A program made the position numbers and the translations under genes. Under the pieces are notes generated by a model. That model did no database searches. It was not told the origin of the DNA and was given only the letters and a program-made list of their open reading frames with translations. A DNA stretch of 64,000 nt, from IMG/VR virus record IMGVR_UViG_3300021420_000014. One strand, written 5' to 3'. Origin of the DNA: a virus. Each line of letters starts with the position of its first letter. The stretch's first letter is position 1. Shown here one piece after another: positions 1 through 64,000 of the stretch.

Positions 1-22
1 AAGAGGACGGGGGGGGGGAAAA

Positions 23-295
23 GTGAGCAAATTAGACGCGAAGTTTGAAGGTGAAATTCGCAAGGTAAAGGATGGCTCTATCGTTCCCGATGATGAATAT
101 GTCGTGTTCTTGGCGAAGGACAATGCTTTCGCCGCGATCCTCCCTAGATACTTGGACAAATGTGTTGAGCTTGGTTGCGATGCTGAGCAGATAGCCGCAG
201 TGCAGCGAATGATAGACCGTCTCTACGATTGGCGGTCAACACATCTCGACAAACTAAAAAATCCCGATGCCGCTGGCGAAAGACTGCTCGCGTGA
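23..295 (+). CDS. hypothetical phage protein (DE-x-x-F-L-x-(K/R)D family; paralog of 2499 and 24342)
   Basis: ORF with VPDDEYVVFLAKDNAF motif shared with two other ORFs in the window. Confidence 0.65.
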   Translation: MSKLDAKFEGEIRKVKDGSIVPDDEYVVFLAKDNAFAAILPRYLDKCVELGCDAEQIAAVQRMIDRLYDWRSTHLDKLKNPDAAGERLLA

Positions 296-332
296 GGGCC
301 GCGCCCAATCCCGACGAAGCAGACGGGGATAA

Positions 333-572
333 ATGAGCCGCAAAATAAGCGTTCCGCCGCTACTGACTGTTCGGAAGCGCGGTGGCGAAATCGAGTTTTG
401 TCGCACGGAGTTCGGCCAATTCTTCTACGATCTCGTGCTGAGCAAGAAGAGCGAGAAATATCTCGCACGCAAATGGCGCAAACCAATAAAGGAAATACGT
501 GTGTTACGGCGCGTAGGACGAAAAGCCCTGCAAGCAAAATCTCCCGCGCAGAATGAGTCGAAAGCGAGGTGA
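333..572 (+). CDS. hypothetical basic protein
   Basis: ORF in co-directional gene run. Confidence 0.45.
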   Translation: MSRKISVPPLLTVRKRGGEIEFCRTEFGQFFYDLVLSKKSEKYLARKWRKPIKEIRVLRRVGRKALQAKSPAQNESKAR

Positions 573-613
573 TGCCACTTGGCCGGAGGAGCGATCTATC
601 CTGGCGGTAAGTT

Positions 614-820
614 ATGACGGGGGAGCACCGAGCCGCGAACGAGTGCAGGACACCGAAAGGAGTTAGCGAAGTGAGGCTCACTAAATGCAGCTGCCCGCTC
701 TATTGTAAATACTGCGGAGCCAAACTGCGGCGGGACTCTTGCGGTCATTATTGCCCTACTCGAAATTGCCAATGGCAACACGGAGTTTCTGATTGTACGG
801 CGAGAGAAAAAAGGAGTTAG
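614..820 (+). CDS. small Cys-rich hypothetical protein
   Basis: CxxC motifs; start uncertain. Confidence 0.35.
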   Translation: MTGEHRAANECRTPKGVSEVRLTKCSCPLYCKYCGAKLRRDSCGHYCPTRNCQWQHGVSDCTAREKRS

Positions 821-824
821 CGAA

Positions 825-1175
825 GTGAGCGAGCCATTTAGCCGCAGCTTACAAAAGCGGATTGAAGCGCAGACGGGAGAGAAGATTTTTACAAAGCGCG
901 ACCTCGACCTCGCGGTGCTGGAGGCGAGGATTGCGGCGTATGACGATTGCGCGAGGCATCGCTGTCCACATTGCAGAGGGGGCCATAAACCCAAATGGCT
1001 AGGGGATCGCGTAGAGGAAAATAAGTTCTTTGCTCAAGGAATGTTTCATCAATTTACAAGCGGCGACCAGTTATGTCACGCACAGCACGAAAGATTCCAA
1101 TGGGCCGATCTCCAGAAGCAGAAGGCGGAAGGCAGATCTCCTGTTCGGCCACCAAATGAGTTAATCAAAAAATGA
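825..1175 (+). CDS. hypothetical protein
   Basis: AAGGAG RBS, GTG start, overlaps next start. Confidence 0.5.
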   Translation: MSEPFSRSLQKRIEAQTGEKIFTKRDLDLAVLEARIAAYDDCARHRCPHCRGGHKPKWLGDRVEENKFFAQGMFHQFTSGDQLCHAQHERFQWADLQKQKAEGRSPVRPPNELIKK

Positions 1176-1852
1176 CGCACGCCGAACTTGTTGCGCGAGC
1201 CGTAAAGTGGCTGTCAGGCACGATGCGATGTAATCCAGTTTATGCTGGGCTCGCTTCTTGCGGTGAGATTCCAGACGCCATCGGCTGGACCAGCAAGTAT
1301 TCGCACTACGGCTCGATCGTGGTTGAGTGCAAGACGTCGCGCGCAGACTTTGTGGCCGACAAACGAAAATACTTCATCTGGAAATATCCAGAGAGCCGTA
1401 CTGAAGCGAAGTATGGCATTCGCTACTCTGTGAATCGACTTACCGAGAAAGAAGCCGGTGACCGCGGCATGGTGAAGGCCGAACTAAGCCGCATGGGCAA
1501 TCGCCGGTATTTTATGTGCGAGCCCATGGTGCTTACCGTACCCATGCTTGCCCTGAATTTATCCGATCATGGCTTGCTTTGGGTCGAAGGCCGGCGAGTT
1601 CGAATCATTTCTGATGCGCCAGAGCGCGAACGCGATAAAGTCAACCTTGAGTCGGAGATTCATTATCTACGTATGGCCATCTGCAACCTGCATGAATCTT
1701 TGGCACCGCCAAGCCAATATGCGCTGATGAAAGATGAGATCAAACGGCGCGAGCAACATAACCGCAAGGTTCATAAGGCCGAAAAAGAAGCGGAAAAAGC
1801 TGTGGCCAAAATGGCAGCAACTATCATTGCGCCATATTATCCGGAGGCTTGA
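1172..1852 (+). CDS. PD-(D/E)xK nuclease-like protein (MmcB-like)
   Basis: EIPDAIGW...VVECKTSRADF motif. Confidence 0.65.
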   Translation: MTHAELVARAVKWLSGTMRCNPVYAGLASCGEIPDAIGWTSKYSHYGSIVVECKTSRADFVADKRKYFIWKYPESRTEAKYGIRYSVNRLTEKEAGDRGMVKAELSRMGNRRYFMCEPMVLTVPMLALNLSDHGLLWVEGRRVRIISDAPERERDKVNLESEIHYLRMAICNLHESLAPPSQYALMKDEIKRREQHNRKVHKAEKEAEKAVAKMAATIIAPYYPEA

Positions 1853-2292
1853 TGCATGCTATATCTTTGACCCAACCCTGGGCTTCTGCTATTGCGCTTG
1901 GCTTGAAGAATTGGGAGACCCGCAGTTGGCATACCAACTACCGTGGGCCGCTTGCCATTCATGCCGCCAAAGGGTTCCCGCGTTGGGCAAAAGACTTCGC
2001 GCGTGAAGAGAACTTTATGCTCAGGCTACCCAAGGTTGAGGAATTGCCGCTTGGCGCAATTGTGTGCGTGTGCGAATTAACCGATTGCCGGCCGACGCAA
2101 AGCGTATCTCTTGAGATTGGCGATCTAGAACGCAAGTATGGCGACTATCACGAAGGGCGATACGCCTACAAACTTGAAAACGTGCGGCCACTCGCTGAAT
2201 CTTGTCCGTGTGTTGGGTCGCGGCGGTTCTGGCCGGTGAACATGGAGTTGTGGATGGCGATCCGCGAGTGCATGCCCGGGCGCAAGTTATGA
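1852..2292 (+). CDS. ASCH domain protein
   Basis: SLTQPWASAIALGLKNWETRSW..YRGPLAIHA signature. Confidence 0.88.
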   Translation: MHAISLTQPWASAIALGLKNWETRSWHTNYRGPLAIHAAKGFPRWAKDFAREENFMLRLPKVEELPLGAIVCVCELTDCRPTQSVSLEIGDLERKYGDYHEGRYAYKLENVRPLAESCPCVGSRRFWPVNMELWMAIRECMPGRKL

Positions 2293-2492
2293 ACGCTGAA
2301 CGTTGTTCGATTTGCCGCAGCAAAAAGCACGCGGCCGCGGATTGCCCATCACGCTGCGGCCACTGCAATAAGAAAGCCTACCGGAGATGCTTGTTGTGCG
2401 GGACGTTCCTGTGTCTGATTGGTTCGGAAGAGCATACATGCTCGGCTAAATGGCCGCCACCCGGTGCGGCCCAAAGAGCAAATGCTCGATAG
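2289..2492 (+). CDS. small Zn-finger protein
   Basis: multiple CxxC/H motifs, ATGA coupling. Confidence 0.45.
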   Translation: MNAERCSICRSKKHAAADCPSRCGHCNKKAYRRCLLCGTFLCLIGSEEHTCSAKWPPPGAAQRANAR

Positions 2493-2498
2493 GAGAAC

Positions 2499-2714
2499 AT
2501 GCGAAAAAATGAAGAACTGAATAACCCAGATAGCTGCACCAATCGTGCCCACAATGACGAGATGCTATTCGTGCTCATGGGCAGAGATCTGGCCTCGCCC
2601 GCCACGATACGTTTTTGGGTGACAGAACGCATTCGTTTAGGTAAGAATGCTGCCGGCGATCAGACCAGGAACGCACTTGAAATCGCAAACAGGATGGAAA
2701 GGAGTGATCTGTGA
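2499..2714 (+). CDS. hypothetical protein (paralog family of 23 and 24342)
   Basis: AGGAG RBS; DEMLFVLMGRD motif. Confidence 0.65.
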   Translation: MRKNEELNNPDSCTNRAHNDEMLFVLMGRDLASPATIRFWVTERIRLGKNAAGDQTRNALEIANRMERSDL

Positions 2715-3166
2715 ATTTCAATCTCAATAGTTCGAATGGTTTGGACGAAACAGTTTTCTTTCCTGTTCCCTCGGCTGGCTCAAGCGCGAACCTCTCTTGG
2801 CCTTTTGACGCCACCGCTGGCGGATCGAGCGTCACAATTCCGATTACCACAACAGTCCCTGTAGGTAACGGCATTATCGTTAATCCACAACCCAGTCTCG
2901 GTCCCAGAATGTGCGAGCCCGACCTGCCGTTTCGCGAGATTAATCGGCTACTTGAAAACGGGATGATCAGCAGAAACGAAGTGCGCAGATTGCTCGGACT
3001 CGAGCCACAGCCGGATGTAGCGGATGTGTCGGATGCCCGAGAGACGAGCGAGCGTAGACTGCAAGAATGGGTCGATGCCTTTAGCCGCGATCACCGACGC
3101 GAAAAACCACCGAAAAAAGAACCTATGTTTGAAGCCAAGCCGAAACGGATCATCTACTTTGAATAA
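2711..3166 (+). CDS. hypothetical protein
   Basis: coupled ORF with GMISRNEVRRLLGL motif resembling portal C-termini. Confidence 0.5.
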   Translation: MNFNLNSSNGLDETVFFPVPSAGSSANLSWPFDATAGGSSVTIPITTTVPVGNGIIVNPQPSLGPRMCEPDLPFREINRLLENGMISRNEVRRLLGLEPQPDVADVSDARETSERRLQEWVDAFSRDHRREKPPKKEPMFEAKPKRIIYFE

Positions 3167-3680
3167 TATTCAACCTATCGTACAGTATGGCAATCGATTG
3201 CTCGAATCGCCGGTTGCCTCAGTCGTAAAATTTAATCTCGATCTCGCCACGCTATGCGATCAAATGTTTGTCACTATGTATGCGAATCATGGTGTTGGTC
3301 TTGCCGCACCGCAGGTTGGCATCAACTTGCGCCTAGCTATCATCGATATCTCGACCAGCCACGCCCTTGCCGATCACATCATTCTCGTCAATCCAGAGCT
3401 GGTAGCGATTAGCGGTGAAGAAGTAAATGAGCCGGAAGGCTGCTTGTCTTTACCTGGAGTGCGTGCGAATGTCAAACGTCCGCAGAGCGTAACGGTCAAA
3501 GCGCAGAACATCACGGGAGACACTTTTGAGATTGCTGGCGACGGATTGCTGGCTCGAGCCTTGTGCCATGAGATTGATCACCTAAACGGCATTTTATTTC
3601 TCCGCCATCTCGGCCGATTGCGACGCGAGCTCATTCTCAAACATTTGCGCAAAACGCGAAGACCTGCAGCGTTTCACTAA
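3159..3680 (+). CDS. def: peptide deformylase
   Basis: GVGLAAPQVG, EGCLSLP, HEIDHLNG motifs; TTG start inferred. Confidence 0.92.
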   Translation: MNNIQPIVQYGNRLLESPVASVVKFNLDLATLCDQMFVTMYANHGVGLAAPQVGINLRLAIIDISTSHALADHIILVNPELVAISGEEVNEPEGCLSLPGVRANVKRPQSVTVKAQNITGDTFEIAGDGLLARALCHEIDHLNGILFLRHLGRLRRELILKHLRKTRRPAAFH

Positions 3681-3732
3681 TGTGAACATCGCCGCACGGT
3701 TTAACGGCACTATCTGAGATGAAGGCGAATCT

Positions 3733-4107
3733 ATGAATCGCACCTTACGAGCTGTGCAAGCTGTCGAAACCCCAGGCGATAAAGAGCCGCTAGTTCTAAG
3801 AACGCGCCCATGTCCAAAATGCGGCCAAGTCGCCGTTTTGCTGAATCGCATAGGCTCGGGACCGCATCAGTGGGGCTGCGGTCATTGCGGTTGGACGGAA
3901 ACCACCGCAAGAGAATTGACGCCGCGGGAAATAGAGATCACGAAATTACTCTGTGAAGGGCTTACCTGTAAAGAGTTGTCCGCATCTTTAGGATGCTCGG
4001 TAAAAACGATTGAGACGCATCGCGCCAATATCATGCATAAATTAAAACTTCACAATATCGTCGGGCTTTTACGATTGGCAGTAAAGAATCGGTTGATCAA
4101 TCTGTAA
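3733..4107 (+). CDS. Zn-ribbon + LuxR-type HTH regulator
   Basis: CPKC..CGHC then LTPREIEI..SVKTIETHRANIMHKL. Confidence 0.85.
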   Translation: MNRTLRAVQAVETPGDKEPLVLRTRPCPKCGQVAVLLNRIGSGPHQWGCGHCGWTETTARELTPREIEITKLLCEGLTCKELSASLGCSVKTIETHRANIMHKLKLHNIVGLLRLAVKNRLINL

Positions 4108-4122
4108 AAATATCCTTGTCCG

Positions 4123-4147
4123 TGTTGTTTTTTTGATCTAGGCTCCT
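4123..4147 (+). promoter_or_regulatory. putative late-promoter motif TGTTG..TTTTTGATCTAGGCTCCT
   Basis: shares TTTTTTGATCTAGGCTCCT with 37706-37724. Confidence 0.45.
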
Positions 4148-4152
4148 TTCGG

Positions 4153-4335
4153 TTGAGAAACCTCGTCCAACTCGAGCACGGACGTGCCTGGGGCTGCTCG
4201 GACTGCGCATGGGAGTTCATTCCCGAGGACGGACCGCCGCGCGGTGATTCACTCGAAGAGATGAAAGCGAATTATCTGCGGCAGCGGGATAGGGAATTCG
4301 CGGAGCATAAATGCAAGGAGCACCCAAAAACGTAA
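4153..4335 (+). CDS. small Cys/His protein
   Basis: WGCSDCAWEF...FAEHKCKEHP; resembles small proteins I recall from Acidobacteria. Confidence 0.6.
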   Translation: MRNLVQLEHGRAWGCSDCAWEFIPEDGPPRGDSLEEMKANYLRQRDREFAEHKCKEHPKT

Positions 4336-4883
4336 TGGAACGCGAGCCGCAGAACGGCAGGACGCATGAGCCGGATCTCCGCGAGGTGGTCGCGGACCTT
4401 GACGGTCTAAGGGAATTGCTAGACGAGAAGAGTGCGAATCTGTTGCGGGTAATGGACGAGCGTGATACTCGCTACGAGCAACGATTTACGGCGATGGATG
4501 AGAAGACCAGTCTCGCACTAACCGCTAGCGAAAAGGCAGTCACTAAAGCGGAGACCGCTACTGAAAAGCGTTTCGATGCAGTGAACGAATTCCGCGGCAG
4601 CTTGAAGGACCAGGCGGATACCCTCTACCCGCGCACCGAAGCTGAAACAAAGTTCCGGTCCTACGACGAAAAAATGGACGACATGAAGAAAGAGATCTCG
4701 GCGCTGCGCGAGTACAAGAGCGAATCCACCGGCAAGGCTGTCGTGAGTGAAAAGAATTATGACGTGGAACGCCTGCAAAAAAGCACGAACATCGCGACCA
4801 CGATTGCCGCAGTAGCGGCAGTGGCCTCGGTGTGTGGAGTCATTATCGCGCTCATTGTCTTACTGCTGAGAGCTCATGGATAG
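4335..4883 (+). CDS. coiled-coil protein with C-terminal TM helix (possible lysis accessory)
   Basis: AAGGAG RBS, heptad-rich body, hydrophobic C-terminus. Confidence 0.6.
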   Translation: MEREPQNGRTHEPDLREVVADLDGLRELLDEKSANLLRVMDERDTRYEQRFTAMDEKTSLALTASEKAVTKAETATEKRFDAVNEFRGSLKDQADTLYPRTEAETKFRSYDEKMDDMKKEISALREYKSESTGKAVVSEKNYDVERLQKSTNIATTIAAVAAVASVCGVIIALIVLLLRAHG

Positions 4884-4891
4884 GAGGAACC

Positions 4892-4933
4892 ATGCCACTT
4901 ATCAACGTGATCGTCATCCTGATCGGAGCCTAG
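4892..4933 (+). pseudogene. truncated 5' copy of the 5640 membrane protein gene
   Basis: AGGAGG RBS then MPLINVIVILIGA* vs MPLINIVIVLIVIG at 5640. Confidence 0.6.
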
Positions 4934-4938
4934 CCATC

Positions 4939-5649
4939 GTGATAGTGGTCTACTGTGTGTCCAATACTCACAACGGCAAGTGCTACATCGGCCAGACTTC
5001 GCAACCATTGATGACGAGATGGAACCATCATCTCTGGAACGCTGAGAAAGGTAAGGACACACGCTTTTACAGAGCCATTCGCAAATATGGCCGTGACACC
5101 TTTAGCATAGTCCAGTTACGTCAATGCGAATCTCGCCACGAATCAGACACCTTCGAAAAATATTTCATCTACTTCTTCAACAGTTATGATTTTGCTTACG
5201 GATACAACGGAACACTCGGAGGAGATGGCGGCGTACCGACCGAGGAGACAAGGGCCAAGATATCGCGCGCGAAGAAGGGAAAGAAGTTGTCGCCGCAGCG
5301 CATAGCGCAAATGAGCCTTAGTCGAATTGGAAAGAAGCACTCTGCTGAAACTCGCATAAAAATTGCTGAAGGCCAAAGGAAGCCGGACGTTGTAGCTAAG
5401 AAACATCTCGCACTCTCAGGCAAGCCCAAAACAGCGGAACATCGCAGGAATATAGGCAAAGCTTTGAAAGGACGTATAATTTCCGCCGAAGCTCGCGAGA
5501 AGTTACGGCTTGCCAATACAGGGAAGAAACAATCTGCGGAGTCGCGTGCGAAGATGTCTTTGGCTCACACAGGAATGAAAGAATCACAAGAAACCAAAAA
5601 CAAAAAATCAATAGCTGCCCAAAAAGTGGAGGCGCGAACATGCCGCTGA
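4939..5649 (+). CDS. GIY-YIG homing endonuclease with NUMOD3 repeats
   Basis: VVYCVSNTHNGKCYIGQT, GYNGTLGG, repeated HSAETRxKIS. Confidence 0.88.
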   Translation: MIVVYCVSNTHNGKCYIGQTSQPLMTRWNHHLWNAEKGKDTRFYRAIRKYGRDTFSIVQLRQCESRHESDTFEKYFIYFFNSYDFAYGYNGTLGGDGGVPTEETRAKISRAKKGKKLSPQRIAQMSLSRIGKKHSAETRIKIAEGQRKPDVVAKKHLALSGKPKTAEHRRNIGKALKGRIISAEAREKLRLANTGKKQSAESRAKMSLAHTGMKESQETKNKKSIAAQKVEARTCR

Positions 5650-5843
5650 TAAACATAGTCATAGTTCTGATTGTGATCGGAGTCCTACTTTATTTAGTTA
5701 ACACTTTTATCCCGATGGATGGGCGCATTAAGAACATTCTCAATGTGGTAATCATCATCGCTGTAGTCATCTGGCTGCTAAGCATATTTTTAGGCGGCGA
5801 TTGGGGATCGCTTGGCGGAATCAGAGTTGGACACCATCGATGA
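5640..5843 (+). CDS. small two-TM membrane protein (Thivi_2564-like)
   Basis: LIVIGVLLYLVNTFIPMDGRIKNILNVV pattern. Confidence 0.75.
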   Translation: MPLINIVIVLIVIGVLLYLVNTFIPMDGRIKNILNVVIIIAVVIWLLSIFLGGDWGSLGGIRVGHHR

Positions 5844-6283
5844 GTGTTGACTTTACATGGATAACGGAACGGCTCGCGACGGGAGCCCAAATAACTTCGA
5901 AGGACGACATCACGACACTCATTCAGGCTGGCATCACTCATATCATTGACATGCGTGCCGAGTATAACGACGGAATCCTTGATGATGCACGAGTCATACT
6001 CTTATGGCTTCCGCAGCAAGACGATGGCACGCCGCGGGATCCTACTCAGGTAAGGCTAGGAATAACTTTCGCATTAGGCGTCGCGTTATCGAAGGTCGGC
6101 AATCGCGTGCTCTGTCATTGCGCGGCCGGCATGAACAGGGGCCCATTGCAAACCTTTGCGATTCTCAGAGCTATGGGTCTTCCGCAACAGGAAGCGATTG
6201 ATCGGATCCGCACCAAAAGACCGCAGGTCGACTTCTACAATCATCCAAACTACATCAGCTCGGTGGAAGCTGCATTGGTTTGA
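5840..6283 (+). CDS. dual-specificity protein phosphatase
   Basis: HCAAGMNRG (CX5R) P-loop. Confidence 0.88.
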   Translation: MSVDFTWITERLATGAQITSKDDITTLIQAGITHIIDMRAEYNDGILDDARVILLWLPQQDDGTPRDPTQVRLGITFALGVALSKVGNRVLCHCAAGMNRGPLQTFAILRAMGLPQQEAIDRIRTKRPQVDFYNHPNYISSVEAALV

Positions 6284-6441
6284 GAAAACTAAACAGACAG
6301 GAACGCCGCGAGATCAGCGATCATTTCGCCGAACAGATCATCTGGCGTTGCATTCAGAAGTGGCGTAAAGACGGAGTGCCGCGAAGGTATCAATTGTACA
6401 AATTCAGAATCCTCTGCAGGAAACTCGCCCAACTCACGGTG

Positions 6442-6451
6442 TAAGCGATTA
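6442..6451. promoter_or_regulatory. putative operator variant TAAGCGATTA next to a TGGTATAGT -10
   Basis: 9/10 match to the recurrent motif. Confidence 0.45.
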
Positions 6452-6468
6452 TGGTATAGTCCAGTTCC

Positions 6469-6816
6469 ATGGTCTTCTTCTGGTTAATTCTCGCCTTCCG
6501 CCGCTTCGCCTGGCTGTTTCGTCCTCCCACCGAACGTGATATCGCTCGAATCTATCCGAATGCGCCGTGCCCAATCTGCGGAGCTCGCCAAGGTAAGCTT
6601 CGTTGTGTAGTTCTGCAAGGTCCAGGTCCGCAATCGAAAGAGTTGCCAGAGCGCACCCTCAAAGTTATGGCTCAGCATAGCTGTGAGTGCTGTGGAGGGC
6701 GTTGGTTTGAACAGCCAGTAGTAAACGTTAAAGCCACCGACATTCTGCCCTCAGTTGCTCGCGATCAACTCGAGGAACGCGAAGATAGAGCCCAACTCTT
6801 GCAGGGACAGAAATGA
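6469..6816 (+). CDS. Zn-ribbon hypothetical protein
   Basis: CPIC..CECC, own promoter. Confidence 0.55.
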   Translation: MVFFWLILAFRRFAWLFRPPTERDIARIYPNAPCPICGARQGKLRCVVLQGPGPQSKELPERTLKVMAQHSCECCGGRWFEQPVVNVKATDILPSVARDQLEEREDRAQLLQGQK

Positions 6817-7139
6817 AAATCTCATCACGCTATCGCAAGACGCTTGAAGGTTATCTATTATGGCGTGTAGGCGACTTTTTGCGAGTTCCATTTCTTCTGG
6901 ACCTAAATGGCCCAACCGCAGCCGAGTCCATGATGCTGTGGGAATCGACAGGCAGACCGCTCCCGGTATCGTGTTCTGAGCCAGAGCTTCTCGCCGATTA
7001 TGTACAAGGGAAACGGTCACGAGATTGGCATATCACCGAGTGGCGTGATGGCATCAGCCGCGGATATTATCGGCAAGAGGATTTTTTAGGAACGCTTGGA
7101 GTCCGTACCCGGGCTGACCTTGAAAGCATCTTTGGATGA
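6813..7139 (+). CDS. hypothetical protein
   Basis: ATGA-coupled ORF. Confidence 0.5.
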   Translation: MKISSRYRKTLEGYLLWRVGDFLRVPFLLDLNGPTAAESMMLWESTGRPLPVSCSEPELLADYVQGKRSRDWHITEWRDGISRGYYRQEDFLGTLGVRTRADLESIFG

Positions 7140-7711
7140 TCATCCCATTTCCCAAGGATCCGCCATCGACGCCAGAAGTTGCCAGCGGTCTGCACATCGA
7201 AAAGCATCATCGCCCGGATTCCTGTACACACGAAAATGTAACGATCAATGTTCAGGCAGCCACGCTCAAGTGTGAAGACTGTGGTGCCTATCTTGATGCT
7301 TTTGCTTACATGGTCGAGTGGTCGAGAAAAAAGGAATATTGGCAACGCTGTCAGGAGGAACGCGAGCAGCACCAACTCGATCACGTGCAGGAAACCAAAG
7401 CGGCCGCGCTCGAGGCCTGTGAGTTCTATAAGATCACGCCAGAGGAATACGCGGCTTGGTGGAAACAGAAGCCATGTCGTGAAAAAGCGCGTGAAGAGTT
7501 AAAGGCTCGTTACGATCGCATGGTCGAGCTTCATAGCACGGACGGCTGTACTCCCGAAACGATGTACGTTATCAGCAACAGAAAAGATTGGTTTGAGCTA
7601 TGGTGCTATGTGTGCGGAGGGATGAGCGGGAGAACTTCGCTGCCACCTGAATTCAGCGGAGCATTGATTCATCGCCATCGAGACCGCATCTTCCAAAAAA
7701 TAAAACGCTAA
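7136..7711 (+). CDS. hypothetical Zn-binding protein
   Basis: CTH..CEDC, CYVC motifs; coupled ORF. Confidence 0.55.
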   Translation: MIIPFPKDPPSTPEVASGLHIEKHHRPDSCTHENVTINVQAATLKCEDCGAYLDAFAYMVEWSRKKEYWQRCQEEREQHQLDHVQETKAAALEACEFYKITPEEYAAWWKQKPCREKAREELKARYDRMVELHSTDGCTPETMYVISNRKDWFELWCYVCGGMSGRTSLPPEFSGALIHRHRDRIFQKIKR

Positions 7712-7717
7712 TTCCAT

Positions 7718-7751
7718 TTGACATTTGCGCCGCAGAGTAGTAAACGCTTAC
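7718..7751 (+). promoter_or_regulatory. sigma70-like promoter (TTGACA) with operator GTAAACGCTTAC
   Basis: TTGACA 7718-7723; motif 7741-7750. Confidence 0.65.
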
Positions 7752-7753
7752 GT

Positions 7754-7854
7754 GATGCCGCTTGCCGTAGGATAAACCTCGGGAAGATTGAACTAGGCGG
7801 CTCCAGCGGTTCAATATCGTGGGGAGGACTGGAGCGAAACCACCAAGCGGCGTC
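7754..7854 (+). ncRNA. structured leader RNA with predicted pseudoknot
   Basis: 11-bp closing stem, inner stems, GCTCCAG/CTGGAGC cross-pairing. Confidence 0.5.
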
Positions 7855-7877
7855 TTAATTCAAAAAGGGAGGATCGA

Positions 7878-8102
7878 ATGAGCACTCTAAGCATTATCGA
7901 CTCTACTGGCGATACTCGGATCCAATGGGACAAGAGCAATGCCGATGAAGTGCAGGCGGCAAGGATAGCTTTTGCGGCGCAGAGAGCTAAGGGTTGGCCA
8001 GCTTTCCGCGTCAACAAAGCCGGCGACAAAGGTGAGCAGATCGATGCGTTTGATCCTGCGGCCGAACGAATCATATTCATACCCCAAATGATCGGCGGAT
8101 GA
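7878..8102 (+). CDS. small protein with C-terminal Gly-Gly (candidate ubiquitin-like modifier)
   Basis: 74 aa, GGGAGG RBS, ends IIFIPQMIGG*. Confidence 0.7.
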   Translation: MSTLSIIDSTGDTRIQWDKSNADEVQAARIAFAAQRAKGWPAFRVNKAGDKGEQIDAFDPAAERIIFIPQMIGG

Positions 8103-8497
8103 CCGTGGCTTCCAAGGTTCGCGAAATCTTCGGGAGGAAAAAGTGCATGTGTTTAGATTCAGGGCATTACTCGGTTGATCGAACCACGCTTGTTCAAAGC
8201 GGCTGGAAGGATTTTGGCACCGGCTCTGCCTTGAAGTTCCAAGCCTTCCAGTTAAACGGCAAAAAAGACGTCCCACTCGACAAATGGCTCACTGCCGAAG
8301 GCACGACCGTTTCCGGCAGCAATTATCCGGCTGGCTTCCATATCTATGTCAACGAAACAGAATTTAAGGGCAGTAAATACCGCCGCGTCTATTTTCGCAA
8401 CGCACATACTCATGGCACCCAAGACGGTAAAACGATTTTAGTCGCGCGTGAAATGTTTGTGCCGTCAAACCCTGACGACTGGCCGCCGAAGACCTGA
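8099..8497 (+). CDS. hypothetical protein
   Basis: ATGA-coupled to the GG protein; YPAGFH motif. Confidence 0.6.
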   Translation: MTVASKVREIFGRKKCMCLDSGHYSVDRTTLVQSGWKDFGTGSALKFQAFQLNGKKDVPLDKWLTAEGTTVSGSNYPAGFHIYVNETEFKGSKYRRVYFRNAHTHGTQDGKTILVAREMFVPSNPDDWPPKT

Positions 8498-8498
8498 G

Positions 8499-9239
8499 AT
8501 GAAAGTGGCGGCATGCAATGAATGGATTGTGTGCAAAGGGAAGCACTTCGATAAGTACGACGATTGGTATGAGTACAAGGCCTACAAAGCACTATGCCGG
8601 CACAAAAAATATCTTAAGGACGAACTGATGGGCAGCTACTATCCGTCAATCTTCAGCCAGTTGGGCAACATCACAAGTCTTGGCACGATCTCAAATGTGT
8701 ATTACTCGCAAATCGGGACACAGACGACAGCCAATTCCTACGGCGGGCTGATCTATCAAACATGGATTGCCGACGGCACAGCTACTACCACGATCAATAC
8801 GCAGCATTGGAACATTAACGGTCTTGGCGCAAATGTGTATCAAGCGTTTGATGTGGCAGTGAACGGAATGACCGTAAGCGGAACCGTTCGCGAACCAACG
8901 CCGGCAGAGCTTCAAAAGATGGAAGAAGACAAAAGACGACGCGATGCAGCTAGGCAACGTGCGCGCGATCTTCTTTGCTCGACCCTCACCGATCAACAGC
9001 GTGAGCAACTCCATAAAGAAAACGCCTTCGATCTCGAAGTCGCCGGCCGCATCTACCGTATTCGGCCTGGGCGTAAAGTGGAACGGCTGGCTTTGGACGG
9101 TAAGGCAGAAGCCTTATTCTGTATTCACCCCGATTTCTCTCATGGCCTTCCGGAAGATGACGTGGCACTCAGCCAGAAGCTTTTGCTTGAGGCTGATGAA
9201 GCGGCTTTCCTTCGGATCGCCAATAAGTTTGCGGCATGA
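8499..9239 (+). CDS. hypothetical protein with C-terminal CIHP...DD..L.QKL.LE.DE domain
   Basis: ORF; start uncertain. Confidence 0.65.
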   Translation: MKVAACNEWIVCKGKHFDKYDDWYEYKAYKALCRHKKYLKDELMGSYYPSIFSQLGNITSLGTISNVYYSQIGTQTTANSYGGLIYQTWIADGTATTTINTQHWNINGLGANVYQAFDVAVNGMTVSGTVREPTPAELQKMEEDKRRRDAARQRARDLLCSTLTDQQREQLHKENAFDLEVAGRIYRIRPGRKVERLALDGKAEALFCIHPDFSHGLPEDDVALSQKLLLEADEAAFLRIANKFAA

Positions 9240-9439
9240 GCGAACTAAAAATTGCTTACGAGCTTGCACTTGAAAAGATGGATGCTCGTGAGCCAATTCC
9301 TTACAGGCGTCTATAACGGAAAGATGTGGAGAAGGGCCAGCGAGTACGTGCAAAACCCACGATTCTGGTGGCTAATGTGGTATGGCCCTCATCCCGATCC
9401 TGACAAGGTCTCAATCAACTCCAGAAAGATTCTGGTGGT

Positions 9440-10189
9440 GTGATGCAAGAGTTCGTTTGCAAGATCGATGAGGCAGCGCAAGACGAGCCGGATATTCCAG
9501 AGCCGGCATTCATCAAGAAAGTAATCGACACTGCCGAGTCGCTTGCTCGCGAAGTAATCGAAGCCCGCGAAATCATCACTCTTGGCCTTTACCACATCAT
9601 CCTTAGAAAAGACTTCAGCAATCCTGGGTGTCTTTTGGCCTACGCCTGTAAAACACCATCACGGAGAAAGAGAGTTACCATGGACGTTGATCAGATGGTA
9701 GAGACATGGCTGCCGCTCATCAAGAAACTCGCCTGCGCGCATGACGTGGACGAAAAAGATGCGGCGAGCTCCGAGTTGGACGAGCACATTGCGCCTATCC
9801 TTGCCGCGCCCATCGTGCAAATACGCGAGTTCTATCGCACGCTTACCGGACGTCTGAAGTCGGATCCATCCGTGCCCTGGGCCGTCTGGCGGCTGTTTGA
9901 GTTTTGGGGCGAGAGCGTGCTCGATAAGATTCACGGCGAAGAAGTGCACGGACTCAAGAAGGAACTGGCCAGCGGGATTGCCGACCGTGCCATTGAAGAG
10001 TTGCCGCGTCTCGATTGGCGCGAGGCTATGATCGGCGCGCTCATGTGGCGGTCGCCCGAGAAACTGAAAGAGATTGCCGAAAAACTCGACGCCGGCGAGA
10101 AGCCGCGGCTCAAAGGAAAACAATCATGCCTATTTCTCGTAGTCGGCGAAGCTAGCCAAGACGGCAAGCAAGTCGAAGTGATGTTGTGA
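9440..10189 (+). CDS. hypothetical protein
   Basis: long ORF; true start may be internal. Confidence 0.55.
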   Translation: MMQEFVCKIDEAAQDEPDIPEPAFIKKVIDTAESLAREVIEAREIITLGLYHIILRKDFSNPGCLLAYACKTPSRRKRVTMDVDQMVETWLPLIKKLACAHDVDEKDAASSELDEHIAPILAAPIVQIREFYRTLTGRLKSDPSVPWAVWRLFEFWGESVLDKIHGEEVHGLKKELASGIADRAIEELPRLDWREAMIGALMWRSPEKLKEIAEKLDAGEKPRLKGKQSCLFLVVGEASQDGKQVEVML

Positions 10190-10600
10190 ATGGGTCTGTA
10201 CAATTTTCAGCCGCGCTTTGTTAAGCCAATTCTCTCTGGAGCCAAGACACACACGATCCGCGCAATCCGCGTCCATCCCGATAAGCCAGGCAACACCCTT
10301 CACCTTTACACCGGTCTGCGAACCAAACAGGCGAAGCTGCTCATGCGTGTGCCGTGCGTGAAGATTGAGGAGATTGCGATCCGCATTGTGACTGTGAATG
10401 ACCGAATCGGCTATCAAGAATATCGCATCGAAATCGATGGCGCGGAATTAGATGCCGACGAGTGCGGAGCACTGGCGCGGCGCGATGGGTTTCCGGATTT
10501 TAAGGCAATGATGAAATTCTGGCGAGAACCTAAAAATCGTTTACCGTTCAAAGGGCACATCATATTTTGGCTTTACGATGGGAACGAAAAACAGCGGTAG
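10190..10600 (+). CDS. ASCH/PUA-like protein
   Basis: FVKPILSGAKTHTIR..PGNTLHLYTG..ARRDGF. Confidence 0.7.
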   Translation: MGLYNFQPRFVKPILSGAKTHTIRAIRVHPDKPGNTLHLYTGLRTKQAKLLMRVPCVKIEEIAIRIVTVNDRIGYQEYRIEIDGAELDADECGALARRDGFPDFKAMMKFWREPKNRLPFKGHIIFWLYDGNEKQR

Positions 10601-10934
10601 GCGTCTTCAGCTCAATATCGGTGATAGATTCGGTCTCTTGACGGTTATTTCAGCTCGCCCGATCAGAAAGAAATATGCTACCTGGGAACGGATGATTCAA
10701 CGATGTTGCAATACTAAAGGCAGAGACTTTCATCGTTGGGGTGGTCGGGGAATCAAAGTTAGTCCGAGATGGCGAAATAGCTACACGAACTTCTTGGCAG
10801 ATGTTGGCAGGAGACCGGGACCTGGATTCACTTTAGATCGCTTTCCTAATAATGATGGCAATTATGAACCTAGCAATGTTCGCTGGGCCACTTGGGCACA
10901 ACAAAATGCCAACAGGCGGCGCAAGAGACAATGA
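10578..10934 (+). CDS. HNH-type homing endonuclease (short, possibly degenerate)
   Basis: GGRGIKV..TLDRFPNNDGNYEPSNVRWAT. Confidence 0.65.
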   Translation: MGTKNSGRRLQLNIGDRFGLLTVISARPIRKKYATWERMIQRCCNTKGRDFHRWGGRGIKVSPRWRNSYTNFLADVGRRPGPGFTLDRFPNNDGNYEPSNVRWATWAQQNANRRRKRQ

Positions 10935-11090
10935 AGTGCCCGTACTGTCCATTTATAGCCAAGGTTAAAAATCAGCCTCGGACTGGAGGGGCGCTCTGGA
11001 GGAAGCAACTCATCCTGAAGACCCACCTACAAGTTCTGCATCCTGAAGGTTGGGATAGATTGGTGTCCATTATGGTAAACTCGCGCATCA

Positions 11091-14000
11091 ATGGCAAAGC
11101 GCGGCGATCTGATCATCAAGCCCATCAGCCAGATGGTCGATGCCATCGCTCACTACGGGCAGTCGCTATTTCAGCCGCCTCAAGAAACAATTCGTGGCAT
11201 TAAGCAAGATTCTTGGTGGTCTCCGCTCCAGCCGATTCAGCCGTTTGCACCTCCAGGCCAGGAGCCATCAGCATTTCAATGGTGGCCAGGTCAAAACCTG
11301 TGGTGGACCCCGCGTGCGGACGCTGAGTATAGCGCAGCAGACCTCAAGCAGCTCGCCACTTATCCACTTGCACGAATTTGCATTGAGAACGTCAAAGACG
11401 CAGTGACTAGGGCCCCGTGGGAGATCCAGCTCCGCGAAAGGCCGAACGAAACAAGAACTGCGAGGCTGGCGCGTGCAAAAGGCGACGAAAATATTCTGAA
11501 GCTCAATCGCTTCTGGGAATATCCAGACCGTGAACACAACTGGCAGGAATGGGTGCGACCGCTGCTCGATGATTTGCTCGTTATCGATGCGCCGAGCATC
11601 CTGCTCAGAAAAAACTACCGCGGCGAGCTTGCGGAACTCGCTGTTCTTCGAGGCGAAATGATAACTCGCCTAATAGACCAGAATGGATTTACACCAGTGC
11701 CACCTAGTCCCGCCTACTATCAAAACTGGTGGGGCTTGCCTCAAGTTCTGTTAACTACAGATCAACTTGTGTATAAGCCACGCAGCATAGTGCCACGAAA
11801 TTCACTAGCCTCCCAACTTTACGGTATGTGCTTTGATGACGAAACTGAGATTTTGACGCGCCGTGGTTGGTTGCGCTTTAAAGATACCAATCAGCAGGAT
11901 GAATTTGCGACGAGACAGATAAATACAGGCATCTTCGAATGGCAGAAAGCTACAAACTTTACGGCCCGTCCATACGATGGCGAGATGCTGCATTTTGAGA
12001 ATCGAAGCCTAGATCTGCTCGTCACTCCCAATCACCGAATGTTGGTCGATTCATTGCCGCGCGCGCTGGGCAAGGGCAAACCACAGCCTAAAAGGGAATT
12101 TGTAATTGAAGCAGATGCGCTCGCAGAGGTCTATTCCGGTCGCACCGGAATTCCGCAATGGTCCGTGTGGAATGGCGTGGAGATAACTGAGAAGATTTTC
12201 AAATCATCTGTTAAGAGAAGCGGTCCAGATCCGATAGAAGTACGGATGACTGGCGATCAATACTGTGCGTTCATGGGCATGTATTTAGCCGAAGGTTCAA
12301 TTCGGCGGCGATCCATACAAATAGCACAAAAACATGACAAGCGTGGCAGTTATGAACTATATCGACGACTCCTGATTGAACTCCTAGGTTCGCAGCCATG
12401 TTATTCAGGTCACCAGTTTGAATTTCAGCGGCGAGTATTAGCTGATTTCTTGCGACAGTTTGGCCACGCAGACACCAAATTCATCCCAGATGATATCCGT
12501 GGAGCTACGCAACGGCAGCTTGAAATCTTTTGGAAATACTATAATGCTGGAGACGGACGTAACAATTCTACGCCGCAAGTGTTCACCGTCAGTAAGAAAC
12601 TGGCGGATCAGCTCACCGAAATAATTCAAAAGATGGGTTCGGCACCAACAGTTTGGACAAGAACACCGCGCATTGCAAAATTTCCAGATAATCGTAAATA
12701 CAAGTCTCGCATGGGTTGGCTCATTACGAGACGTCCTGCCATTAATACAAAAGGCTGGAAGGCTACCCGCGTTGCCTATAAAGGCTGGATATATTGCGTT
12801 ACCGTTCCGAATGGTTTTGTGTACGTTCGTCGCAATGGGAAGGCAGCGTTCTCAGGCAACTCTCCTACTGAACAGATAGCTGAAGAGATTATGGTAGGAG
12901 TTTCACGCCTTAGATTCGTCAGGGCCTATTATGAAGAGGGCTCGGTCCCTGGCGTTGTTCAAGTTGTTCCGCGCGGCACGTCTCCTGAGCGCATCACCGA
13001 AGCGATGTCATGGATGAACTCGGAACTGGCAGGTAATCTTGCTGCACGCCGGCAGTGGCGGCTAGTGCAAGGTTTCAACGAACCAGGTAAAGAAGATCAA
13101 ATCATCTTTTCTAAAGAGCCTTTACTTACCGACATATATGACGAAAAGCATATTCGCGAAGTTGCCTACGCATACGGCGTCAGTCCACAGCGTCTGATGA
13201 AAATGATCCGCACCGAAGGAAAGTCTTCTGCCGATGCTGCAGAAGTAGAAGGTACGCTGCCGTGGGTGCTCTGGGTAAAAGGAATTGTCGATTTTATCCT
13301 CCAGCGAAAGATGGGCTTCATGGATTACGAGATGGCGATCAATCCCTACGCGGAGCCTGATCCGCTCAAAAACGCCGCCGCCATCACCATGTACGTCAAA
13401 GGCGGCGTAATGACGCCGAACGAAGCGCGCAAGCGAGTAGGAGAAGAATTGAGGCCTGAGCCGGAAGCTGATCGTCTTGGCGTAATCACCGGACAAGGCT
13501 TCGTTCCGATCGGCGTCGCCTCTGTTGTCGCTGGCGTACAGATTGATGACAAAGGGAATCCTAAACCGCATTCCGTAGTTCCCACACAGCCTCCGGAACC
13601 ACCACAAAATGGCACTAACGGAAAAGCTCGCGATCATAATGCGGCGCGTGTAGGGACGCCGACTTCTCAGGAGGCTGGTGGCGGCCGGTCGACTGGGCGC
13701 AATGTAGGCGTGGACAACGGAAAAGAATCACTCGACGGCGCGAAAATTAAAAAAAAACTCGAAAAACGGCTCGCATCGCGTATTGATCCGGACGTATTAA
13801 CTCCGCAATCACGGCAGTCTGTGCACGCGATTCAAGACGCGGTGCACAAAGTTTTGATGCGCCAGCAAGACCGCGCCCGCCTGGAAACTGACCGGCTCGC
13901 CAAGACGCTCGGCAATATCTTAACGAAGCGAAAACTCGGAAATGTACACTTCAATCTCTCGCCGCCGGATGCGCAGAGAGTGCTGGCGATACCGATCGAC

Positions 14001-14456
14001 GGTCAACACTTCGCAGCAAAAGGCCGCGACATGCAACCGCATGTGACCGTCCTATTCGGTTTTCATCCCGATGTTTCCGTTGACCAGATCAATGCCATCA
14101 CCAAAGGCATCGGCAACATTGACGCGAAGGTCGGACCGTTCGAGGCTTTTAGTGAAGGCGAGGATGGTGTTCCGCTTGTCATGCGCGTCGAAAGTGAAAA
14201 ACTGCGCAAGCTGAACGCGGATCTTAAGGTGTTGCCGCATCACGAGACATGGCCGGACTACAAGCCTCATGTTTGTGTGGCTTATTTGAAGCCGAACGTC
14301 GCACAGACCTATCTTGATCGAGGCAATCCCCTCGAGGGCCAGACTTTTACGCTATCTCATCTCGTCCATGCTGGCGTCGACTACACCGTGCGGGATCTTG
14401 AAAAGCTGACGCTGCCAAGCGAACGCATCAAGCGTATGGAGATGATGAAAAAATAA
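11091..14456 (+). CDS. phage portal protein with intein and C-terminal 2H phosphoesterase domain
   Basis: portal motifs (YGxSP split by intein, AYGVSPQRL, GVMTPNEAR); HVTV and HVCV motifs near C-terminus. Confidence 0.88.
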   Translation: MAKRGDLIIKPISQMVDAIAHYGQSLFQPPQETIRGIKQDSWWSPLQPIQPFAPPGQEPSAFQWWPGQNLWWTPRADAEYSAADLKQLATYPLARICIENVKDAVTRAPWEIQLRERPNETRTARLARAKGDENILKLNRFWEYPDREHNWQEWVRPLLDDLLVIDAPSILLRKNYRGELAELAVLRGEMITRLIDQNGFTPVPPSPAYYQNWWGLPQVLLTTDQLVYKPRSIVPRNSLASQLYGMCFDDETEILTRRGWLRFKDTNQQDEFATRQINTGIFEWQKATNFTARPYDGEMLHFENRSLDLLVTPNHRMLVDSLPRALGKGKPQPKREFVIEADALAEVYSGRTGIPQWSVWNGVEITEKIFKSSVKRSGPDPIEVRMTGDQYCAFMGMYLAEGSIRRRSIQIAQKHDKRGSYELYRRLLIELLGSQPCYSGHQFEFQRRVLADFLRQFGHADTKFIPDDIRGATQRQLEIFWKYYNAGDGRNNSTPQVFTVSKKLADQLTEIIQKMGSAPTVWTRTPRIAKFPDNRKYKSRMGWLITRRPAINTKGWKATRVAYKGWIYCVTVPNGFVYVRRNGKAAFSGNSPTEQIAEEIMVGVSRLRFVRAYYEEGSVPGVVQVVPRGTSPERITEAMSWMNSELAGNLAARRQWRLVQGFNEPGKEDQIIFSKEPLLTDIYDEKHIREVAYAYGVSPQRLMKMIRTEGKSSADAAEVEGTLPWVLWVKGIVDFILQRKMGFMDYEMAINPYAEPDPLKNAAAITMYVKGGVMTPNEARKRVGEELRPEPEADRLGVITGQGFVPIGVASVVAGVQIDDKGNPKPHSVVPTQPPEPPQNGTNGKARDHNAARVGTPTSQEAGGGRSTGRNVGVDNGKESLDGAKIKKKLEKRLASRIDPDVLTPQSRQSVHAIQDAVHKVLMRQQDRARLETDRLAKTLGNILTKRKLGNVHFNLSPPDAQRVLAIPIDGQHFAAKGRDMQPHVTVLFGFHPDVSVDQINAITKGIGNIDAKVGPFEAFSEGEDGVPLVMRVESEKLRKLNADLKVLPHHETWPDYKPHVCVAYLKPNVAQTYLDRGNPLEGQTFTLSHLVHAGVDYTVRDLEKLTLPSERIKRMEMMKK
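11829..12860 (+). mobile_element. intein with LAGLIDADG endonuclease (344 aa)
   Basis: N-term CFDDETEILT, block B VTPNHRM, C-term YCVTVPNG..RRNGKAAFSGN followed by Ser; GMYLAEG and YNAGDG motifs. Confidence 0.92.
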
Positions 14457-15337
14457 TGCCATATTCTGATGATGGGCACGACGTTCCAAAATATGTAACC
14501 GGTGGCGACAAGAAGAGACGCAAGTGGTCGCACGTCTGGAATTCCGAATATAAGCGACAAAAAGGTAAAGGCAAATCTGACAAGGAAGCCGAACAGATCG
14601 CCTTCGCCTCGGCGAATTCCGTAGCGAGCAAGACAGTCGAAGCTAGATTCGCGAAGCTGCTTTCCAAAGCTTCTAATGAGGAAGCTGAACAGTTTGCCGT
14701 TGCAGTCATCGCCGCACTCGAAGAAGAGGCTCGATCTTTACCTAGCCAGATTCGAGGCCCGCTTGAATCGGCGATGACGTCTGGTATCGGCGAAGGTTTG
14801 ATGCAAATTGAAATCTCCGATTCAGGACTCATTAGTTCGGCAAATGAGATTGCCCAAAAGTACGCGTCCGAACGCGCTGCGGAACTGGTGGGCATGCGTT
14901 ACAACGATGAAGGTGAGCTCGTCGCAAATCCCAATGCAGAGTGGGCTATTTCCGATCACACTCGCAATCGGATCCGTGAGATCATCTCCGAATCTTTTAC
15001 CGAAGACACGCCGCTGCCTGACATTCAGGCATCTATCCGCGAAGCCTTACAAGAAGAAGCAGAGGATGTCGGTATCTTCAGCGAAGCTCGCGCTGCCATG
15101 ATTGCTCGCACTGAAGTAATGATGGCGCAGAATGGCGGCAATTACACTACCTGGGAAAAGTCAGGCGTCGTGAAAAAAGTGAAGTGGCTTACGTCAAATC
15201 TCGAACCATGCGAAGAGTGTGTAATCAATTCCACTAAGGAAATAACGATTGGTAAAATTTTTCCGTCCGGCCACAAAATGCCTCCTGCACATCCACGCTG
15301 TTCTTGCGTATTGACAGTCAGCAGAATCGCAGACTAA
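14456..15337 (+). CDS. head morphogenesis protein (Mu gpF/SPP1 gp7-like) with ChaB-like N-terminus
   Basis: RAAMIARTE, KWLT..CEEC, PPAHPRCSC. Confidence 0.85.
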   Translation: MPYSDDGHDVPKYVTGGDKKRRKWSHVWNSEYKRQKGKGKSDKEAEQIAFASANSVASKTVEARFAKLLSKASNEEAEQFAVAVIAALEEEARSLPSQIRGPLESAMTSGIGEGLMQIEISDSGLISSANEIAQKYASERAAELVGMRYNDEGELVANPNAEWAISDHTRNRIREIISESFTEDTPLPDIQASIREALQEEAEDVGIFSEARAAMIARTEVMMAQNGGNYTTWEKSGVVKKVKWLTSNLEPCEECVINSTKEITIGKIFPSGHKMPPAHPRCSCVLTVSRIAD

Positions 15338-15396
15338 ACTACAGCGTTTTCAAATCAGTGGCGGAAGAATCCGCTGCGAACAAGGAGAATCCTAGT

Positions 15397-16572
15397 ATGC
15401 CTACCGCTTTAACTCGTGAATCCATTTTTTCTTGTGTTAGTGACGAAACTCTTGGCTTTCAGTTTGGCAAACCAGATCGGCCTAGCGACACTTCTCTGGC
15501 TTGCATCCTTCCTATCCTTCGCGAAACTGCACAGAAGCGGCAGTACGTAACCCTGCCTGAGGCTGGAGATAAGGTCGTGATATCCGACTCCGGCTCCATA
15601 AACAAGGTGATGCTAAAAAATACATCCGAAGAAAACGTGTTCGTTCGCTCCGGTTCTATCTTCGGCGGCAAAGGCACGCAATCCCGAGCACTGATGCGTT
15701 CGGCGGTTTTATTCGCCGGTCAGGAAGTTGGCTTGGAAGTTCGTTGCGTTCATGCTTCCCACCATATTAGCAAAGGATCCGCGTTTCAGTACGATGGCGT
15801 GACACCACTTGAAGTCGACAACCAGTTCTACCAGGACGGCTACCGGCCTTCTGATCAAAGCACCATGTGGAATTTGGTGAAGAGTACGAACACAACAATG
15901 AGCTACATGATTGGAGACAGTGGCCCGGAGATGAAAATACCGCGCCATCGCGAACGCAGTCTAGGAAATCAACCTCGCCGCAGTTTCATTTCGGATCCAA
16001 CCGTTCGCCGATGGGGCCCGTCACTGAGAGCCGCTGGCATGCGTACAGAAGCGAAGGGACATGGACGTGGCAACTTTAATTTCGACAGAGGAGCATTTTT
16101 CACATCCCATTTGGCTGATGAGACGAATGCTTTCACTGGCGACGATGATCTCCGCAATAACTTCGACGCCTTCGCGAAAAACTTTGACTCCATCCTCTCA
16201 AAGGCAAGACTCCACGATCATCAAGTTGGACTTGCGCTCATCACCGAACGGGGAGCCCAGACAATTGAATTGTTCGACTTAGATACTTCCTGGGAAGCTA
16301 TGCACAAAGATGCCGTGAAGCGCATGGGCACGGAACTGTTACGCGGACCTGATGAAACCAATGTATTCGAATACAAGCCGGACCGTGCCGTCGCTGCGGT
16401 ACGTGCGGTTTTGGCGTTGCCATTCACGCAAAATGTAATCTACGAACACAAGCCGTCGAACGGTGAGCCCTATGTCGCCGTAACTGGCTTAACGGCAAAG
16501 GATTGGGTGGGCGAGCTCGCCGAAATCGATTTGCGCGTTATTCACATGACTTTGCTGCGAAAGGCCTCTTGA
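15397..16572 (+). CDS. ARPP-1/DUF6569-like domain protein
   Basis: ISDSGSINKVMLKN..GSIFGG..QSRAL..VRCV..QSTMWN pattern. Confidence 0.6.
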   Translation: MPTALTRESIFSCVSDETLGFQFGKPDRPSDTSLACILPILRETAQKRQYVTLPEAGDKVVISDSGSINKVMLKNTSEENVFVRSGSIFGGKGTQSRALMRSAVLFAGQEVGLEVRCVHASHHISKGSAFQYDGVTPLEVDNQFYQDGYRPSDQSTMWNLVKSTNTTMSYMIGDSGPEMKIPRHRERSLGNQPRRSFISDPTVRRWGPSLRAAGMRTEAKGHGRGNFNFDRGAFFTSHLADETNAFTGDDDLRNNFDAFAKNFDSILSKARLHDHQVGLALITERGAQTIELFDLDTSWEAMHKDAVKRMGTELLRGPDETNVFEYKPDRAVAAVRAVLALPFTQNVIYEHKPSNGEPYVAVTGLTAKDWVGELAEIDLRVIHMTLLRKAS

Positions 16573-16597
16573 CAAGCGAGTAAGCGTTTACTATCCT
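16569..16597 (+). promoter_or_regulatory. sigma70 promoter TTGACA-17-TATCCT with operator GTAAGCGTTTAC in the spacer
   Basis: direct sequence. Confidence 0.75.
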
Positions 16598-16625
16598 TGC
16601 GCCTCGATTAGAGGAACCAAGCGAA

Positions 16626-16670
16626 ACTCCGGTCCGGCTCCTGTGGCGAATCAGCGTTCCGGACCGGAGT
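16626..16670 (+). other. 12-bp leader hairpin ACTCCGGTCCGG/CCGGACCGGAGT
   Basis: perfect inverted repeat just upstream of the RBS. Confidence 0.55.
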
Positions 16671-16686
16671 AAAAAAGGGAGAATCA

Positions 16687-17268
16687 ATGTCCTCGATCAA
16701 AGATAAAATTCACGATATGGTCATGGAGAAAGAGGATGCGCCACGGCCAGCTCCGCCACGCGCCGCATTGAGTGCTACGCCAACCTATGAGGCAGCGCAG
16801 CACGCCGTCATTCTCGAAAAACCTTCAGGCGCGATGTACGATCGGCTGAAGGCTAAAACAGACTTCGATCAAACTCCGATCGGCAAACTTCTGCAGGAAT
16901 ATCTCGAACCACTTGCGAGCTTGCCTGGTGACGAAGGGATGAAGTTCAAGGCCGCCGTGTTGCAGGCCGGCAAACATGGAGGGCTCGATCCTGCCAGTAT
17001 TCTCGCTGCCTTTGATGATCTTAAGGCTACGCTTGAACAGGAGCAGCGAAAGTTCACGCAATCCTCACAGGCTTTCGATGCGCATATTGATGCAAACAAA
17101 CAGAACCTGGCGCAGCTGCAACAAGAGATCACCGATCTATCGAAGCAAATCACAGACGAGAGCGGCCGATCCGCGAGTGGCAAACAGGAATTCTCTTTAG
17201 CTTTCCAGCAGAGAACGAACGAACTAGAACAACAACGGGCGCGCTATGCGGCCCTGTTGGCGAAATGA
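16687..17268 (+). CDS. coiled-coil hypothetical protein
   Basis: GGGAG RBS, heptad-rich C-terminal half. Confidence 0.7.
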   Translation: MSSIKDKIHDMVMEKEDAPRPAPPRAALSATPTYEAAQHAVILEKPSGAMYDRLKAKTDFDQTPIGKLLQEYLEPLASLPGDEGMKFKAAVLQAGKHGGLDPASILAAFDDLKATLEQEQRKFTQSSQAFDAHIDANKQNLAQLQQEITDLSKQITDESGRSASGKQEFSLAFQQRTNELEQQRARYAALLAK

Positions 17269-17278
17269 GGTGGATGCC

Positions 17279-18307
17279 ATGAGCACTTCAGCACTCGGCC
17301 CAGTAAATCCGACGGGAAAGCCGTGGTATCAAAGGCCAGAAAGCATAACGCAGGGCCTCATCCTGATTGGATTAGGCGGGCTCGCGCTATGGGGCTGGGG
17401 CTCGGTCAGCCATTTCATCGAACAAATGCTGGTAGATACTGTGCATATCGTGGGCCTCGCAATCTTGCTCGTTGCGATTGGTTGGGTATTAACCAGTAGC
17501 CGCACGCATCTGATCTTTCGCCTAATCAGTCGAAAACTAACCAGCATCGTCTATGAGCTAGATCCCATCGGAGTCTTAAAAGATAATTTGCTACAGATGC
17601 GTAAGTTGCGCGAAGTGTTTGGCCAGCAGATTGCCAGTGTCAGCGGAGCAAACCAAATTCTCCGCGATAATATCGCCAAGAACAAAGCAGAAGCAGAGAG
17701 AGGGATGCGTGATGCTCTCGAAGCCAAACGCCGTCTGGATGCAGCCAAGACCCAGGACGAGCAGCTGCGCATGCAGTTGCAAATCAGGAAGAGTGCGAAC
17801 ATGGCTGGACGACGCAACCAAACCAACGTTGGCTATGAAGATTTGCTTAAAAAAAGTTCTGCCCTCTATGATTTTCTGAATCGGCTATCGGTCAATCTCG
17901 ACTTCACTATCGAAGACACTGCCGACACCGTAAAGCAAGAGGAGATCAAGCGCAAGACGATCAACATGGCCTATGGCGCATTCTCCACGGCCATGAAAAT
18001 CATTTCCGGCAATGCCGACCAGCGCGATCTAATCAACGAAGATCTGGAATACCTTGCTCAGCAGAATTCCATGAAACTAGGAGTGATGGAAAACTATCAG
18101 AAAGCCGCGCAAAACTTTATGGACTCGATGGATATTGAGAACGGAGCGGTTGGAACAGCGGCTATGGCAGAGCTAGAAAAATACGAGCAGAAGTTGCTGA
18201 CCGCAGGGACTCCTGAGGCTCAGGTACTCGGCAAACCGATCCCGCAAAAGGCCACAGCGAGCGTGCCGGTGAGCAGCGACTATGGGGATTATTTCAATCA
18301 GAAGTAG
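17279..18307 (+). CDS. membrane-anchored coiled-coil protein (PspA/IM30-like)
   Basis: two TM helices, DPIGVL, long coiled coil. Confidence 0.65.
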   Translation: MSTSALGPVNPTGKPWYQRPESITQGLILIGLGGLALWGWGSVSHFIEQMLVDTVHIVGLAILLVAIGWVLTSSRTHLIFRLISRKLTSIVYELDPIGVLKDNLLQMRKLREVFGQQIASVSGANQILRDNIAKNKAEAERGMRDALEAKRRLDAAKTQDEQLRMQLQIRKSANMAGRRNQTNVGYEDLLKKSSALYDFLNRLSVNLDFTIEDTADTVKQEEIKRKTINMAYGAFSTAMKIISGNADQRDLINEDLEYLAQQNSMKLGVMENYQKAAQNFMDSMDIENGAVGTAAMAELEKYEQKLLTAGTPEAQVLGKPIPQKATASVPVSSDYGDYFNQK

Positions 18308-18383
18308 GCGCGGGCACGCACATTTTGGTTTTCATAATGGAACTGTCCCCCGCGCCTGAAAGATTGTAAAAGGGAGAATCACA

Positions 18384-20174
18384 ATGTCAAGAGTTAAACC
18401 TGGAGTAAAATTTGTCGCAGTTGTTTTTGCAGTAGCAGTTCTCACACTCCTTCTCATCGAGGGCGAACACACAGGGATAATTCCTACGCCTGGCATCCTG
18501 AAGTCTGTCATTCCGCAGCGTGTCGTGTTACCCGACGTAAAAGATGCTCAGGTTCAGAATGTTGCACCAGCGCCGTTGCCATCGGACGGCTGCGCCAAGA
18601 TTCAGGCGACGCAAATTCGTGGCGAAGTGTGGGAATGGAACGCGCAAGCCGGTCTAATCTTCGCTAACGGCGGTGCTTGCACGACCGCTGGCTCGCTGAT
18701 GGCAAAGCATGGCGTGAATCTCGTGCTCACCCGCCAAGACAAGACCGATCAAATGCAGAACGATTTGATCGCCTGCGCCGATGAACTATATGGCGGGGCA
18801 ACGCAATGTACGAGCGGCGCTAACTTCGTCGTAATCATGGGCGGCGGCGTCGGACAGTTTGTGGCTGGTCCGGATTCCCTGCTTGCCAAGCACGGCCAGG
18901 AATATTCGCTAAAGATGATCGCAGGAATTGGCTTTTCGTATGGCGAGGATGGCTTGTTGGCTCCGCCAGAAATTAAGAGCAACCCGCAGGCGGCGCGTGG
19001 CCTGCTCTTTGCCGGCGTGATTCGCGACGACGATTGGAACATTGCGCAAAAATGGGCTGGCGACAATAGCGTTCCGACAAATCCGGATGAGAACACCTAC
19101 GATCCCGACGCGGTCAACTGGTTGAATGCGGAGGACTATATTAAAGCGACAGAGCTTTACAACGCCAATACATGCGTCGAACGCAAGGTAGTGAAAGATG
19201 GTCACCCGACCGGCCAGACAAAAAACGTCTGCGTAAGCGGAATCGTGACCTGGACCCCTGGCGACGTGAACGAAGCACACGGCAAGGGTGGACTGGTGAA
19301 GATCGTTTCAACAAAACAGTACATCATGCCCGCTGTTATCGTCGGCCCGAATGTTTTCTTCCAGCGGAATCGCGACGAGATTGAAAACATGCTTGCCGCG
19401 ACGTTTGAGGCAGGCGACCAAATGAAGGCTTTTGATCTGTCGCTGCACAAGGCGATGGCTATCTCGGCGAAGCTCTACAAAGATCAAGATGAATCCTATT
19501 GGTATAAATATTTCAAGGGGGCTCGCGAGCGCGATACCCAGGGCCAGATGATTGATCTTGGCGGCTCAAAGGTAAGCAACTTGGCAGATGCTTTGAACCT
19601 TGTTGGCCTCGTGCCAGGAACAAATGACGCGCTGCGTTCTGTCTACACCATCTTTCGGAATATCGATTTGCAGCAATACCCCGATCTATTCAAGAGCACG
19701 CCGATCCCCGAAGCGGCTGCGGTCGAAGACAAGTCTTTCATAACCGGCGCACAGGCCAAGATGGAAGATCCAGGTTCAACAGTCCAGCCTGTAAACTATT
19801 TTGCCGCTGCCGATGCGCCAGTCGTAAGCAAACGCTCTTACTCCATAAATTTCGACACTGGCCGCGCTACGTTCACGCCAGCGGGAGAGCAAACGATGCA
19901 AGACTTGCGTGATTCGCTTGCCGCGACGGCGCTATTTATCAAAGTTGACGGCTATACGGATGACACTGGAAGCGATCAAGTCAACTCAGCACTGTCGCAA
20001 GCTCGCGCGCAGGCTGTGAAGTCCTGGTTGCAAGCGAAGGCGCGAAATACGTTTCCTGATTCGCGATTCGCGGTTGCCGGACACGGTGCGCGTGATCCAG
20101 TAGCGTCGAATGCAACTGCAGAAGGCAAGGCGGCAAATCGGCGGGTTGAAATAACTCTTAGTGGAGGCAACTGA
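18384..20174 (+). CDS. ABC substrate-binding-like protein with C-terminal OmpA peptidoglycan-binding domain
   Basis: N-term anchor; GYTDDTGS..NSALSQARAQAV..NRRVEI. Confidence 0.85.
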   Translation: MSRVKPGVKFVAVVFAVAVLTLLLIEGEHTGIIPTPGILKSVIPQRVVLPDVKDAQVQNVAPAPLPSDGCAKIQATQIRGEVWEWNAQAGLIFANGGACTTAGSLMAKHGVNLVLTRQDKTDQMQNDLIACADELYGGATQCTSGANFVVIMGGGVGQFVAGPDSLLAKHGQEYSLKMIAGIGFSYGEDGLLAPPEIKSNPQAARGLLFAGVIRDDDWNIAQKWAGDNSVPTNPDENTYDPDAVNWLNAEDYIKATELYNANTCVERKVVKDGHPTGQTKNVCVSGIVTWTPGDVNEAHGKGGLVKIVSTKQYIMPAVIVGPNVFFQRNRDEIENMLAATFEAGDQMKAFDLSLHKAMAISAKLYKDQDESYWYKYFKGARERDTQGQMIDLGGSKVSNLADALNLVGLVPGTNDALRSVYTIFRNIDLQQYPDLFKSTPIPEAAAVEDKSFITGAQAKMEDPGSTVQPVNYFAAADAPVVSKRSYSINFDTGRATFTPAGEQTMQDLRDSLAATALFIKVDGYTDDTGSDQVNSALSQARAQAVKSWLQAKARNTFPDSRFAVAGHGARDPVASNATAEGKAANRRVEITLSGGN

Positions 20175-20395
20175 TGGACCGAATATTGGTGTGTCTTTGC
20201 GGTGAATGCGCGCATTGGGAAATCCTGCATAAGGCCGATGGCGCGCACGTGATGAAGTGCAAAACGTGTGCCGAAGAATATCCGATCACGATCCACATTC
20301 CAGTGCGCGACCGGCTCGCCTGGGTCGAAGCCAAGGATGTTAAGGATACACCGAACGTCCCGGGCTGGTCGGCCATATTGTTCAAGGCAAGATAA
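20174..20395 (+). CDS. small Zn-ribbon protein
   Basis: CLCGEC..CKTC. Confidence 0.5.
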   Translation: MDRILVCLCGECAHWEILHKADGAHVMKCKTCAEEYPITIHIPVRDRLAWVEAKDVKDTPNVPGWSAILFKAR

Positions 20396-20439
20396 AATCA
20401 AACAGAATTGGATCAGTTGCGCCAGGTAACGGAAGCTAA

Positions 20440-20682
20440 GTGAAAAAACGCATTTTATTCACGTTAACGGGCTACGCGATGTACGTCATCGGTTGTTTGC
20501 CAATAAGTTTGTCGCTAGGGCGCATCTGCATTCCTGCCGATGGCGGGCAGCCCGATGTTTGGTGCCTAGTGTTTATGGGAGCCCTAGTGTTTTTCGCTCT
20601 GCTGTTTATTCGCAGAGCGCTGCGAGAGTGCGAACGCGTTGGAAAATGGCTGTGGATCAAGATTATTCCGGCGTGGGCTTGA
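20440..20682 (+). CDS. small membrane protein
   Basis: two hydrophobic segments. Confidence 0.45.
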   Translation: MKKRILFTLTGYAMYVIGCLPISLSLGRICIPADGGQPDVWCLVFMGALVFFALLFIRRALRECERVGKWLWIKIIPAWA

Positions 20683-20686
20683 TGCA

Positions 20687-21472
20687 ATGAACGGCGAGGC
20701 CAGAGCACTCTTTACCCCTAATCGAGCGTTATCGCCGAATACGGTGCGCACGCTCGTATTCGGGCAACTTTTGTTTGTGCTAATTCTCTGGTTTTTCTCT
20801 CCGTTCGTTTATCTGCCGAAACCTGGAGAAACGGTTGCTTCATTCATCGATCTATGGAAGGCAGGACTCGGCGCGGAGCTACTCACCAGCCTCGGATTGA
20901 ACATTCAGGCACTTGCCCTGGCCACGGTAATTTCCTTGGCATTCGCGTACTCCTCGCGGCTGCCCTTCATGCGGCCAATCGTGATGCTTGTAGGAAAGCT
21001 GCGTTTTCTTTCGATGGCCGGCCTTGCATTCTTGTTTACCCTCGTAGCTTCGACTGGCCACGAACTGAAGCTGTACCTGTTAGCGTTTTCTATCACCGTA
21101 TTTTTTGTGACCACCATGACCGATGTAGTTGCCAACATTCCACAGGAGCAGTACGACCTCGCGCATACCCTGGGGATGAATGAATGGCGAACCTTGCTAG
21201 AAGTTGTCATCTTCGGCCAAGCGGATCAGGCTTTCATTGCGCTGCGCTCAAACGCTGCGATCGGCTGGATGGTGATTACGATGATTGAAGGGATGGCTAG
21301 GTCCGGCGGCGTCGGTACCGTCTTATTGGACCAGAATAGGCACTTCCACCTAGCAGCCGTTTTTGCAATCCAGCTTACTATTTTGGTTTTGGGCTTAGGC
21401 CAAGATTACCTAATCGGATGGCTACGCATTCAATTTTGTCCATATGCTGATTTAGCACTGGAGAGGAAATGA
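20687..21472 (+). CDS. ABC transporter permease (NitT/TauT-like)
   Basis: multiple TMs, EAA-like loop YDLAHTLGM. Confidence 0.85.
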   Translation: MNGEARALFTPNRALSPNTVRTLVFGQLLFVLILWFFSPFVYLPKPGETVASFIDLWKAGLGAELLTSLGLNIQALALATVISLAFAYSSRLPFMRPIVMLVGKLRFLSMAGLAFLFTLVASTGHELKLYLLAFSITVFFVTTMTDVVANIPQEQYDLAHTLGMNEWRTLLEVVIFGQADQAFIALRSNAAIGWMVITMIEGMARSGGVGTVLLDQNRHFHLAAVFAIQLTILVLGLGQDYLIGWLRIQFCPYADLALERK

Positions 21473-21660
21473 CAAAGCCGGCCTGTTTTCTTGGCATTTT
21501 CATTCTCCTTGTAGCTCTGATTTTATTCGTAGTATCCGTCAAATTTGTCGTGGTCATGAGCTTCCGGACATTCCTAGATATTGTCGGCGTGCTTTGTCTG
21601 ATAGTTTGTTGTGCGGCTGTGTTCTACATCTTCAAATGGAAACGGACGGACCTACAATGA
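21469..21660 (+). CDS. small membrane protein
   Basis: two TM helices, coupled. Confidence 0.5.
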   Translation: MTKPACFLGIFILLVALILFVVSVKFVVVMSFRTFLDIVGVLCLIVCCAAVFYIFKWKRTDLQ

Positions 21661-21792
21661 ACAGCAAAACGACTCAGGCAGTTGATCGTGGCTTGCTAAA
21701 AATAGAAAAGGAATTCGAGAGACTCAAGAAGTTATTGCCAACGTGCGAGAAGATATCCGGAAGCACTACGCCAAGAAGGTAAAAGAATAACT

Positions 21793-21996
21793 ATGGCGGA
21801 ACCAATCGGAGAGACTAAACCGGTTACCGAACCGCTCGGCTTGCGGCCTTTGGTGATTGTCGGATGGGATGACCAGAATAGGCTCCATGCTTGGGCTTCA
21901 GAGCTGTGCGCTCAACAAATCACGACAAGATTGCGGCGTGAGATTCTGAGCGCGGCGGAAGATATCATGCGGGACCTGCAACGTCCCCGCGGGTGA
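21793..21996 (+). CDS. hypothetical protein
   Basis: ORF in operon. Confidence 0.45.
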   Translation: MAEPIGETKPVTEPLGLRPLVIVGWDDQNRLHAWASELCAQQITTRLRREILSAAEDIMRDLQRPRG

Positions 21997-21999
21997 CCA

Positions 22000-22815
22000 T
22001 TGATCGATCATCATGATGGCAAAACGCTTTTGACAATCGATCATGTCTCGCTTTCCTATGGTGACAAGATCATTCTGCGCGACGTGAATGCCGAAGTCCG
22101 TGAGATCTTGCGCAATGAGTCCAAGGGCCAGGTCGTCGGTTTTCTCGGTCCAAGCGGTATGGGTAAAACGCAACTCTTCCGCATCATGGCTGGCCTGAAC
22201 AGGCCAACAACTGGCAATGTCCATCTGAACGGAAACGTGAACTGGCCAGTGCACGCAGGAGAAGTGGGAGTCGTCGCACAGGATTATCCTCTGTTCAATC
22301 ATCGAACCGTATGGTCGAACCTGATAATCGCGGCCAAAAGAAAAAGCAATGGCGACGCCGCGGCATGCGTCGAAGGCTATCTCAACGATTTCGAGTTATA
22401 TGACAAACGGCACCAATACCCGATGCAACTCTCTGGCGGTCAAAGGCAGCGTCTGGCGATCATTCAGCAAATTCTCTGCAGTTCCCATTTTCTGTTGATG
22501 GATGAACCATTCTCTGGTCTTGACATGGTGATGCTCGAACGCACCGCCGCACTGATTCAAAAGATTGCCAACTTGGATTCGCTGAATACCGTGATTGTCG
22601 TGAGTCACGATGTCACAACCGTTTGCAGCGTTTCCGACCACGTCTGGCTTCTTGGCCGTGAACGCGATACGGAAGGCAATGTCATTCCAGGCGCGCGCAT
22701 TGTCGAGACTTACGATCTTGTCGACCGCGGCCTATGCTGGCAACCAGGGATCATCACGCAACCTCAATTTCTTTCGTTTGTGGCAGAAGTAAAAAATAGA
22801 TTCAGAACTCTATGA
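22000..22815 (+). CDS. ABC transporter ATP-binding protein
   Basis: GPSGMGKT, LSGGQRQR, LMDEPFSGLD, SHD. Confidence 0.93.
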   Translation: MIDHHDGKTLLTIDHVSLSYGDKIILRDVNAEVREILRNESKGQVVGFLGPSGMGKTQLFRIMAGLNRPTTGNVHLNGNVNWPVHAGEVGVVAQDYPLFNHRTVWSNLIIAAKRKSNGDAAACVEGYLNDFELYDKRHQYPMQLSGGQRQRLAIIQQILCSSHFLLMDEPFSGLDMVMLERTAALIQKIANLDSLNTVIVVSHDVTTVCSVSDHVWLLGRERDTEGNVIPGARIVETYDLVDRGLCWQPGIITQPQFLSFVAEVKNRFRTL

Positions 22816-22844
22816 CCTAAACTTCACATGAGAGGAGAACTACC

Positions 22845-23795
22845 ATCGGATCAGGACGTTGGGACTCAAGCACGTATAACAGCAGCAGAGCACATCGTGT
22901 GAGGACTGGCACGCCAGACTTTGCTTACACGCAAGAGGCACAACACACCCAAAAGATTCACCCTAACCTCGATCCTCTGCGGATCAATCGAAAGCCGGCC
23001 GGCATTCTTGAAAGCCGCGATAGCGCGGAGCATCCGGAATCGAACGCCGTCATGGTCTGCTTTGACGTGACAGGCTCCAACTATGAAAACGCGGTGGCCG
23101 CACAGAAAAAACTGCCAACACTCATGGAACTCGTTCACAGATATCTCAGCGACCCACAGGTAGCTGTGGCTGCTAACGATGATTTCAATTCTGTAGGCCA
23201 CAACTGCATTCAGATTTCCGACTACGAAAGCGATATCCGTATTGATGAGCACATTCGCAACATTTGGCTTGTCAGACAAGGTGGCGGCAATTACGGCGAG
23301 TCCTACGACCTCTTGATGTATGCGGCTTCTAGGAAGACTGCGCTCGACTGTTTTGAGCGTCGTCACCGCAAGGGATACTTCTTCATGTACGCAGACGAGC
23401 CAATCTTCGATCACGTCAGCGTTCCTCAGGTGCTCGATGTTTTCGGCGATACGATCACAGCGGACATTCCCATCGAAACAATCATCGATGACTTGAGGCA
23501 GCTGTACTATCCATTCGTCTTTTGGCCGGCGAATAGTCCGTACACAGGATCCCGCGACCAGTATGTCAGATTGTTCGGCGAGGAATCGGTCTTCACGCTA
23601 CAGCATCCGGATCAGATTTGCGAACTGATCGGAGCCATCGTCGGACTCAACGAAGACCGCGTGACTCAGGACGGCCTCGAGGCTGATCTGACTGCGGTCG
23701 GGGTAGGCGGTCCGGACTTGGCCGGAATCGCTGCATCGGTCCGAACCTTCCGGCGCAGGATCACTCTGCCGCCAAGATCGGCGACCAGTTCGTAA
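22845..23795 (+). CDS. vWA-domain protein, probably with ATC start codon
   Basis: DVTGS MIDAS-like motif, GGGNYGESY, ADE; GAGGAG RBS precedes in-frame ATC. Confidence 0.75.
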   Translation: MGSGRWDSSTYNSSRAHRVRTGTPDFAYTQEAQHTQKIHPNLDPLRINRKPAGILESRDSAEHPESNAVMVCFDVTGSNYENAVAAQKKLPTLMELVHRYLSDPQVAVAANDDFNSVGHNCIQISDYESDIRIDEHIRNIWLVRQGGGNYGESYDLLMYAASRKTALDCFERRHRKGYFFMYADEPIFDHVSVPQVLDVFGDTITADIPIETIIDDLRQLYYPFVFWPANSPYTGSRDQYVRLFGEESVFTLQHPDQICELIGAIVGLNEDRVTQDGLEADLTAVGVGGPDLAGIAASVRTFRRRITLPPRSATSS

Positions 23796-23810
23796 AGGTT
23801 GGTAAAAACC

Positions 23811-24068
23811 ATGAAGTGCTCGCAGTGCGGCAGGCAGGTCGAATCTGAAGTGGCGGCTGCGTTTGTCGTAACGGACGAAGATCAGCCACAGAGAGATGAA
23901 CCATTCGTGCCAATCCCGCTTTTACATGGGAAGCCTGTCTGCCGCGTCTGCGCTCACAACGCCTCGCATATCTGGCCGTTAGAAGAAAATCACATTCCGT
24001 GTCCGGTGATGGACGAAGACGGCAACGTCATTCCGTACGGAACTTATCCCAACATCGACTGGTCGTAG
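23811..24068 (+). CDS. Zn-binding hypothetical protein
   Basis: CSQC..CRVC. Confidence 0.5.
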   Translation: MKCSQCGRQVESEVAAAFVVTDEDQPQRDEPFVPIPLLHGKPVCRVCAHNASHIWPLEENHIPCPVMDEDGNVIPYGTYPNIDWS

Positions 24069-24072
24069 CAAG

Positions 24073-24345
24073 ATGGTTGAACACACCTTTGCCGAGGGAA
24101 TTGCATTTTTGAACGACGGCCACTATATCGATTACGACGTGAGTATTGATCGCCACCACGGTGCGCTCATGACACGCGAAACCTGGCTTGATCATGTACA
24201 GCACGCCTTTTTTATTGATTATGACGGCATGGGCAGCCAGATCAGTGCAGATGGCCGACTCCTCGCAAATGACAAGTGGATATATCCATCGACGGCCAAT
24301 TCTATTTTGCCGGAGACAGCCTACATCCTTTGGTACAACCGATGA
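24073..24345 (+). CDS. hypothetical phage protein
   Basis: FIDYDGMG...WYNR* pattern. Confidence 0.6.
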   Translation: MVEHTFAEGIAFLNDGHYIDYDVSIDRHHGALMTRETWLDHVQHAFFIDYDGMGSQISADGRLLANDKWIYPSTANSILPETAYILWYNR

Positions 24346-24611
24346 AAAAACTGAATGATATGTTTCATATCGAAGGCGAGCAGCTCATCAAGACTTCCAA
24401 CGGCGAACCAGTTCCCGAAGATGAGCCGGTGTTTGTGTTGCGCGCACGTGACGCCGCGGCACTCCCTACACTTCAGGACTATGTAAAACATTGCATCGAG
24501 TTAGGGACGCCATCCGATAGATTCTTCGATCTTGGTGGCGTTGTAGCGGAGTTTGTAAAATACGCACGTGCCCATCCGACCAAAGTTCCAGGCTCGAGTC
24601 ACGGCAAATGA
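24342..24611 (+). CDS. hypothetical protein (paralog of 23 and 2499)
   Basis: VPEDEPVFVLRARD. Confidence 0.65.
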   Translation: MKKLNDMFHIEGEQLIKTSNGEPVPEDEPVFVLRARDAAALPTLQDYVKHCIELGTPSDRFFDLGGVVAEFVKYARAHPTKVPGSSHGK

Positions 24612-24808
24612 CAGACGAACAAAAGGCCGCGTACGTCAATGCACAAGCTGCGCTATTGAACGCACGCATCGCAAAAATGCGAGCGGCTAACACAGAAGCC
24701 AAGCTTGGGCGCAGGGCACCCGTTTACAAGGATTCAGACTTTCAGGCATTGCTCGATGAATTCAGCCACCTAAACCACAACTACCTGATCAGTTTTTTCC
24801 ATCCATGA
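24608..24808 (+). CDS. hypothetical protein
   Basis: coupled ORF. Confidence 0.55.
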   Translation: MTDEQKAAYVNAQAALLNARIAKMRAANTEAKLGRRAPVYKDSDFQALLDEFSHLNHNYLISFFHP

Positions 24809-25917
24809 TCAAGGTAATGCCTACTGCATTTTTAGTTCAGGGCCTTGCGTACGGAGATGAAGGCAAGGGCCAAACTGTGGATTATGTTGTTAGGACTCGC
24901 TCTTGCAAAACAGTTGTACGATTTTGCGGCGGGCCGCAATGCGGTCACAACGTCGTCACACCCGAGGGCCGCCATCACACGTTCTCGCAGTTTGGCAGCG
25001 GTTCTTTTGTCCCTGGCGTTCGCACGCACCTGTCGCGATTTATGCTCGTCAATCCTTTGAACATGATGTTTGAAGCTACGGATTTGTCGGCCGATATTTG
25101 GGAACGCACTACGGTCGATGCCAAATGCGTAATCGTGACTCCGTTTCATCGCGCCGTGAATCGCATCCTGCGCCACGGCCGGCACGATACGTGTGGAATG
25201 GGCGTTGGCCAGGCTCGCTATGACCATTTAACAGAGGGGAACAAAGTGTTGTTTGCCGGCGATCTTCGCGACAAGCAAGCGACAAAAGAGAAACTTGGGT
25301 TTCTTCAGAATCTTGCAAGGCATCGGGTTAGCAAACGCGGCCTGATTGCCAAGATGATTTGTCCTGATGAATTCGCAGAGATCTATGATCCAGGCGCGGT
25401 CGATATGTACGCCGAGGAATATGCGAAATGGCCAGCAAAAGTTATCGATAAGTTCAAACTTGATCCTAAAGAGAATGTCGTATTCGAAGGTGCCCAAGGT
25501 GTCCTTCTCGATGAAGTACACGGAGACGTGGGATATAACACGTGGACCTGTACGACATTCGATAATGCCTTGACTCTTCTTGAAGAAAATAAATGGGCTG
25601 GTCGCGTCAAGAAAATAGGAGTCATTCGCACGTATCTCACGCGGCACGGTGATGGACCGTTCCGGACAGAAGATCCAGCCTTGAATTTCAAGGAACCGCA
25701 CAATTGCGATTGCGGCTTCCCAGGTAAATTCAGGATCGGGCATTTTGACTTGAGGCTAATTCTTCATTCGATTCGTCTTTGTGGAGGCGTAGACGGAATC
25801 GCCCTGAACCATTGCGACTATGCCGGCTCACTCAAGCCGCTCGATGATGAGATTCGAAAACAAGTGATCATCCTCGGGCACGGCCCAACTGCTAATGATC
25901 GGGAGTGGATATTATGA
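24805..25917 (+). CDS. purA: divergent adenylosuccinate synthetase-like protein
   Basis: GDEGKG, GGPQCGHNV, FEGAQGVLLD, YLTRHGDGP. Confidence 0.82.
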   Translation: MIKVMPTAFLVQGLAYGDEGKGQTVDYVVRTRSCKTVVRFCGGPQCGHNVVTPEGRHHTFSQFGSGSFVPGVRTHLSRFMLVNPLNMMFEATDLSADIWERTTVDAKCVIVTPFHRAVNRILRHGRHDTCGMGVGQARYDHLTEGNKVLFAGDLRDKQATKEKLGFLQNLARHRVSKRGLIAKMICPDEFAEIYDPGAVDMYAEEYAKWPAKVIDKFKLDPKENVVFEGAQGVLLDEVHGDVGYNTWTCTTFDNALTLLEENKWAGRVKKIGVIRTYLTRHGDGPFRTEDPALNFKEPHNCDCGFPGKFRIGHFDLRLILHSIRLCGGVDGIALNHCDYAGSLKPLDDEIRKQVIILGHGPTANDREWIL

Positions 25918-26132
25918 TTGATCCAATCTCTATGAAACAATTCGACGCGGTCGAGCCAGTCAAAGCTGGTAGCCACAAACATCCGCTTCCACTAACCCAG
26001 GAACAACTTGAGTGCTTGCACGTTTGGGAAGGAAACTTTTCTATCTCACATGGAAGTGTGGCCGGCAGTGGCCATTGCATACAATGCAAAGTCGATATTC
26101 ACGACGCAGCGAGACTCTGGTATCGAAGATGA
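25905..26132 (+). CDS. small hypothetical protein
   Basis: CLHVW..CIQC. Confidence 0.4.
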   Translation: MDIMIDPISMKQFDAVEPVKAGSHKHPLPLTQEQLECLHVWEGNFSISHGSVAGSGHCIQCKVDIHDAARLWYRR

Positions 26133-26216
26133 TTGTCCGGCGCGGCCAATTAGCAAAACTTCAGGACATCAGTCCCTTACCGTGGACGCCGCCTCATTAC
26201 CCTCGAATAATTTCGC

Positions 26217-26246
26217 TTGACAAGATTATAGATAAACGCTTACTCT
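26217..26246 (+). promoter_or_regulatory. sigma70-like promoter of the Ro60 gene with operator TAAACGCTTA
   Basis: TTGACA 26217-26222, motif 26233-26242. Confidence 0.7.
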
Positions 26247-26273
26247 GGCACCTCGCCTTGGAAGGAGAAATCC

Positions 26274-27905
26274 ATGGATTATTTGGCTAAAGCTGCGGCT
26301 GAAGTTGCGAGCCCACCGCAATCCAAGCCTCTCAACGAGAGGCAGGTTCCGAACAGTGCCGGCGGCTATTCGTTTGCCGTCGACGATTGGAAAAGGCTTG
26401 ATCGTTTTTTGATTTTGGGAAGCTCTTCGGGGTCGTATTACGCCTCCGAACAGAAGCTTACGGTCGAGAACATCGAAGCCGTGAAACGCTGCGTTGCGGC
26501 TGATGGATTGCGCGCCGTCGCTCGCATCGTTGAGATTAGCGATGCCGGCCGTGCGCCGAAAAACGATCCGGCTCTTTTGGCCCTGGCTTATGCCGCTGCC
26601 AAAGGTGATGACAAGACTCGTTCCGCTGCGTTGCTGGCACTGCCAGACGTTGCGCGCATTGGCACGCACTTGTTCCACTTCGTTACCTATGTCCGTAATT
26701 TCCGTGGATGGGGCCGTGGCCTGCGCCGTGCTATTGAAAACTGGTACACGATGAAGACTCCGGAGCAGGTTGCCGATCAGGTGACCAAGTATCAGCAGCG
26801 AGATGGTTGGTCGCATCGCGATCTGATGCGCTTGGATCACATCAAATTCACTGGACCTTATCAGGCCATCGCAAAGTGGGTGGTCAAAGGTGAAGTGAGC
26901 GAGGGCATCGCCAAGCGCATTGAAGGCCACGTGAAACTTCAGGCGACGAAGAATGCCAAGGAAGCCGCCACGCTGATTCGCGAGTACGGACTTGTGCGTG
27001 AGAGCGTGCCAACCGAGCTGCTCACTGAAGCAGACGTGTGGGAAGCTTTGCTCGAAAAGATGCCGATGACGGCGATGATTCGCAATCTTGGCAACATGAG
27101 CAAGGTCGGTTTGCTCAAACCGCTTTCCGATGCGGCGAAAGCGATCAACGAACGGCTTGGCAATACCGAAGCGATCCGCAAGGCTCGCGTGCATCCGATT
27201 CAGATTCTCATTGCGGCCAAGACCTATGAGGCTGGCCACGGATTGCGCGGCTCTGGCGAATGGACTCCCGTTGCGAAAGTTGTCGACGCCCTGGACGGTG
27301 CATTTTATCTCGCCTTCCAGAACGTTGAGCCAACAGGCCAGCGATTCTATCTCGGCCTGGATATCTCCGGCTCTATGTGGAGTGGAGAAGTTGCCGGCAT
27401 TCCTGATTTCACGCCAGCAATCGCATCGGGTGCTATGGCTATGGTCACAGTCAAGAGTGAAGAGAACTGCTATGCAGCAGGATTCACCTGCACGTCCAGC
27501 GGACGCTACGGCGGACGTTTCGATGATGGTAGGACAGCAATGACGCCGATTGTTTTATCGCCTAAGCAGCGTCTCGATGACGTGCTCAGGAGTATGAAGG
27601 AGCTTGCGAAACGCATGGGTGGCACAGATTGTGCATTGCCGATGCTCGATGCTCTCGAAAAGAAACTGACGGTCGACACGTTTGTAATCTACACTGATTC
27701 GGAAACTTGGCATGGGAATATCCATCCAACGAAGGCAATCGAGATGTATCGACAGAAGATGAGTATTCCGGCAAAGCTTGTGGTTTGCGGAATGGTAAGC
27801 AACTCGTTTACCATCGCAGATCCGAACGATGCAGGAATGTTGGACGTTTGTGGGTTTGATACTGCAACCCCGCAGGTAATCTCACAGTTTGCAGCCGAAT
27901 TGTAA
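26274..27905 (+). CDS. rsr: Ro60/TROVE RNA-binding protein
   Basis: QVPNSAGGY, RLDRFLILGS, KYQQRDGWSHRD, DISGSM, GGTDCALPM, TDSET, GMLDVCGFD. Confidence 0.96.
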   Translation: MDYLAKAAAEVASPPQSKPLNERQVPNSAGGYSFAVDDWKRLDRFLILGSSSGSYYASEQKLTVENIEAVKRCVAADGLRAVARIVEISDAGRAPKNDPALLALAYAAAKGDDKTRSAALLALPDVARIGTHLFHFVTYVRNFRGWGRGLRRAIENWYTMKTPEQVADQVTKYQQRDGWSHRDLMRLDHIKFTGPYQAIAKWVVKGEVSEGIAKRIEGHVKLQATKNAKEAATLIREYGLVRESVPTELLTEADVWEALLEKMPMTAMIRNLGNMSKVGLLKPLSDAAKAINERLGNTEAIRKARVHPIQILIAAKTYEAGHGLRGSGEWTPVAKVVDALDGAFYLAFQNVEPTGQRFYLGLDISGSMWSGEVAGIPDFTPAIASGAMAMVTVKSEENCYAAGFTCTSSGRYGGRFDDGRTAMTPIVLSPKQRLDDVLRSMKELAKRMGGTDCALPMLDALEKKLTVDTFVIYTDSETWHGNIHPTKAIEMYRQKMSIPAKLVVCGMVSNSFTIADPNDAGMLDVCGFDTATPQVISQFAAEL

Positions 27906-28426
27906 TGTTGGATCACAGCAGCGAAGCGCAACGTAGGCGTGCAAGGAGTCGTTGGGGAAATCTCACGCCTGCCGAACGCTTTTGGGCTAAGGTTGATAAG
28001 AGTGGCGAGCATTGGATCTGGAAAGGCGCGACGGCGAGCGGTTACGGAACCTTTCGCTATAACGGCAGGATGGAGAACGCTCATCGGGTGGCTCTTTTGC
28101 TTTCCGGCGTTGAGATACCTGAAGGCATGGATGGACTACATAAATGTGATATCAAATTATGCGTTCGTCCATCGTGCCTGTTCGTCGGTACGCACATGGA
28201 TAATATGCAAGACATGATCTCTAAAGGTCGCCAAGCATTAGGCGCACGCTTGAACCATGGTCCACAAGACGGTGCCAATAATCATGCCGCCAAGTTGACG
28301 CCAGAGATTGTGGAGCAAGTCAGAAAATTGCACAGCGGTGGAATGTCTCAGCGTGGTATCGCTAGAGAATTGAATCTGCACTACGCCAATGTTTGGTGCA
28401 TTTTTCATCGAAAGTCTTGGAATTGA
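27905..28426 (+). CDS. HNH homing endonuclease with C-terminal HTH
   Basis: RFWAKVDK, AHRVA, HKCDIKLCVRPSCL..THMDNMQD. Confidence 0.85.
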   Translation: MLDHSSEAQRRRARSRWGNLTPAERFWAKVDKSGEHWIWKGATASGYGTFRYNGRMENAHRVALLLSGVEIPEGMDGLHKCDIKLCVRPSCLFVGTHMDNMQDMISKGRQALGARLNHGPQDGANNHAAKLTPEIVEQVRKLHSGGMSQRGIARELNLHYANVWCIFHRKSWN

Positions 28427-28432
28427 ATTTAT

Positions 28433-28514
28433 GGCAGGGGCCGAAGCTCTATCGGTTACCTCTCGAACAGGTGGGGCGAAAGCCTCATTCCGATGGGCAC
28501 ACCTTGTCTCTGCC
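28433..28514 (+). ncRNA. Y RNA 1 (short)
   Basis: terminal stem GGCAGGG/TCTCTGCC with Ro-binding GCCGAAG...CTTGTC. Confidence 0.8.
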
Positions 28515-28522
28515 AAAGTTTC

Positions 28523-28657
28523 GCACGGGCCGAAGCAACTCGGTTATCATGAAACCGCGGGTCGGGGGTTCGATTCCCTCCCGCCCAAACAGGGCGGTGG
28601 CTCAGTGGTAGAGCAGCGGTGCCGAAAGGCATATCCGATTGCAACCCTTGTCCGTGC
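28523..28657 (+). ncRNA. Y RNA 2 (YrlA-type, permuted tRNA-like domain)
   Basis: GGGCCGAAG...CTTGTCC; T-arm (GTTCGATTC) precedes D-arm (TGGCTCAGTGGTAGAGC). Confidence 0.88.
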
Positions 28658-28665
28658 TTAATTTC

Positions 28666-28730
28666 GCTGCGGGCCGAAGCATTGGGTTATCACCTCGAAC
28701 GACTGACCCAGTGCGCCACTTGTCTGCGGC
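28666..28730 (+). ncRNA. Y RNA 3 (minimal)
   Basis: GCTGCGGGCCGAAG...CTTGTCTGCGGC. Confidence 0.78.
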
Positions 28731-28740
28731 ACGATCTTTA

Positions 28741-28854
28741 GGTCGTGGGCCGAAGTCGATTCGTTACCGGTCAAAGCCAGCTTCGGCTGGCGAGTGGGCT
28801 CAATACCCACAACTCCGAAAGGAGTCTACGGATCGGCACAACTTGTCCACGGCT
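28741..28854 (+). ncRNA. Y RNA 4 (three-hairpin effector domain)
   Basis: GGTCGTGGGCCGAAG...CTTGTCCACGGCT; cUUCGg, CTCAATA and GAAA hairpins. Confidence 0.8.
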
Positions 28855-28862
28855 AAGTTTCA

Positions 28863-28989
28863 CCTGCGGGCCGATCGAAGTCGGTTACCACTGCTAATGG
28901 GGTGACGTGGGTTCGAATCCCACCTTGTCGAAAGACTTGTAGCTCAGCGGTAGAGCACCTAAACCCGATTTCACAAACTTGTCTGCGGG
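28863..28989 (+). ncRNA. Y RNA 5 (YrlA-type with anticodon-like hairpin)
   Basis: CCTGCGGGCCGA...CTTGTCTGCGGG; T-arm GTGGGTTCGAATCCCAC then D-arm TAGCTCAGCGGTAGAGC. Confidence 0.88.
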
Positions 28990-29044
28990 AACGTTTGAGG
29001 CTAGACACGAAGCGATTGAAACGCAGTAACCCTGTTCGTAAGGC

Positions 29045-29073
29045 TTGACAATTATAGGCTAAGCGTTTATTAA
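29045..29073 (+). promoter_or_regulatory. TTGACA promoter with operator TAAGCGTTTA
   Basis: motif at 29060-29069. Confidence 0.65.
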
Positions 29074-29080
29074 GGGCTGT

Positions 29081-29272
29081 ATGGAACGACCTAAACGCAA
29101 GTCGCAGCTAAAGCCTCGAATATGTGCATGCCCGTGCAAACGCAAATTTACACCCCAGGTTCGCACGCAAATTTATTTCAGCAAGAAGTGCAGAAACAAC
29201 CTGGCGCAGAAACGCTTTCGACAGGCGCACAAGGGCGACAAGCGGCAAGCGCAGAATTCAGTAGCGGCCTGA
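29081..29272 (+). CDS. small basic Zn-finger-like protein
   Basis: CACPCKRKF..YFSKKC. Confidence 0.55.
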   Translation: MERPKRKSQLKPRICACPCKRKFTPQVRTQIYFSKKCRNNLAQKRFRQAHKGDKRQAQNSVAA

Positions 29273-29316
29273 ACGAGATTGCTGATGACGCAAGTGGTCC
29301 TTTCGTTCGGACAGGT

Positions 29317-29922
29317 ATGCTTAATCTAGATATAGATCTGGCCTACATCGCAGGATTGATTGATGGAGAGGGCACTATCACGTTATGCAGAACGCAGCGT
29401 AACGGCTTTCGCTATCCCGTGCTAAGTGCCACCAACTGCAGCAGAACTTTATTGGAATTTCTCAAATCTAAGTGCGGAGGCCACATTTCACACGCACGAC
29501 TGAAGATTGCAAAAAAGCACAGTCCAGCATGGAAATGGGAACTGCGCAGTGATGGCGCACTCAAGATGATAGCAAGACTGCTTCCTTTTCTAAAAGAACC
29601 AGTCAAGATTAGGCGCGCTGAGTTCCTGCTATGCAAATATAAAGCCGTAACGGTTCGCAACGGTAGATACCGATTATCAGACAGAGCATTAAAAGTTAAG
29701 TTCGAAAAAGAATTTTTCCTGATCACTGCATCTGGAAAAGCGAATACGCGCGTCAACTCCACGCGTCTACCTAGACCGGACGGGGCTTCGATGCCCCCGG
29801 CTCCACCAAACTGCGGGGCCGACAGGAATCGACGGATAGGAAAGCACGTGGCCTCGCGCCGGCTTGGGATGCCGTTAAACTCACCAAAACCAAAAATGCT
29901 GCTCAAAAGAGCGCAAAGGTGA
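29317..29922 (+). CDS. single-motif LAGLIDADG endonuclease; 3' end overlaps tmRNA
   Basis: LAYIAGLIDGEG; LLPFLK..K. Confidence 0.85.
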   Translation: MLNLDIDLAYIAGLIDGEGTITLCRTQRNGFRYPVLSATNCSRTLLEFLKSKCGGHISHARLKIAKKHSPAWKWELRSDGALKMIARLLPFLKEPVKIRRAEFLLCKYKAVTVRNGRYRLSDRALKVKFEKEFFLITASGKANTRVNSTRLPRPDGASMPPAPPNCGADRNRRIGKHVASRRLGMPLNSPKPKMLLKRAQR

Positions 29923-29980
29923 TTCCATTCCGCGTCAAGGCTGCGCCACAAGCGTTGCCTCTCGCGGCCTAGAGTTACCG
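29759..29980 (+). ncRNA. ssrA: circularly permuted (two-piece) tmRNA; tag AAQKSAKVIPFRVKAAPQALPLAA
   Basis: T-arm + CGGCTCCACCA ends 29808; GGGGCCG..ATCGAC starts 29815; G3-U70; P2 pairing; tag ORF 29898-29972 ending LAA*; outer ends approximate. Confidence 0.9.
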
Positions 29981-29981
29981 G

Positions 29982-30010
29982 GTGGGGCTGGGCAACTGGC
30001 CCCACTTATT
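29982..30010 (+). terminator. hairpin after tmRNA
   Basis: GTGGGGCTGG-GCAA-CTGGCCCCAC then TTATT. Confidence 0.6.
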
Positions 30011-30051
30011 AAAATCTTTTCGTGCTATAGTGCAGCACGAGGAGAATTCAA

Positions 30052-30294
30052 ATGAAAAAGAAAAAAGCCGAGGCGACGGCATCTAAGAAACCGGTGAAAG
30101 TGGCGCTGCACAAGATTCTTCCTAAGCTTCACAAGCCCATTACGGAAGTAGTGGTCGCTATTCTCGCGCCAGTATTACCGCGCTTGCTATGTCCAAAATG
30201 CCGGAGTGCATCTCTCTCAATGAGCGATGCTGGTTCGCGTTCAATTGTGATTCGTTGCAATCAATGCGGCCATACACCGGCGCATATGGCGTAA
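30052..30294 (+). CDS. Zn-ribbon hypothetical protein
   Basis: GAGGAG RBS; CPKC..CNQC. Confidence 0.55.
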   Translation: MKKKKAEATASKKPVKVALHKILPKLHKPITEVVVAILAPVLPRLLCPKCRSASLSMSDAGSRSIVIRCNQCGHTPAHMA

Positions 30295-30300
30295 AGGTAG

Positions 30301-30375
30301 GGACCCGTCGTTCAACGGAAAGGATGTCGCGGTCCTAACGCGAAGATCGGAGTTCAATTCTCCGCGGGTCTGCCA
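30301..30375 (+). tRNA. tRNA-Arg(CCT)
   Basis: cloverleaf, CCA. Confidence 0.88.
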
Positions 30376-30434
30376 TAATTCATGGTACGATGTGAGGAAT
30401 GACTTTAATGTTCAATTCGTGCCAATCAAGCTTT

Positions 30435-30509
30435 GCCGTCATAATGCAGCGGCCAGCATGCGGCCCTTTCAAGGCTGAAACGCCGGTTCGAGTCCGGTTG
30501 ACGGCACCA
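30435..30509 (+). tRNA. tRNA-Glu(TTC)
   Basis: cloverleaf, CCA. Confidence 0.9.
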
Positions 30510-30543
30510 TTTCGAATAAATAAACGAAGACCAAATTAAGTTC

Positions 30544-30619
30544 GCCCGATTCGCCAAGTGGCAAAGGCATCGCTCCTACAAAGCGACAATCGGTGGTTCA
30601 AATCCATCATCGGGCACCA
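30544..30619 (+). tRNA. tRNA-Val(TAC), C33
   Basis: cloverleaf, loop CCTACAA. Confidence 0.78.
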
Positions 30620-30625
30620 ACTTCG

Positions 30626-30702
30626 GGCCCTATCGTCCAAACGGATCAGGGCGCAGGTCTACGAAACCTGAAATCACGGTTCAAGTCCGTGTGGGGCCAC
30701 CA
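30626..30702 (+). tRNA. tRNA-Arg(ACG)
   Basis: cloverleaf, CCA. Confidence 0.9.
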
Positions 30703-30742
30703 GATTGTTATTGTGTTACCGTTGCGGCAGGAGGAAACAACT

Positions 30743-30991
30743 ATGGCGGTAGCAGCTCAAATAGTAACTCCAACTGCTGTGCAGCTAGATTCTGGGCGTA
30801 TCGGCATTTGCATCTACGATAATCCGAACGTGACCGACGTGACACACCGGTCTGCATACGTGATCTACGCTGACGGTTCGTATACACAAGAGAGGCGCAG
30901 CCAGTTAACGCCACTCTCAGGAGTTCCGACTGGAGTGCCTGGTGCATGGTCATCAGCGATCCTTCCGGATGGATCCGGCCCAGGCGCATAA
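30743..30991 (+). CDS. small hypothetical protein within tRNA array
   Basis: AGGAGG RBS, ATG. Confidence 0.6.
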   Translation: MAVAAQIVTPTAVQLDSGRIGICIYDNPNVTDVTHRSAYVIYADGSYTQERRSQLTPLSGVPTGVPGAWSSAILPDGSGPGA

Positions 30992-31000
30992 CGATTCGAA

Positions 31001-31091
31001 ACTGGACAGCACCGGCCGTGCGGCGGAGCCTTATAAGCTCTGGAGAATCCCAGATTGGGGTAACGGGCCAGATCGACACTGGCGTCCAGTA
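31001..31091 (+). tRNA. atypical tRNA-like RNA, anticodon TAT, long variable arm
   Basis: ACTGGAC/GTCCAGT acceptor, loop CTTATAA, T-loop ATCGACA. Confidence 0.65.
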
Positions 31092-31100
31092 CTAAGTTTA

Positions 31101-31176
31101 GGTCCCGTCGTTCAGCAGGAAAGGACTCAGGTCTCCGAAACCTGGAACGCGCGTTCGAATCGCGCCGGGACCGCCA
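31101..31176 (+). tRNA. tRNA-Arg(CCG)
   Basis: cloverleaf, CCA. Confidence 0.9.
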
Positions 31177-31179
31177 GTT

Positions 31180-31263
31180 CGTGGTGGCTGGCTTGCGAAA
31201 GCGAGCACAGGGGCAACGCCTCACAGCCGGCGAGAGTAATGGCGGGAAAACCAAGTCACCACG
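31180..31263 (+). ncRNA. unknown structured RNA
   Basis: 10-bp closing stem, GAAA tetraloop hairpin. Confidence 0.45.
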
Positions 31264-31267
31264 ATTC

Positions 31268-31342
31268 GGGAGGCTAATTCAATGGCAGAAGCGCTGACTT
31301 TTAATCAGCTCACGGTGGGTTCGATTCCCCCGCCTCCCACCA
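31268..31342 (+). tRNA. tRNA-Lys(TTT)
   Basis: cloverleaf, CCA. Confidence 0.88.
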
Positions 31343-31347
31343 CTATT

Positions 31348-31422
31348 GCACCCTTAGCTCAACAGGTGGAGCAGCTCACTCGTAATGAGCAGGCGGGTGT
31401 TCGAGTCACCCAGGGTGCTCCA
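31348..31422 (+). tRNA. tRNA-Thr(CGT)
   Basis: cloverleaf, CCA. Confidence 0.9.
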
Positions 31423-31426
31423 AGAT

Positions 31427-32056
31427 TCAAATGTGCAAAATACCTCGATCAAATTCCCAATGATGATTGCGGCAAAGTTGCACGACATTATTGTGATGAT
31501 TAACTTCGCCTACGAGTGCCGTTTTAGGAAATGATTGGATGGACTTACGATGGCAAAGCTCGACATGCAAGGAATACTCACAGCCAGGTACGGCACACGG
31601 TTTTGTTGTGAGATGACTATTCCAGATGCGATTTAGTGAGCGGATGTGAGCGTTTATCCAGCTTGGATGCTTACCTTTGACGGAAGGCAATTCGTGAAAT
31701 TGTGCAAGGGTCATCATTTTTAGATTAGGTGCCGTATAGCAGTTTGCACAGAATAGTTTGGAATGGTGCGATTTATTGCGAGTGAATATTGTTCGGCATT
31801 TCATGCACGTTAATTCTTTAGGCCTGTTATGTGACCGGCGGCCAGTCTGATTAAATGCCACGAAGCAGGACCGTGAACAAAAATTATGCTTGGTTCTAGC
31901 AATCTGATTAGGTAGTTTATGAAAGGACTTTCCGCATTTGTCGCATGATACTAGTTTTGCCGCTGTATCGGGCCTGCCTTCTAAGCAGGTTAACCGTAAC
32001 TGGATTGATGCGGGTTCGACTCCCGCCAGCGGCATCAGATTTGTGTTGGTAGACAT
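31427..32056 (-). CDS. HNH endonuclease with Zn fingers, antisense to tRNA array
   Basis: CDKC..FCSRSC; ELCHRK..NVVQLCRNHHWEFD; start uncertain. Confidence 0.8.
   Translation of the reverse strand: MSTNTNLMPLAGVEPASIQLRLTCLEGRPDTAAKLVSCDKCGKSFHKLPNQIARTKHNFCSRSCFVAFNQTGRRSHNRPKELTCMKCRTIFTRNKSHHSKLFCANCYTAPNLKMMTLAQFHELPSVKGKHPSWINAHIRSLNRIWNSHLTTKPCAVPGCEYSLHVELCHRKSIQSFPKTALVGEVNHHNNVVQLCRNHHWEFDRGILHI
31959..32034 (+). tRNA. D-armless tRNA-like RNA, anticodon TCT
   Basis: GCCGCTG/CAGCGGC acceptor, 7-bp anticodon stem, normal T-arm, no D-arm. Confidence 0.65.
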
Positions 32057-32111
32057 CTGTATATTTTAGCGTAGAAACTAGTTCAAGTGTCGCAGGGATT
32101 ACCAGTTTGGA

Positions 32112-32294
32112 GTGGCCATGCCAGACAAGAAAGTCGTTCGCATCGAGATTGAATACGAAGATGGATCCGGCGAACGCGCCATCGGCGACGATGCCGAGAA
32201 AATCTGGCAGGCGATCAACGGCGGATTTGTGATGAATCACATCCACGGCATCAACTATGATGGTCCGCAGATGAAGCCGGTGGAAAAGTTTTGA
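32112..32294 (+). CDS. small hypothetical protein
   Basis: GGAG RBS, fills inter-tRNA gap. Confidence 0.55.
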   Translation: MAMPDKKVVRIEIEYEDGSGERAIGDDAEKIWQAINGGFVMNHIHGINYDGPQMKPVEKF

Positions 32295-32369
32295 GCTGGC
32301 GTAGTTCAACGGTAGAACGCCTCTTTTGTAAAGAGGATGTCGCGGGTTCAACACCTGCCGCCAGCCCCA
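32295..32369 (+). tRNA. tRNA-Thr(TGT)
   Basis: cloverleaf, CCA. Confidence 0.9.
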
Positions 32370-32375
32370 GTTTGA

Positions 32376-32448
32376 TGTGGCGCAGCACGATTGGTCGTGC
32401 GACCGGCTGTTAACCGGAGGGTTATAGGTTCGAATCCTATCGCCACAG
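32376..32448 (+). tRNA. tRNA-Asn(GTT)
   Basis: cloverleaf; 3' CCT. Confidence 0.88.
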
Positions 32449-32513
32449 CCTTTGAAGGCGCGAGCCATGGAGGGGTTGTAATCCACGAATCGCGTGCTCG
32501 CGCCGCAAGTTTA

Positions 32514-32590
32514 GGCTCGATGGTGAAAATGGCTAATCACATGGCCCTCATAAAGCCAAAGTCCTGGTTCAATCCCAGGTCGAGCCACCA
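32514..32590 (+). tRNA. tRNA-Met or Ile2 (CAT)
   Basis: cloverleaf, CCA. Confidence 0.85.
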
Positions 32591-32599
32591 AATTTATGA

Positions 32600-32677
32600 C
32601 GCGCGGATTGAGCTACGGTGCGCTCGCCTGTCTCATAAGCAGGCACTTACTCAGTTCAACTCTGAGCCGCGCAACCA
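32600..32677 (+). tRNA. tRNA-fMet-like (CAT)
   Basis: C1-A72 mismatch, CCA. Confidence 0.82.
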
Positions 32678-32683
32678 GTTTAG

Positions 32684-32758
32684 TGCGGCATAGTTCAGGT
32701 GGCAGAACGCAGCCCTGATAAGGCTGAAATGAAAGTTCAAGTCTTTCTGCCGCAACCA
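32684..32758 (+). tRNA. tRNA-Ile(GAT)
   Basis: cloverleaf, CCA. Confidence 0.9.
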
Positions 32759-32762
32759 GATT

Positions 32763-32833
32763 GCAGGAGTAGCTCAATGGCAGAGCATCGGTTTGGTAAA
32801 TCGACGACCGGCGTTCGATTCGCCGCTCTTGCT
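32763..32833 (+). tRNA. tRNA-Thr(GGT)
   Basis: cloverleaf; 3' CCG. Confidence 0.88.
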
Positions 32834-32987
32834 CCGAGACGACCAATGAAACGGTCAATATAGGGCCCAAACGGAAGGGGCCGCATTCGACTGTCAGCCG
32901 CGGCCTCAAACTTCCCAAAAGGAGAAAACCATGGAATGCATTACAGGCCCTCTCTAGGTAAGCCAATAGAGAGGGAGAAGAGGAATA

Positions 32988-33686
32988 ATGCGTCGCGACA
33001 TGAACGAAGTAATTATTGAGACTGGCCGATCCGGTGGCATTAACAAAGGCAGAAACAAAAACTGGAAGCGTGGATTCACAGCCGATGATCCATACTTTGA
33101 CGGAGGACCGAATCGCATATTCAGTACAAAAGCGTCATACAACAGAAAGTCGCAGGGCGACAAGCTCAATCCGTTGCGTCGATTTCTCCGCAGCAGAGTC
33201 GGACACAAATGGGATGGCGTCTTTTCTGAGATTTGCGCCGTCAACGATGTGCGATCGATGGTCGGCTTCCATCTGCTCACGCATCTCAAGGGTTATGTCA
33301 AAGCTACCGGCCTAGACGAGGATCGATTCTATGGTGATTTTTTTGTTGATTCTCAAGGTGTTCTTAGACAGGTCTCGCGCAAAAGCTATCGAGCACGCTG
33401 GCGCGAAGAAGCCCGAAGAGCACCAATCGAACAGCTGCCCGGAGATGACGGATGGATTTACAAACTGATCGATGGCTTCTGGTATCGAACCAAGACCGAG
33501 ACGTACCAGGTGCCGACTTCTTATGAGTATCTCGATGAAGCGAATGGCGATGTCGTCATCAAACGGTCGCCGACAAAAATGGTGACGGAGACCAGAGACT
33601 TCAAGTTTCAGTGCGGCCGCAAGGAATTGAAGAAGATTCGCGAAAGGTTGAACGCAAGATATGCAGAAATGCGGACACAGCGATGA
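32988..33686 (+). CDS. conserved basic hypothetical protein
   Basis: MRRDMNEVIIE..DKLNPLRRFLRSRVGHKWDGVFSEI motif. Confidence 0.7.
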   Translation: MRRDMNEVIIETGRSGGINKGRNKNWKRGFTADDPYFDGGPNRIFSTKASYNRKSQGDKLNPLRRFLRSRVGHKWDGVFSEICAVNDVRSMVGFHLLTHLKGYVKATGLDEDRFYGDFFVDSQGVLRQVSRKSYRARWREEARRAPIEQLPGDDGWIYKLIDGFWYRTKTETYQVPTSYEYLDEANGDVVIKRSPTKMVTETRDFKFQCGRKELKKIRERLNARYAEMRTQR

Positions 33687-33867
33687 ATCGTGGTACTCGA
33701 TATGTTCTGCCCACAGCCGGTACAACTCCGAGTGCCGCAACTGTCAGATCGGGCGGTGCATCGAGTGTCATCCTGAAGAGACGCCAATAGGAGAACGTAT
33801 GAGGCTGTGGGATCGCGATGGCAATGTGGCGAACCCATTTCCGAATCTGGGCGTCAGAGTCAAGTAA
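33661..33867 (+). CDS. small Cys-rich protein
   Basis: CSAH..CRNC..CIEC. Confidence 0.45.
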   Translation: MQKCGHSDESWYSICSAHSRYNSECRNCQIGRCIECHPEETPIGERMRLWDRDGNVANPFPNLGVRVK

Positions 33868-33941
33868 CCCGGTTTAGCACAGTGGCAGTGCCCTGGTTTG
33901 AAGCACCAGTTATCGGAGTTCGATTCTCCGGGCCGGGACCA
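33868..33941 (+). tRNA. tRNA-Phe(GAA)
   Basis: cloverleaf, CCA. Confidence 0.88.
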
Positions 33942-33942
33942 T

Positions 33943-34020
33943 GGGACCGTAGCAAAGCTGGCTAATGCCCTCGCCTCTTAAGCGAGAAATGCGTGAGTTC
34001 AAATCTCACCGGTCCCACCA
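33943..34020 (+). tRNA. tRNA-Lys(CTT)
   Basis: cloverleaf, CCA. Confidence 0.9.
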
Positions 34021-34087
34021 ATTCTGTTAGAATGCGAGAAGGAGAAAGCGAATGTCATCGGACGGCTCATCTAGTAGCAACAAACCC

Positions 34088-34175
34088 GGAGATGTGGCCG
34101 AGTGGTTTAAGGCACCGCACTGCTAACGCGGCGTCCCGAAAGGGGCCGTCGGTTCGAATCCGACCATCTCCGCCA
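34088..34175 (+). tRNA. tRNA-Ser(GCT)
   Basis: long variable arm, CCA. Confidence 0.92.
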
Positions 34176-34177
34176 GA

Positions 34178-34265
34178 GGAAGAGTGGCCGAGGTGGTCAA
34201 GGCGTCAGTCTCGAAAACTGATTCACCGAAAGGTGTTGTGGGTTCAAACCCCACCTCTTCCTCCA
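34178..34265 (+). tRNA. tRNA-Ser(CGA)
   Basis: long variable arm, CCA. Confidence 0.92.
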
Positions 34266-34273
34266 AAAGTTTC

Positions 34274-34349
34274 TGGGAAGTCGACCAACTGGTAGGTCCT
34301 CTGACTTTGACTCAGAGAATGCACGGTTCGAATCCGGCCTTCCCATCCA
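34274..34349 (+). tRNA. tRNA-Gln(TTG)
   Basis: cloverleaf, CCA. Confidence 0.88.
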
Positions 34350-34354
34350 GATTT

Positions 34355-34504
34355 ATGAGAAAGCCGCGCTGGACGATTAGAAGCAAAACGCGTGATGGCA
34401 GGATCGTAGAAGCTACGTTTCATTTGCGAACGCATGCGGCGGCAGCAATTAAAGCATTGAACATTTTTGGAATTAAGGCACGGCTGGTGCCTAAGAAATA
34501 TTAA
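34355..34504 (+). CDS. small hypothetical protein
   Basis: exactly fills inter-tRNA gap. Confidence 0.4.
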   Translation: MRKPRWTIRSKTRDGRIVEATFHLRTHAAAAIKALNIFGIKARLVPKKY

Positions 34505-34578
34505 GCGGGCGTGGCTCATTGGCTGAGCATCGGGTTTCCACCCCGAACAAGCGAGTTCAATTCTCGCCGCTCGCTCCA
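34505..34578 (+). tRNA. tRNA-Gly(TCC)
   Basis: cloverleaf, CCA. Confidence 0.9.
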
Positions 34579-34585
34579 AAAGTTT

Positions 34586-34660
34586 TGGCGAGTCGTCTAA
34601 TCGGTAGGACGCTGCGCTCTGGACGCAGTAACAAAGGTTCGAGGCCTTTCTCGCCAGCCA
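34586..34660 (+). tRNA. tRNA-Gln(CTG)
   Basis: cloverleaf, CCA. Confidence 0.9.
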
Positions 34661-34664
34661 TTTT

Positions 34665-34739
34665 GCGGGCGTCGTACAGCGGCCAGTATATTGCCTTGCC
34701 AAGGCAAGGACGTGGGTTCGACTCCCATCGCCCGCTCCA
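34665..34739 (+). tRNA. tRNA-Gly(GCC)
   Basis: cloverleaf, CCA. Confidence 0.92.
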
Positions 34740-34741
34740 AT

Positions 34742-34806
34742 GCCTCTGCGTCAGCGTACGGGACGCGTGTTCTAGGCACGGTCAGAATTAACTGACAAGG
34801 GCTCCA
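34742..34806 (+). ncRNA. degenerate tRNA-like RNA with CTA in an anticodon-like loop
   Basis: CGTG-TTCTAGG-CACG, GTCAG-AATTAA-CTGAC, ends TCCA. Confidence 0.5.
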
Positions 34807-34821
34807 AATTTATGAGTGAAC

Positions 34822-34896
34822 AGGGGAGTAAGATAGCGGCCAGTCTGAACGCCTCCAAAGCGTTTCACGGGGGTTCGAGTCCCTCCTCCCCTGCCA
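34822..34896 (+). tRNA. tRNA-Trp(CCA)
   Basis: cloverleaf, CCA. Confidence 0.9.
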
Positions 34897-34922
34897 AACT
34901 TTCTGATTTGAGTTGGGCGTTC

Positions 34923-35165
34923 GTGAAAGACGAGCATCCGACTCCGGAGCAGCGCGCCGAACGAGTATTGAATGCGATGTTCGGCAAAGTTGAGCACTCC
35001 GATTTCAACGTGCAGGCAATCGCAGCGGAGATTCGCGAAGCACTGCGTCGGCCGATTGAGAAGCTGCGCAAGGTTGGCGCGCAATGTGGAGCTGGCGGTC
35101 ACACGCAGAGGCAAAAAATGTTTGAAGCGATTGCCAAAGAGTTGGAGGTAGAGAATGGCTACTGA
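34923..35165 (+). CDS. hypothetical protein
   Basis: ORF after tRNA-Trp; GTG start inferred. Confidence 0.5.
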   Translation: MKDEHPTPEQRAERVLNAMFGKVEHSDFNVQAIAAEIREALRRPIEKLRKVGAQCGAGGHTQRQKMFEAIAKELEVENGY

Positions 35166-35508
35166 GCCACGCAAGCGCGAAGGGTGGATGGACAGCACGA
35201 CGTTTGAAAACGAACTGGGTGTTGCGATCGGCGGCGAGAAGGTTTATGCCGACCAAGAAGATCTATTGGCTAGCAAGCCGTGCCTGACCGATCCAGAGGA
35301 TCATTACTGCCAACCGATGCGCGTCTATGTGTTCGATGCGGACGAGTTTGATAAATGGCTTCATGGTGCAGAGGCTAGCATTCCCGCTTCTCAGGCGGGC
35401 GACGCGGGTTCGAATCCCGCTGAAGCTGCCAATATCGAAGCTTGGCCGATGGATCTTAGTTCGCCGGTTGCACAATGTTTGCGGCGCGAACACACCGGAG
35501 CTAGGTAG
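35155..35508 (+). CDS. hypothetical protein reading through tRNA-Glu
   Basis: GGAGG RBS; no stop before tRNA. Confidence 0.5.
   Translation: MATEPRKREGWMDSTTFENELGVAIGGEKVYADQEDLLASKPCLTDPEDHYCQPMRVYVFDADEFDKWLHGAEASIPASQAGDAGSNPAEAANIEAWPMDLSSPVAQCLRREHTGAR
35357..35431 (+). tRNA. tRNA-Glu(CTC)
   Basis: cloverleaf, CCA. Confidence 0.9.
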
Positions 35509-35551
35509 CTGAGGCCGGGAGAAGAACGCATACGGAAAAGCCAAGGATCAG

Positions 35552-35628
35552 GGATCGGTAGCCAAGCGGCCAAAGGCGGCGGTCTGCAAAACCGCTAAGC
35601 GCTGGTTCGAATCCAGCCCGGTCCTCCA
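35552..35628 (+). tRNA. tRNA-Cys(GCA)
   Basis: cloverleaf, U73, CCA. Confidence 0.92.
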
Positions 35629-35666
35629 AAGTTTGGCGCGGGGCAGGATTAGGCTGTAACCCATTT

Positions 35667-35745
35667 CGGGACGTAGGAAAGTCTGGTTTAATCCGCGTGC
35701 CTTGGGCGCACGAGAGCGCGAGTTCAAATCTCGCCGTCCCGACCA
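35667..35745 (+). tRNA. tRNA-Pro(TGG)
   Basis: cloverleaf, CCA. Confidence 0.9.
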
Positions 35746-35775
35746 TTCTGTTAAGATCTGAATAGAGGTACAAAC

Positions 35776-35934
35776 ATGTACTGCAATCCAGGTCCTGCAC
35801 CTTTGGCGAATTACCAGCAACCGAACGCTGCGCTTATCAGCAGCAGCAATGCGAGTGTTCATACGGAGAGCGGCACAGCATCGGCGGGAGTGATTGGGCC
35901 AGCATGGCCAGGAAATTATCACCAGCCGTCATGA
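35776..35934 (+). CDS. 52-aa peptide ending GPAWPGNYHQPS (absent from ORF track)
   Basis: GAGG RBS; paralog of next ORF with synonymous divergence. Confidence 0.8.
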   Translation: MYCNPGPAPLANYQQPNAALISSSNASVHTESGTASAGVIGPAWPGNYHQPS

Positions 35935-35964
35935 TAGAATGCAGTTGTAACGAGGAGGCAACTC

Positions 35965-36120
35965 ATGTTCTGCGTTCCAGGACCAAACTTTCCAGGAAAT
36001 GCTCAGCAGCCGAATCAGCTGTTGATATCGAGTGACGCATCTGGTGTTTCGAATAATCCTACCGTTTCGCCGACTGTGGCTGGGCCTGCATGGCCTGGGA
36101 ATTACCATCAGCCGAGTTAA
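35965..36120 (+). CDS. 51-aa peptide ending GPAWPGNYHQPS (absent from ORF track)
   Basis: GAGGAGG RBS; paralog of previous ORF. Confidence 0.82.
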   Translation: MFCVPGPNFPGNAQQPNQLLISSDASGVSNNPTVSPTVAGPAWPGNYHQPS

Positions 36121-36130
36121 AGAAGAATTT

Positions 36131-36205
36131 CGAGGCGTAGCCGAGTGGAAAGGCGCGCGTTTCGGGTACGCGAGATCGGGTGTTCGATTCACCCCGCCTC
36201 GACCA
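36131..36205 (+). tRNA. tRNA-Pro(CGG)
   Basis: cloverleaf, CCA. Confidence 0.9.
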
Positions 36206-36209
36206 ATTT

Positions 36210-36283
36210 GGGGGCCTAGTCTACCGGCATGACGGCTGGTCTGCACCCAGCAAGAGGGAGTTCAATTCTCCTGGCCTCCACCA
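36210..36283 (+). tRNA. tRNA-Ala(TGC), C33
   Basis: G3-U70, loop TCTGCAC, CCA. Confidence 0.85.
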
Positions 36284-36293
36284 TTTTTTTTTG

Positions 36294-36322
36294 TTGCATT
36301 TGAGTAAGCGTTTAGGTACTGT
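36294..36322 (+). promoter_or_regulatory. promoter TTGCAT-17-TACTGT with operator TAAGCGTTTA
   Basis: motif 36305-36314. Confidence 0.65.
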
Positions 36323-36354
36323 GTTCCAAGTCGCAGGGCGGTTTGGGCCACCCG

Positions 36355-36390
36355 GTTTCGAGCGTTTCGAGCGTTTCGAGCGTTTCGAGC
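36355..36390 (+). repeat. tandem repeat (GTTTCGAGC)x4
   Basis: four exact copies. Confidence 0.95.
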
Positions 36391-36543
36391 TTCTAGAGCA
36401 GTACGATAGTAGCATCATCAGGTGGACGTCGTTTGGCGGCGTCCACCTGATTCTTCAAGGAGCGATAACATGGCTCACCTACGAGATTACCTTTATCGCG
36501 GCGATACGCTCCTCGCCCTTTTACATAGCTAAACATTTTCTGC

Positions 36544-36617
36544 GGGGACGTGATCTACCGGTATGATGCGGCACTGTCTATGCCGTCGAGCGAGTTCGAT
36601 TCTCGTCGTCCCCGCCA
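36544..36617 (+). tRNA. tRNA-Asp(GTC)
   Basis: cloverleaf, CCA. Confidence 0.9.
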
Positions 36618-36624
36618 TCTCTTC

Positions 36625-36701
36625 GGTGGACGTGGCCGAGTGGTTATGGCACCGGATTGTGGCTCCGGTTTTCGCGAGTTCGAATCTCGTCGTCCACCCC
36701 A
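36625..36701 (+). tRNA. tRNA-His(GTG)
   Basis: G-1:C73, CCA. Confidence 0.92.
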
Positions 36702-36709
36702 AGTTTTGG

Positions 36710-36794
36710 GCTCGGTTGGCGGAATTGGCAGACGCGCAAGGTCGAGAGCCTTGTGGGTAACACCGTACAGGTTCGAGTCCTGTACCGAGCACCA
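36710..36794 (+). tRNA. tRNA-Leu(GAG), C33
   Basis: Leu-type D-arm, loop TCGAGAG. Confidence 0.85.
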
Positions 36795-36799
36795 AATTT

Positions 36800-37210
36800 A
36801 TGAACTTTGGCACGCTGCCACTGGACACTCCGGCAGAAGTGCTGCGTCAAGCGCAGTGGTCTAAATCATGGCGAGCGTATGCGGGAACGCGATTAACGCT
36901 GAGATACAAAGCGAGGCGGCGTTGTTATTACTGCGGCGTACCAATGACGCGAGATGGCCGTGCATCCATGCACAATTTTATGACGCGCGATCATTTGGTG
37001 GCGCGATCGAAGGGCGGAAATTTTAAGTGGATTGCAAACAAGAGGGCGACTCCAGAAGAACGAAACATGGTTCATGCGTGCCGATGGTGCAACAACCTGA
37101 AACGCGATATGAGCGTAGAAGAATTTCGGACAGTGTTCGCGGCTCTTAGCGGAACGGCGCAATTTTACAGCGAGAGCCATGTGCCCGATTGGTCTCAGAT
37201 TTTTGCGTAA
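36800..37210 (+). CDS. HNH endonuclease
   Basis: CYYCG, TRDHLVARSKGG, NMVHACRWCNNLK. Confidence 0.88.
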   Translation: MNFGTLPLDTPAEVLRQAQWSKSWRAYAGTRLTLRYKARRRCYYCGVPMTRDGRASMHNFMTRDHLVARSKGGNFKWIANKRATPEERNMVHACRWCNNLKRDMSVEEFRTVFAALSGTAQFYSESHVPDWSQIFA

Positions 37211-37218
37211 CGATTTTT

Positions 37219-37306
37219 GGGACGTTGGCAGAGCGGCTAATGCACTCGGCTGTAGACCGAGCGGCCCTTCGGGTCTTCGCACGTTCGAGTCGTGCACGTC
37301 CCACCA
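37219..37306 (+). tRNA. tRNA-Tyr(GTA)
   Basis: long variable arm, CCA. Confidence 0.9.
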
Positions 37307-37310
37307 GATT

Positions 37311-37388
37311 GCGGGTGTAGCAGAAACTGGCAAATGCGCCTGGTTCAGGCCCAGGATCTTGGAGGTTCGATTCCTCTCACCCGCACCA
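37311..37388 (+). tRNA. tRNA-Leu(CAG), short variable loop
   Basis: cloverleaf, CCA. Confidence 0.85.
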
Positions 37389-37392
37389 GATT

Positions 37393-37477
37393 GCGCCCTT
37401 GGCGGAATTGGCAGACGCACCTGATTCAAAATCAGACGCCTTCGGGTATGCAGGTTCGACTCCTGCAGGGCGCACCA
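37393..37477 (+). tRNA. tRNA-Leu(CAA)
   Basis: cloverleaf, CCA. Confidence 0.92.
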
Positions 37478-37542
37478 AATGTAAAGTTTTCCTGACATGA
37501 AATTGTCAAGTTTATTTGACATGCGGGATGGATGAAAAGGAT

Positions 37543-37624
37543 GCCCGGCTGGCGGAACGGCAGACGCGCACGGTCTAAACCCGTGTCCCTTGGGGTGAGA
37601 GTTCAAATCTCTCGCCGGGCACCA
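37543..37624 (+). tRNA. tRNA-Leu(TAA), C33
   Basis: Leu-type D-arm, loop TCTAAAC. Confidence 0.85.
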
Positions 37625-37681
37625 AGCCTAAAAATTACCGCCTCCCGCACACCTCAGAATCCTCAGCTGAAATACCCTCAA

Positions 37682-37724
37682 AATAATTCTTGTTGTTGCT
37701 GTTGCTTTTTTGATCTAGGCTCCT
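37682..37724 (+). promoter_or_regulatory. putative late promoter; 28-bp exact repeat of 52530-52557
   Basis: AATAATTCTTGTTGTTGCTGTTGCTTTT upstream of head genes. Confidence 0.55.
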
Positions 37725-37771
37725 GTCTCGATGGTTGATTCCCAAAACATTGATGTTTTGACAGTGGCGAG

Positions 37772-38986
37772 ATGAGCGAGCTGACTAGCGACAAAAGCAT
37801 TTTCATCCCATTCTCAAAAGTGGATGTGGTGAAGAGAGAAGTTTCCGGAATCGTCACCGCCGAACAGCCCGACAAGGATCTCGAGGTTTGCGATTACGAA
37901 AAATCAAAGCCTTATTACAAAGCCGTGATTCAAGAGATCGGCAAGGCCACTGATGGCAAGAATTTTTTTCCGCTTCGATATATGCATCAGCTGGATGCAG
38001 TCGGCAAGTGCATCGGTTTCAACTTCAACGATTCCGACAAAGAAATAGAAATGACATTTAAGGTGGTAGATGAAGAAGCTTGGAAGAAAGTCGACGAGCG
38101 TGTGCTCACTGGTTTCAGCCAGGGTGGCCGCAAAGTAGGCGATCAAGTTCCGGATCCCGTGCACAAAGGGTGCATGCGGTACGTAGCGAATCCAAGCGAA
38201 ATTTCTCTGGTAGACAATCCTTGCCTCGCAAGCGCCCATTTTGCCTACGTCAAGGCGGACGGCCAAGTGGAAATGCGGAAATTCCTCAAGACTGTTGAAT
38301 CGCCAGAGGCTCGTATTGCCGCGTTGGAAAAGGATGTCAGCCTGTTAAAGGCTGGCGGAGCTTCACAGCAGACAACGCAGAAGCAAGTTACTCCTCCGGC
38401 AGAGCTAATCAAGAAAACCAAGCGTGTTGGCGGCAAAGATTTGCAGGCTTCGGCTTTCGCCTTTGTGGGAGATCCAGAGAAGACCGAGACCTGGAAGCTG
38501 CCCATCCACGATAAGGCGCACGCGCAAAATGCGCTTGCCCGATTCAATCAGACTCAAGGTATTCCTCCGTCCGCCAAAGCGAAAGTAAAGTCCAAGATCG
38601 TAGCCGCCGCGAAGAAATTCGGAATCGATGTGGCCAGCGAAAATGAAAAGATCGCTGCAATTGCGGATGCGCTGCGCAAGGGCGTGCGCATTTACGTGAA
38701 CCGGAATTACAGCAAAGTTGTGAGCCCGCGGCTGTTGAAGCTCGATAGCGAGCTCGGCAAATTAGCGAAGGGCATGTACGAAGTAGAGAGCCTGGCAGGC
38801 CATCTCGATTGTTTGAGCCGGCTTCTTTACTGCGTGTGTTGCGAGCAGGAATGGGAAGGCGACGATTCGTCGGAGCTTCCGGAAATGCTTGCGCAGAATT
38901 TAATCGATCTGGCCGGTACTCTGGTTGAAATGGTGGATGAAGAGACGCGCGAAATGATTGAAGAAGCGCGTATGCACGTCGCCTAA
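37772..38986 (+). CDS. prohead protease-like protein with DUF6582-like domain
   Basis: RYMHQ..VGK, TGFSQGG, EISLVDNPC; KLPIHDKAHAQNALARFNQ; position before MCP. Confidence 0.82.
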   Translation: MSELTSDKSIFIPFSKVDVVKREVSGIVTAEQPDKDLEVCDYEKSKPYYKAVIQEIGKATDGKNFFPLRYMHQLDAVGKCIGFNFNDSDKEIEMTFKVVDEEAWKKVDERVLTGFSQGGRKVGDQVPDPVHKGCMRYVANPSEISLVDNPCLASAHFAYVKADGQVEMRKFLKTVESPEARIAALEKDVSLLKAGGASQQTTQKQVTPPAELIKKTKRVGGKDLQASAFAFVGDPEKTETWKLPIHDKAHAQNALARFNQTQGIPPSAKAKVKSKIVAAAKKFGIDVASENEKIAAIADALRKGVRIYVNRNYSKVVSPRLLKLDSELGKLAKGMYEVESLAGHLDCLSRLLYCVCCEQEWEGDDSSELPEMLAQNLIDLAGTLVEMVDEETREMIEEARMHVA

Positions 38987-39021
38987 AAGTTTCGCCGTCC
39001 ATAGGATGGCAGGAGGAAGAC

Positions 39022-39774
39022 ATGTTTAAGCTGACAGAGACTGCGGACCTCGAAAAGGCCGGCCGCTCGATCGCCAACTTCATCGCTTCGCAGGTCGCCG
39101 ACCTTGAGAAGAGCCGCGAGAATCTGGAAAAAAATTATACGTTCCATAAGGCTGCGGCAGCCCATCACGAAGGGCTCGCTAAAGCCCATGCGGACGCAGC
39201 GGCTACTCATAAGGCTGCGCACGATGGATTGGACGATGGCGATATGCACAAGACCGCGCACGCAGCGCTCGCGATCCATCACCAGACCATGTCTACCCAT
39301 CACGATGGTCTTGCGAAATTGCATGCTGCTCATGCCGACACCATGAAGGCCGCGGCAGATTCTGTGAAGGCCGACGTCGACAATAAGAAGGCATTCGCCG
39401 CCGAATGGGGTGCTACGGTTGCGACGCAAGTGACAAAGGCAGCCAATGGAACTGCAATCGTTGTGCCGGCTGGCGGGATGGAAGAAAAGTTCCAGAGTGT
39501 CACGGAAGCCCTGGTTGCCAAAGCACTCGAATCAATTGCCCAGAGTCCGAAAATCCACGAAATGATGGAAAATTTTGCACTCGACCACGTCAACAAGCTT
39601 TTGGGCAGCAAGATCAGCGACAAATTGATTCCCGATCAGGTGCGATCGATCATCCCGCCGTCAGAGGCCTATGGTTCTGCCTTAACCGCAGTTCCACGTA
39701 CCGGCCAGCCGGCGATGAATACCGAGAAAGTGGAAGTGCCGCTGGAGTTTGAACACTTAGTAAAGGTCGAATAG
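39022..39774 (+). CDS. putative scaffold protein (His/Ala-rich)
   Basis: position between protease and MCP; helical. Confidence 0.6.
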   Translation: MFKLTETADLEKAGRSIANFIASQVADLEKSRENLEKNYTFHKAAAAHHEGLAKAHADAAATHKAAHDGLDDGDMHKTAHAALAIHHQTMSTHHDGLAKLHAAHADTMKAAADSVKADVDNKKAFAAEWGATVATQVTKAANGTAIVVPAGGMEEKFQSVTEALVAKALESIAQSPKIHEMMENFALDHVNKLLGSKISDKLIPDQVRSIIPPSEAYGSALTAVPRTGQPAMNTEKVEVPLEFEHLVKVE

Positions 39775-39840
39775 CTTTCTGGTTCAAAGTTACGGTTTTA
39801 AAGGTTCATGCAGGGCGCACAAAGAGCTTAGGAGAGAAAA

Positions 39841-41766
39841 ATGAGAATCGATCAAGATCTGTACAAAGCCAATGTAACGGATGCTCGTTCCAAGTTGGCG
39901 AAGCAAATGGCTCCTGGCTCTCCATTGGCCAATCTGATGAAGCGAGCCTTGCCAAAAACCCTCGGCGGCGAAATAGCCCCGAAGGATTGGAGCCTCGATC
40001 ATCCTTTGGTCAAGGCCGTCGGTCGTGCGCTCATCAAGGCTGGACTGACGACCGCGACAGGCTTTAACTTTTTCGATCTTCGCGGTCCCGCCTATTTCCT
40101 GTTCCCTTTGCTGACGCCATTCATTCAATCTATTCCGCGCATGGGGCGCGTGAATGCCGGCGTCGGCACGGCTGCGCACTGGAAGGCCACGCGCAATCCG
40201 AACTCCACGTTCGTTTACGCAGGCTTGCTTGAGGGGCAGCGGAATGCGATCGCAACGCCAAACGAAATCGACTATCTGGCCACATACAAAGAGTTGGGCA
40301 TGGACGCAGGGGAGACCTTCACGGCGCAGTTTGCTGGAGAAGGCTATACCGATAACCTGGCGGACGAACATTTCCGTAACCTGGCTCGCTTGCGCCTCCA
40401 AGAAGAGATGATGACGTTGTGGGGTAATTCCGGGACCGCTTCCGGAAACCTCGGTTATGCATTAGGTCAGCCGACAAACGTTACGTCGGCACTTGCTGTC
40501 GGCACCGGCACGCTCGGAACTTCTGCCAACGTGGTTGCAGCTGTCGTTGCCATCACGCCATTCGGCATGAACCCTGGCGGTCAGGCTGGCTATGCTGCCC
40601 CTCCTTCGGTGGCCAATGGCCTCACGACCAATTATCTGCGCACGAATGCTGACGGCACGACGACGAACGTAAGCTGTGGCTTGAGCCAAATTTCGAACGT
40701 GGCCGCGATCGTGACCACGAACTCGACGTTCCAGCAAGTTGCGGTTTCGATTCCCGCCGTAAAAGGTGCGGTCGGATACGCTTGGTTTTGGGGCGTGAAC
40801 GTCGCTGCATCTACCGGCAACGTCAAACTCGGCTCGATCACAGCTTGGCCGAGCTATACGATTACCGCGCCGGCCACCGGCGTTCAGTTGGGTAACGCTG
40901 CTGGCTTGAACGTAGACAACTCATTCCAGCCGACAGACTTTGACGGGCTCGGCACCTACGCTTTCCAGAATGGTTTCTGGACAGACATGAACGGTGGCTC
41001 GTTCACCGCTGCAGGAAACGGACAGGTCAAGGAAATTGAAACCGACCTGCAGAATCTCTGGACCAACTATCAGGCTCAGCCGGATGAGATTTGGGTATCG
41101 GCCGACGTCCGGGCCGCGCTGGAATCGGCGGTTGTCTATTCTTCGACCGGCACGAACAGCTACATCTTCCCCGTTCCTCGTTCTGAGCAGGATGGCGGAA
41201 TGCTGGGCGGCTTCATCATCAATGCCTACAAGTCGAAGTACAGCATCAATCCTGAAGGTGGCGCAGCCATTCCTGTGCGGTTGCACCCGATGTTCCCGCA
41301 AGGCACGTTGTTCTACAATATCAAGACCAATCCGTACCCGCACTCGCGCATTCCAGCCGTGGCTGCATTCCTCACCCAGAGAGATTACTACGCGATCGAA
41401 TGGCCGATTGTGACGAGACAGTGGACATTCGGCACCTACGTGCAGGAAGTCCTCGCGCACTATATGCCATGGATCTCGGCCATCCGTACCGGAATCGGAC
41501 CGTTCGTTCCTTGCTATATCGCGGCCGTAGTCTTCGGCGAAGACTTCTTCACCGGACCGCGCGTCAACTTGGTCCGCAAGTGGCTGGTCAACGATTGGCA
41601 GAAGACCGGACCATTCGCGAAGCTGATCATGGCTCTCTACAGTACGTATGGCGAACGTGTCGCCAAGCACGTCGAGAAGAGTGGGCTGCTCAAGGGCATG
41701 TTCCGCAAATTGTTTGATCGTGCATTGGCGAAAGCCGAAGCAAAGTACGGAACCGTCAAGGCATAG
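39841..41766 (+). CDS. major capsid protein with C-terminal CFI-box-CTERM-like domain
   Basis: size, synteny, DYYAIEWP..GTY..EVLAHY; tail starts CYIAAVVFG. Confidence 0.82.
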   Translation: MRIDQDLYKANVTDARSKLAKQMAPGSPLANLMKRALPKTLGGEIAPKDWSLDHPLVKAVGRALIKAGLTTATGFNFFDLRGPAYFLFPLLTPFIQSIPRMGRVNAGVGTAAHWKATRNPNSTFVYAGLLEGQRNAIATPNEIDYLATYKELGMDAGETFTAQFAGEGYTDNLADEHFRNLARLRLQEEMMTLWGNSGTASGNLGYALGQPTNVTSALAVGTGTLGTSANVVAAVVAITPFGMNPGGQAGYAAPPSVANGLTTNYLRTNADGTTTNVSCGLSQISNVAAIVTTNSTFQQVAVSIPAVKGAVGYAWFWGVNVAASTGNVKLGSITAWPSYTITAPATGVQLGNAAGLNVDNSFQPTDFDGLGTYAFQNGFWTDMNGGSFTAAGNGQVKEIETDLQNLWTNYQAQPDEIWVSADVRAALESAVVYSSTGTNSYIFPVPRSEQDGGMLGGFIINAYKSKYSINPEGGAAIPVRLHPMFPQGTLFYNIKTNPYPHSRIPAVAAFLTQRDYYAIEWPIVTRQWTFGTYVQEVLAHYMPWISAIRTGIGPFVPCYIAAVVFGEDFFTGPRVNLVRKWLVNDWQKTGPFAKLIMALYSTYGERVAKHVEKSGLLKGMFRKLFDRALAKAEAKYGTVKA

Positions 41767-41825
41767 ATTCACCAGGAGGCTTGTAGGCGGTTGTTCAACT
41801 CGACCGCCTCAAGTAAACCGTGAAA

Positions 41826-42050
41826 ATGGCAGGACCAAATACACCGACTAAAGCGCAGCTTGCTGCGCTTGCTGTTTTGCAAACCACTTTGAATTCGGCG
41901 CTTTCGACGCTGAGCACGAACACAGCCGCGCATGTGACGGCACAAAATGCCGTCCTTGTAGCCCAGCAAAATCTAAAGAATTACGAAGCGTACATCTACG
42001 GCGGAAATAAACCCGGGATATACGATGAAGGCAGCAATAGCGTAACGTAA
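41826..42050 (+). CDS. small virion-associated protein
   Basis: after MCP, coiled coil. Confidence 0.55.
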   Translation: MAGPNTPTKAQLAALAVLQTTLNSALSTLSTNTAAHVTAQNAVLVAQQNLKNYEAYIYGGNKPGIYDEGSNSVT

Positions 42051-42054
42051 CGGC

Positions 42055-42546
42055 ATGCAGTCCATCTCTCAGTTTAGCCTAGTCCAATCTGGGTATCCCT
42101 TCTCACTCCAGAATACAGTTGGCATAGCCTCGGGCGGCACGCTAATTATCACTTACACGATCTCCGGTGCGCCGGCGACGCTTTCGATTGCGGTTCAAGG
42201 CTGCAAGAATGCCAGCTCGCCTGTTGTGATCGACACCTATATTGGCGTGGCGGGCACGACTAGGAATATCAGCATCTCCGATACATACGATTATTTCGTG
42301 GTACTCCCGCAGTGGACAGGCGGTAATAACGTCACCGTTACCGTAACCGCAACCCTCGTTGGATCCGGCCAGACGCAAACGGCTGTTACTGCACTCATCC
42401 CGCTGAGTGGTGTTGGATCGCCGCAAAATGTTGTCGCGGCTCCCTTGGGAAGCATTTATCTGAATATCAGCGGTGGCGTTGGATGCCTCTGGGTAAAGGA
42501 GACCGGTGGTAGCACTTCAGCTGGTTGGGTGCAGGCAACCTTCTAG
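42055..42546 (+). CDS. putative virion/decoration protein
   Basis: beta-rich, GSPQNVVAAPLGSIYL..WVKETG..GW motif. Confidence 0.6.
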   Translation: MQSISQFSLVQSGYPFSLQNTVGIASGGTLIITYTISGAPATLSIAVQGCKNASSPVVIDTYIGVAGTTRNISISDTYDYFVVLPQWTGGNNVTVTVTATLVGSGQTQTAVTALIPLSGVGSPQNVVAAPLGSIYLNISGGVGCLWVKETGGSTSAGWVQATF

Positions 42547-42551
42547 TATAA

Positions 42552-42563
42552 GTAAGCGTTTAC
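42552..42563. promoter_or_regulatory. operator GTAAGCGTTTAC
   Basis: exact motif in intergenic DNA. Confidence 0.6.
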
Positions 42564-42594
42564 AATCCTGATCTCTTCCTCTACAATCCTCGGT

Positions 42595-43032
42595 GTGCGC
42601 AGAATAGTTTTCAATGATGCGGATGTAGTTTCAACCGACCAAGAGCAGCGAAAGAGTTTCCTTGACTCAAGAGATCCTATTCGCGAGCGGCTTGATTATG
42701 AGGTGGCCAAACTTCGTTTACGCTATCCTCAGTTAAACGATCAGGACATTAAAATATGGTGCGACTATCGGTTGATAACTTCAGCCGAGACGGCCACGCG
42801 AGAGGTGCTGAATCACGTTTACGGAACTCCGCGCCATCCGAATTACTTTTCTGATCGGTCGCCACAAAAATCGGCCACAGATTTACTTCTCAATCCCGAT
42901 GATTTCATTGGGGTGATTTGTTGGCAATGCGGCAAGCAAGTATGGAAAGGCATTAGAAAACTGTCGCCTTACCTACCTGGGGAAGTTTTGTGCAAAATAT
43001 GCGCATATCAACGATTAAAAGGTCTGAAGTAA
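42595..43032 (+). CDS. hypothetical protein
   Basis: CWQC..CKIC. Confidence 0.5.
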   Translation: MRRIVFNDADVVSTDQEQRKSFLDSRDPIRERLDYEVAKLRLRYPQLNDQDIKIWCDYRLITSAETATREVLNHVYGTPRHPNYFSDRSPQKSATDLLLNPDDFIGVICWQCGKQVWKGIRKLSPYLPGEVLCKICAYQRLKGLK

Positions 43033-43045
43033 GCGGCTTCGAATA

Positions 43046-44044
43046 ATGCGCATCGCACTGTTTTATCCGCGGAACATTATGGCCTGCTGGTATGCGATCG
43101 GCGGCTATCATGAAACGCTCACCAGGATGGGCTATGACGTTTTGAATTGTCCTTTCCCGGGCAATGCTGTGCAGAACGTGGATTATGTGCGTCTGCACAT
43201 GCCCAGCGTCGAAGGCCTGAATAAGTGCGATATGGTCTGCTCTATGTACCACGAATACACGCAGCCGTGGCTTGCTGCCGTCTACGGATGGGAGAACTGG
43301 TCCAAGATCAAAGTGCCGATCATAGCGCGCTTTGATGAATCGATGGATCGCAACGATCTTGGGCTGCCGGCGAGAGTGCCGGAACTGTTGAAGTGGGCGA
43401 GCCACTATTCGTTTCCGGCCGCGCAAGATGCAAAGAAATACGGTGGACAATGGCTGCCATTTGGTGCCGACACGACAATCTTCAAGCCGCATCTCGAGGA
43501 TGAGCACGGCAAGGTTTATAACGTCAAAGTTTGGGAACTCGGCTTTATTGGCACGATGTATCCGGACCGCAAGAGGTATCTCGATAAGCTGATCCAGCAC
43601 ATGCCGCCCAACCTGACGTTCAGATACGGTCCGGTAATCGTGCAGGATCTCTCCGGGATCCGCGAGCGCGAGAGCACAGAGCTGCTCGCTGATAACTATC
43701 GTTCCCTAAAGATGTTTTTTTGTCTGCCGCCCATCTCGCGTCTGATCGTGGAAAAAGTCTTTGACGTGATGGCCTGTGGGACGTTTGTTTTATATCCGCG
43801 ACTCTTCGGCGAATCAGAAGAGAACCTACAAGTGTTCGAGGATCGCAAGCATCTGGTCTATTACAGCTTTGGCTATTTCGCCGACAATGCAAAGCAGATC
43901 GTTCATTACCTGCAGAACGATGAGGAACGCGCGAAGATCGCGAAGGCCGGCTGCGAGCTGGTCCACAAAAAATATACGCTTGAGGGAATGCTTGAGAGAA
44001 TGCTTGAAAGTGTAAAAGTAAAGAACGAAGCCGCGAAGGCATGA
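43046..44044 (+). CDS. GT-B glycosyltransferase (CgeB-like)
   Basis: WLPFGAD, FIGTMY..R, KVFDVMACG, RAKIAKAG. Confidence 0.85.
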   Translation: MRIALFYPRNIMACWYAIGGYHETLTRMGYDVLNCPFPGNAVQNVDYVRLHMPSVEGLNKCDMVCSMYHEYTQPWLAAVYGWENWSKIKVPIIARFDESMDRNDLGLPARVPELLKWASHYSFPAAQDAKKYGGQWLPFGADTTIFKPHLEDEHGKVYNVKVWELGFIGTMYPDRKRYLDKLIQHMPPNLTFRYGPVIVQDLSGIRERESTELLADNYRSLKMFFCLPPISRLIVEKVFDVMACGTFVLYPRLFGESEENLQVFEDRKHLVYYSFGYFADNAKQIVHYLQNDEERAKIAKAGCELVHKKYTLEGMLERMLESVKVKNEAAKA

Positions 44045-44688
44045 CCTTTCCTGAAGAGCACGCAGCCATTTGCAAAATACTATGGGAGCGCGATAGCCCT
44101 TGTGTTGTCGAGCTTGGAGCCCATGATGGCAGTGACACCGAATGGATGCTTGCGGCTTCTAAACATCCTAATATCTTCGCCATCGAGGCAGATCTGATCA
44201 ATTTTCACTCCCTCATATCAAAAATGCTCCCGATCCTTGCTGTTTACGGAGCTATTGCAGGCCACAGTGGAATTTGTGATTTCTGGGGTTCGCGCTCAAG
44301 CGGCGGAGGCTATGGTTCTATTTATAGGCCGATGAATGGCCTGAGCGTACCAGCCGATGAATTCACTGGAATCGGCCCTGTTCCTTGCTATACGTTCGAC
44401 GATTTTTGCAACAATCACGCGATCGGCCAAATCGATCTTCTCTATGTCGATATACATGGAGCCGAGCGTGACATGATCGAGCATGGCCGCGCCGCTATCG
44501 GCCGAACGCGCTATCTCTTCATGGAAGTATTCAATTATTCTGCCTATCAAAACATGGCGACAAGAGATCAGTTGTTGGCCATGCTGCCTGGTTGGACGTT
44601 AATGCAAGAGTTCCCCTGGAACGTGCTTTTGAAGAATGGGGCATACAGTGAAACTGTACGCACGAATGCCTTCGCCTCGCGAGCGTAA
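44041..44688 (+). CDS. FkbM-family methyltransferase
   Basis: ELGAHDG, IDLLYVDIHGAE. Confidence 0.85.
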   Translation: MTFPEEHAAICKILWERDSPCVVELGAHDGSDTEWMLAASKHPNIFAIEADLINFHSLISKMLPILAVYGAIAGHSGICDFWGSRSSGGGYGSIYRPMNGLSVPADEFTGIGPVPCYTFDDFCNNHAIGQIDLLYVDIHGAERDMIEHGRAAIGRTRYLFMEVFNYSAYQNMATRDQLLAMLPGWTLMQEFPWNVLLKNGAYSETVRTNAFASRA

Positions 44689-45190
44689 ATTATACGATAT
44701 GGTGATCGGCCGCGGCGTAGAACAAGAAGTCGGAGCATTGCTATATGGGTTAGTCCGCGTGCTTAAACCGAATGTGTGCGTAGAAACAGGAACGCTAGTC
44801 GGCGATTCTGCCGAGTGGATTGGGCGAGCTCTGCGCGATAACGGCTTTGGCCATTTGACGACTTGCGATATCGATCCAGCTAGGATTGAGCCAGCCAGTA
44901 AACGTCTTCAGGGCTTACCTGTTTCGATCATTCAGAAGCCAGGAATAGAGACGTTGGGCAGTTTTGAAATGATGGATTTTGTTCACATTGATTCCGGAGA
45001 TTTAGAGTGCCGTATCAACGAAGTCATGAGCCTGGATGAACGCAATATCTCGCCCGGTGGAATTGTGTGCTGGCACGACGCTATCGTTGGATTTGACTCG
45101 ATGTACGAATCATTTGCGAACGCTAGAAATTGGCCGCATCTGCTGATACCTAGTGTGGTAGGCTTGGCTGTGTTTGCGCGGCCTGAATAA
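44648..45190 (+). CDS. class I SAM-dependent methyltransferase
   Basis: VETGTLVGDS, DFVHIDS, PGGIVCWHD. Confidence 0.85.
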   Translation: MKLYARMPSPRERKLYDMVIGRGVEQEVGALLYGLVRVLKPNVCVETGTLVGDSAEWIGRALRDNGFGHLTTCDIDPARIEPASKRLQGLPVSIIQKPGIETLGSFEMMDFVHIDSGDLECRINEVMSLDERNISPGGIVCWHDAIVGFDSMYESFANARNWPHLLIPSVVGLAVFARPE

Positions 45191-45199
45191 TCAGTAATC

Positions 45200-45403
45200 A
45201 TGAACAAAAATCATGAACAAAAATTGACGTACTGGTTTTATATTGATCGAGGGCTGTGCGGTCATTGCCATAAACAGCCTCTCGCGGCTGGGTCAAAAAG
45301 CTATTGCTCCGAATGTCTGGAGAATCACCGAGCTTCTAATCGAAGGCTGTTCGGCTATAAAGGCATCCCAAAAATGGGCAGGCCAGCTTTGCCCAGGGCA
45401 TGA
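45200..45403 (+). CDS. small Zn-finger protein
   Basis: GLCGHC..YCSECL. Confidence 0.5.
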   Translation: MNKNHEQKLTYWFYIDRGLCGHCHKQPLAAGSKSYCSECLENHRASNRRLFGYKGIPKMGRPALPRA

Positions 45404-46074
45404 TCTCCATCCTATTTCCGACGCGCGGTCGCCCGAAACAACTTCGCCGTCTTTATGATTCCTTCCAGGTTCACAGCACGGTTTCGCCAGAGATAATCTG
45501 CTACGTGGACGATGATGATCGCTCCTATGATGACGTAGGATGTGTAAATATCATTCGCGGTCCACAAACCGTGCTCTCTGGCTACTGGGATAAGTTGCTG
45601 CCTTACGCTACCGGCGATCTGCTCATGGCTTCTGCGGATGATGTAGTATGCTGCACGCCTGGATGGGATGGCTTAGTGGAAGCCGCCTTTGCACAGTGTC
45701 CGGATAAGATCCTCATGGTTTTTGGCGATGACGGAGGGCCAGATGGTAAAAAATATCCGACATCTCCAATCATTCATCGCCGCTGGGTTGAAACTGTGGG
45801 GCGATGGATCCCACCCTATTTTTGCGCCGATTATATCGATAGCTGGCTATGGGATGTTGCTAGAAGAATTAAACGTATTCAATACGTTCCTTTTCTTGTC
45901 GAGCATATTCACCCTCTTTGGAATAAGGCACCGCTTGACGATACTTACCGTAGAGGCGACCAAAGGCGTCAAGAGCAGCAACCTTGGAAAGCATATGAAT
46001 TGACAGCCCGCGAGCGCGAAAGCGAAAGCAATAAATTGCGAGCCGTAATGGATCCGAATTGGAAGGTGCCGTGA
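45400..46074 (+). CDS. GT2 glycosyltransferase
   Basis: ISILFPTRGRP, ADD, EHIHP. Confidence 0.85.
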   Translation: MISILFPTRGRPKQLRRLYDSFQVHSTVSPEIICYVDDDDRSYDDVGCVNIIRGPQTVLSGYWDKLLPYATGDLLMASADDVVCCTPGWDGLVEAAFAQCPDKILMVFGDDGGPDGKKYPTSPIIHRRWVETVGRWIPPYFCADYIDSWLWDVARRIKRIQYVPFLVEHIHPLWNKAPLDDTYRRGDQRRQEQQPWKAYELTARERESESNKLRAVMDPNWKVP

Positions 46075-46709
46075 GTTCTGAAAGTGAAATGATGGCGGTC
46101 GGCGCAATTTTAAGGGAATGCAGAAACCCTGTGATCGTCGACCTTGGCTCCCATCAAGGCGAGGACACTCTCTGGATGGCTAGCTATGTCCGTGATCGCC
46201 AGCCGAAGATCATCATGGTCGAAGCCGACAAAGAAAACTTTGCAACCATCGCAAACATTGCTGCCCACGTCACTGGGTTCACGGCAATCTTCGGAGCCAT
46301 CCACGACCACACTGGTACGTGCGACTTTTGGGCGTGCTACACCACTGAAGGCCGCGGCTCAGGATCGATACGTCGACCAAGCGGTCATCTTCGAGAGAAG
46401 CCTTGGTACGATTTCCGGTTGCTCAGTGAACAGATACCTTGTTACGACTTAGACACTATTTTTGCCACTGTCGGTTTGGATCACATCGACGTTTTGTGGG
46501 TCGACATCCAGGGTGCCGAGCGCGACATGATCAAGGGCGGTCAGGCGGCATTAAAACGCACGCGCTATTTGTTCATTGAATCGGAAGAACGTGAACTCTA
46601 TGATGGCCAGGCTCTACGTCCGGAGCTGCTGGAGATGTTGCCGGGATGGACGGTCACCGATGTCTTCGATTATAACCTGTTGTTGCGCAACGATCGGTAC
46701 ATGGAATGA
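46071..46709 (+). CDS. FkbM-family methyltransferase
   Basis: DLGSHQG, WVDIQGAE. Confidence 0.85.
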   Translation: MSSESEMMAVGAILRECRNPVIVDLGSHQGEDTLWMASYVRDRQPKIIMVEADKENFATIANIAAHVTGFTAIFGAIHDHTGTCDFWACYTTEGRGSGSIRRPSGHLREKPWYDFRLLSEQIPCYDLDTIFATVGLDHIDVLWVDIQGAERDMIKGGQAALKRTRYLFIESEERELYDGQALRPELLEMLPGWTVTDVFDYNLLLRNDRYME

Positions 46710-46878
46710 GTTTAGTTGATAGACCGTGCGTGATATGCGGGCACTCACGCCTTCAGCATTCGATGTTTGGAGCCAAGAAATGCCGCGGCGTGCATCTTGA
46801 CTGTGACTGTCCTGGCTTCTCAGATGATCCCGCCGGTTTGCCTCGCTCCAGCAAGCCCAGAGAAAGCGGCGACAATCT

Positions 46879-47565
46879 ATGATCAGCCTGCTTTGCCCGA
46901 CAAGAGGCCGGCCTTTTCAGCTTGAGAGGATGGTTCACTCCGTCCTAGCGACAGTCGCTAATCCTATAGAGATACTTCTATATGTAGATAGCGATGATCT
47001 CGCTAGCGCGAAATGTGGTGTCGAGCTGTGCGTCTCTTATATCAAAATTGGACCGCGGATTATCTTGTCCCAGACATGGAATGAACTAGCTAAACACGCA
47101 ACTGGAGATATCCTCGCACAGTGGAACGACGATATAATCGCACGTTCGCCAGGATGGGATAAGCTCGTAGAAGAAGCTTTCGCGGCCTGTCCGGATAAAA
47201 TCCTCATGGTGCATGGCAACGATGGCAGTGATTCGGGCCTTCCAAGCAGCAATGGCAGCTTTGGCGTTCACCCATTTGTGCATCGGCGTTGGATCGAAAC
47301 GCTTGGCTATTTCATGCCGGGAATTTATTCATCTGATTACGGCGACGCCTATGTTAATTTTTGTGCAGATCAACTGGGACGCAGAAGATACCTTCCCTTT
47401 ATAATCGAGCACATGCATTTCTGGCTTGGCAAGGCCAGCGAAGATCAAACTACAAGAGATCGACTGGCCCGTCATGATCGTGACAACGTCAGCCAATTAT
47501 GGCGAGAGTCTCTTCCGCAACGCATAGAAGACGTTCAAAAACTCAGGAGGGCAATGAATGGCTGA
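46879..47565 (+). CDS. GT2 glycosyltransferase
   Basis: ISLLCPTRGRP, NDD; paralog of 45400. Confidence 0.85.
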   Translation: MISLLCPTRGRPFQLERMVHSVLATVANPIEILLYVDSDDLASAKCGVELCVSYIKIGPRIILSQTWNELAKHATGDILAQWNDDIIARSPGWDKLVEEAFAACPDKILMVHGNDGSDSGLPSSNGSFGVHPFVHRRWIETLGYFMPGIYSSDYGDAYVNFCADQLGRRRYLPFIIEHMHFWLGKASEDQTTRDRLARHDRDNVSQLWRESLPQRIEDVQKLRRAMNG

Positions 47566-48343
47566 ACAAACAGCAAAACCAAAGGTAAAGCCAGAAGTAA
47601 AAGCGGAAGAAAAAATGCCAGAAGTGAAGCCAAAGCCACATGGAATCAAGTGGTCTATTTTGATCCTGCACGAGCCCGGTCGTTCGGCATTGCTCGAACG
47701 TCTTATGGCTGCGCTGCGCCCACAAGTCCAAGGCAAGGATGACGTCGAAATCATTGTGCGCCCATTCGATAAAGGTTTGGATCTCGGCTCAAATCGTCAA
47801 GCAATGATCGAAGCAGCCAAGGGCGAATATGTGAGTCAGATCGACGACGACGATCTAGTGGCTGACAATTATGTGTCCACGATTTATCCGCTGCTCGATG
47901 GAATAGATTACATCGGATTCCAACTCCAAATGTATATGGACGGCGATAAACAGGTTCCAACATTCCATTCCTTGCGCTACAAGGAATGGTCAGGAGATTC
48001 CAAAGGTTGGTATAGAGATATTTCTCACGTGAATCCGATGCGCCGCGAGCTAGCATTACAGGTGCCGATGCGCGGCGGCCCGGGCGAAGATGCGCGATGG
48101 GCAGCCGAGCTCCGCAATAAGGGAGTCGTCAAGACCGAACACTACATTTCCGAAATCATGTACCTTTACTATTTTAGAAGTAATAAAGCGGCGTATTCAG
48201 GACCTGCTGCGTCAGGTCCTGGTCCTGGGCACTCAACGGTGCCTTTACAGCAAGCCAAATGCACAGAATGCGGAAGTACGGCAGTTTCAATGGCGGGTGG
48301 TATGAGGCATTGTAATAGTTGCGGGCATCGCTGGGAACCGTGA
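47558..48343 (+). CDS. GT2 glycosyltransferase
   Basis: AKGEYVSQIDDDD, GED. Confidence 0.85.
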   Translation: MAEQTAKPKVKPEVKAEEKMPEVKPKPHGIKWSILILHEPGRSALLERLMAALRPQVQGKDDVEIIVRPFDKGLDLGSNRQAMIEAAKGEYVSQIDDDDLVADNYVSTIYPLLDGIDYIGFQLQMYMDGDKQVPTFHSLRYKEWSGDSKGWYRDISHVNPMRRELALQVPMRGGPGEDARWAAELRNKGVVKTEHYISEIMYLYYFRSNKAAYSGPAASGPGPGHSTVPLQQAKCTECGSTAVSMAGGMRHCNSCGHRWEP

Positions 48344-48352
48344 GGTCTGAGC

Positions 48353-48547
48353 ATGGCTGGCAATCGATTGACTCAAGAAACTACTTTGACGGCTTCAGAG
48401 CCGCTGCCGGCAGATTTGTGTGAATATGTGACCGTGGTATGTTCCGCCGGTAATTGCGAATTCATGTGGATCGTTGAAGATTATGACGGCGATTACATTG
48501 AGCTGCCAAAGTTCTGCCCAAGCTGTGGAAGGCGAGCCGAAGGATGA
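48353..48547 (+). CDS. small Zn-ribbon protein
   Basis: KFCPSCG. Confidence 0.45.
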   Translation: MAGNRLTQETTLTASEPLPADLCEYVTVVCSAGNCEFMWIVEDYDGDYIELPKFCPSCGRRAEG

Positions 48548-49389
48548 TAATTTACTGCATTCAGAACTGTATCAACGATAAGGTCTACGTAGGCCAGACG
48601 GTAAAACCGCTAGCGAAAAGGTGGGCACAACATCGGCAAGAGTGCCGAGGGAGCCGAATCTGCGCTGCCGTTAGCAAATATGGCCAACGGAACTTTGAGA
48701 TATCCATACTCTCTACTAGCGCAATTAAAAGCTCACTCGACAACTTGGAACGAGTCTGGATCATACTCCTTCAGTCTACTCACAAAACATTCGGCTACAA
48801 CGTTGCTGTTGGCGGCTCAGCACCGCCAACTCGTACAACGCCTTGCACTGTCTGTGGCGCGTCGGTTACTTATTGCTCTTGGCGCGTAGCCAAATATTGC
48901 AAAGAGTGCTATGTCACACAACGGAATGCACGCGTTATGGCGCGTCGCAGGGCACGCGGTATGCCACCGGATAGATTATTCGATGGTGACATTGCCTCTC
49001 TTTATCAGAGACATTCAGAAGGCGTTTCGATCAATGCTCTCTCGAAGGAGCTTGGATTTTCGCGCGAGACAATTACTAGAGCATTTCGAAATGCCGGATT
49101 GACGGTTCATAATTTTCCTGAAGCCATCAAACGTGCTGCCTCTACTGGAGGTAAGCGTCGTTGGGAACTACACAAATATCCTATTCCTGGTGGAGGTCGT
49201 CGCTACGCCGAGTTATATGGAAGTCCTGGAACTGCTGAAAGCAGGAGTAGAGGCGGTCGCAAGAGTATTGGTGTTCCTGGAGATTCCGAAAGTCGCAAAA
49301 GGGGTCGCATTAAAGCTAGCCATAACCGATGGCACGTTAAGCGTGGCATAAATAATCCGGCATGTGCATTTTGTTTGGAGATATCGTGA
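48544..49389 (+). CDS. GIY-YIG endonuclease
   Basis: IIYCIQNCINDKVYVGQT, GYNVAVGG. Confidence 0.85.
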   Translation: MIIYCIQNCINDKVYVGQTVKPLAKRWAQHRQECRGSRICAAVSKYGQRNFEISILSTSAIKSSLDNLERVWIILLQSTHKTFGYNVAVGGSAPPTRTTPCTVCGASVTYCSWRVAKYCKECYVTQRNARVMARRRARGMPPDRLFDGDIASLYQRHSEGVSINALSKELGFSRETITRAFRNAGLTVHNFPEAIKRAASTGGKRRWELHKYPIPGGGRRYAELYGSPGTAESRSRGGRKSIGVPGDSESRKRGRIKASHNRWHVKRGINNPACAFCLEIS

Positions 49390-50204
49390 TGGAGAGAATA
49401 TGTGTGTGTGGATTAGGACGCGTAGGACTCCCACTACTAGAGATGCTGCGCTACATCGGCTTCCAAGCGATTGGCTATGACCTGGATCCAGCGAAAACAG
49501 AATGCAATGGAGCAGAGGCTGTCGACCGCTCTGATGCGGCCATCTTCATCGTTCAAACGCCGTCTAATCCGGATGGCTCATTTTCCAATGCGCATTTATT
49601 TGAAGCCTTAGAACGGTTCTCTCGTCACGCAGCCGTCCAGAAGAAACATGATTATCTCTACATCATCGGCAGCACGACGACGCCAGGTAGTTGCAACAAA
49701 TTCCTTGAAATGGTTGGCCCAAACATCTGTTATAAGCCTGAGTTTATCCGGCTCGCCGACGTGCGCCGCGATCTATTGAATCCTGCAATCGTGTTGATCG
49801 GCTCAAATCACAAAGGGGCCGGCGACCAATGCGAAGAAATCTATAAACGCGTGACATCCGCGCCGGTAAAGCGTATGAGTATGATCGAAGCGGAACTAGC
49901 AAAGATCACTTTGAATTGTGCCTTGACGATGAAGATTTCGCTGGCTAATCAATTGCATCTTGTCGCCAAGGAACTCGGCGCGGATTCTTCGATTATCATG
50001 GATGCCGTTGGCAGCGATCCGCGCATAGGGAACGCCTATTTGAAGCCTGGATCTCCCTATGGAGGGCCCTGCCTACCCCGCGATAACCGTATGTTTCAAT
50101 ACGTAGCTAAGACGGTTGGTGTAGATGCCTGCCTTTCCGCAGCTGCAGATCAAATCAATGAATCAGAGGGCATTGGTAAATTGAAAACCGCCGAAGTAGT
50201 CTAG
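49389..50204 (+). CDS. nucleotide-sugar dehydrogenase-like protein (short)
   Basis: GLGRVG, STTTPG, PEF, AELAK, DPRIG, GGPCLPRD; lacks C-terminal domain. Confidence 0.85.
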   Translation: MERICVCGLGRVGLPLLEMLRYIGFQAIGYDLDPAKTECNGAEAVDRSDAAIFIVQTPSNPDGSFSNAHLFEALERFSRHAAVQKKHDYLYIIGSTTTPGSCNKFLEMVGPNICYKPEFIRLADVRRDLLNPAIVLIGSNHKGAGDQCEEIYKRVTSAPVKRMSMIEAELAKITLNCALTMKISLANQLHLVAKELGADSSIIMDAVGSDPRIGNAYLKPGSPYGGPCLPRDNRMFQYVAKTVGVDACLSAAADQINESEGIGKLKTAEVV

Positions 50205-50224
50205 AAGCATGGTAGTATTCTTCC

Positions 50225-51085
50225 GTGAGCCTACGCGGTAAGTCCCTCTCGATCCTTACCCCTATGTACGGTGGCCAGCTTTCCATGAATTATCATTCTT
50301 CCTTCTTGCAACTCGCGCTTTTGTGCCGCGAGAGAGGGATCGACTTCGGCTGGAGCAACGTCATCAATGAATCGCTGATCTCCCGCGCTCGCAATACATT
50401 GGCAGACAGCTATCTGAAAGATAGCTCGAGGACACATGCTGTGTTTATCGACGCCGACATTGGATTCGATGCGCTCGATATTCTCGCCATGCTGGAAATG
50501 GATGTCGATATCGTCGGCGTTCCCTGCTCCAAAAAGTCCATTCGCTGGGATCGCGTCCAGCACGCCATCACTAAGCGTGTGTTTCAGTGGGTAAAGGAGA
50601 ATGAAGCGATTTGTCAAAATGGCTCAGACGTCAATAGCCTAGCGCAACAATTCCAGCGCGACGGCATGGAGATCGATCCAGCAGAGTTTCCCAGAATTGC
50701 AGGCGATTTCGTTATGCGCTTCCTGCCTTTCGAAGAAAAGGTAATCCAAGTCGACAAGCCAGAGATAATGAAACAAATGGGTACAGGCTTGCTGATGATC
50801 AAGAGGGAAGTCTTTTTGAAATTCAAGAAGGCTTATCCCGACCGCTGGTATGAGGCACCGCACGGCGAATCAGGTACGCTTCCTGGCCAGATACACGATT
50901 TCTTCAGGGTGGGCGTAAATCCGGAAACGCGCCTCTACGATTCCGAAGATTTCTGGTTTTGTAAAAATTGTTCCGATCTCGGTTACAAGATCTGGATGCT
51001 TCCCCATGTGCGCACCACGCATATGGGCACCTATACTTTTGTTGGAGACATGCCGGCAGCGCTTGCCTACGCCGGAGAGATTTGA
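50225..51085 (+). CDS. GT-A glycosyltransferase-like protein
   Basis: ESLISRARN, FIDADI, GTGLLMIKR, SEDFWFC. Confidence 0.8.
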   Translation: MSLRGKSLSILTPMYGGQLSMNYHSSFLQLALLCRERGIDFGWSNVINESLISRARNTLADSYLKDSSRTHAVFIDADIGFDALDILAMLEMDVDIVGVPCSKKSIRWDRVQHAITKRVFQWVKENEAICQNGSDVNSLAQQFQRDGMEIDPAEFPRIAGDFVMRFLPFEEKVIQVDKPEIMKQMGTGLLMIKREVFLKFKKAYPDRWYEAPHGESGTLPGQIHDFFRVGVNPETRLYDSEDFWFCKNCSDLGYKIWMLPHVRTTHMGTYTFVGDMPAALAYAGEI

Positions 51086-51094
51086 GGAGCAATC

Positions 51095-51334
51095 ATGGCA
51101 TTCCAACTTAATCCGATGGGGATAACCGGGCCGACCTGGGCCGGCAACTTTGTTCAATCCGATTACCGTGTACCGGCCGTGAACTCTGCGGTTGCGTCCT
51201 CTCCCGTTGGTGCCGATGAATTCGTTGGCACTTGGCCAATCGCTGTTTATACGCAACCCAATTATCCGACGACGCCAGTGCCGAATCCTCCCTTCCCGCT
51301 CGGCAATTGGACTCCAATTAAGACATTGCAATAG
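51095..51334 (+). CDS. small Pro-rich protein with GPTWAGNFVQ motif
   Basis: GAGGAG RBS; motif related to the 35776/35965 peptides. Confidence 0.7.
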   Translation: MAFQLNPMGITGPTWAGNFVQSDYRVPAVNSAVASSPVGADEFVGTWPIAVYTQPNYPTTPVPNPPFPLGNWTPIKTLQ

Positions 51335-51336
51335 AC

Positions 51337-52032
51337 ATGGCTGGCGCAACCACATCGGTACTTGACTTGATCTCGGTTCAGGACATGCACGACTGGATCC
51401 CTGGGCTCAAGCAATCCACGACCGATGATGATGTGCTTCTCCAGGCATGCATCACAGCCTGGGGCTTTGAGTTTCTGAGCCGCACTGGCCTTGGCGATCA
51501 AAACACTGATTTCGCGCAATCTCCATTCACTGCAATTTGTAACTTCGATGAATTCCATGACGGTTCAGGAACGACCAGATTGTTTTTGAAGAATAGGCCA
51601 ATTAGAACCGTGACACTCTTGAATATCAACGGAATGAGTGTGGCTCCATCCACAGGTGTTGCTGTGCAGGGATACGTGATTGATGGAAATGCTAAAAGTA
51701 TTGCATTGAGAAGCGGAGTTCCAGGAACCGGTGGGCCCAGCCCTATCTTTGCGCAGTGGCAGGCTGGACCCTTCTACGCCTTAGGCGGAGGCTTGCGCTT
51801 TTGGAAAGGGATCCAAAACATAGAAGTCCAATACACGGCCGGCTACGCCACTGTTCCGGCAGACATAGCACAAGCTGCCAAGATTGTCGTCCATCAAAAC
51901 TACAAACGTCGGCCGTATACAGATGAAGCATCGCGCTCTTTGGCTGGTGGCGGTGGAACGATTCGTTATCGCGATTGGGATATACCAATCGCCGCACAGT
52001 GGGTCGTGGACCGCTACACGCGTACTTTGTAG
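51337..52032 (+). CDS. head-tail adaptor protein
   Basis: NIEVQYTAGYATVPADIAQA motif. Confidence 0.8.
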   Translation: MAGATTSVLDLISVQDMHDWIPGLKQSTTDDDVLLQACITAWGFEFLSRTGLGDQNTDFAQSPFTAICNFDEFHDGSGTTRLFLKNRPIRTVTLLNINGMSVAPSTGVAVQGYVIDGNAKSIALRSGVPGTGGPSPIFAQWQAGPFYALGGGLRFWKGIQNIEVQYTAGYATVPADIAQAAKIVVHQNYKRRPYTDEASRSLAGGGGTIRYRDWDIPIAAQWVVDRYTRTL

Positions 52033-52042
52033 TGACTAACGC

Positions 52043-52534
52043 ATGCCTGATACTCTTAAGATCACCATGCAGAATGATGCAACTCTGATCGCCAAGTTGC
52101 GTGCGGCAGGGCCGCGGATTATTCAAGTCATTACGAACAAAATGAATGCACTCATGTTTCTTTTGGAAGGTAAGATCAAGAGCGAAAAACTGTCGGGCCA
52201 AGTATTGCAACGCCGCAGTGGCATACTCTCTGGAAGTGTGCGCGCGATCCCGGCCGCGCTCGAAGGAACCAATATTGTTGGCGGGGTAACGGCTGGAGGC
52301 GGCGCAGCCATGTATGCAAGTGTGCAAGAATACGGTGGCACTCACGCCTATCCGGTATTCGCTGTGAAAGCTCGGGCCTTGGCATTTTTAATGGATGGCA
52401 AGCAGGTTTTTGCAAAGCGCGTCATGCATCCACCTCTACCCGCTAGATCGTACATGCGCTCGTCTCTCGAAGAGAATTCCGCTAAAATCAAATCCGAACT
52501 CCAGCAATCCATCCTGGATAGCCTCAACGAATAA
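52043..52534 (+). CDS. HK97 gp10-like neck/tail completion protein
   Basis: RSGILSGS, YASVQEYG, RSYMRSSL. Confidence 0.75.
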   Translation: MPDTLKITMQNDATLIAKLRAAGPRIIQVITNKMNALMFLLEGKIKSEKLSGQVLQRRSGILSGSVRAIPAALEGTNIVGGVTAGGGAAMYASVQEYGGTHAYPVFAVKARALAFLMDGKQVFAKRVMHPPLPARSYMRSSLEENSAKIKSELQQSILDSLNE

Positions 52535-52557
52535 TTCTTGTTGTTGCTGTTGCTTTT
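52530..52557 (+). repeat. 28-bp repeat of 37682-37709
   Basis: exact match. Confidence 0.9.
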
Positions 52558-52585
52558 GTATAGTAGCGTCCCTGTTGGTTCTCGA

Positions 52586-53668
52586 ATGGTTTTTTCCATC
52601 AACAAGTCTGCCCAGAATAAAGCCGTAGAGGCGCATGGCGCATATTTTTCAGGTGATCCTGCCACAGCTGCCGTGCTTTATCGAGACGCCTACGAACTCG
52701 ATCCCACGCCAGAACGCGCCTACGACATAGGCATTGCACTTAGCCATAGCGGCGGATTTGACGAAGGGCTGCATTGGCTGAGCATTGCTTATAAAGGTCG
52801 ACCAGAAAAGTACCGTGGCGCATACGGTGAAGCGCTTTTCCGTGATGGCCAGTGGCTCGAGGCCTGGAAGTACTGGTCTCCGCTGGTTGAGAATCCTTTT
52901 GAAGGTGGCGGCGAAAAGTGGCGTGGCCAGGACCTTACCGGCAAAGAAGTGCTCGTAGTTCCAGCCGGCGGATTTGGCGATATATTCATGCTCGCACGCT
53001 ACATTCCTGAAGTCGCGCGCCGGTTCAACTGCAACGTGAGTTTCGCGCCGACGTCTGACTTGGTTCCCGTGTTCTTGCGCCAACCTTCACTCGCCACCGT
53101 GAACATGAAGGACCACCGCAAGTGGGATATCTGGATTCATTTGTTCGAGTTCATGCAGCTCTTTCAGATGACGCCAGAAACGGTTTTGTGGAATGGCCCG
53201 TATATTGAGCCTATCAGCGTTCCGCGTACGCGCGGTCTTCGCATAGGTGCCAAACTCGGCGCAGGTGAGAAAGGCGACGTTTTCAAATTCCGTTCTGTCC
53301 CTACCTCGCTCGGCGATCGATTCATGGAGACAATTTACAATTACGGCGACGACAACGATGAAGTCATTCCGCTTACGTTAGGTAGCGGACTAATCCAAGA
53401 CTGGCGTGACACGATTGCGCTCATCTCTGCTTGCGATTTGGTTTTGAGTGTCGATACCGCAGTGTTGCACCTAGCTGGTGCAATGGGGAAACCGGCATGG
53501 GCGATACTTGGCGACTTTAACGATGCCAAGTGGGGGAAAGCAGGATCCTCGACACCGTGGTATCCCTCGATGCAAATTTTCCGTGGTGAAGGCAAAGGCT
53601 ACGAACATACTCTTGATCAGGTGACAGCGGCTTTGCGTGTTTGGCTGTTGCACCAAAAGGAGAACTAA
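52586..53668 (+). CDS. TPR + GT9-like glycosyltransferase
   Basis: GGFGDIF..RY, DLVLSVDTAVLHLAGAMG, TPWYPS. Confidence 0.85.
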   Translation: MVFSINKSAQNKAVEAHGAYFSGDPATAAVLYRDAYELDPTPERAYDIGIALSHSGGFDEGLHWLSIAYKGRPEKYRGAYGEALFRDGQWLEAWKYWSPLVENPFEGGGEKWRGQDLTGKEVLVVPAGGFGDIFMLARYIPEVARRFNCNVSFAPTSDLVPVFLRQPSLATVNMKDHRKWDIWIHLFEFMQLFQMTPETVLWNGPYIEPISVPRTRGLRIGAKLGAGEKGDVFKFRSVPTSLGDRFMETIYNYGDDNDEVIPLTLGSGLIQDWRDTIALISACDLVLSVDTAVLHLAGAMGKPAWAILGDFNDAKWGKAGSSTPWYPSMQIFRGEGKGYEHTLDQVTAALRVWLLHQKEN

Positions 53669-53669
53669 C

Positions 53670-54122
53670 TTGCGTAGATTCAATTTGACTGGAACGATTG
53701 CAGTGATGGCTAGCTCGTACAAGTCAGCTCTCTCCATTGCTGCAACTGCGGCTGTAACGCCGACGATCTATGACTTTACCGTTGGCACCTCGGGCACGCC
53801 GGCTGATAACTCGACACAGTGGGAAGCGATCCGTATGTCGGGCACAGTTGGCACTTCCACAGCCTCGGTGCCGAACCCGCTTGAAGCGAACGACGGCGCG
53901 TCAACCTCGATCGGTGCAACGAACTATACGGCCGAGCAGGGCACGCCAGGTGTGATCATATTCGGGCCGATGGACTTGAACATGCGCGCCACTTATCGGT
54001 GGGTCGCGGCACCTGGCGGCGAGTTGGTCACGCCTCCGACTGCGGCGAATACGATCAACCTCAGATCGCAGTCGAGCGCGTACACGGGCGTGTCGGACGC
54101 CCACTGTCATTTCTGGGAATGA
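53670..54122 (+). CDS. putative virion protein
   Basis: AAGGAG RBS, TTG start; Thr/Ser-rich; YRWVAAPGGEL. Confidence 0.6.
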   Translation: MRRFNLTGTIAVMASSYKSALSIAATAAVTPTIYDFTVGTSGTPADNSTQWEAIRMSGTVGTSTASVPNPLEANDGASTSIGATNYTAEQGTPGVIIFGPMDLNMRATYRWVAAPGGELVTPPTAANTINLRSQSSAYTGVSDAHCHFWE

Positions 54123-54193
54123 ATAAGTTATTTATTATCAACACTATATAACAATATTACCAAAATACTCCGGTCTGTGCTAAGCTTTCCGGC

Positions 54194-54721
54194 ATGCCAC
54201 ATGGATATAAGTGCCGCGAAGGTGAAACTCCCGAAGAAGCGACGAAGCGGTATATGCGCGAGTACCGCGCTGCTCATCGGGCACAACTCTCCGAATACGA
54301 ACGTGTCCGCTCAGCCAACCGCCGTCGAGATTCTCCGGAATATCGTCAGGCAGCTAATAATCGCGCCAGGCGTTGGGCTGAAAAGATGGGCAAAGAATAT
54401 ATTCATGAGCAGGCCCACGAACGTACCCGCGAACTCAAAAAAGAAGTTGTCGCTGCGTATGGTGGCAAGTGTACCTGTTGTGGTGAAGATAATTGGCAGC
54501 TTTTGACTATTCATCACATTGATGGTGAAGGCGCTGCACATAGAAAATCTCTATTTGGCAGCCGCACCGCGGCTGGCAATCGTTTTTATCGCTGGCTCAA
54601 AGCGCAAGGTTTCCCGAAGGATAATTTCGAGTTGAATTGTTGGAATTGCAACCTAGGCAAGGAATTGAATCACGGCATCTGTCCCCACCAAGCTCGGCGA
54701 GCGCAAGCGGCCTCTGCCTAA
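54194..54721 (+). CDS. HNH-like endonuclease
   Basis: YGGKCTCCGE..LTIHHI..CWNCN. Confidence 0.75.
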   Translation: MPHGYKCREGETPEEATKRYMREYRAAHRAQLSEYERVRSANRRRDSPEYRQAANNRARRWAEKMGKEYIHEQAHERTRELKKEVVAAYGGKCTCCGEDNWQLLTIHHIDGEGAAHRKSLFGSRTAAGNRFYRWLKAQGFPKDNFELNCWNCNLGKELNHGICPHQARRAQAASA

Positions 54722-54762
54722 TTTTGGTTCTAGCTGTTGCGTTATTCTGATACCCTCGGTGC

Positions 54763-55404
54763 ATGGGGCATCTTGAAGAGTTTTCCCGTTGGCCCGCCCA
54801 GCGCTTCATTGAAACCGGCGTCGGCGAAGGTAAGACACTTGCTGCGGCCGCGCAGGTTTATGCAGAGTGCATTTCCATAGAACTTCATCCAGTTCGTCAC
54901 AAGGCCGCTGTTGAACGCTTCAATGGTTTCTCCAACGTCAGCATATATTACGGCAATAGCCCAGACATCTTGCGCAAGGTAGTCGACCCGAAGATCTCTA
55001 CGGTCTTTTGGCTCGACGCGCATTTCGTCAAAGGCGACGCCGACTGGAAGAATGGCACTGCACCGAAAGAACACGGGCTCTGTCCGCTGGTCGAGGAGTT
55101 GCAGATCATCAAGGATCTCGAGTGGGCGACAAAACCTGTAATCCTCATCGATGACTGGAGCACCTTCCGGTTGACAGATTTCGGTTGGCCGACTCTAGCC
55201 TCACTAGATGAGTTGATGGGCGTGAAGCATCAGCGATTCACGGATCTCCCGGGCGGGGATGTATTCGGTTACGTGCTACCAACTCCGGCACAGCCAGCAC
55301 CGATGCGGCCGCGTGCAGACGTGATGGCTGACGTCAGGCTGTATTTGCCGCCGGTGTTGCGCGAAGAACTCGATCGGGCGAACGCCGAATTGGAGAAGGC
55401 GTGA
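54763..55404 (+). CDS. SAM-dependent methyltransferase-like protein
   Basis: FIETG..G, FWLDAH, ILIDD. Confidence 0.75.
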   Translation: MGHLEEFSRWPAQRFIETGVGEGKTLAAAAQVYAECISIELHPVRHKAAVERFNGFSNVSIYYGNSPDILRKVVDPKISTVFWLDAHFVKGDADWKNGTAPKEHGLCPLVEELQIIKDLEWATKPVILIDDWSTFRLTDFGWPTLASLDELMGVKHQRFTDLPGGDVFGYVLPTPAQPAPMRPRADVMADVRLYLPPVLREELDRANAELEKA

Positions 55405-55521
55405 CCAAGCTGGATCCGTGCACTAGGTGTGGGCGTCCCAGGACTGCAGGAGATGAACCATTTTTTCAATGCAGTCGTTGCCGACGAAGAGCGCGAGTGA
55501 TGCGCAAGAAGAAAGCCACAC

Positions 55522-55821
55522 ATGCTTAAACCTCAAGGCTACGGAATCATCACTGATCCCGGCGATCCAACTGGTCGCACGTACAAGATTCCCATCGAAC
55601 ACGAGACATGCACATGTAGCCATTGCAATAAAATTGTGATCATCCCGCCTGGATGGACGCCGAAGAACATGCCGAACCAGTGCAAGGGTTGCATGGGCTA
55701 TCTATGTCTTGGCTGTTGGGGCGCTCGCACGCTCGGCGCGCCGTGTGTGACTTGGCGTCAGCAAATTGATCGCATGCTTGAGAGGAACTACGCGCTGAGG
55801 TCTTACGGAATCGAGGTCTAA
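55522..55821 (+). CDS. Zn-finger hypothetical protein
   Basis: CSHC..CKGC..CLGC. Confidence 0.6.
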   Translation: MLKPQGYGIITDPGDPTGRTYKIPIEHETCTCSHCNKIVIIPPGWTPKNMPNQCKGCMGYLCLGCWGARTLGAPCVTWRQQIDRMLERNYALRSYGIEV

Positions 55822-55822
55822 C

Positions 55823-57010
55823 GTGAAACGATTTCTGCTCACAAGCGGTGCGTTGGTCCTGGCGGCTATTGTGCTCTCGCTTTTGATACCTTCGCCGCGG
55901 CGAATGTCCGCGCAGACCAACGTCACGATTCCACAGAACTTCGCAAACGTGCTGTGCATCGATTCGTCTGGCTCAGGAACGGTGCAAAGCTGTTCGACAA
56001 CGCCGAGTTTCACAGCCGGCGACAATTCCGCGATTCTTTACGAAACGACGACGGCCAATACTGGCGATGTGACCATTGCCGTCAATGGTGGGTCTGCGCA
56101 GCACGTTCGCAAATGGCTTGGCGCATCAGTTTTGGCAGCTGGAGATCTGCCAGCCAACACGCCGATGTGGATCGTGAACGATGGTACGTATTGGGAGTTA
56201 TCAACGATCGGGAATGTTCCGGGTAGTTCTGCTCCTGGGTGGCTTTCATATTACGGTGACGGCTCAGACGGAGCCTTAACCGATAGTTCTAGCGGAAATC
56301 GCTCAGGCATTTTTTACGCCACGACCTATACCTGCTCGGGTACTACGACAGTAACGAGTAATTTGTTGAACTCCTCGTTAATCATTCGCGCTACCGTATC
56401 TATCACTATCGGTGCGGCTTGTTCATTCGTGGCGACCGGAGAAGCTAATGGAGCAAGTGATTCTGGAGGCGCTGGCGGTGGTGGAGGTGGCGGCACTGCT
56501 GCAGGAGGAAATGGATCTTCAAACAAGGGTTTATCGGCGGGAAGTCAAGTTACGATTGTGTTAGGGGGTTCTGGTGGGGGATCGAGTGGTGGAACCGGAG
56601 GCGTTGGAGCTGCTCCGTCTACCAACGTTATTCGATCTCTTTTAGAAGGTGGTATTGCTACTACTGATTACGTTATGGGCGGGGGTGCAATAGGTGGTAC
56701 AGGAGGTAGCAGCGGTGGTGCGGGTGGAAATGGTGGTGGTGTAATGATTTTCGTTGCGCCAAAGATTACTTTGGCATCAGGGGCTTCGTTTACATCGAAT
56801 GGTTCCCCTGGAAGCAATTCTGGAGCGAATACTCAAGGCGCGGGAGGTGGTGGAGGTGGTGGCGTGATTATTATTCGCTCGCCAAACCTCACTGATAGTG
56901 GGGCAACTTTTAGTGTTGCAGGAGGAGCAGCGGGAAGTTGTCTCTCATTCACAACTTGCGGTCCTGGCGGTGCAGGCGGCGCAGGCTGGAGCAAAGAGAT
57001 CACGCAATGA
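55823..57010 (+). CDS. Gly-rich protein with N-terminal signal peptide
   Basis: MKRFLL..SAQ; GDGSDG; GGGGGG repeats. Confidence 0.75.
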   Translation: MKRFLLTSGALVLAAIVLSLLIPSPRRMSAQTNVTIPQNFANVLCIDSSGSGTVQSCSTTPSFTAGDNSAILYETTTANTGDVTIAVNGGSAQHVRKWLGASVLAAGDLPANTPMWIVNDGTYWELSTIGNVPGSSAPGWLSYYGDGSDGALTDSSSGNRSGIFYATTYTCSGTTTVTSNLLNSSLIIRATVSITIGAACSFVATGEANGASDSGGAGGGGGGGTAAGGNGSSNKGLSAGSQVTIVLGGSGGGSSGGTGGVGAAPSTNVIRSLLEGGIATTDYVMGGGAIGGTGGSSGGAGGNGGGVMIFVAPKITLASGASFTSNGSPGSNSGANTQGAGGGGGGGVIIIRSPNLTDSGATFSVAGGAAGSCLSFTTCGPGGAGGAGWSKEITQ

Positions 57011-60000
57011 AAAAGTTTTTGGGACTTATTGTTGTCTTTTTGGCTACCGTGCCGTTCAGTTTTGCAATGTGTCCTGGCAGTGCTCCTGCGATCACATCTG
57101 GTCCTTCGGCGTCAATTTCTGGACTAGACGCAACGATAAGTTGGAATACGGATTCGCTGTCAACTTCCGAAGGGAGTTACGGTGATCTTGGTTATACAAA
57201 CGATTCGGGTAGCGTGTGGATTGCGCAAGACCAATCTGTAGGGGTTACTAGTCACAGTATTGTATTTCATAACGCGTTATTGACTACTGGCCAAAGTACT
57301 ATCCAATATTGGGTGACTTCGCGGTGTATCGTTGCAGGCACTCCCAGTTGGGCTTTGATCGCGCAGTCAGCGGCTCACACATTTGCTCTGTCCTCTGGTG
57401 GGCCAACCATTACAGCAGGGCAGCTCGTTACGGCGCTTGGTAGTCCTTTGCGGCCGGTGTTTCCCGTTTATGACGGTGTGCACCCAGGTTATCAGGTAAC
57501 GCCTGGGCAAGGCTTCGTAGTTCAATTTAATTCGTTTGGCACAACCCTTCCCAGTAGTGGCTACGTGTTCAGTGATGGTACTGGGACGACCATGAATTAT
57601 GTTTTTTCGGGGACGGCCTTCAACTACATCACAAGCATGAGAGGCTGGTCGTCTGGTGGAGCCATCTTTGATGGCGGAAGTTTACCAACCAGCGCCCTAA
57701 ATGCCCTCAAGCTAGGGGGGCAGTGCAACACCGTAAGTGTGATAGTTGCGTGTGGCAACGTCGATTTTGTTTTGTCTCCCACCACGCCGACAGGCGGAGC
57801 GAACTGTACCAATAATGGCGGAATAGATTTAGGCGGAGGTCGCTGCGCTTACACTTTGGTCATCACAGAAACTTCGGGCGACACGAATTGCATTTATAAC
57901 GGAGGTTCGACTCTTACTTGCAACACCGCAACCGCCAGCGGCTACGTAATCGCGAATAGCACGCCGGCGCTTCCCGTTGGTCCGGGCTGGGCGGGAGAGG
58001 CCGACATCCCTTGTCGAACACGGGCCACGATGTTTACTGATAATTGTCAGTGCCTGATCTCCTCAGGTGATACGAACTGTACAACGGCTGCTCTGTGCCC
58101 AGACATAATGTCGAGTACTTGTTACTATTCTTACGAGAGTCTCATCCACAACAATCCGGCGCAGAAAGACAACACTTGGGCCGAAATTTGGGGTTTATCC
58201 ACCTACCACTTTGCTGTCAGCGGAAATCCCAACTGGTTTTACGAAGCCTGTCATGTAGATCATCTGTTGGCGGCCTACACGGGCCAGAACGCTCAATGGA
58301 ACAACGTCTCGCAATATTGCTTACATACGATGCGAGACATTCAGCAATATCCGCCCACGCTAGAGACTGTCACCTCGACAAATTCCTTTACGGTGACCGG
58401 GAACGGTGCTCCTACCCAAAATGCCGTCGATTCGTGCGCCACAATTTTGACAAATAGTACCGGCACTCAGGTTTGTGCGACGTATACCGTGCCGACTGCA
58501 GCTACTCTCTCTGGTCTAGTGTCAGGTTTGGCGTCTGGGTATCAATACCTTGCTGTTGATACCAATTTTAACAGCTCTGCCTGCCCCCAGCATTGCGGTG
58601 CGGATTGCCAGGTGTTGAGCGCCGTGAGTGGAACGAGCTTCACAACCGAATGTGTTCTCGGCAGCACGCCTGGAACTACCGATACGTGGACTATCGTGCG
58701 CCTGTTGAGCAACCTGACGGCGACAGCCGGCACAACCGGAACTTCGCTTGTGTGTTCGACTTGTGATTTTGCGGGGATGTTTACTATCAGTCCTACTTCG
58801 GGACACGCCGGCACAAGCTACGCCGTAGGCGATGTGGTGACGATCACGGCGCAAGGCGATACCGCGACAGTGTATGTCGTCAACAGTGGTGCGGTTGTTT
58901 CTCTCGTCCCGAACGCGGCACAGGCATACGTCATTGGTTCCGGTTTGGCCACGACGACAGGAGGTTCAGGCAGCGGCTTACAAGTGGACATAAGTCTGGC
59001 ACCGCAAACGGCCTATATCGTAAGCGGCGTGTCGAACGAGTGGGATGGCATAGCTACTTCGCCGGGGGCAAAAGTAAGCAGCGTAAACGTCAGCACTCAC
59101 ACGGTTACGCTATCGAGTTCGATCACCGGATTAGCCAGCAGTTCCGTTTTTCAAATCCGCACTTGGATAGGACCAGGTGGCGGTGCAGCCATTTATAACT
59201 GGCCAATCCAGCTTCAGGATGTGTGGAACAGCCAAGGTGACTACATTTCTCTCGACATGATCAATCTCATGTCGGTCACGGACAACCCCGGAGGTATTCC
59301 GGCGCTTTATGAGAATCAGCGAGAACTGGCTATAGAGATTCGTAGCTGCCAAATTATTTTGGATATTCGCAATACCGCGGCGGGGACGTTAGCTGCTCAG
59401 TTGCCTTCCTCAGTCTGTACAGATCCCGTTCAAATGGCAATGTTGGTCGATGCGGAGTTCTCGCAGATCGACTGGCTTGTAAACAATTCCGGCAATTCCA
59501 ATCCTTCGGCAGTCATCATCGGAGGCAATGGAACTAATAACGATACGTTTCTAAGCGGCGTGCAGATGTACTCGGTTCAAAGGATACTCAACGATCCTTT
59601 GGTTTACTCTGCCACTGATCCGCGAGGGCCGTACTGGATAAAGACTTATGCCGATTATCTCTACGTTAACGGCTACAGTTACGTTAATCCGGCCTGTGGT
59701 GCCTACTTATTTCACGAATGGGCTTACGAATTTGAATCTCCACACATGGGCTTGTGCACGGTATTGGGCGGCTCTCTTCCTATAAATGTTTCAGGGACTC
59801 CCGTACAGAATGTTTGGAGTGAGCAGGCTCTAATCTGGCCTGCTTTTGCATGGTTATGCAATAAAACTGGAGCGGCACTTATCCCCACGACATCGGTCAG
59901 TTATTGCGCGGCCTTCAACGATATGTTCCGGTACGGCACGGTCTACTCTATTCAGGCGATTGACAGTGCGGTGGCGCCGGGACCAAAAACGATAGGACAG

Positions 60001-60108
60001 ATGGGTCTCTGGATGTTCGGAGATCCAGCCAGGCAAGATGCTTTTGATTGGATGACTCAGGCCAGCGTACTTCCCGGTTCTGATGACGGTCCGGTAATCA
60101 CCTTCTAA
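57007..60108 (+). CDS. large Cys/Thr-rich protein with signal peptide, ends VITF
   Basis: MKKFLGLIVVFLATVPFSFA; Fn3-like N-terminus. Confidence 0.75.
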   Translation: MKKFLGLIVVFLATVPFSFAMCPGSAPAITSGPSASISGLDATISWNTDSLSTSEGSYGDLGYTNDSGSVWIAQDQSVGVTSHSIVFHNALLTTGQSTIQYWVTSRCIVAGTPSWALIAQSAAHTFALSSGGPTITAGQLVTALGSPLRPVFPVYDGVHPGYQVTPGQGFVVQFNSFGTTLPSSGYVFSDGTGTTMNYVFSGTAFNYITSMRGWSSGGAIFDGGSLPTSALNALKLGGQCNTVSVIVACGNVDFVLSPTTPTGGANCTNNGGIDLGGGRCAYTLVITETSGDTNCIYNGGSTLTCNTATASGYVIANSTPALPVGPGWAGEADIPCRTRATMFTDNCQCLISSGDTNCTTAALCPDIMSSTCYYSYESLIHNNPAQKDNTWAEIWGLSTYHFAVSGNPNWFYEACHVDHLLAAYTGQNAQWNNVSQYCLHTMRDIQQYPPTLETVTSTNSFTVTGNGAPTQNAVDSCATILTNSTGTQVCATYTVPTAATLSGLVSGLASGYQYLAVDTNFNSSACPQHCGADCQVLSAVSGTSFTTECVLGSTPGTTDTWTIVRLLSNLTATAGTTGTSLVCSTCDFAGMFTISPTSGHAGTSYAVGDVVTITAQGDTATVYVVNSGAVVSLVPNAAQAYVIGSGLATTTGGSGSGLQVDISLAPQTAYIVSGVSNEWDGIATSPGAKVSSVNVSTHTVTLSSSITGLASSSVFQIRTWIGPGGGAAIYNWPIQLQDVWNSQGDYISLDMINLMSVTDNPGGIPALYENQRELAIEIRSCQIILDIRNTAAGTLAAQLPSSVCTDPVQMAMLVDAEFSQIDWLVNNSGNSNPSAVIIGGNGTNNDTFLSGVQMYSVQRILNDPLVYSATDPRGPYWIKTYADYLYVNGYSYVNPACGAYLFHEWAYEFESPHMGLCTVLGGSLPINVSGTPVQNVWSEQALIWPAFAWLCNKTGAALIPTTSVSYCAAFNDMFRYGTVYSIQAIDSAVAPGPKTIGQMGLWMFGDPARQDAFDWMTQASVLPGSDDGPVITF

Positions 60109-60458
60109 TGAGTTTCCTTCTCCAAGACTCCGGCGCTGCTATCTGGCTCGTGGACGTTACAGATCAAGGTTTGTTGAAAGCGACCGCGAGTTCTGGAACA
60201 CCGGTTGTCGTGAATCTGAGTGACGTGAACGGCAATGCCTGGGGTGTGCAGGTTACGACGCAAGGCTATCTTGAAGCGGTCTCGGTTGCGGGCAGTGCTT
60301 TTACTTATCCGATCTCGAAGCCGATGCAAAGCTCTGGCGGCTTCCAGTTCAACCTGAAGATTTTCTTGGATCAGAATAACGTTGGCAACTTGGGCACCGT
60401 GCTCGTGCCAAGCCAGCTTGTGCCGACGCAGTCGATGGACTGTGTAGTTTGGTACTGA
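60108..60458 (+). CDS. small beta-rich protein (paralog of 62777)
   Basis: LSDVNGNAW..YPIS..QSSGGFQFNL. Confidence 0.65.
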   Translation: MSFLLQDSGAAIWLVDVTDQGLLKATASSGTPVVVNLSDVNGNAWGVQVTTQGYLEAVSVAGSAFTYPISKPMQSSGGFQFNLKIFLDQNNVGNLGTVLVPSQLVPTQSMDCVVWY

Positions 60459-60463
60459 CCCCG

Positions 60464-62776
60464 ATGATCAAGAAACTCTGCTACGCACTCGTGATTTCCT
60501 ATATTGCGACGACTGCGGTTGTGTATTTTGGTTCGCACCGGAAAGTTACGTTTGCGCAAGCATTGACCTTCTGCGCCTTGAGCCAGAATTGCACGTGGAC
60601 GGGGAATAACGCGATGTCATCCGTCAACAATATAATTTACGTTGATGGGTGTTCGGGAGGTACGAAGTATCCGTGCACGGCGGCTGGCATAAATTCAGCC
60701 CTTACCGCTTCCGCAAACGGGCAAGAGACATGGGTTTCTACCAATCTATCGACCATAACTTTGACTGATGCGCTCATTACGCTGAACAAGCACAACCGAC
60801 TTTATCTGGCTGGCCAGGGAACCTATGTGGTGGGGACCGCGAGTGCGGCTTACACGACCACGCCAGCGATTACTGTTCCTGACTCCTCGACGGACGTAAC
60901 AGCGGATTCAGCTATATTTTGTCCTGACCATGCGAAGATTCAGCTTGCGGCAGGAGCCAACCGCGACATCATCGCGGATCAGAACTTCTTCTCGCTGACC
61001 GGAACGTCGAACCAATTCGGCACCTTCAAATTCACGACTCAGGGCTGCACGCTCGATGGGAATAAGACGAATGAGGCTGCACTGGTAACGACAGGCACTT
61101 GCATTCCCTTAAACGTGACGCGCTCCAGTGGCGGTCTTGCCACGATCAACTGCTCGAATACTCCGAGCCCAGCATTCCTGGCTGGCTACGCCGTGGACGT
61201 AGCAGGCGTGGCTACTGACGGCTTTACCTTCAATGGACATTTTATTGTTCAGAGCGCTACCGCGACGCAGATTACTTTCAACGATAATCAGTGCATCGTT
61301 CAAACCTCGTGTCATACGACCGCGCTCACGACTCAGCCCGTGGCGATAGCGATTACCGGATGTACTGCATCCGGTTTCACGGCGACGTGCAACACGGGAT
61401 CGGCGCATGGATTCGTGCCCCAGCAAAACGTCACCATGTCCGGGCTTACGCCAGCCGGTTACAATGGCACGTTTTTACTGGTAAGCGCGAGTGGCACCTC
61501 GTTTACTTACGTTCCACTGACGAGCGGCTTAGGGGCATCCGGCACAGGCACGGCTACTCCTGTAATAACCGCGATTGGTTATGGCGGCGCGGGCGGGATC
61601 AAGATTTACGGTCGGCGTTCAATCTTCCGCGATACGGTTGTCGCTAACAACACGTGCGACGGGCGATGGGATGAAGGTGTAAACCCGCCAGCCTTCGGCG
61701 ACGATACAACGCAGCTAATTTCCACCTATACCGACATTCAAGATATGAACTCCGGCTGCGATGGATGGGTGTTTTGGGGACCGCAGAGTTCAAATTTCGT
61801 AAATGTAGATGATTTCAATCACGGCCATTGGGGAATAGAAGCCTTCCAGACCTTGTGGGGCAAGGGAGGAACTTCGTACCTAAATGGTTCGGGCGGAATA
61901 CATGATTTTGCTGCCGATGTGCAGTTAACGAATAGGCAGGATGCTTCTGCCGTGGGATGGGGCATACTCACCGAACCTACAGCCTCTCAGTTTGTTATGT
62001 CTGGATCTTCACTATCCGCCCCGATAGGAATTGAGTTCCGCAATCCTGGTAACACCTTTCAAGGGCTGATTCTAAACAGTGCTCTGGGAATGAAGTTTAA
62101 CGGCGGATCAGTCAACGCCCAAATAAATATCTTCACCGTCACGACTTGGTTTGATTGTACCAACGAAAATGCTCTTGTTATTTTGGACGTCAGCTACGGG
62201 AGCACGGTCGGCACGATGAAGGGCACGAACTGTTGGACCGGCCAGGAAATGCTGCGGTTGCCTTTGACCGCTGGCAACACTACTGGCACGCAAATTCCTG
62301 GTAGCTTAAGCGGGTTTTTCATTGCAGGCTGGAATCCTCAGTTTCCGGCGACTAACAATACATTGGTTGCAAGCCCGAATGCTGGAACTGTTAGATCGTC
62401 TCTTCATATTAGCGACCAAGGAAGTGCCTGTACGAATGGCGAACTGGCTCTGAGCGCTGGCTGGGCCGTCACTGGATCGTCTAGCGTTACTGCCGCTGCA
62501 GGCAATGGCCAGACTTGCTCGTGGACGATCACTACCGGCACGACCACCAGTGCGAATCCCACCGTTACCGATACGCTGACTAATGCCCTGCCGACGGCAA
62601 CTACGGTATGCTGGATGATCGTGAACGGCGGTTCGCATACGCCGGTTGTGGGCGCGGGAACAGAAGACGCATTTCGGCAGACCACGTTGTCGGCTACTGC
62701 CCCAGTTTTTACATTCGAGGAAACGCCAACACCTGCTGGAACGACGTATTTCGTAACTCGTGGTTGCGGTCCTTAG
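60464..62776 (+). CDS. beta-helix/tailspike-like protein with signal peptide
   Basis: TLDGNK motif, repeated FNG.F.V modules, N-terminal hydrophobic segment ending FAQ. Confidence 0.7.
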   Translation: MIKKLCYALVISYIATTAVVYFGSHRKVTFAQALTFCALSQNCTWTGNNAMSSVNNIIYVDGCSGGTKYPCTAAGINSALTASANGQETWVSTNLSTITLTDALITLNKHNRLYLAGQGTYVVGTASAAYTTTPAITVPDSSTDVTADSAIFCPDHAKIQLAAGANRDIIADQNFFSLTGTSNQFGTFKFTTQGCTLDGNKTNEAALVTTGTCIPLNVTRSSGGLATINCSNTPSPAFLAGYAVDVAGVATDGFTFNGHFIVQSATATQITFNDNQCIVQTSCHTTALTTQPVAIAITGCTASGFTATCNTGSAHGFVPQQNVTMSGLTPAGYNGTFLLVSASGTSFTYVPLTSGLGASGTGTATPVITAIGYGGAGGIKIYGRRSIFRDTVVANNTCDGRWDEGVNPPAFGDDTTQLISTYTDIQDMNSGCDGWVFWGPQSSNFVNVDDFNHGHWGIEAFQTLWGKGGTSYLNGSGGIHDFAADVQLTNRQDASAVGWGILTEPTASQFVMSGSSLSAPIGIEFRNPGNTFQGLILNSALGMKFNGGSVNAQINIFTVTTWFDCTNENALVILDVSYGSTVGTMKGTNCWTGQEMLRLPLTAGNTTGTQIPGSLSGFFIAGWNPQFPATNNTLVASPNAGTVRSSLHISDQGSACTNGELALSAGWAVTGSSSVTAAAGNGQTCSWTITTGTTTSANPTVTDTLTNALPTATTVCWMIVNGGSHTPVVGAGTEDAFRQTTLSATAPVFTFEETPTPAGTTYFVTRGCGP

Positions 62777-63193
62777 ATGGCATTCAGCGTAGACGCATGG
62801 GGTCAGCCACCAACACCGCCGCAGACTAACTGGGCGGTCCTGCGCGCGCAGTATGCCATTCTCATAGCGGTCTCAGGGCAAGCCGCATTCGACCCGAATC
62901 CACATGGAACGTATATCCTCGGAGTGAACGACAGTGGTGACCTGACCATGACCCCGGCCACGAAGAGTCCGATCTTCCCGATCCTGAATGATTTGAGTGG
63001 CAATTCGTGGCAGCTGGGATCCTCGCTAAGCGGCGGGATCACGAATCAGCCAACTACCAATGGCGGCTATCCACTCTCGACAACGCTGCGAAGTCCGTCG
63101 GGCTTTCTCTATAACCTTTTCGTCCTGACTTCGGGGATGCTGCAGACGGTCAGGATTCCCGTTTTGCAGATGCGAGACGCGATCGTGTACTGA
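62777..63193 (+). CDS. small beta-rich protein (paralog of 60108)
   Basis: LNDLSGNSW..YPLS..RSPSGFLYNL. Confidence 0.65.
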   Translation: MAFSVDAWGQPPTPPQTNWAVLRAQYAILIAVSGQAAFDPNPHGTYILGVNDSGDLTMTPATKSPIFPILNDLSGNSWQLGSSLSGGITNQPTTNGGYPLSTTLRSPSGFLYNLFVLTSGMLQTVRIPVLQMRDAIVY

Positions 63194-63903
63194 TGATTAA
63201 ACAACTCGCAATGTCATTGCTGTTTTGTCTAGCCTTCATTCCAGAAGCTCACGCCTGGACCAAAATTCAGGTGGCGCACATTGCTGCTAGCTGCTCGGTT
63301 AGCCCTTGTGTCGTTTCTCTTGCAGCGACCGGAGCAAACCATCTTCTTGTGGTTGGATTCGAAGATAATTCTTTCAGTGATGTAATGGGTGCGCCACCTG
63401 CTAGTGCTTGTGCCATTCCTTGGGTACATGCCCCTAATGCCCCAGCTATTTACGTACCAGCGGGAGACGTAAACGACGCTTATTATTGCTTGCAATCGAA
63501 CGGCGGCATTACCTCGTTTAGTCAGCCAGTCACGACTTTTACGGGCGCAGCCGACGTGATTGTGTGGGAAGCGGCATCAGGACTCGCGGTCGTTGCGCTT
63601 GATGCTGGCGGCAAGCTTCAGGATACGACTTGCACGTCGTGCGCGGGAGTTCCGCTAACCCTTTCAGGCAACAGTGATTTCATCATCGCCTTGGCTGGAG
63701 GGACGGTAGTCGTCTCCGGGCTCACAGGTACGGGTTTCACCTATGAAGGCACGACTGGATTCGGTGATGGGTTCGCTACTGGCCTGACCACGGGATCACT
63801 GACTGCACCGACAACGTGGACCGGATCGAGCGGCCTACTCAGTGTTTATGCATTGGCAATTCAAGAAGTCGGGCCAAGTGATGGTGGCGTAATCACTTTC
63901 TAG
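63193..63903 (+). CDS. protein with signal peptide, ends VITF
   Basis: MIKQLAMSLLFCLAFIPEAHA. Confidence 0.7.
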   Translation: MIKQLAMSLLFCLAFIPEAHAWTKIQVAHIAASCSVSPCVVSLAATGANHLLVVGFEDNSFSDVMGAPPASACAIPWVHAPNAPAIYVPAGDVNDAYYCLQSNGGITSFSQPVTTFTGAADVIVWEAASGLAVVALDAGGKLQDTTCTSCAGVPLTLSGNSDFIIALAGGTVVVSGLTGTGFTYEGTTGFGDGFATGLTTGSLTAPTTWTGSSGLLSVYALAIQEVGPSDGGVITF

Positions 63904-64000
63904 CGCGATGCGTGAGGCAATTGTCTATTGAACGAGAATGGCCGCGATCACTTTATTCCTTCGCTCAACCGCTTCCGGTGTAGTCAGCAGTAATGCCAGT

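Follow-up and report, generated by a model that had tools for sequence, protein, structure and literature searches.

A large uncultured phage (IMG/VR record IMGVR_UViG_3300021420_000014) encodes a small protein ending in Gly-Gly, predicted to be ubiquitin-like, together with a partner protein that carries one invariant cysteine in a predicted E2/RWD-like domain, and the pair may represent an undescribed minimal protein-tagging module. The two genes, referred to here as g1 and g3, lie in a 64,000-nucleotide stretch (the window) of a complete genome of 164,879 bp in which no ThiF-type E1 activating enzyme was found. Table 1 presents an overview of the features of the locus. An earlier note, made from the sequence alone, had drawn attention to g1 as a 74-residue protein with a beta-beta-alpha-beta pattern and a C-terminal Gly-Gly, and to a Cys-His-Pro protein two genes on, and this observation is confirmed. 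The note's interpretation, an undescribed modifier/ligase pair that may borrow a host ThiF/MoeB E1 or act as a decoy against bacterial Ubl-based antiphage systems, is partly supported.

Table 1. Features of the g1-g3 locus (positions in the window)
Feature	Position	Strand	Description
Inverted repeat	7754-7764 / 7844-7854		Long-range, 11 nt
Ribosome-binding site	7867-7872	+	GGGAGG (Shine-Dalgarno), 5 nt before the g1 ATG
g1	7878-8102	+	74 aa, ending ...IIFIPQMIGG; predicted beta-grasp-like with a flexible C-terminal tail; Gly73-Gly74 (GGC GGA) at 8094-8099, followed by TGA
g2	8147-8497	+	116 aa, optional insert; GGAGG 9 nt before the ATG at 8147; can also be read from the ATG at 8099
g3	8499-9239	+	246 aa from the ATG at 8499; carries FCIHP and ...LPEDDVALSQKLLLEADE
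g3 N-terminal half	8499-8909	+	Residues 1-137; poorly conserved, rich in Thr, Trp, Tyr and Asn
g3 C-terminal domain	8910-9239	+	Residues 138-246; charged helix plus a predicted UBC/RWD-like alpha-beta4-alpha domain
Cys208-Ile-His210-Pro211	9120-9131	+	TGT ATT CAC CCC, at the end of strand 4; predicted docking site of the g1 tail
Asp221	9159-9161	+	In the loop before helix 3

The g1 family comprises 1206 clusters at 50% identity, mostly viral and always C-terminal, and GG ends 128 of the best 150 relatives, while most of the others end in GG plus one to six residues. Both glycines are invariant in a broad alignment of the family (A2), and among 43 non-redundant loci, 41 of the g1 proteins end in GG. 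In 40 of 40 non-redundant loci with enough downstream DNA, g1 is followed by a g3 relative, and in 31 of 41 cases the gap between the two is -8 to +4 nt. No other neighbor is conserved. Across 58 partner domains, the Cys and the Asp are retained in all 58, a Gln in 57, the His in 52 and the Pro in 48. The His and Pro of the Cys-His-Pro described in the earlier note are therefore not invariant, whereas Asp221 is. These features are far beyond chance. The related loci were recovered with narrow alignments, whereas the single protein used as query found no viral relatives.

Conservation of the GG and the Cys, linkage of the genes, a beta-grasp-like model for g1 and docking of its tail at the Cys had been named in advance as points on which the proposal could fail, and each came out in favor of the pair, although both fold matches are weak. 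The g1 model (pLDDT 88, falling to about 60 in the tail) has strands at residues 2-8 and 11-17, a helix at 22-37 and strands at 42-45, 53-55 and 64-67, which is the order of strands and helix in ubiquitin. Nearly all of its structural neighbors are beta-grasp proteins, among them protein L/G, Raf RBD, UFM1, MoaD, TtuB, Mth1743 and SUMO, but the scores are low (VIA Z 3.3-5.5; Foldseek E of 0.019 at best and TM 0.30-0.46). The g3 C-terminal domain was modeled with high confidence (pLDDT 96, pTM 0.85) as an N-terminal helix, a four-strand antiparallel meander and C-terminal helices. An exhaustive structural search with this model was led by Ubc9 (Z 5.3, 82 residues, 3.3 A), followed by GCN2 and other RWD domains (Z 5.0, 4.9, 4.2 and 4.0), UEV domains, a chain of the Fanconi anaemia core complex (7kzp_L), a bacterial E2 (8tyz_C), UBE2F, E2S and Ube2W. 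Since all of these Z-scores fall below 8, the level regarded as clear, both folds are suggestive only. Foldseek returned no match in the PDB for g3, and a second comparison with VIA of Foldseek's own list was uninformative (maximum Z 3.8). The ESM Atlas model of the whole g3 protein has low confidence (pLDDT 0.57), and searches of the Atlas returned only unnamed clusters, including 145-residue look-alikes of the g3 domain at TM 0.9.

At the level of sequence, no model in Pfam, PHROGs, NCBIfam or PADLOC matched g1, g2 or g3. In Pfam there was no hit for g1 or for 105 of its relatives at E <= 0.1, and no UQ_con, Prok-E2 or RWD hit for 41 g3 domain sequences at the same cut-off. Profile searches of PDB sequences gave only noise for g1 and nothing for g3 at E <= 10. 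Prok-E2_B, sought as the basis for a profile comparison of g3 with prokaryotic E2 families, was not found in 201 sampled genomes and gave no signal in any control genome. A tblastn search of 50,697 deposited phage records found no hit for g3 and a single one for g1, in the metagenome-derived Virus Rctr197k, where a g3-like gene also follows.

When g1 and the g3 domain were co-folded, the predicted complex reached an ipSAE of 0.81, against 0.08 for the best of three controls. That mark was reached by 58 of 80 solved complexes and by 2 of 110 mismatched pairs, counts which hold only roughly because our own alignments were used. The runs agree in at least 92% of contacts, the partner pLDDT is at least 87, and the interface is large, with 88-97 contacts. 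It includes residues 71-76 and 84 of the domain, corresponding to the Cys-x-His-Pro segment and Asp221, and residues 68-74 of g1. Domain residues 71-76 touch g1 residues 71-72 with an error under 1.1 A; g1 residues 71-72 touch domain residues 72-74, while Cys208 (domain residue 71) and g1 residues 73-74 are in the interface list. In this prediction, the hydrophobic strand-3/strand-5 face of g1 packs on helix 3 of the g3 domain, and the free Gly-Gly tail lies in a groove against Cys208 and Asp221.

Taken together, g1 and g3 may be the two halves of a self-contained phage module of the ubiquitin-like/E2-like type, a reading that is tentative. What the analysis itself provides is the conservation, the linkage and, as predictions, the ubiquitin-sized beta-grasp-type g1 and its docking on g3; the chemistry is inferred, as no covalent bond, whether thioester or conjugate, can be shown in silico. 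In this view, the Cys would attack the C-terminal Gly of g1 to form an acyl (thioester) intermediate, and g1 would then be handed to an amino group on g3 itself or on an as yet unidentified target chosen by the hypervariable N-terminal half of g3. Across 58 relatives, that half contains 12.9% Thr, 4.3% Trp and 5.7% Tyr, against 4.2, 1.1 and 2.4% in the C-terminal part. Activation would not use a phage E1. No ThiF-type E1 was found in this complete genome or, above cut-off, in 39 other carrier records, 13 of them at least 90% complete, and no Prok-JAB was found in this genome, to which the JAB search was confined. The absence of an E1 or JAB gene, noted earlier for the window, thus holds for the whole genome. 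Activation could instead rely on a host MoeB/ThiF-type adenylase, which cannot be excluded but remains a guess, or on E1-independent, protease-like Cys/His chemistry.

The latter route, which the earlier note did not consider, has a precedent in E2-only CBASS, where a stand-alone bacterial E2 is reported to form a thioester with a C-terminal Gly without an E1, using Cys plus His, and to trim residues after the Gly (bioRxiv 10.1101/2022.05.25.493364). Both are two-protein systems without an E1 in which a flexible tail ending in a conserved Gly is inserted, here by prediction, into an E2-type domain next to a Cys with a nearby His. In E2-only CBASS, however, the tail belongs to a nucleotidyltransferase (cGAS/CD-NTase) rather than to a Ubl, the E2 is a recognizable homolog with its Cys at the canonical site, and the system serves host defense; the phage module shows no sequence similarity to it, has no conserved CD-NTase or effector neighbor and gives no PADLOC hit. 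In addition, most g1 proteins end exactly at GG, so a protease-type activation would have no leaving group. The catalytic arrangement of canonical E2s is also missing from g3. In those enzymes, His-Pro-Asn follows strand 4 and the active Cys lies about 8-10 residues later, whereas in g3 the invariant Cys lies two residues before the His-Pro, there is no Asn after the Pro, and Asp221 sits, by inference, roughly where the catalytic Cys would be.

The loop that holds the E2 active site is short in g3, which is closer to the non-catalytic RWD form and leads to the main alternative, namely that the pair is a purely non-covalent, obligate heterodimer. Under this possible but less likely reading, g3 would be a coiled-coil plus RWD-like adaptor, as in kinetochore RWD proteins and the Cys-less E2-like domains of bacterial Ubl operons, that simply holds a Ubl-like subunit, with GG and Cys conserved for packing in a tight groove and the actual function carried by the variable N-terminal half or by fused enzyme domains. 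RWD domains match over more of the model (about 90 residues) than Ubc9 does, the His-Pro...Leu-Pro loop resembles the RWD YPxxxP turn, and one relative (locus L030) has the same domain fused to a calcineurin-like phosphoesterase, as expected of an adaptor. RWD-like inactive E2 domains have already been proposed to bind Ub-like moieties (Iyer et al. 2006, PMC1779556), and the large predicted interface is in keeping with this view. Against it, absolute invariance of one Cys and one Asp over 58 diverged domains (31-62% identity to the window's domain within the domain alignment A4) is unusual for mere packing, and GG at the extreme terminus, with short C-terminal extensions in a minority, is the signature of activated termini.

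Those extensions, as in locus L007, would need trimming and could also suggest that g3 is a Cys-His-Asp hydrolase (a peptidase, a deconjugase or a toxin-like enzyme) with g1 as its substrate, product or built-in inhibitor. The conserved Cys, His and Asp lie in the predicted tail-binding groove, the small-gene-then-larger-gene arrangement with overlapping stops and starts resembles toxin-antitoxin pairs, and the E2 of E2-only CBASS has protease activity. Nonetheless, this reading is very doubtful, since Cys and His are only two residues apart on one strand, unlike known Cys-protease folds, there are no structural hits to peptidases, and the His is dispensable in 6 of 58 domains.

Equally doubtful is a role for g1 as a MoaD/ThiS-like sulfur carrier that would be adenylated and thiocarboxylated by host enzymes, with g3 accepting or relaying sulfur through its Cys. 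A weak profile match to MoaD-type proteins is centered on a near-identical hydrophobic-PP-x-x-GG tail (hhalign score 21.9, probability 27%, P 6.6e-4, against a maximum of 16.9 in 40 column shuffles), and size, predicted fold type and a predicted tail-in-pocket complex with the partner are shared with the MoaD/ThiS carriers. The nearest named Atlas cluster is ThiS-like, but at a score of 0.76, which counts as chance level. The Pfam ThiS model (PF02597) does not hit g1, no E1, rhodanese-type or cofactor/thiolation genes are linked, the g3 fold is not that of MoaE, ThiG or TtuA, and no phage need for such a pathway is apparent.

Two further systems bear comparison with the module. Bacterial Ubl operons (PMC1779556; later named Bil and Bub) encode, as predicted here for g1 and g3, a small beta-grasp protein with a C-terminal Gly beside an E2-fold protein, and some use RWD-like E2 domains thought to bind the Ubl; however, they always include an E1-like adenylase and usually a JAB peptidase. 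The tail assembly protein I of lambda/T1 is a phage-encoded Ubl-type domain with a conserved C-terminal Gly and a dedicated neighboring partner, TAPK (JAB + NlpC/P60) (PMC1779556). There the partner is a pair of peptidases in the tail gene cluster and the Ubl is fused to another domain, whereas here the partner is a predicted E2/RWD-like domain and the neighbors vary and are not tail genes. Since g3 lies upstream of the portal in this phage, a small terminase was also considered, but this was rejected because the neighbors of the module differ from phage to phage.

Like other counter-defense genes, the module moves between unrelated genomic neighborhoods, and the pair could be an anti-defense mimic in which g1 and/or g3 imitate the Ubl or tail and the E2 of bacterial immune systems (Bil, Bub, type II or E2-only CBASS), soaking up the E1/E2 or capping the CD-NTase C-terminus of hosts yet to be identified. 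Host systems of this kind do rely on a C-terminal Gly and an E2 Cys, and the family is mostly viral. The portal of this phage carries an Acb1-like 2H phosphoesterase domain, and one carrier has an Acb2/Tad1-hairpin gene about 0.5 kb downstream. This reading, which includes the decoy role guessed at earlier, is unlikely: a pair of mimics has no obvious need to bind each other, yet the co-fold is confident and the conserved residues map to the mutual interface, and no sequence similarity to Bil or Cap2 components was found, with no hit in PADLOC.

Ubiquitin-type tagging in bacteria has only recently been tied to phage defense, and the known systems carry an E1. If the tagging reading is real, it would show that viruses of bacteria also use this kind of protein modification, and it would offer the smallest known Ubl-E2 pair for studying how a thioester can form without an activating enzyme; it might also reveal a new layer of phage-host conflict or a compact protein-ligation tool. 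In its boldest and rather unlikely form, a miniature E2/RWD-like domain with a Cys(-His)-Asp site would both activate and transfer the Ubl without any E1, the N-terminal half of the same protein would act as a built-in target selector, and the system would be widespread in uncultured soil and sediment phages (over 1000 sequence clusters), tagging host or phage proteins during infection. If the pair only binds non-covalently, it is still a large, uncharacterized phage protein family with a confident predicted complex.

The earlier description of the locus as an operator-controlled operon is not supported. No sigma-70-like promoter passed a scan of positions 7400-9600, and no repeated operator was found, only the single inverted repeat listed in Table 1. 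The partner is two genes on only in the window and in six other loci (L001, L004, L008, L009, L010 and L012) that carry the g2 insert; elsewhere it is the very next gene. In a set of 5.8 billion proteins, g2 forms only four clusters, and it appears to be an accessory gene present in a minority of phages. Its N-terminus, Met-Cys-Leu, is conserved in relatives.

The positions of the genes and other features described in this part are collected in the table below. The three co-directional genes g1, g2 and g3 belong to a complete 164,879-bp virus record with direct terminal repeats. Downstream of them lie an ASCH-like gene (a weak, sub-threshold Pfam match), an HNH endonuclease gene, a portal gene and a Mu-F-like head gene. 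The earlier note had drawn attention to a small protein ending in Gly-Gly that is followed two genes on by a protein with a Cys-His-Pro segment, and this observation is confirmed.

Positions of features in the window and in related loci (L, locus of another carrier of the gene pair)
Locus	Position	Strand	Feature
Window	3024-3680		Peptide deformylase (E 6e-48)
Window	4876-5649		GIY-YIG/NUMOD3 homing endonuclease
Window	5801-6283		Dual-specificity-phosphatase-like protein (sub-threshold Pfam match)
Window	7754-7764 and 7844-7854		11-nt inverted repeat in the leader before g1, 91% complementary, 79 nt apart
Window	7878-8102	+	g1, 74 aa ending ...IIFIPQMIGG; GGGAGG ribosome-binding site 5 nt upstream of the ATG
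Window	8099 or 8147 to 8497	+	g2, 132 or 116 aa
Window	8499-9239	+	g3, 246 aa, ending in a domain carrying FCIHP...LPEDDVALSQKLLLEADE
Window	11091-14456	+	Portal-like protein, 1121 aa
Window	15304-16572		ARPP-1 domain protein
Window	18384-20174		596-aa protein with a C-terminal OmpA domain
L004	4645-4998		g2 relative
L008	6224-6667		g2 relative
L010	4192-4608		g2 relative
L012	6218-6643		g2 relative
L005	6186-6401		Gene with the Acb2/Tad1 hairpin domain, about 0.5 kb downstream of the g1-g3 pair
L030	6749-8104		Second g3-like domain fused to a calcineurin-like metallophosphoesterase
L032	7911-9441		Distant g1 relative ending in Pro-Gly, followed by a g3 relative
L049 (KX853510)	2803-4055		Distant g1 relative ending in Pro-Gly, followed by a g3 relative

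g1 belongs to a large and uncharted family. While a word-indexed search returned only one relative, at 57% identity and also ending in GG, an exhaustive HMMER search found 1206 cluster representatives at E <= 1e-3 and 147 at E <= 1e-10. In nearly all of the best 150, the match runs to the last residue of the protein. Of these 150, 128 end in GG, most of the others have GG followed by 1-6 residues, and two carry a longer tail. In a 105-sequence alignment, only G73 and G74 are invariant. No Pfam, PHROG, NCBIfam or PADLOC model matches g1, nor does any PDB sequence. Look-alike clusters in the ESM Atlas are mostly viral. Among 50,697 deposited phage records, only one metagenome-derived virus carries a relative.

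To examine the genomic context of the family, contigs were retrieved for four database relatives, and two independent pattern scans of IMG/VR and one scan of prokaryote genomes were performed. HMMs of g1 and g3 were then run on all ORFs of these loci, yielding 43 non-redundant g1 loci. A g3 relative lies downstream in all 40 loci that have enough complete downstream DNA, and one further locus ends inside a g3-like N-terminus. In 31 of 41 cases the distance between the two genes is -8 to +4 nt. The distant pair in Virus Rctr197k has the same arrangement, and the two distant g1 relatives that end in Pro-Gly instead of Gly-Gly (L032 and L049) are both still followed by a g3 relative. All-against-all clustering of neighbouring genes found nothing else conserved. 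The pair sits among recombination genes in one phage, near RNA ligase in another, and before the terminase or portal in others. The middle gene, g2, is an accessory gene that is inserted between g1 and g3 in seven loci only, and its family comprises four clusters. It always starts Met-Cys-Leu and shares the motifs GWK, PLDKW, GFH and VPS-P--WPP. A conserved N-terminal Cys inside a putative Ubl-thioester module is intriguing, although there is no fold or family evidence.

The two parts of g3 differ in their conservation. The N-terminal half is variable in length, with a median of about 100 aa, and rich in Thr, Trp, Tyr and Asn, while the last ~110 residues are well conserved. Over 58 non-redundant domains, Cys208 and Asp221 are each kept in 58/58, Gln226 in 57/58, His210 in 52/58 and Pro211 in 48/58. 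In L032, the g3 His is replaced by Tyr. One phage (L030) has, next to g1 and a 144-aa domain-only g3, a second copy of the domain fused to a calcineurin-like phosphoesterase (Pfam Metallophos, E 5.8e-8).

The predicted structure of g1 (pLDDT 88) consists of strands 2-8 and 11-17, helix 22-37, and strands 42-45, 53-55 and 64-67, followed by a floppy seven-residue tail. Position for position, this is the layout of ubiquitin. Foldseek returned a list made up almost entirely of Ras-binding, ubiquitin, SUMO, NEDD8 and PB1 domains; however, E is at best 0.019 and TM is 0.30-0.46. A Foldseek-independent structural search and a second-look comparison gave protein L/G, PKD ULD, RnfH, Ddi1 UBL, MoaD, UFM1, TtuB and SUMO at Z 3.3-5.5. 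A MoaD/ThiS alignment assembled from 29 loci in a sample of 41 Acidobacteriota genomes gave a weak hhalign match to g1 (score 21.9, P 6.6e-4, probability 27%), whereas forty column shuffles reached 16.9 at most. The match aligns the helix, strand 3 and the shared hydrophobic-PP-x-x-GG tail. Taken together, g1 may be described as beta-grasp-like and possibly MoaD-related, but this is not proven. A sulfur-carrier pair is not excluded as an alternative.

For the C-terminal domain of g3, the model (pLDDT 96) contains two helices, a four-strand meander ending at Cys, a short loop, two helices and a last strand. An E2/RWD-type fold had been expected from this pattern before the structural search was run. 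While Foldseek found nothing, an exhaustive search placed Ubc9 first (Z 5.3, 82 aa, 3.3 A), followed by five RWD domains, two UEV domains, a chain of the Fanconi anaemia core complex (7kzp_L), a bacterial E2 from an E1-E2-Ubl complex, UBE2F, E2S and Ube2W. Since the scores are below the level regarded as clear for this method, the fold assignment is suggestive only. The Cys is not at the canonical E2 position, as it lies two residues before the His-Pro that follows strand 4, and the loop where E2s carry their Cys is short and holds the invariant Asp. In that respect, the domain looks more like an RWD domain with an added Cys. A purely non-covalent adaptor complex is not excluded.

Co-folding with alignments for both chains gave an ipSAE of 0.81 (runs 0.80, 0.81, 0.81) against 0.08 for the best of three controls. 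That mark was reached by 58 of 80 solved complexes and 2 of 110 mismatched pairs, although these counts hold only roughly because our own alignments were used. The runs agree in at least 92% of contacts, and the pLDDT of the partner is at least 87. In the predicted complex, the g1 face made of residues 41, 43, 66 and 68 packs on helix 3 of the domain (residues 87, 88, 91, 92 and 95), and the tail residues Met71 and Ile72 touch Ile-His-Pro (domain residues 72-74). Domain residues Cys71 and Asp84, which are Cys208 and Asp221 of the full-length protein, and Gly73-Gly74 of g1 are all in the interface list, without a distance from Gly to Cys being implied. The arrangement resembles that of closed E2~ubiquitin, but it is a prediction and not a measurement.

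A search for a ThiF-type E1 found none in the complete genome of this virus. ThiF is also absent from 39 other carrier records, 13 of them at least 90% complete, where the only match is one sub-threshold fragment containing stop codons. Prok-JAB is absent from the genome of this virus.

The best-supported reading is a Ubl/E2-like couple in which the invariant Cys would act on the C-terminal Gly of g1. The earlier note's interpretation of the two proteins as a minimal ubiquitin-like conjugation pair is supported only in part: our analysis establishes a real, large and uncharacterised module, whereas its covalent chemistry and any biological role are only proposed. Two routes may be considered for activation of the Gly. 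The first is E1-independent chemistry, for which a preprint on E2-only CBASS offers a direct functional precedent (10.1101/2022.05.25.493364). There, a stand-alone bacterial E2 with a Cys and a nearby His is reported to trim the residue after a C-terminal Gly and then to form a thioester and an isopeptide bond without any E1. This precedent fits the Cys-x-His motif and the minority of g1 proteins that have short extensions after GG. A rival reading of the pair, a hydrolase with its substrate or inhibitor, is not excluded. The second route is a host MoeB/ThiF-type adenylase, which the MoaD-like tail makes conceivable.

Among known systems, phage Ubl domains were described by Iyer et al. 2006 (PMC1779556) only in lambda-type tail protein I, where they are partnered with JAB/NlpC peptidases. 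In the bacterial Ubl operons described in the same work, an E1-like enzyme accompanies the E2-like protein. A literature search found no paper describing a phage Ubl plus E2-like pair.

An anti-defence mimic is a further reading of the pair that is not excluded. In the phage that carries L005, the nearby Acb2/Tad1 hairpin gene encodes a domain that acts as a sponge for immune nucleotide signals. In the window itself, the portal-like protein matches Phage_portal only in residues 578-783 and appears to carry a large insertion that begins like an intein (Cys-Phe-Asp-Asp-Glu-Thr...). It ends in a 2H phosphoesterase domain, with 2_5_RNA_ligase2 at 29.8 bits, above cut-off, and Acb1 anti-CBASS at 25.1 bits, just below cut-off. 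A portal fused to an Acb1-like domain would be unusual. The peptide deformylase, homing endonuclease, dual-specificity-phosphatase-like, ARPP-1 domain and OmpA domain entries in the table are other auxiliary genes of this phage. Upstream of g1, the inverted repeat in the leader is the closing stem of a candidate leader RNA.
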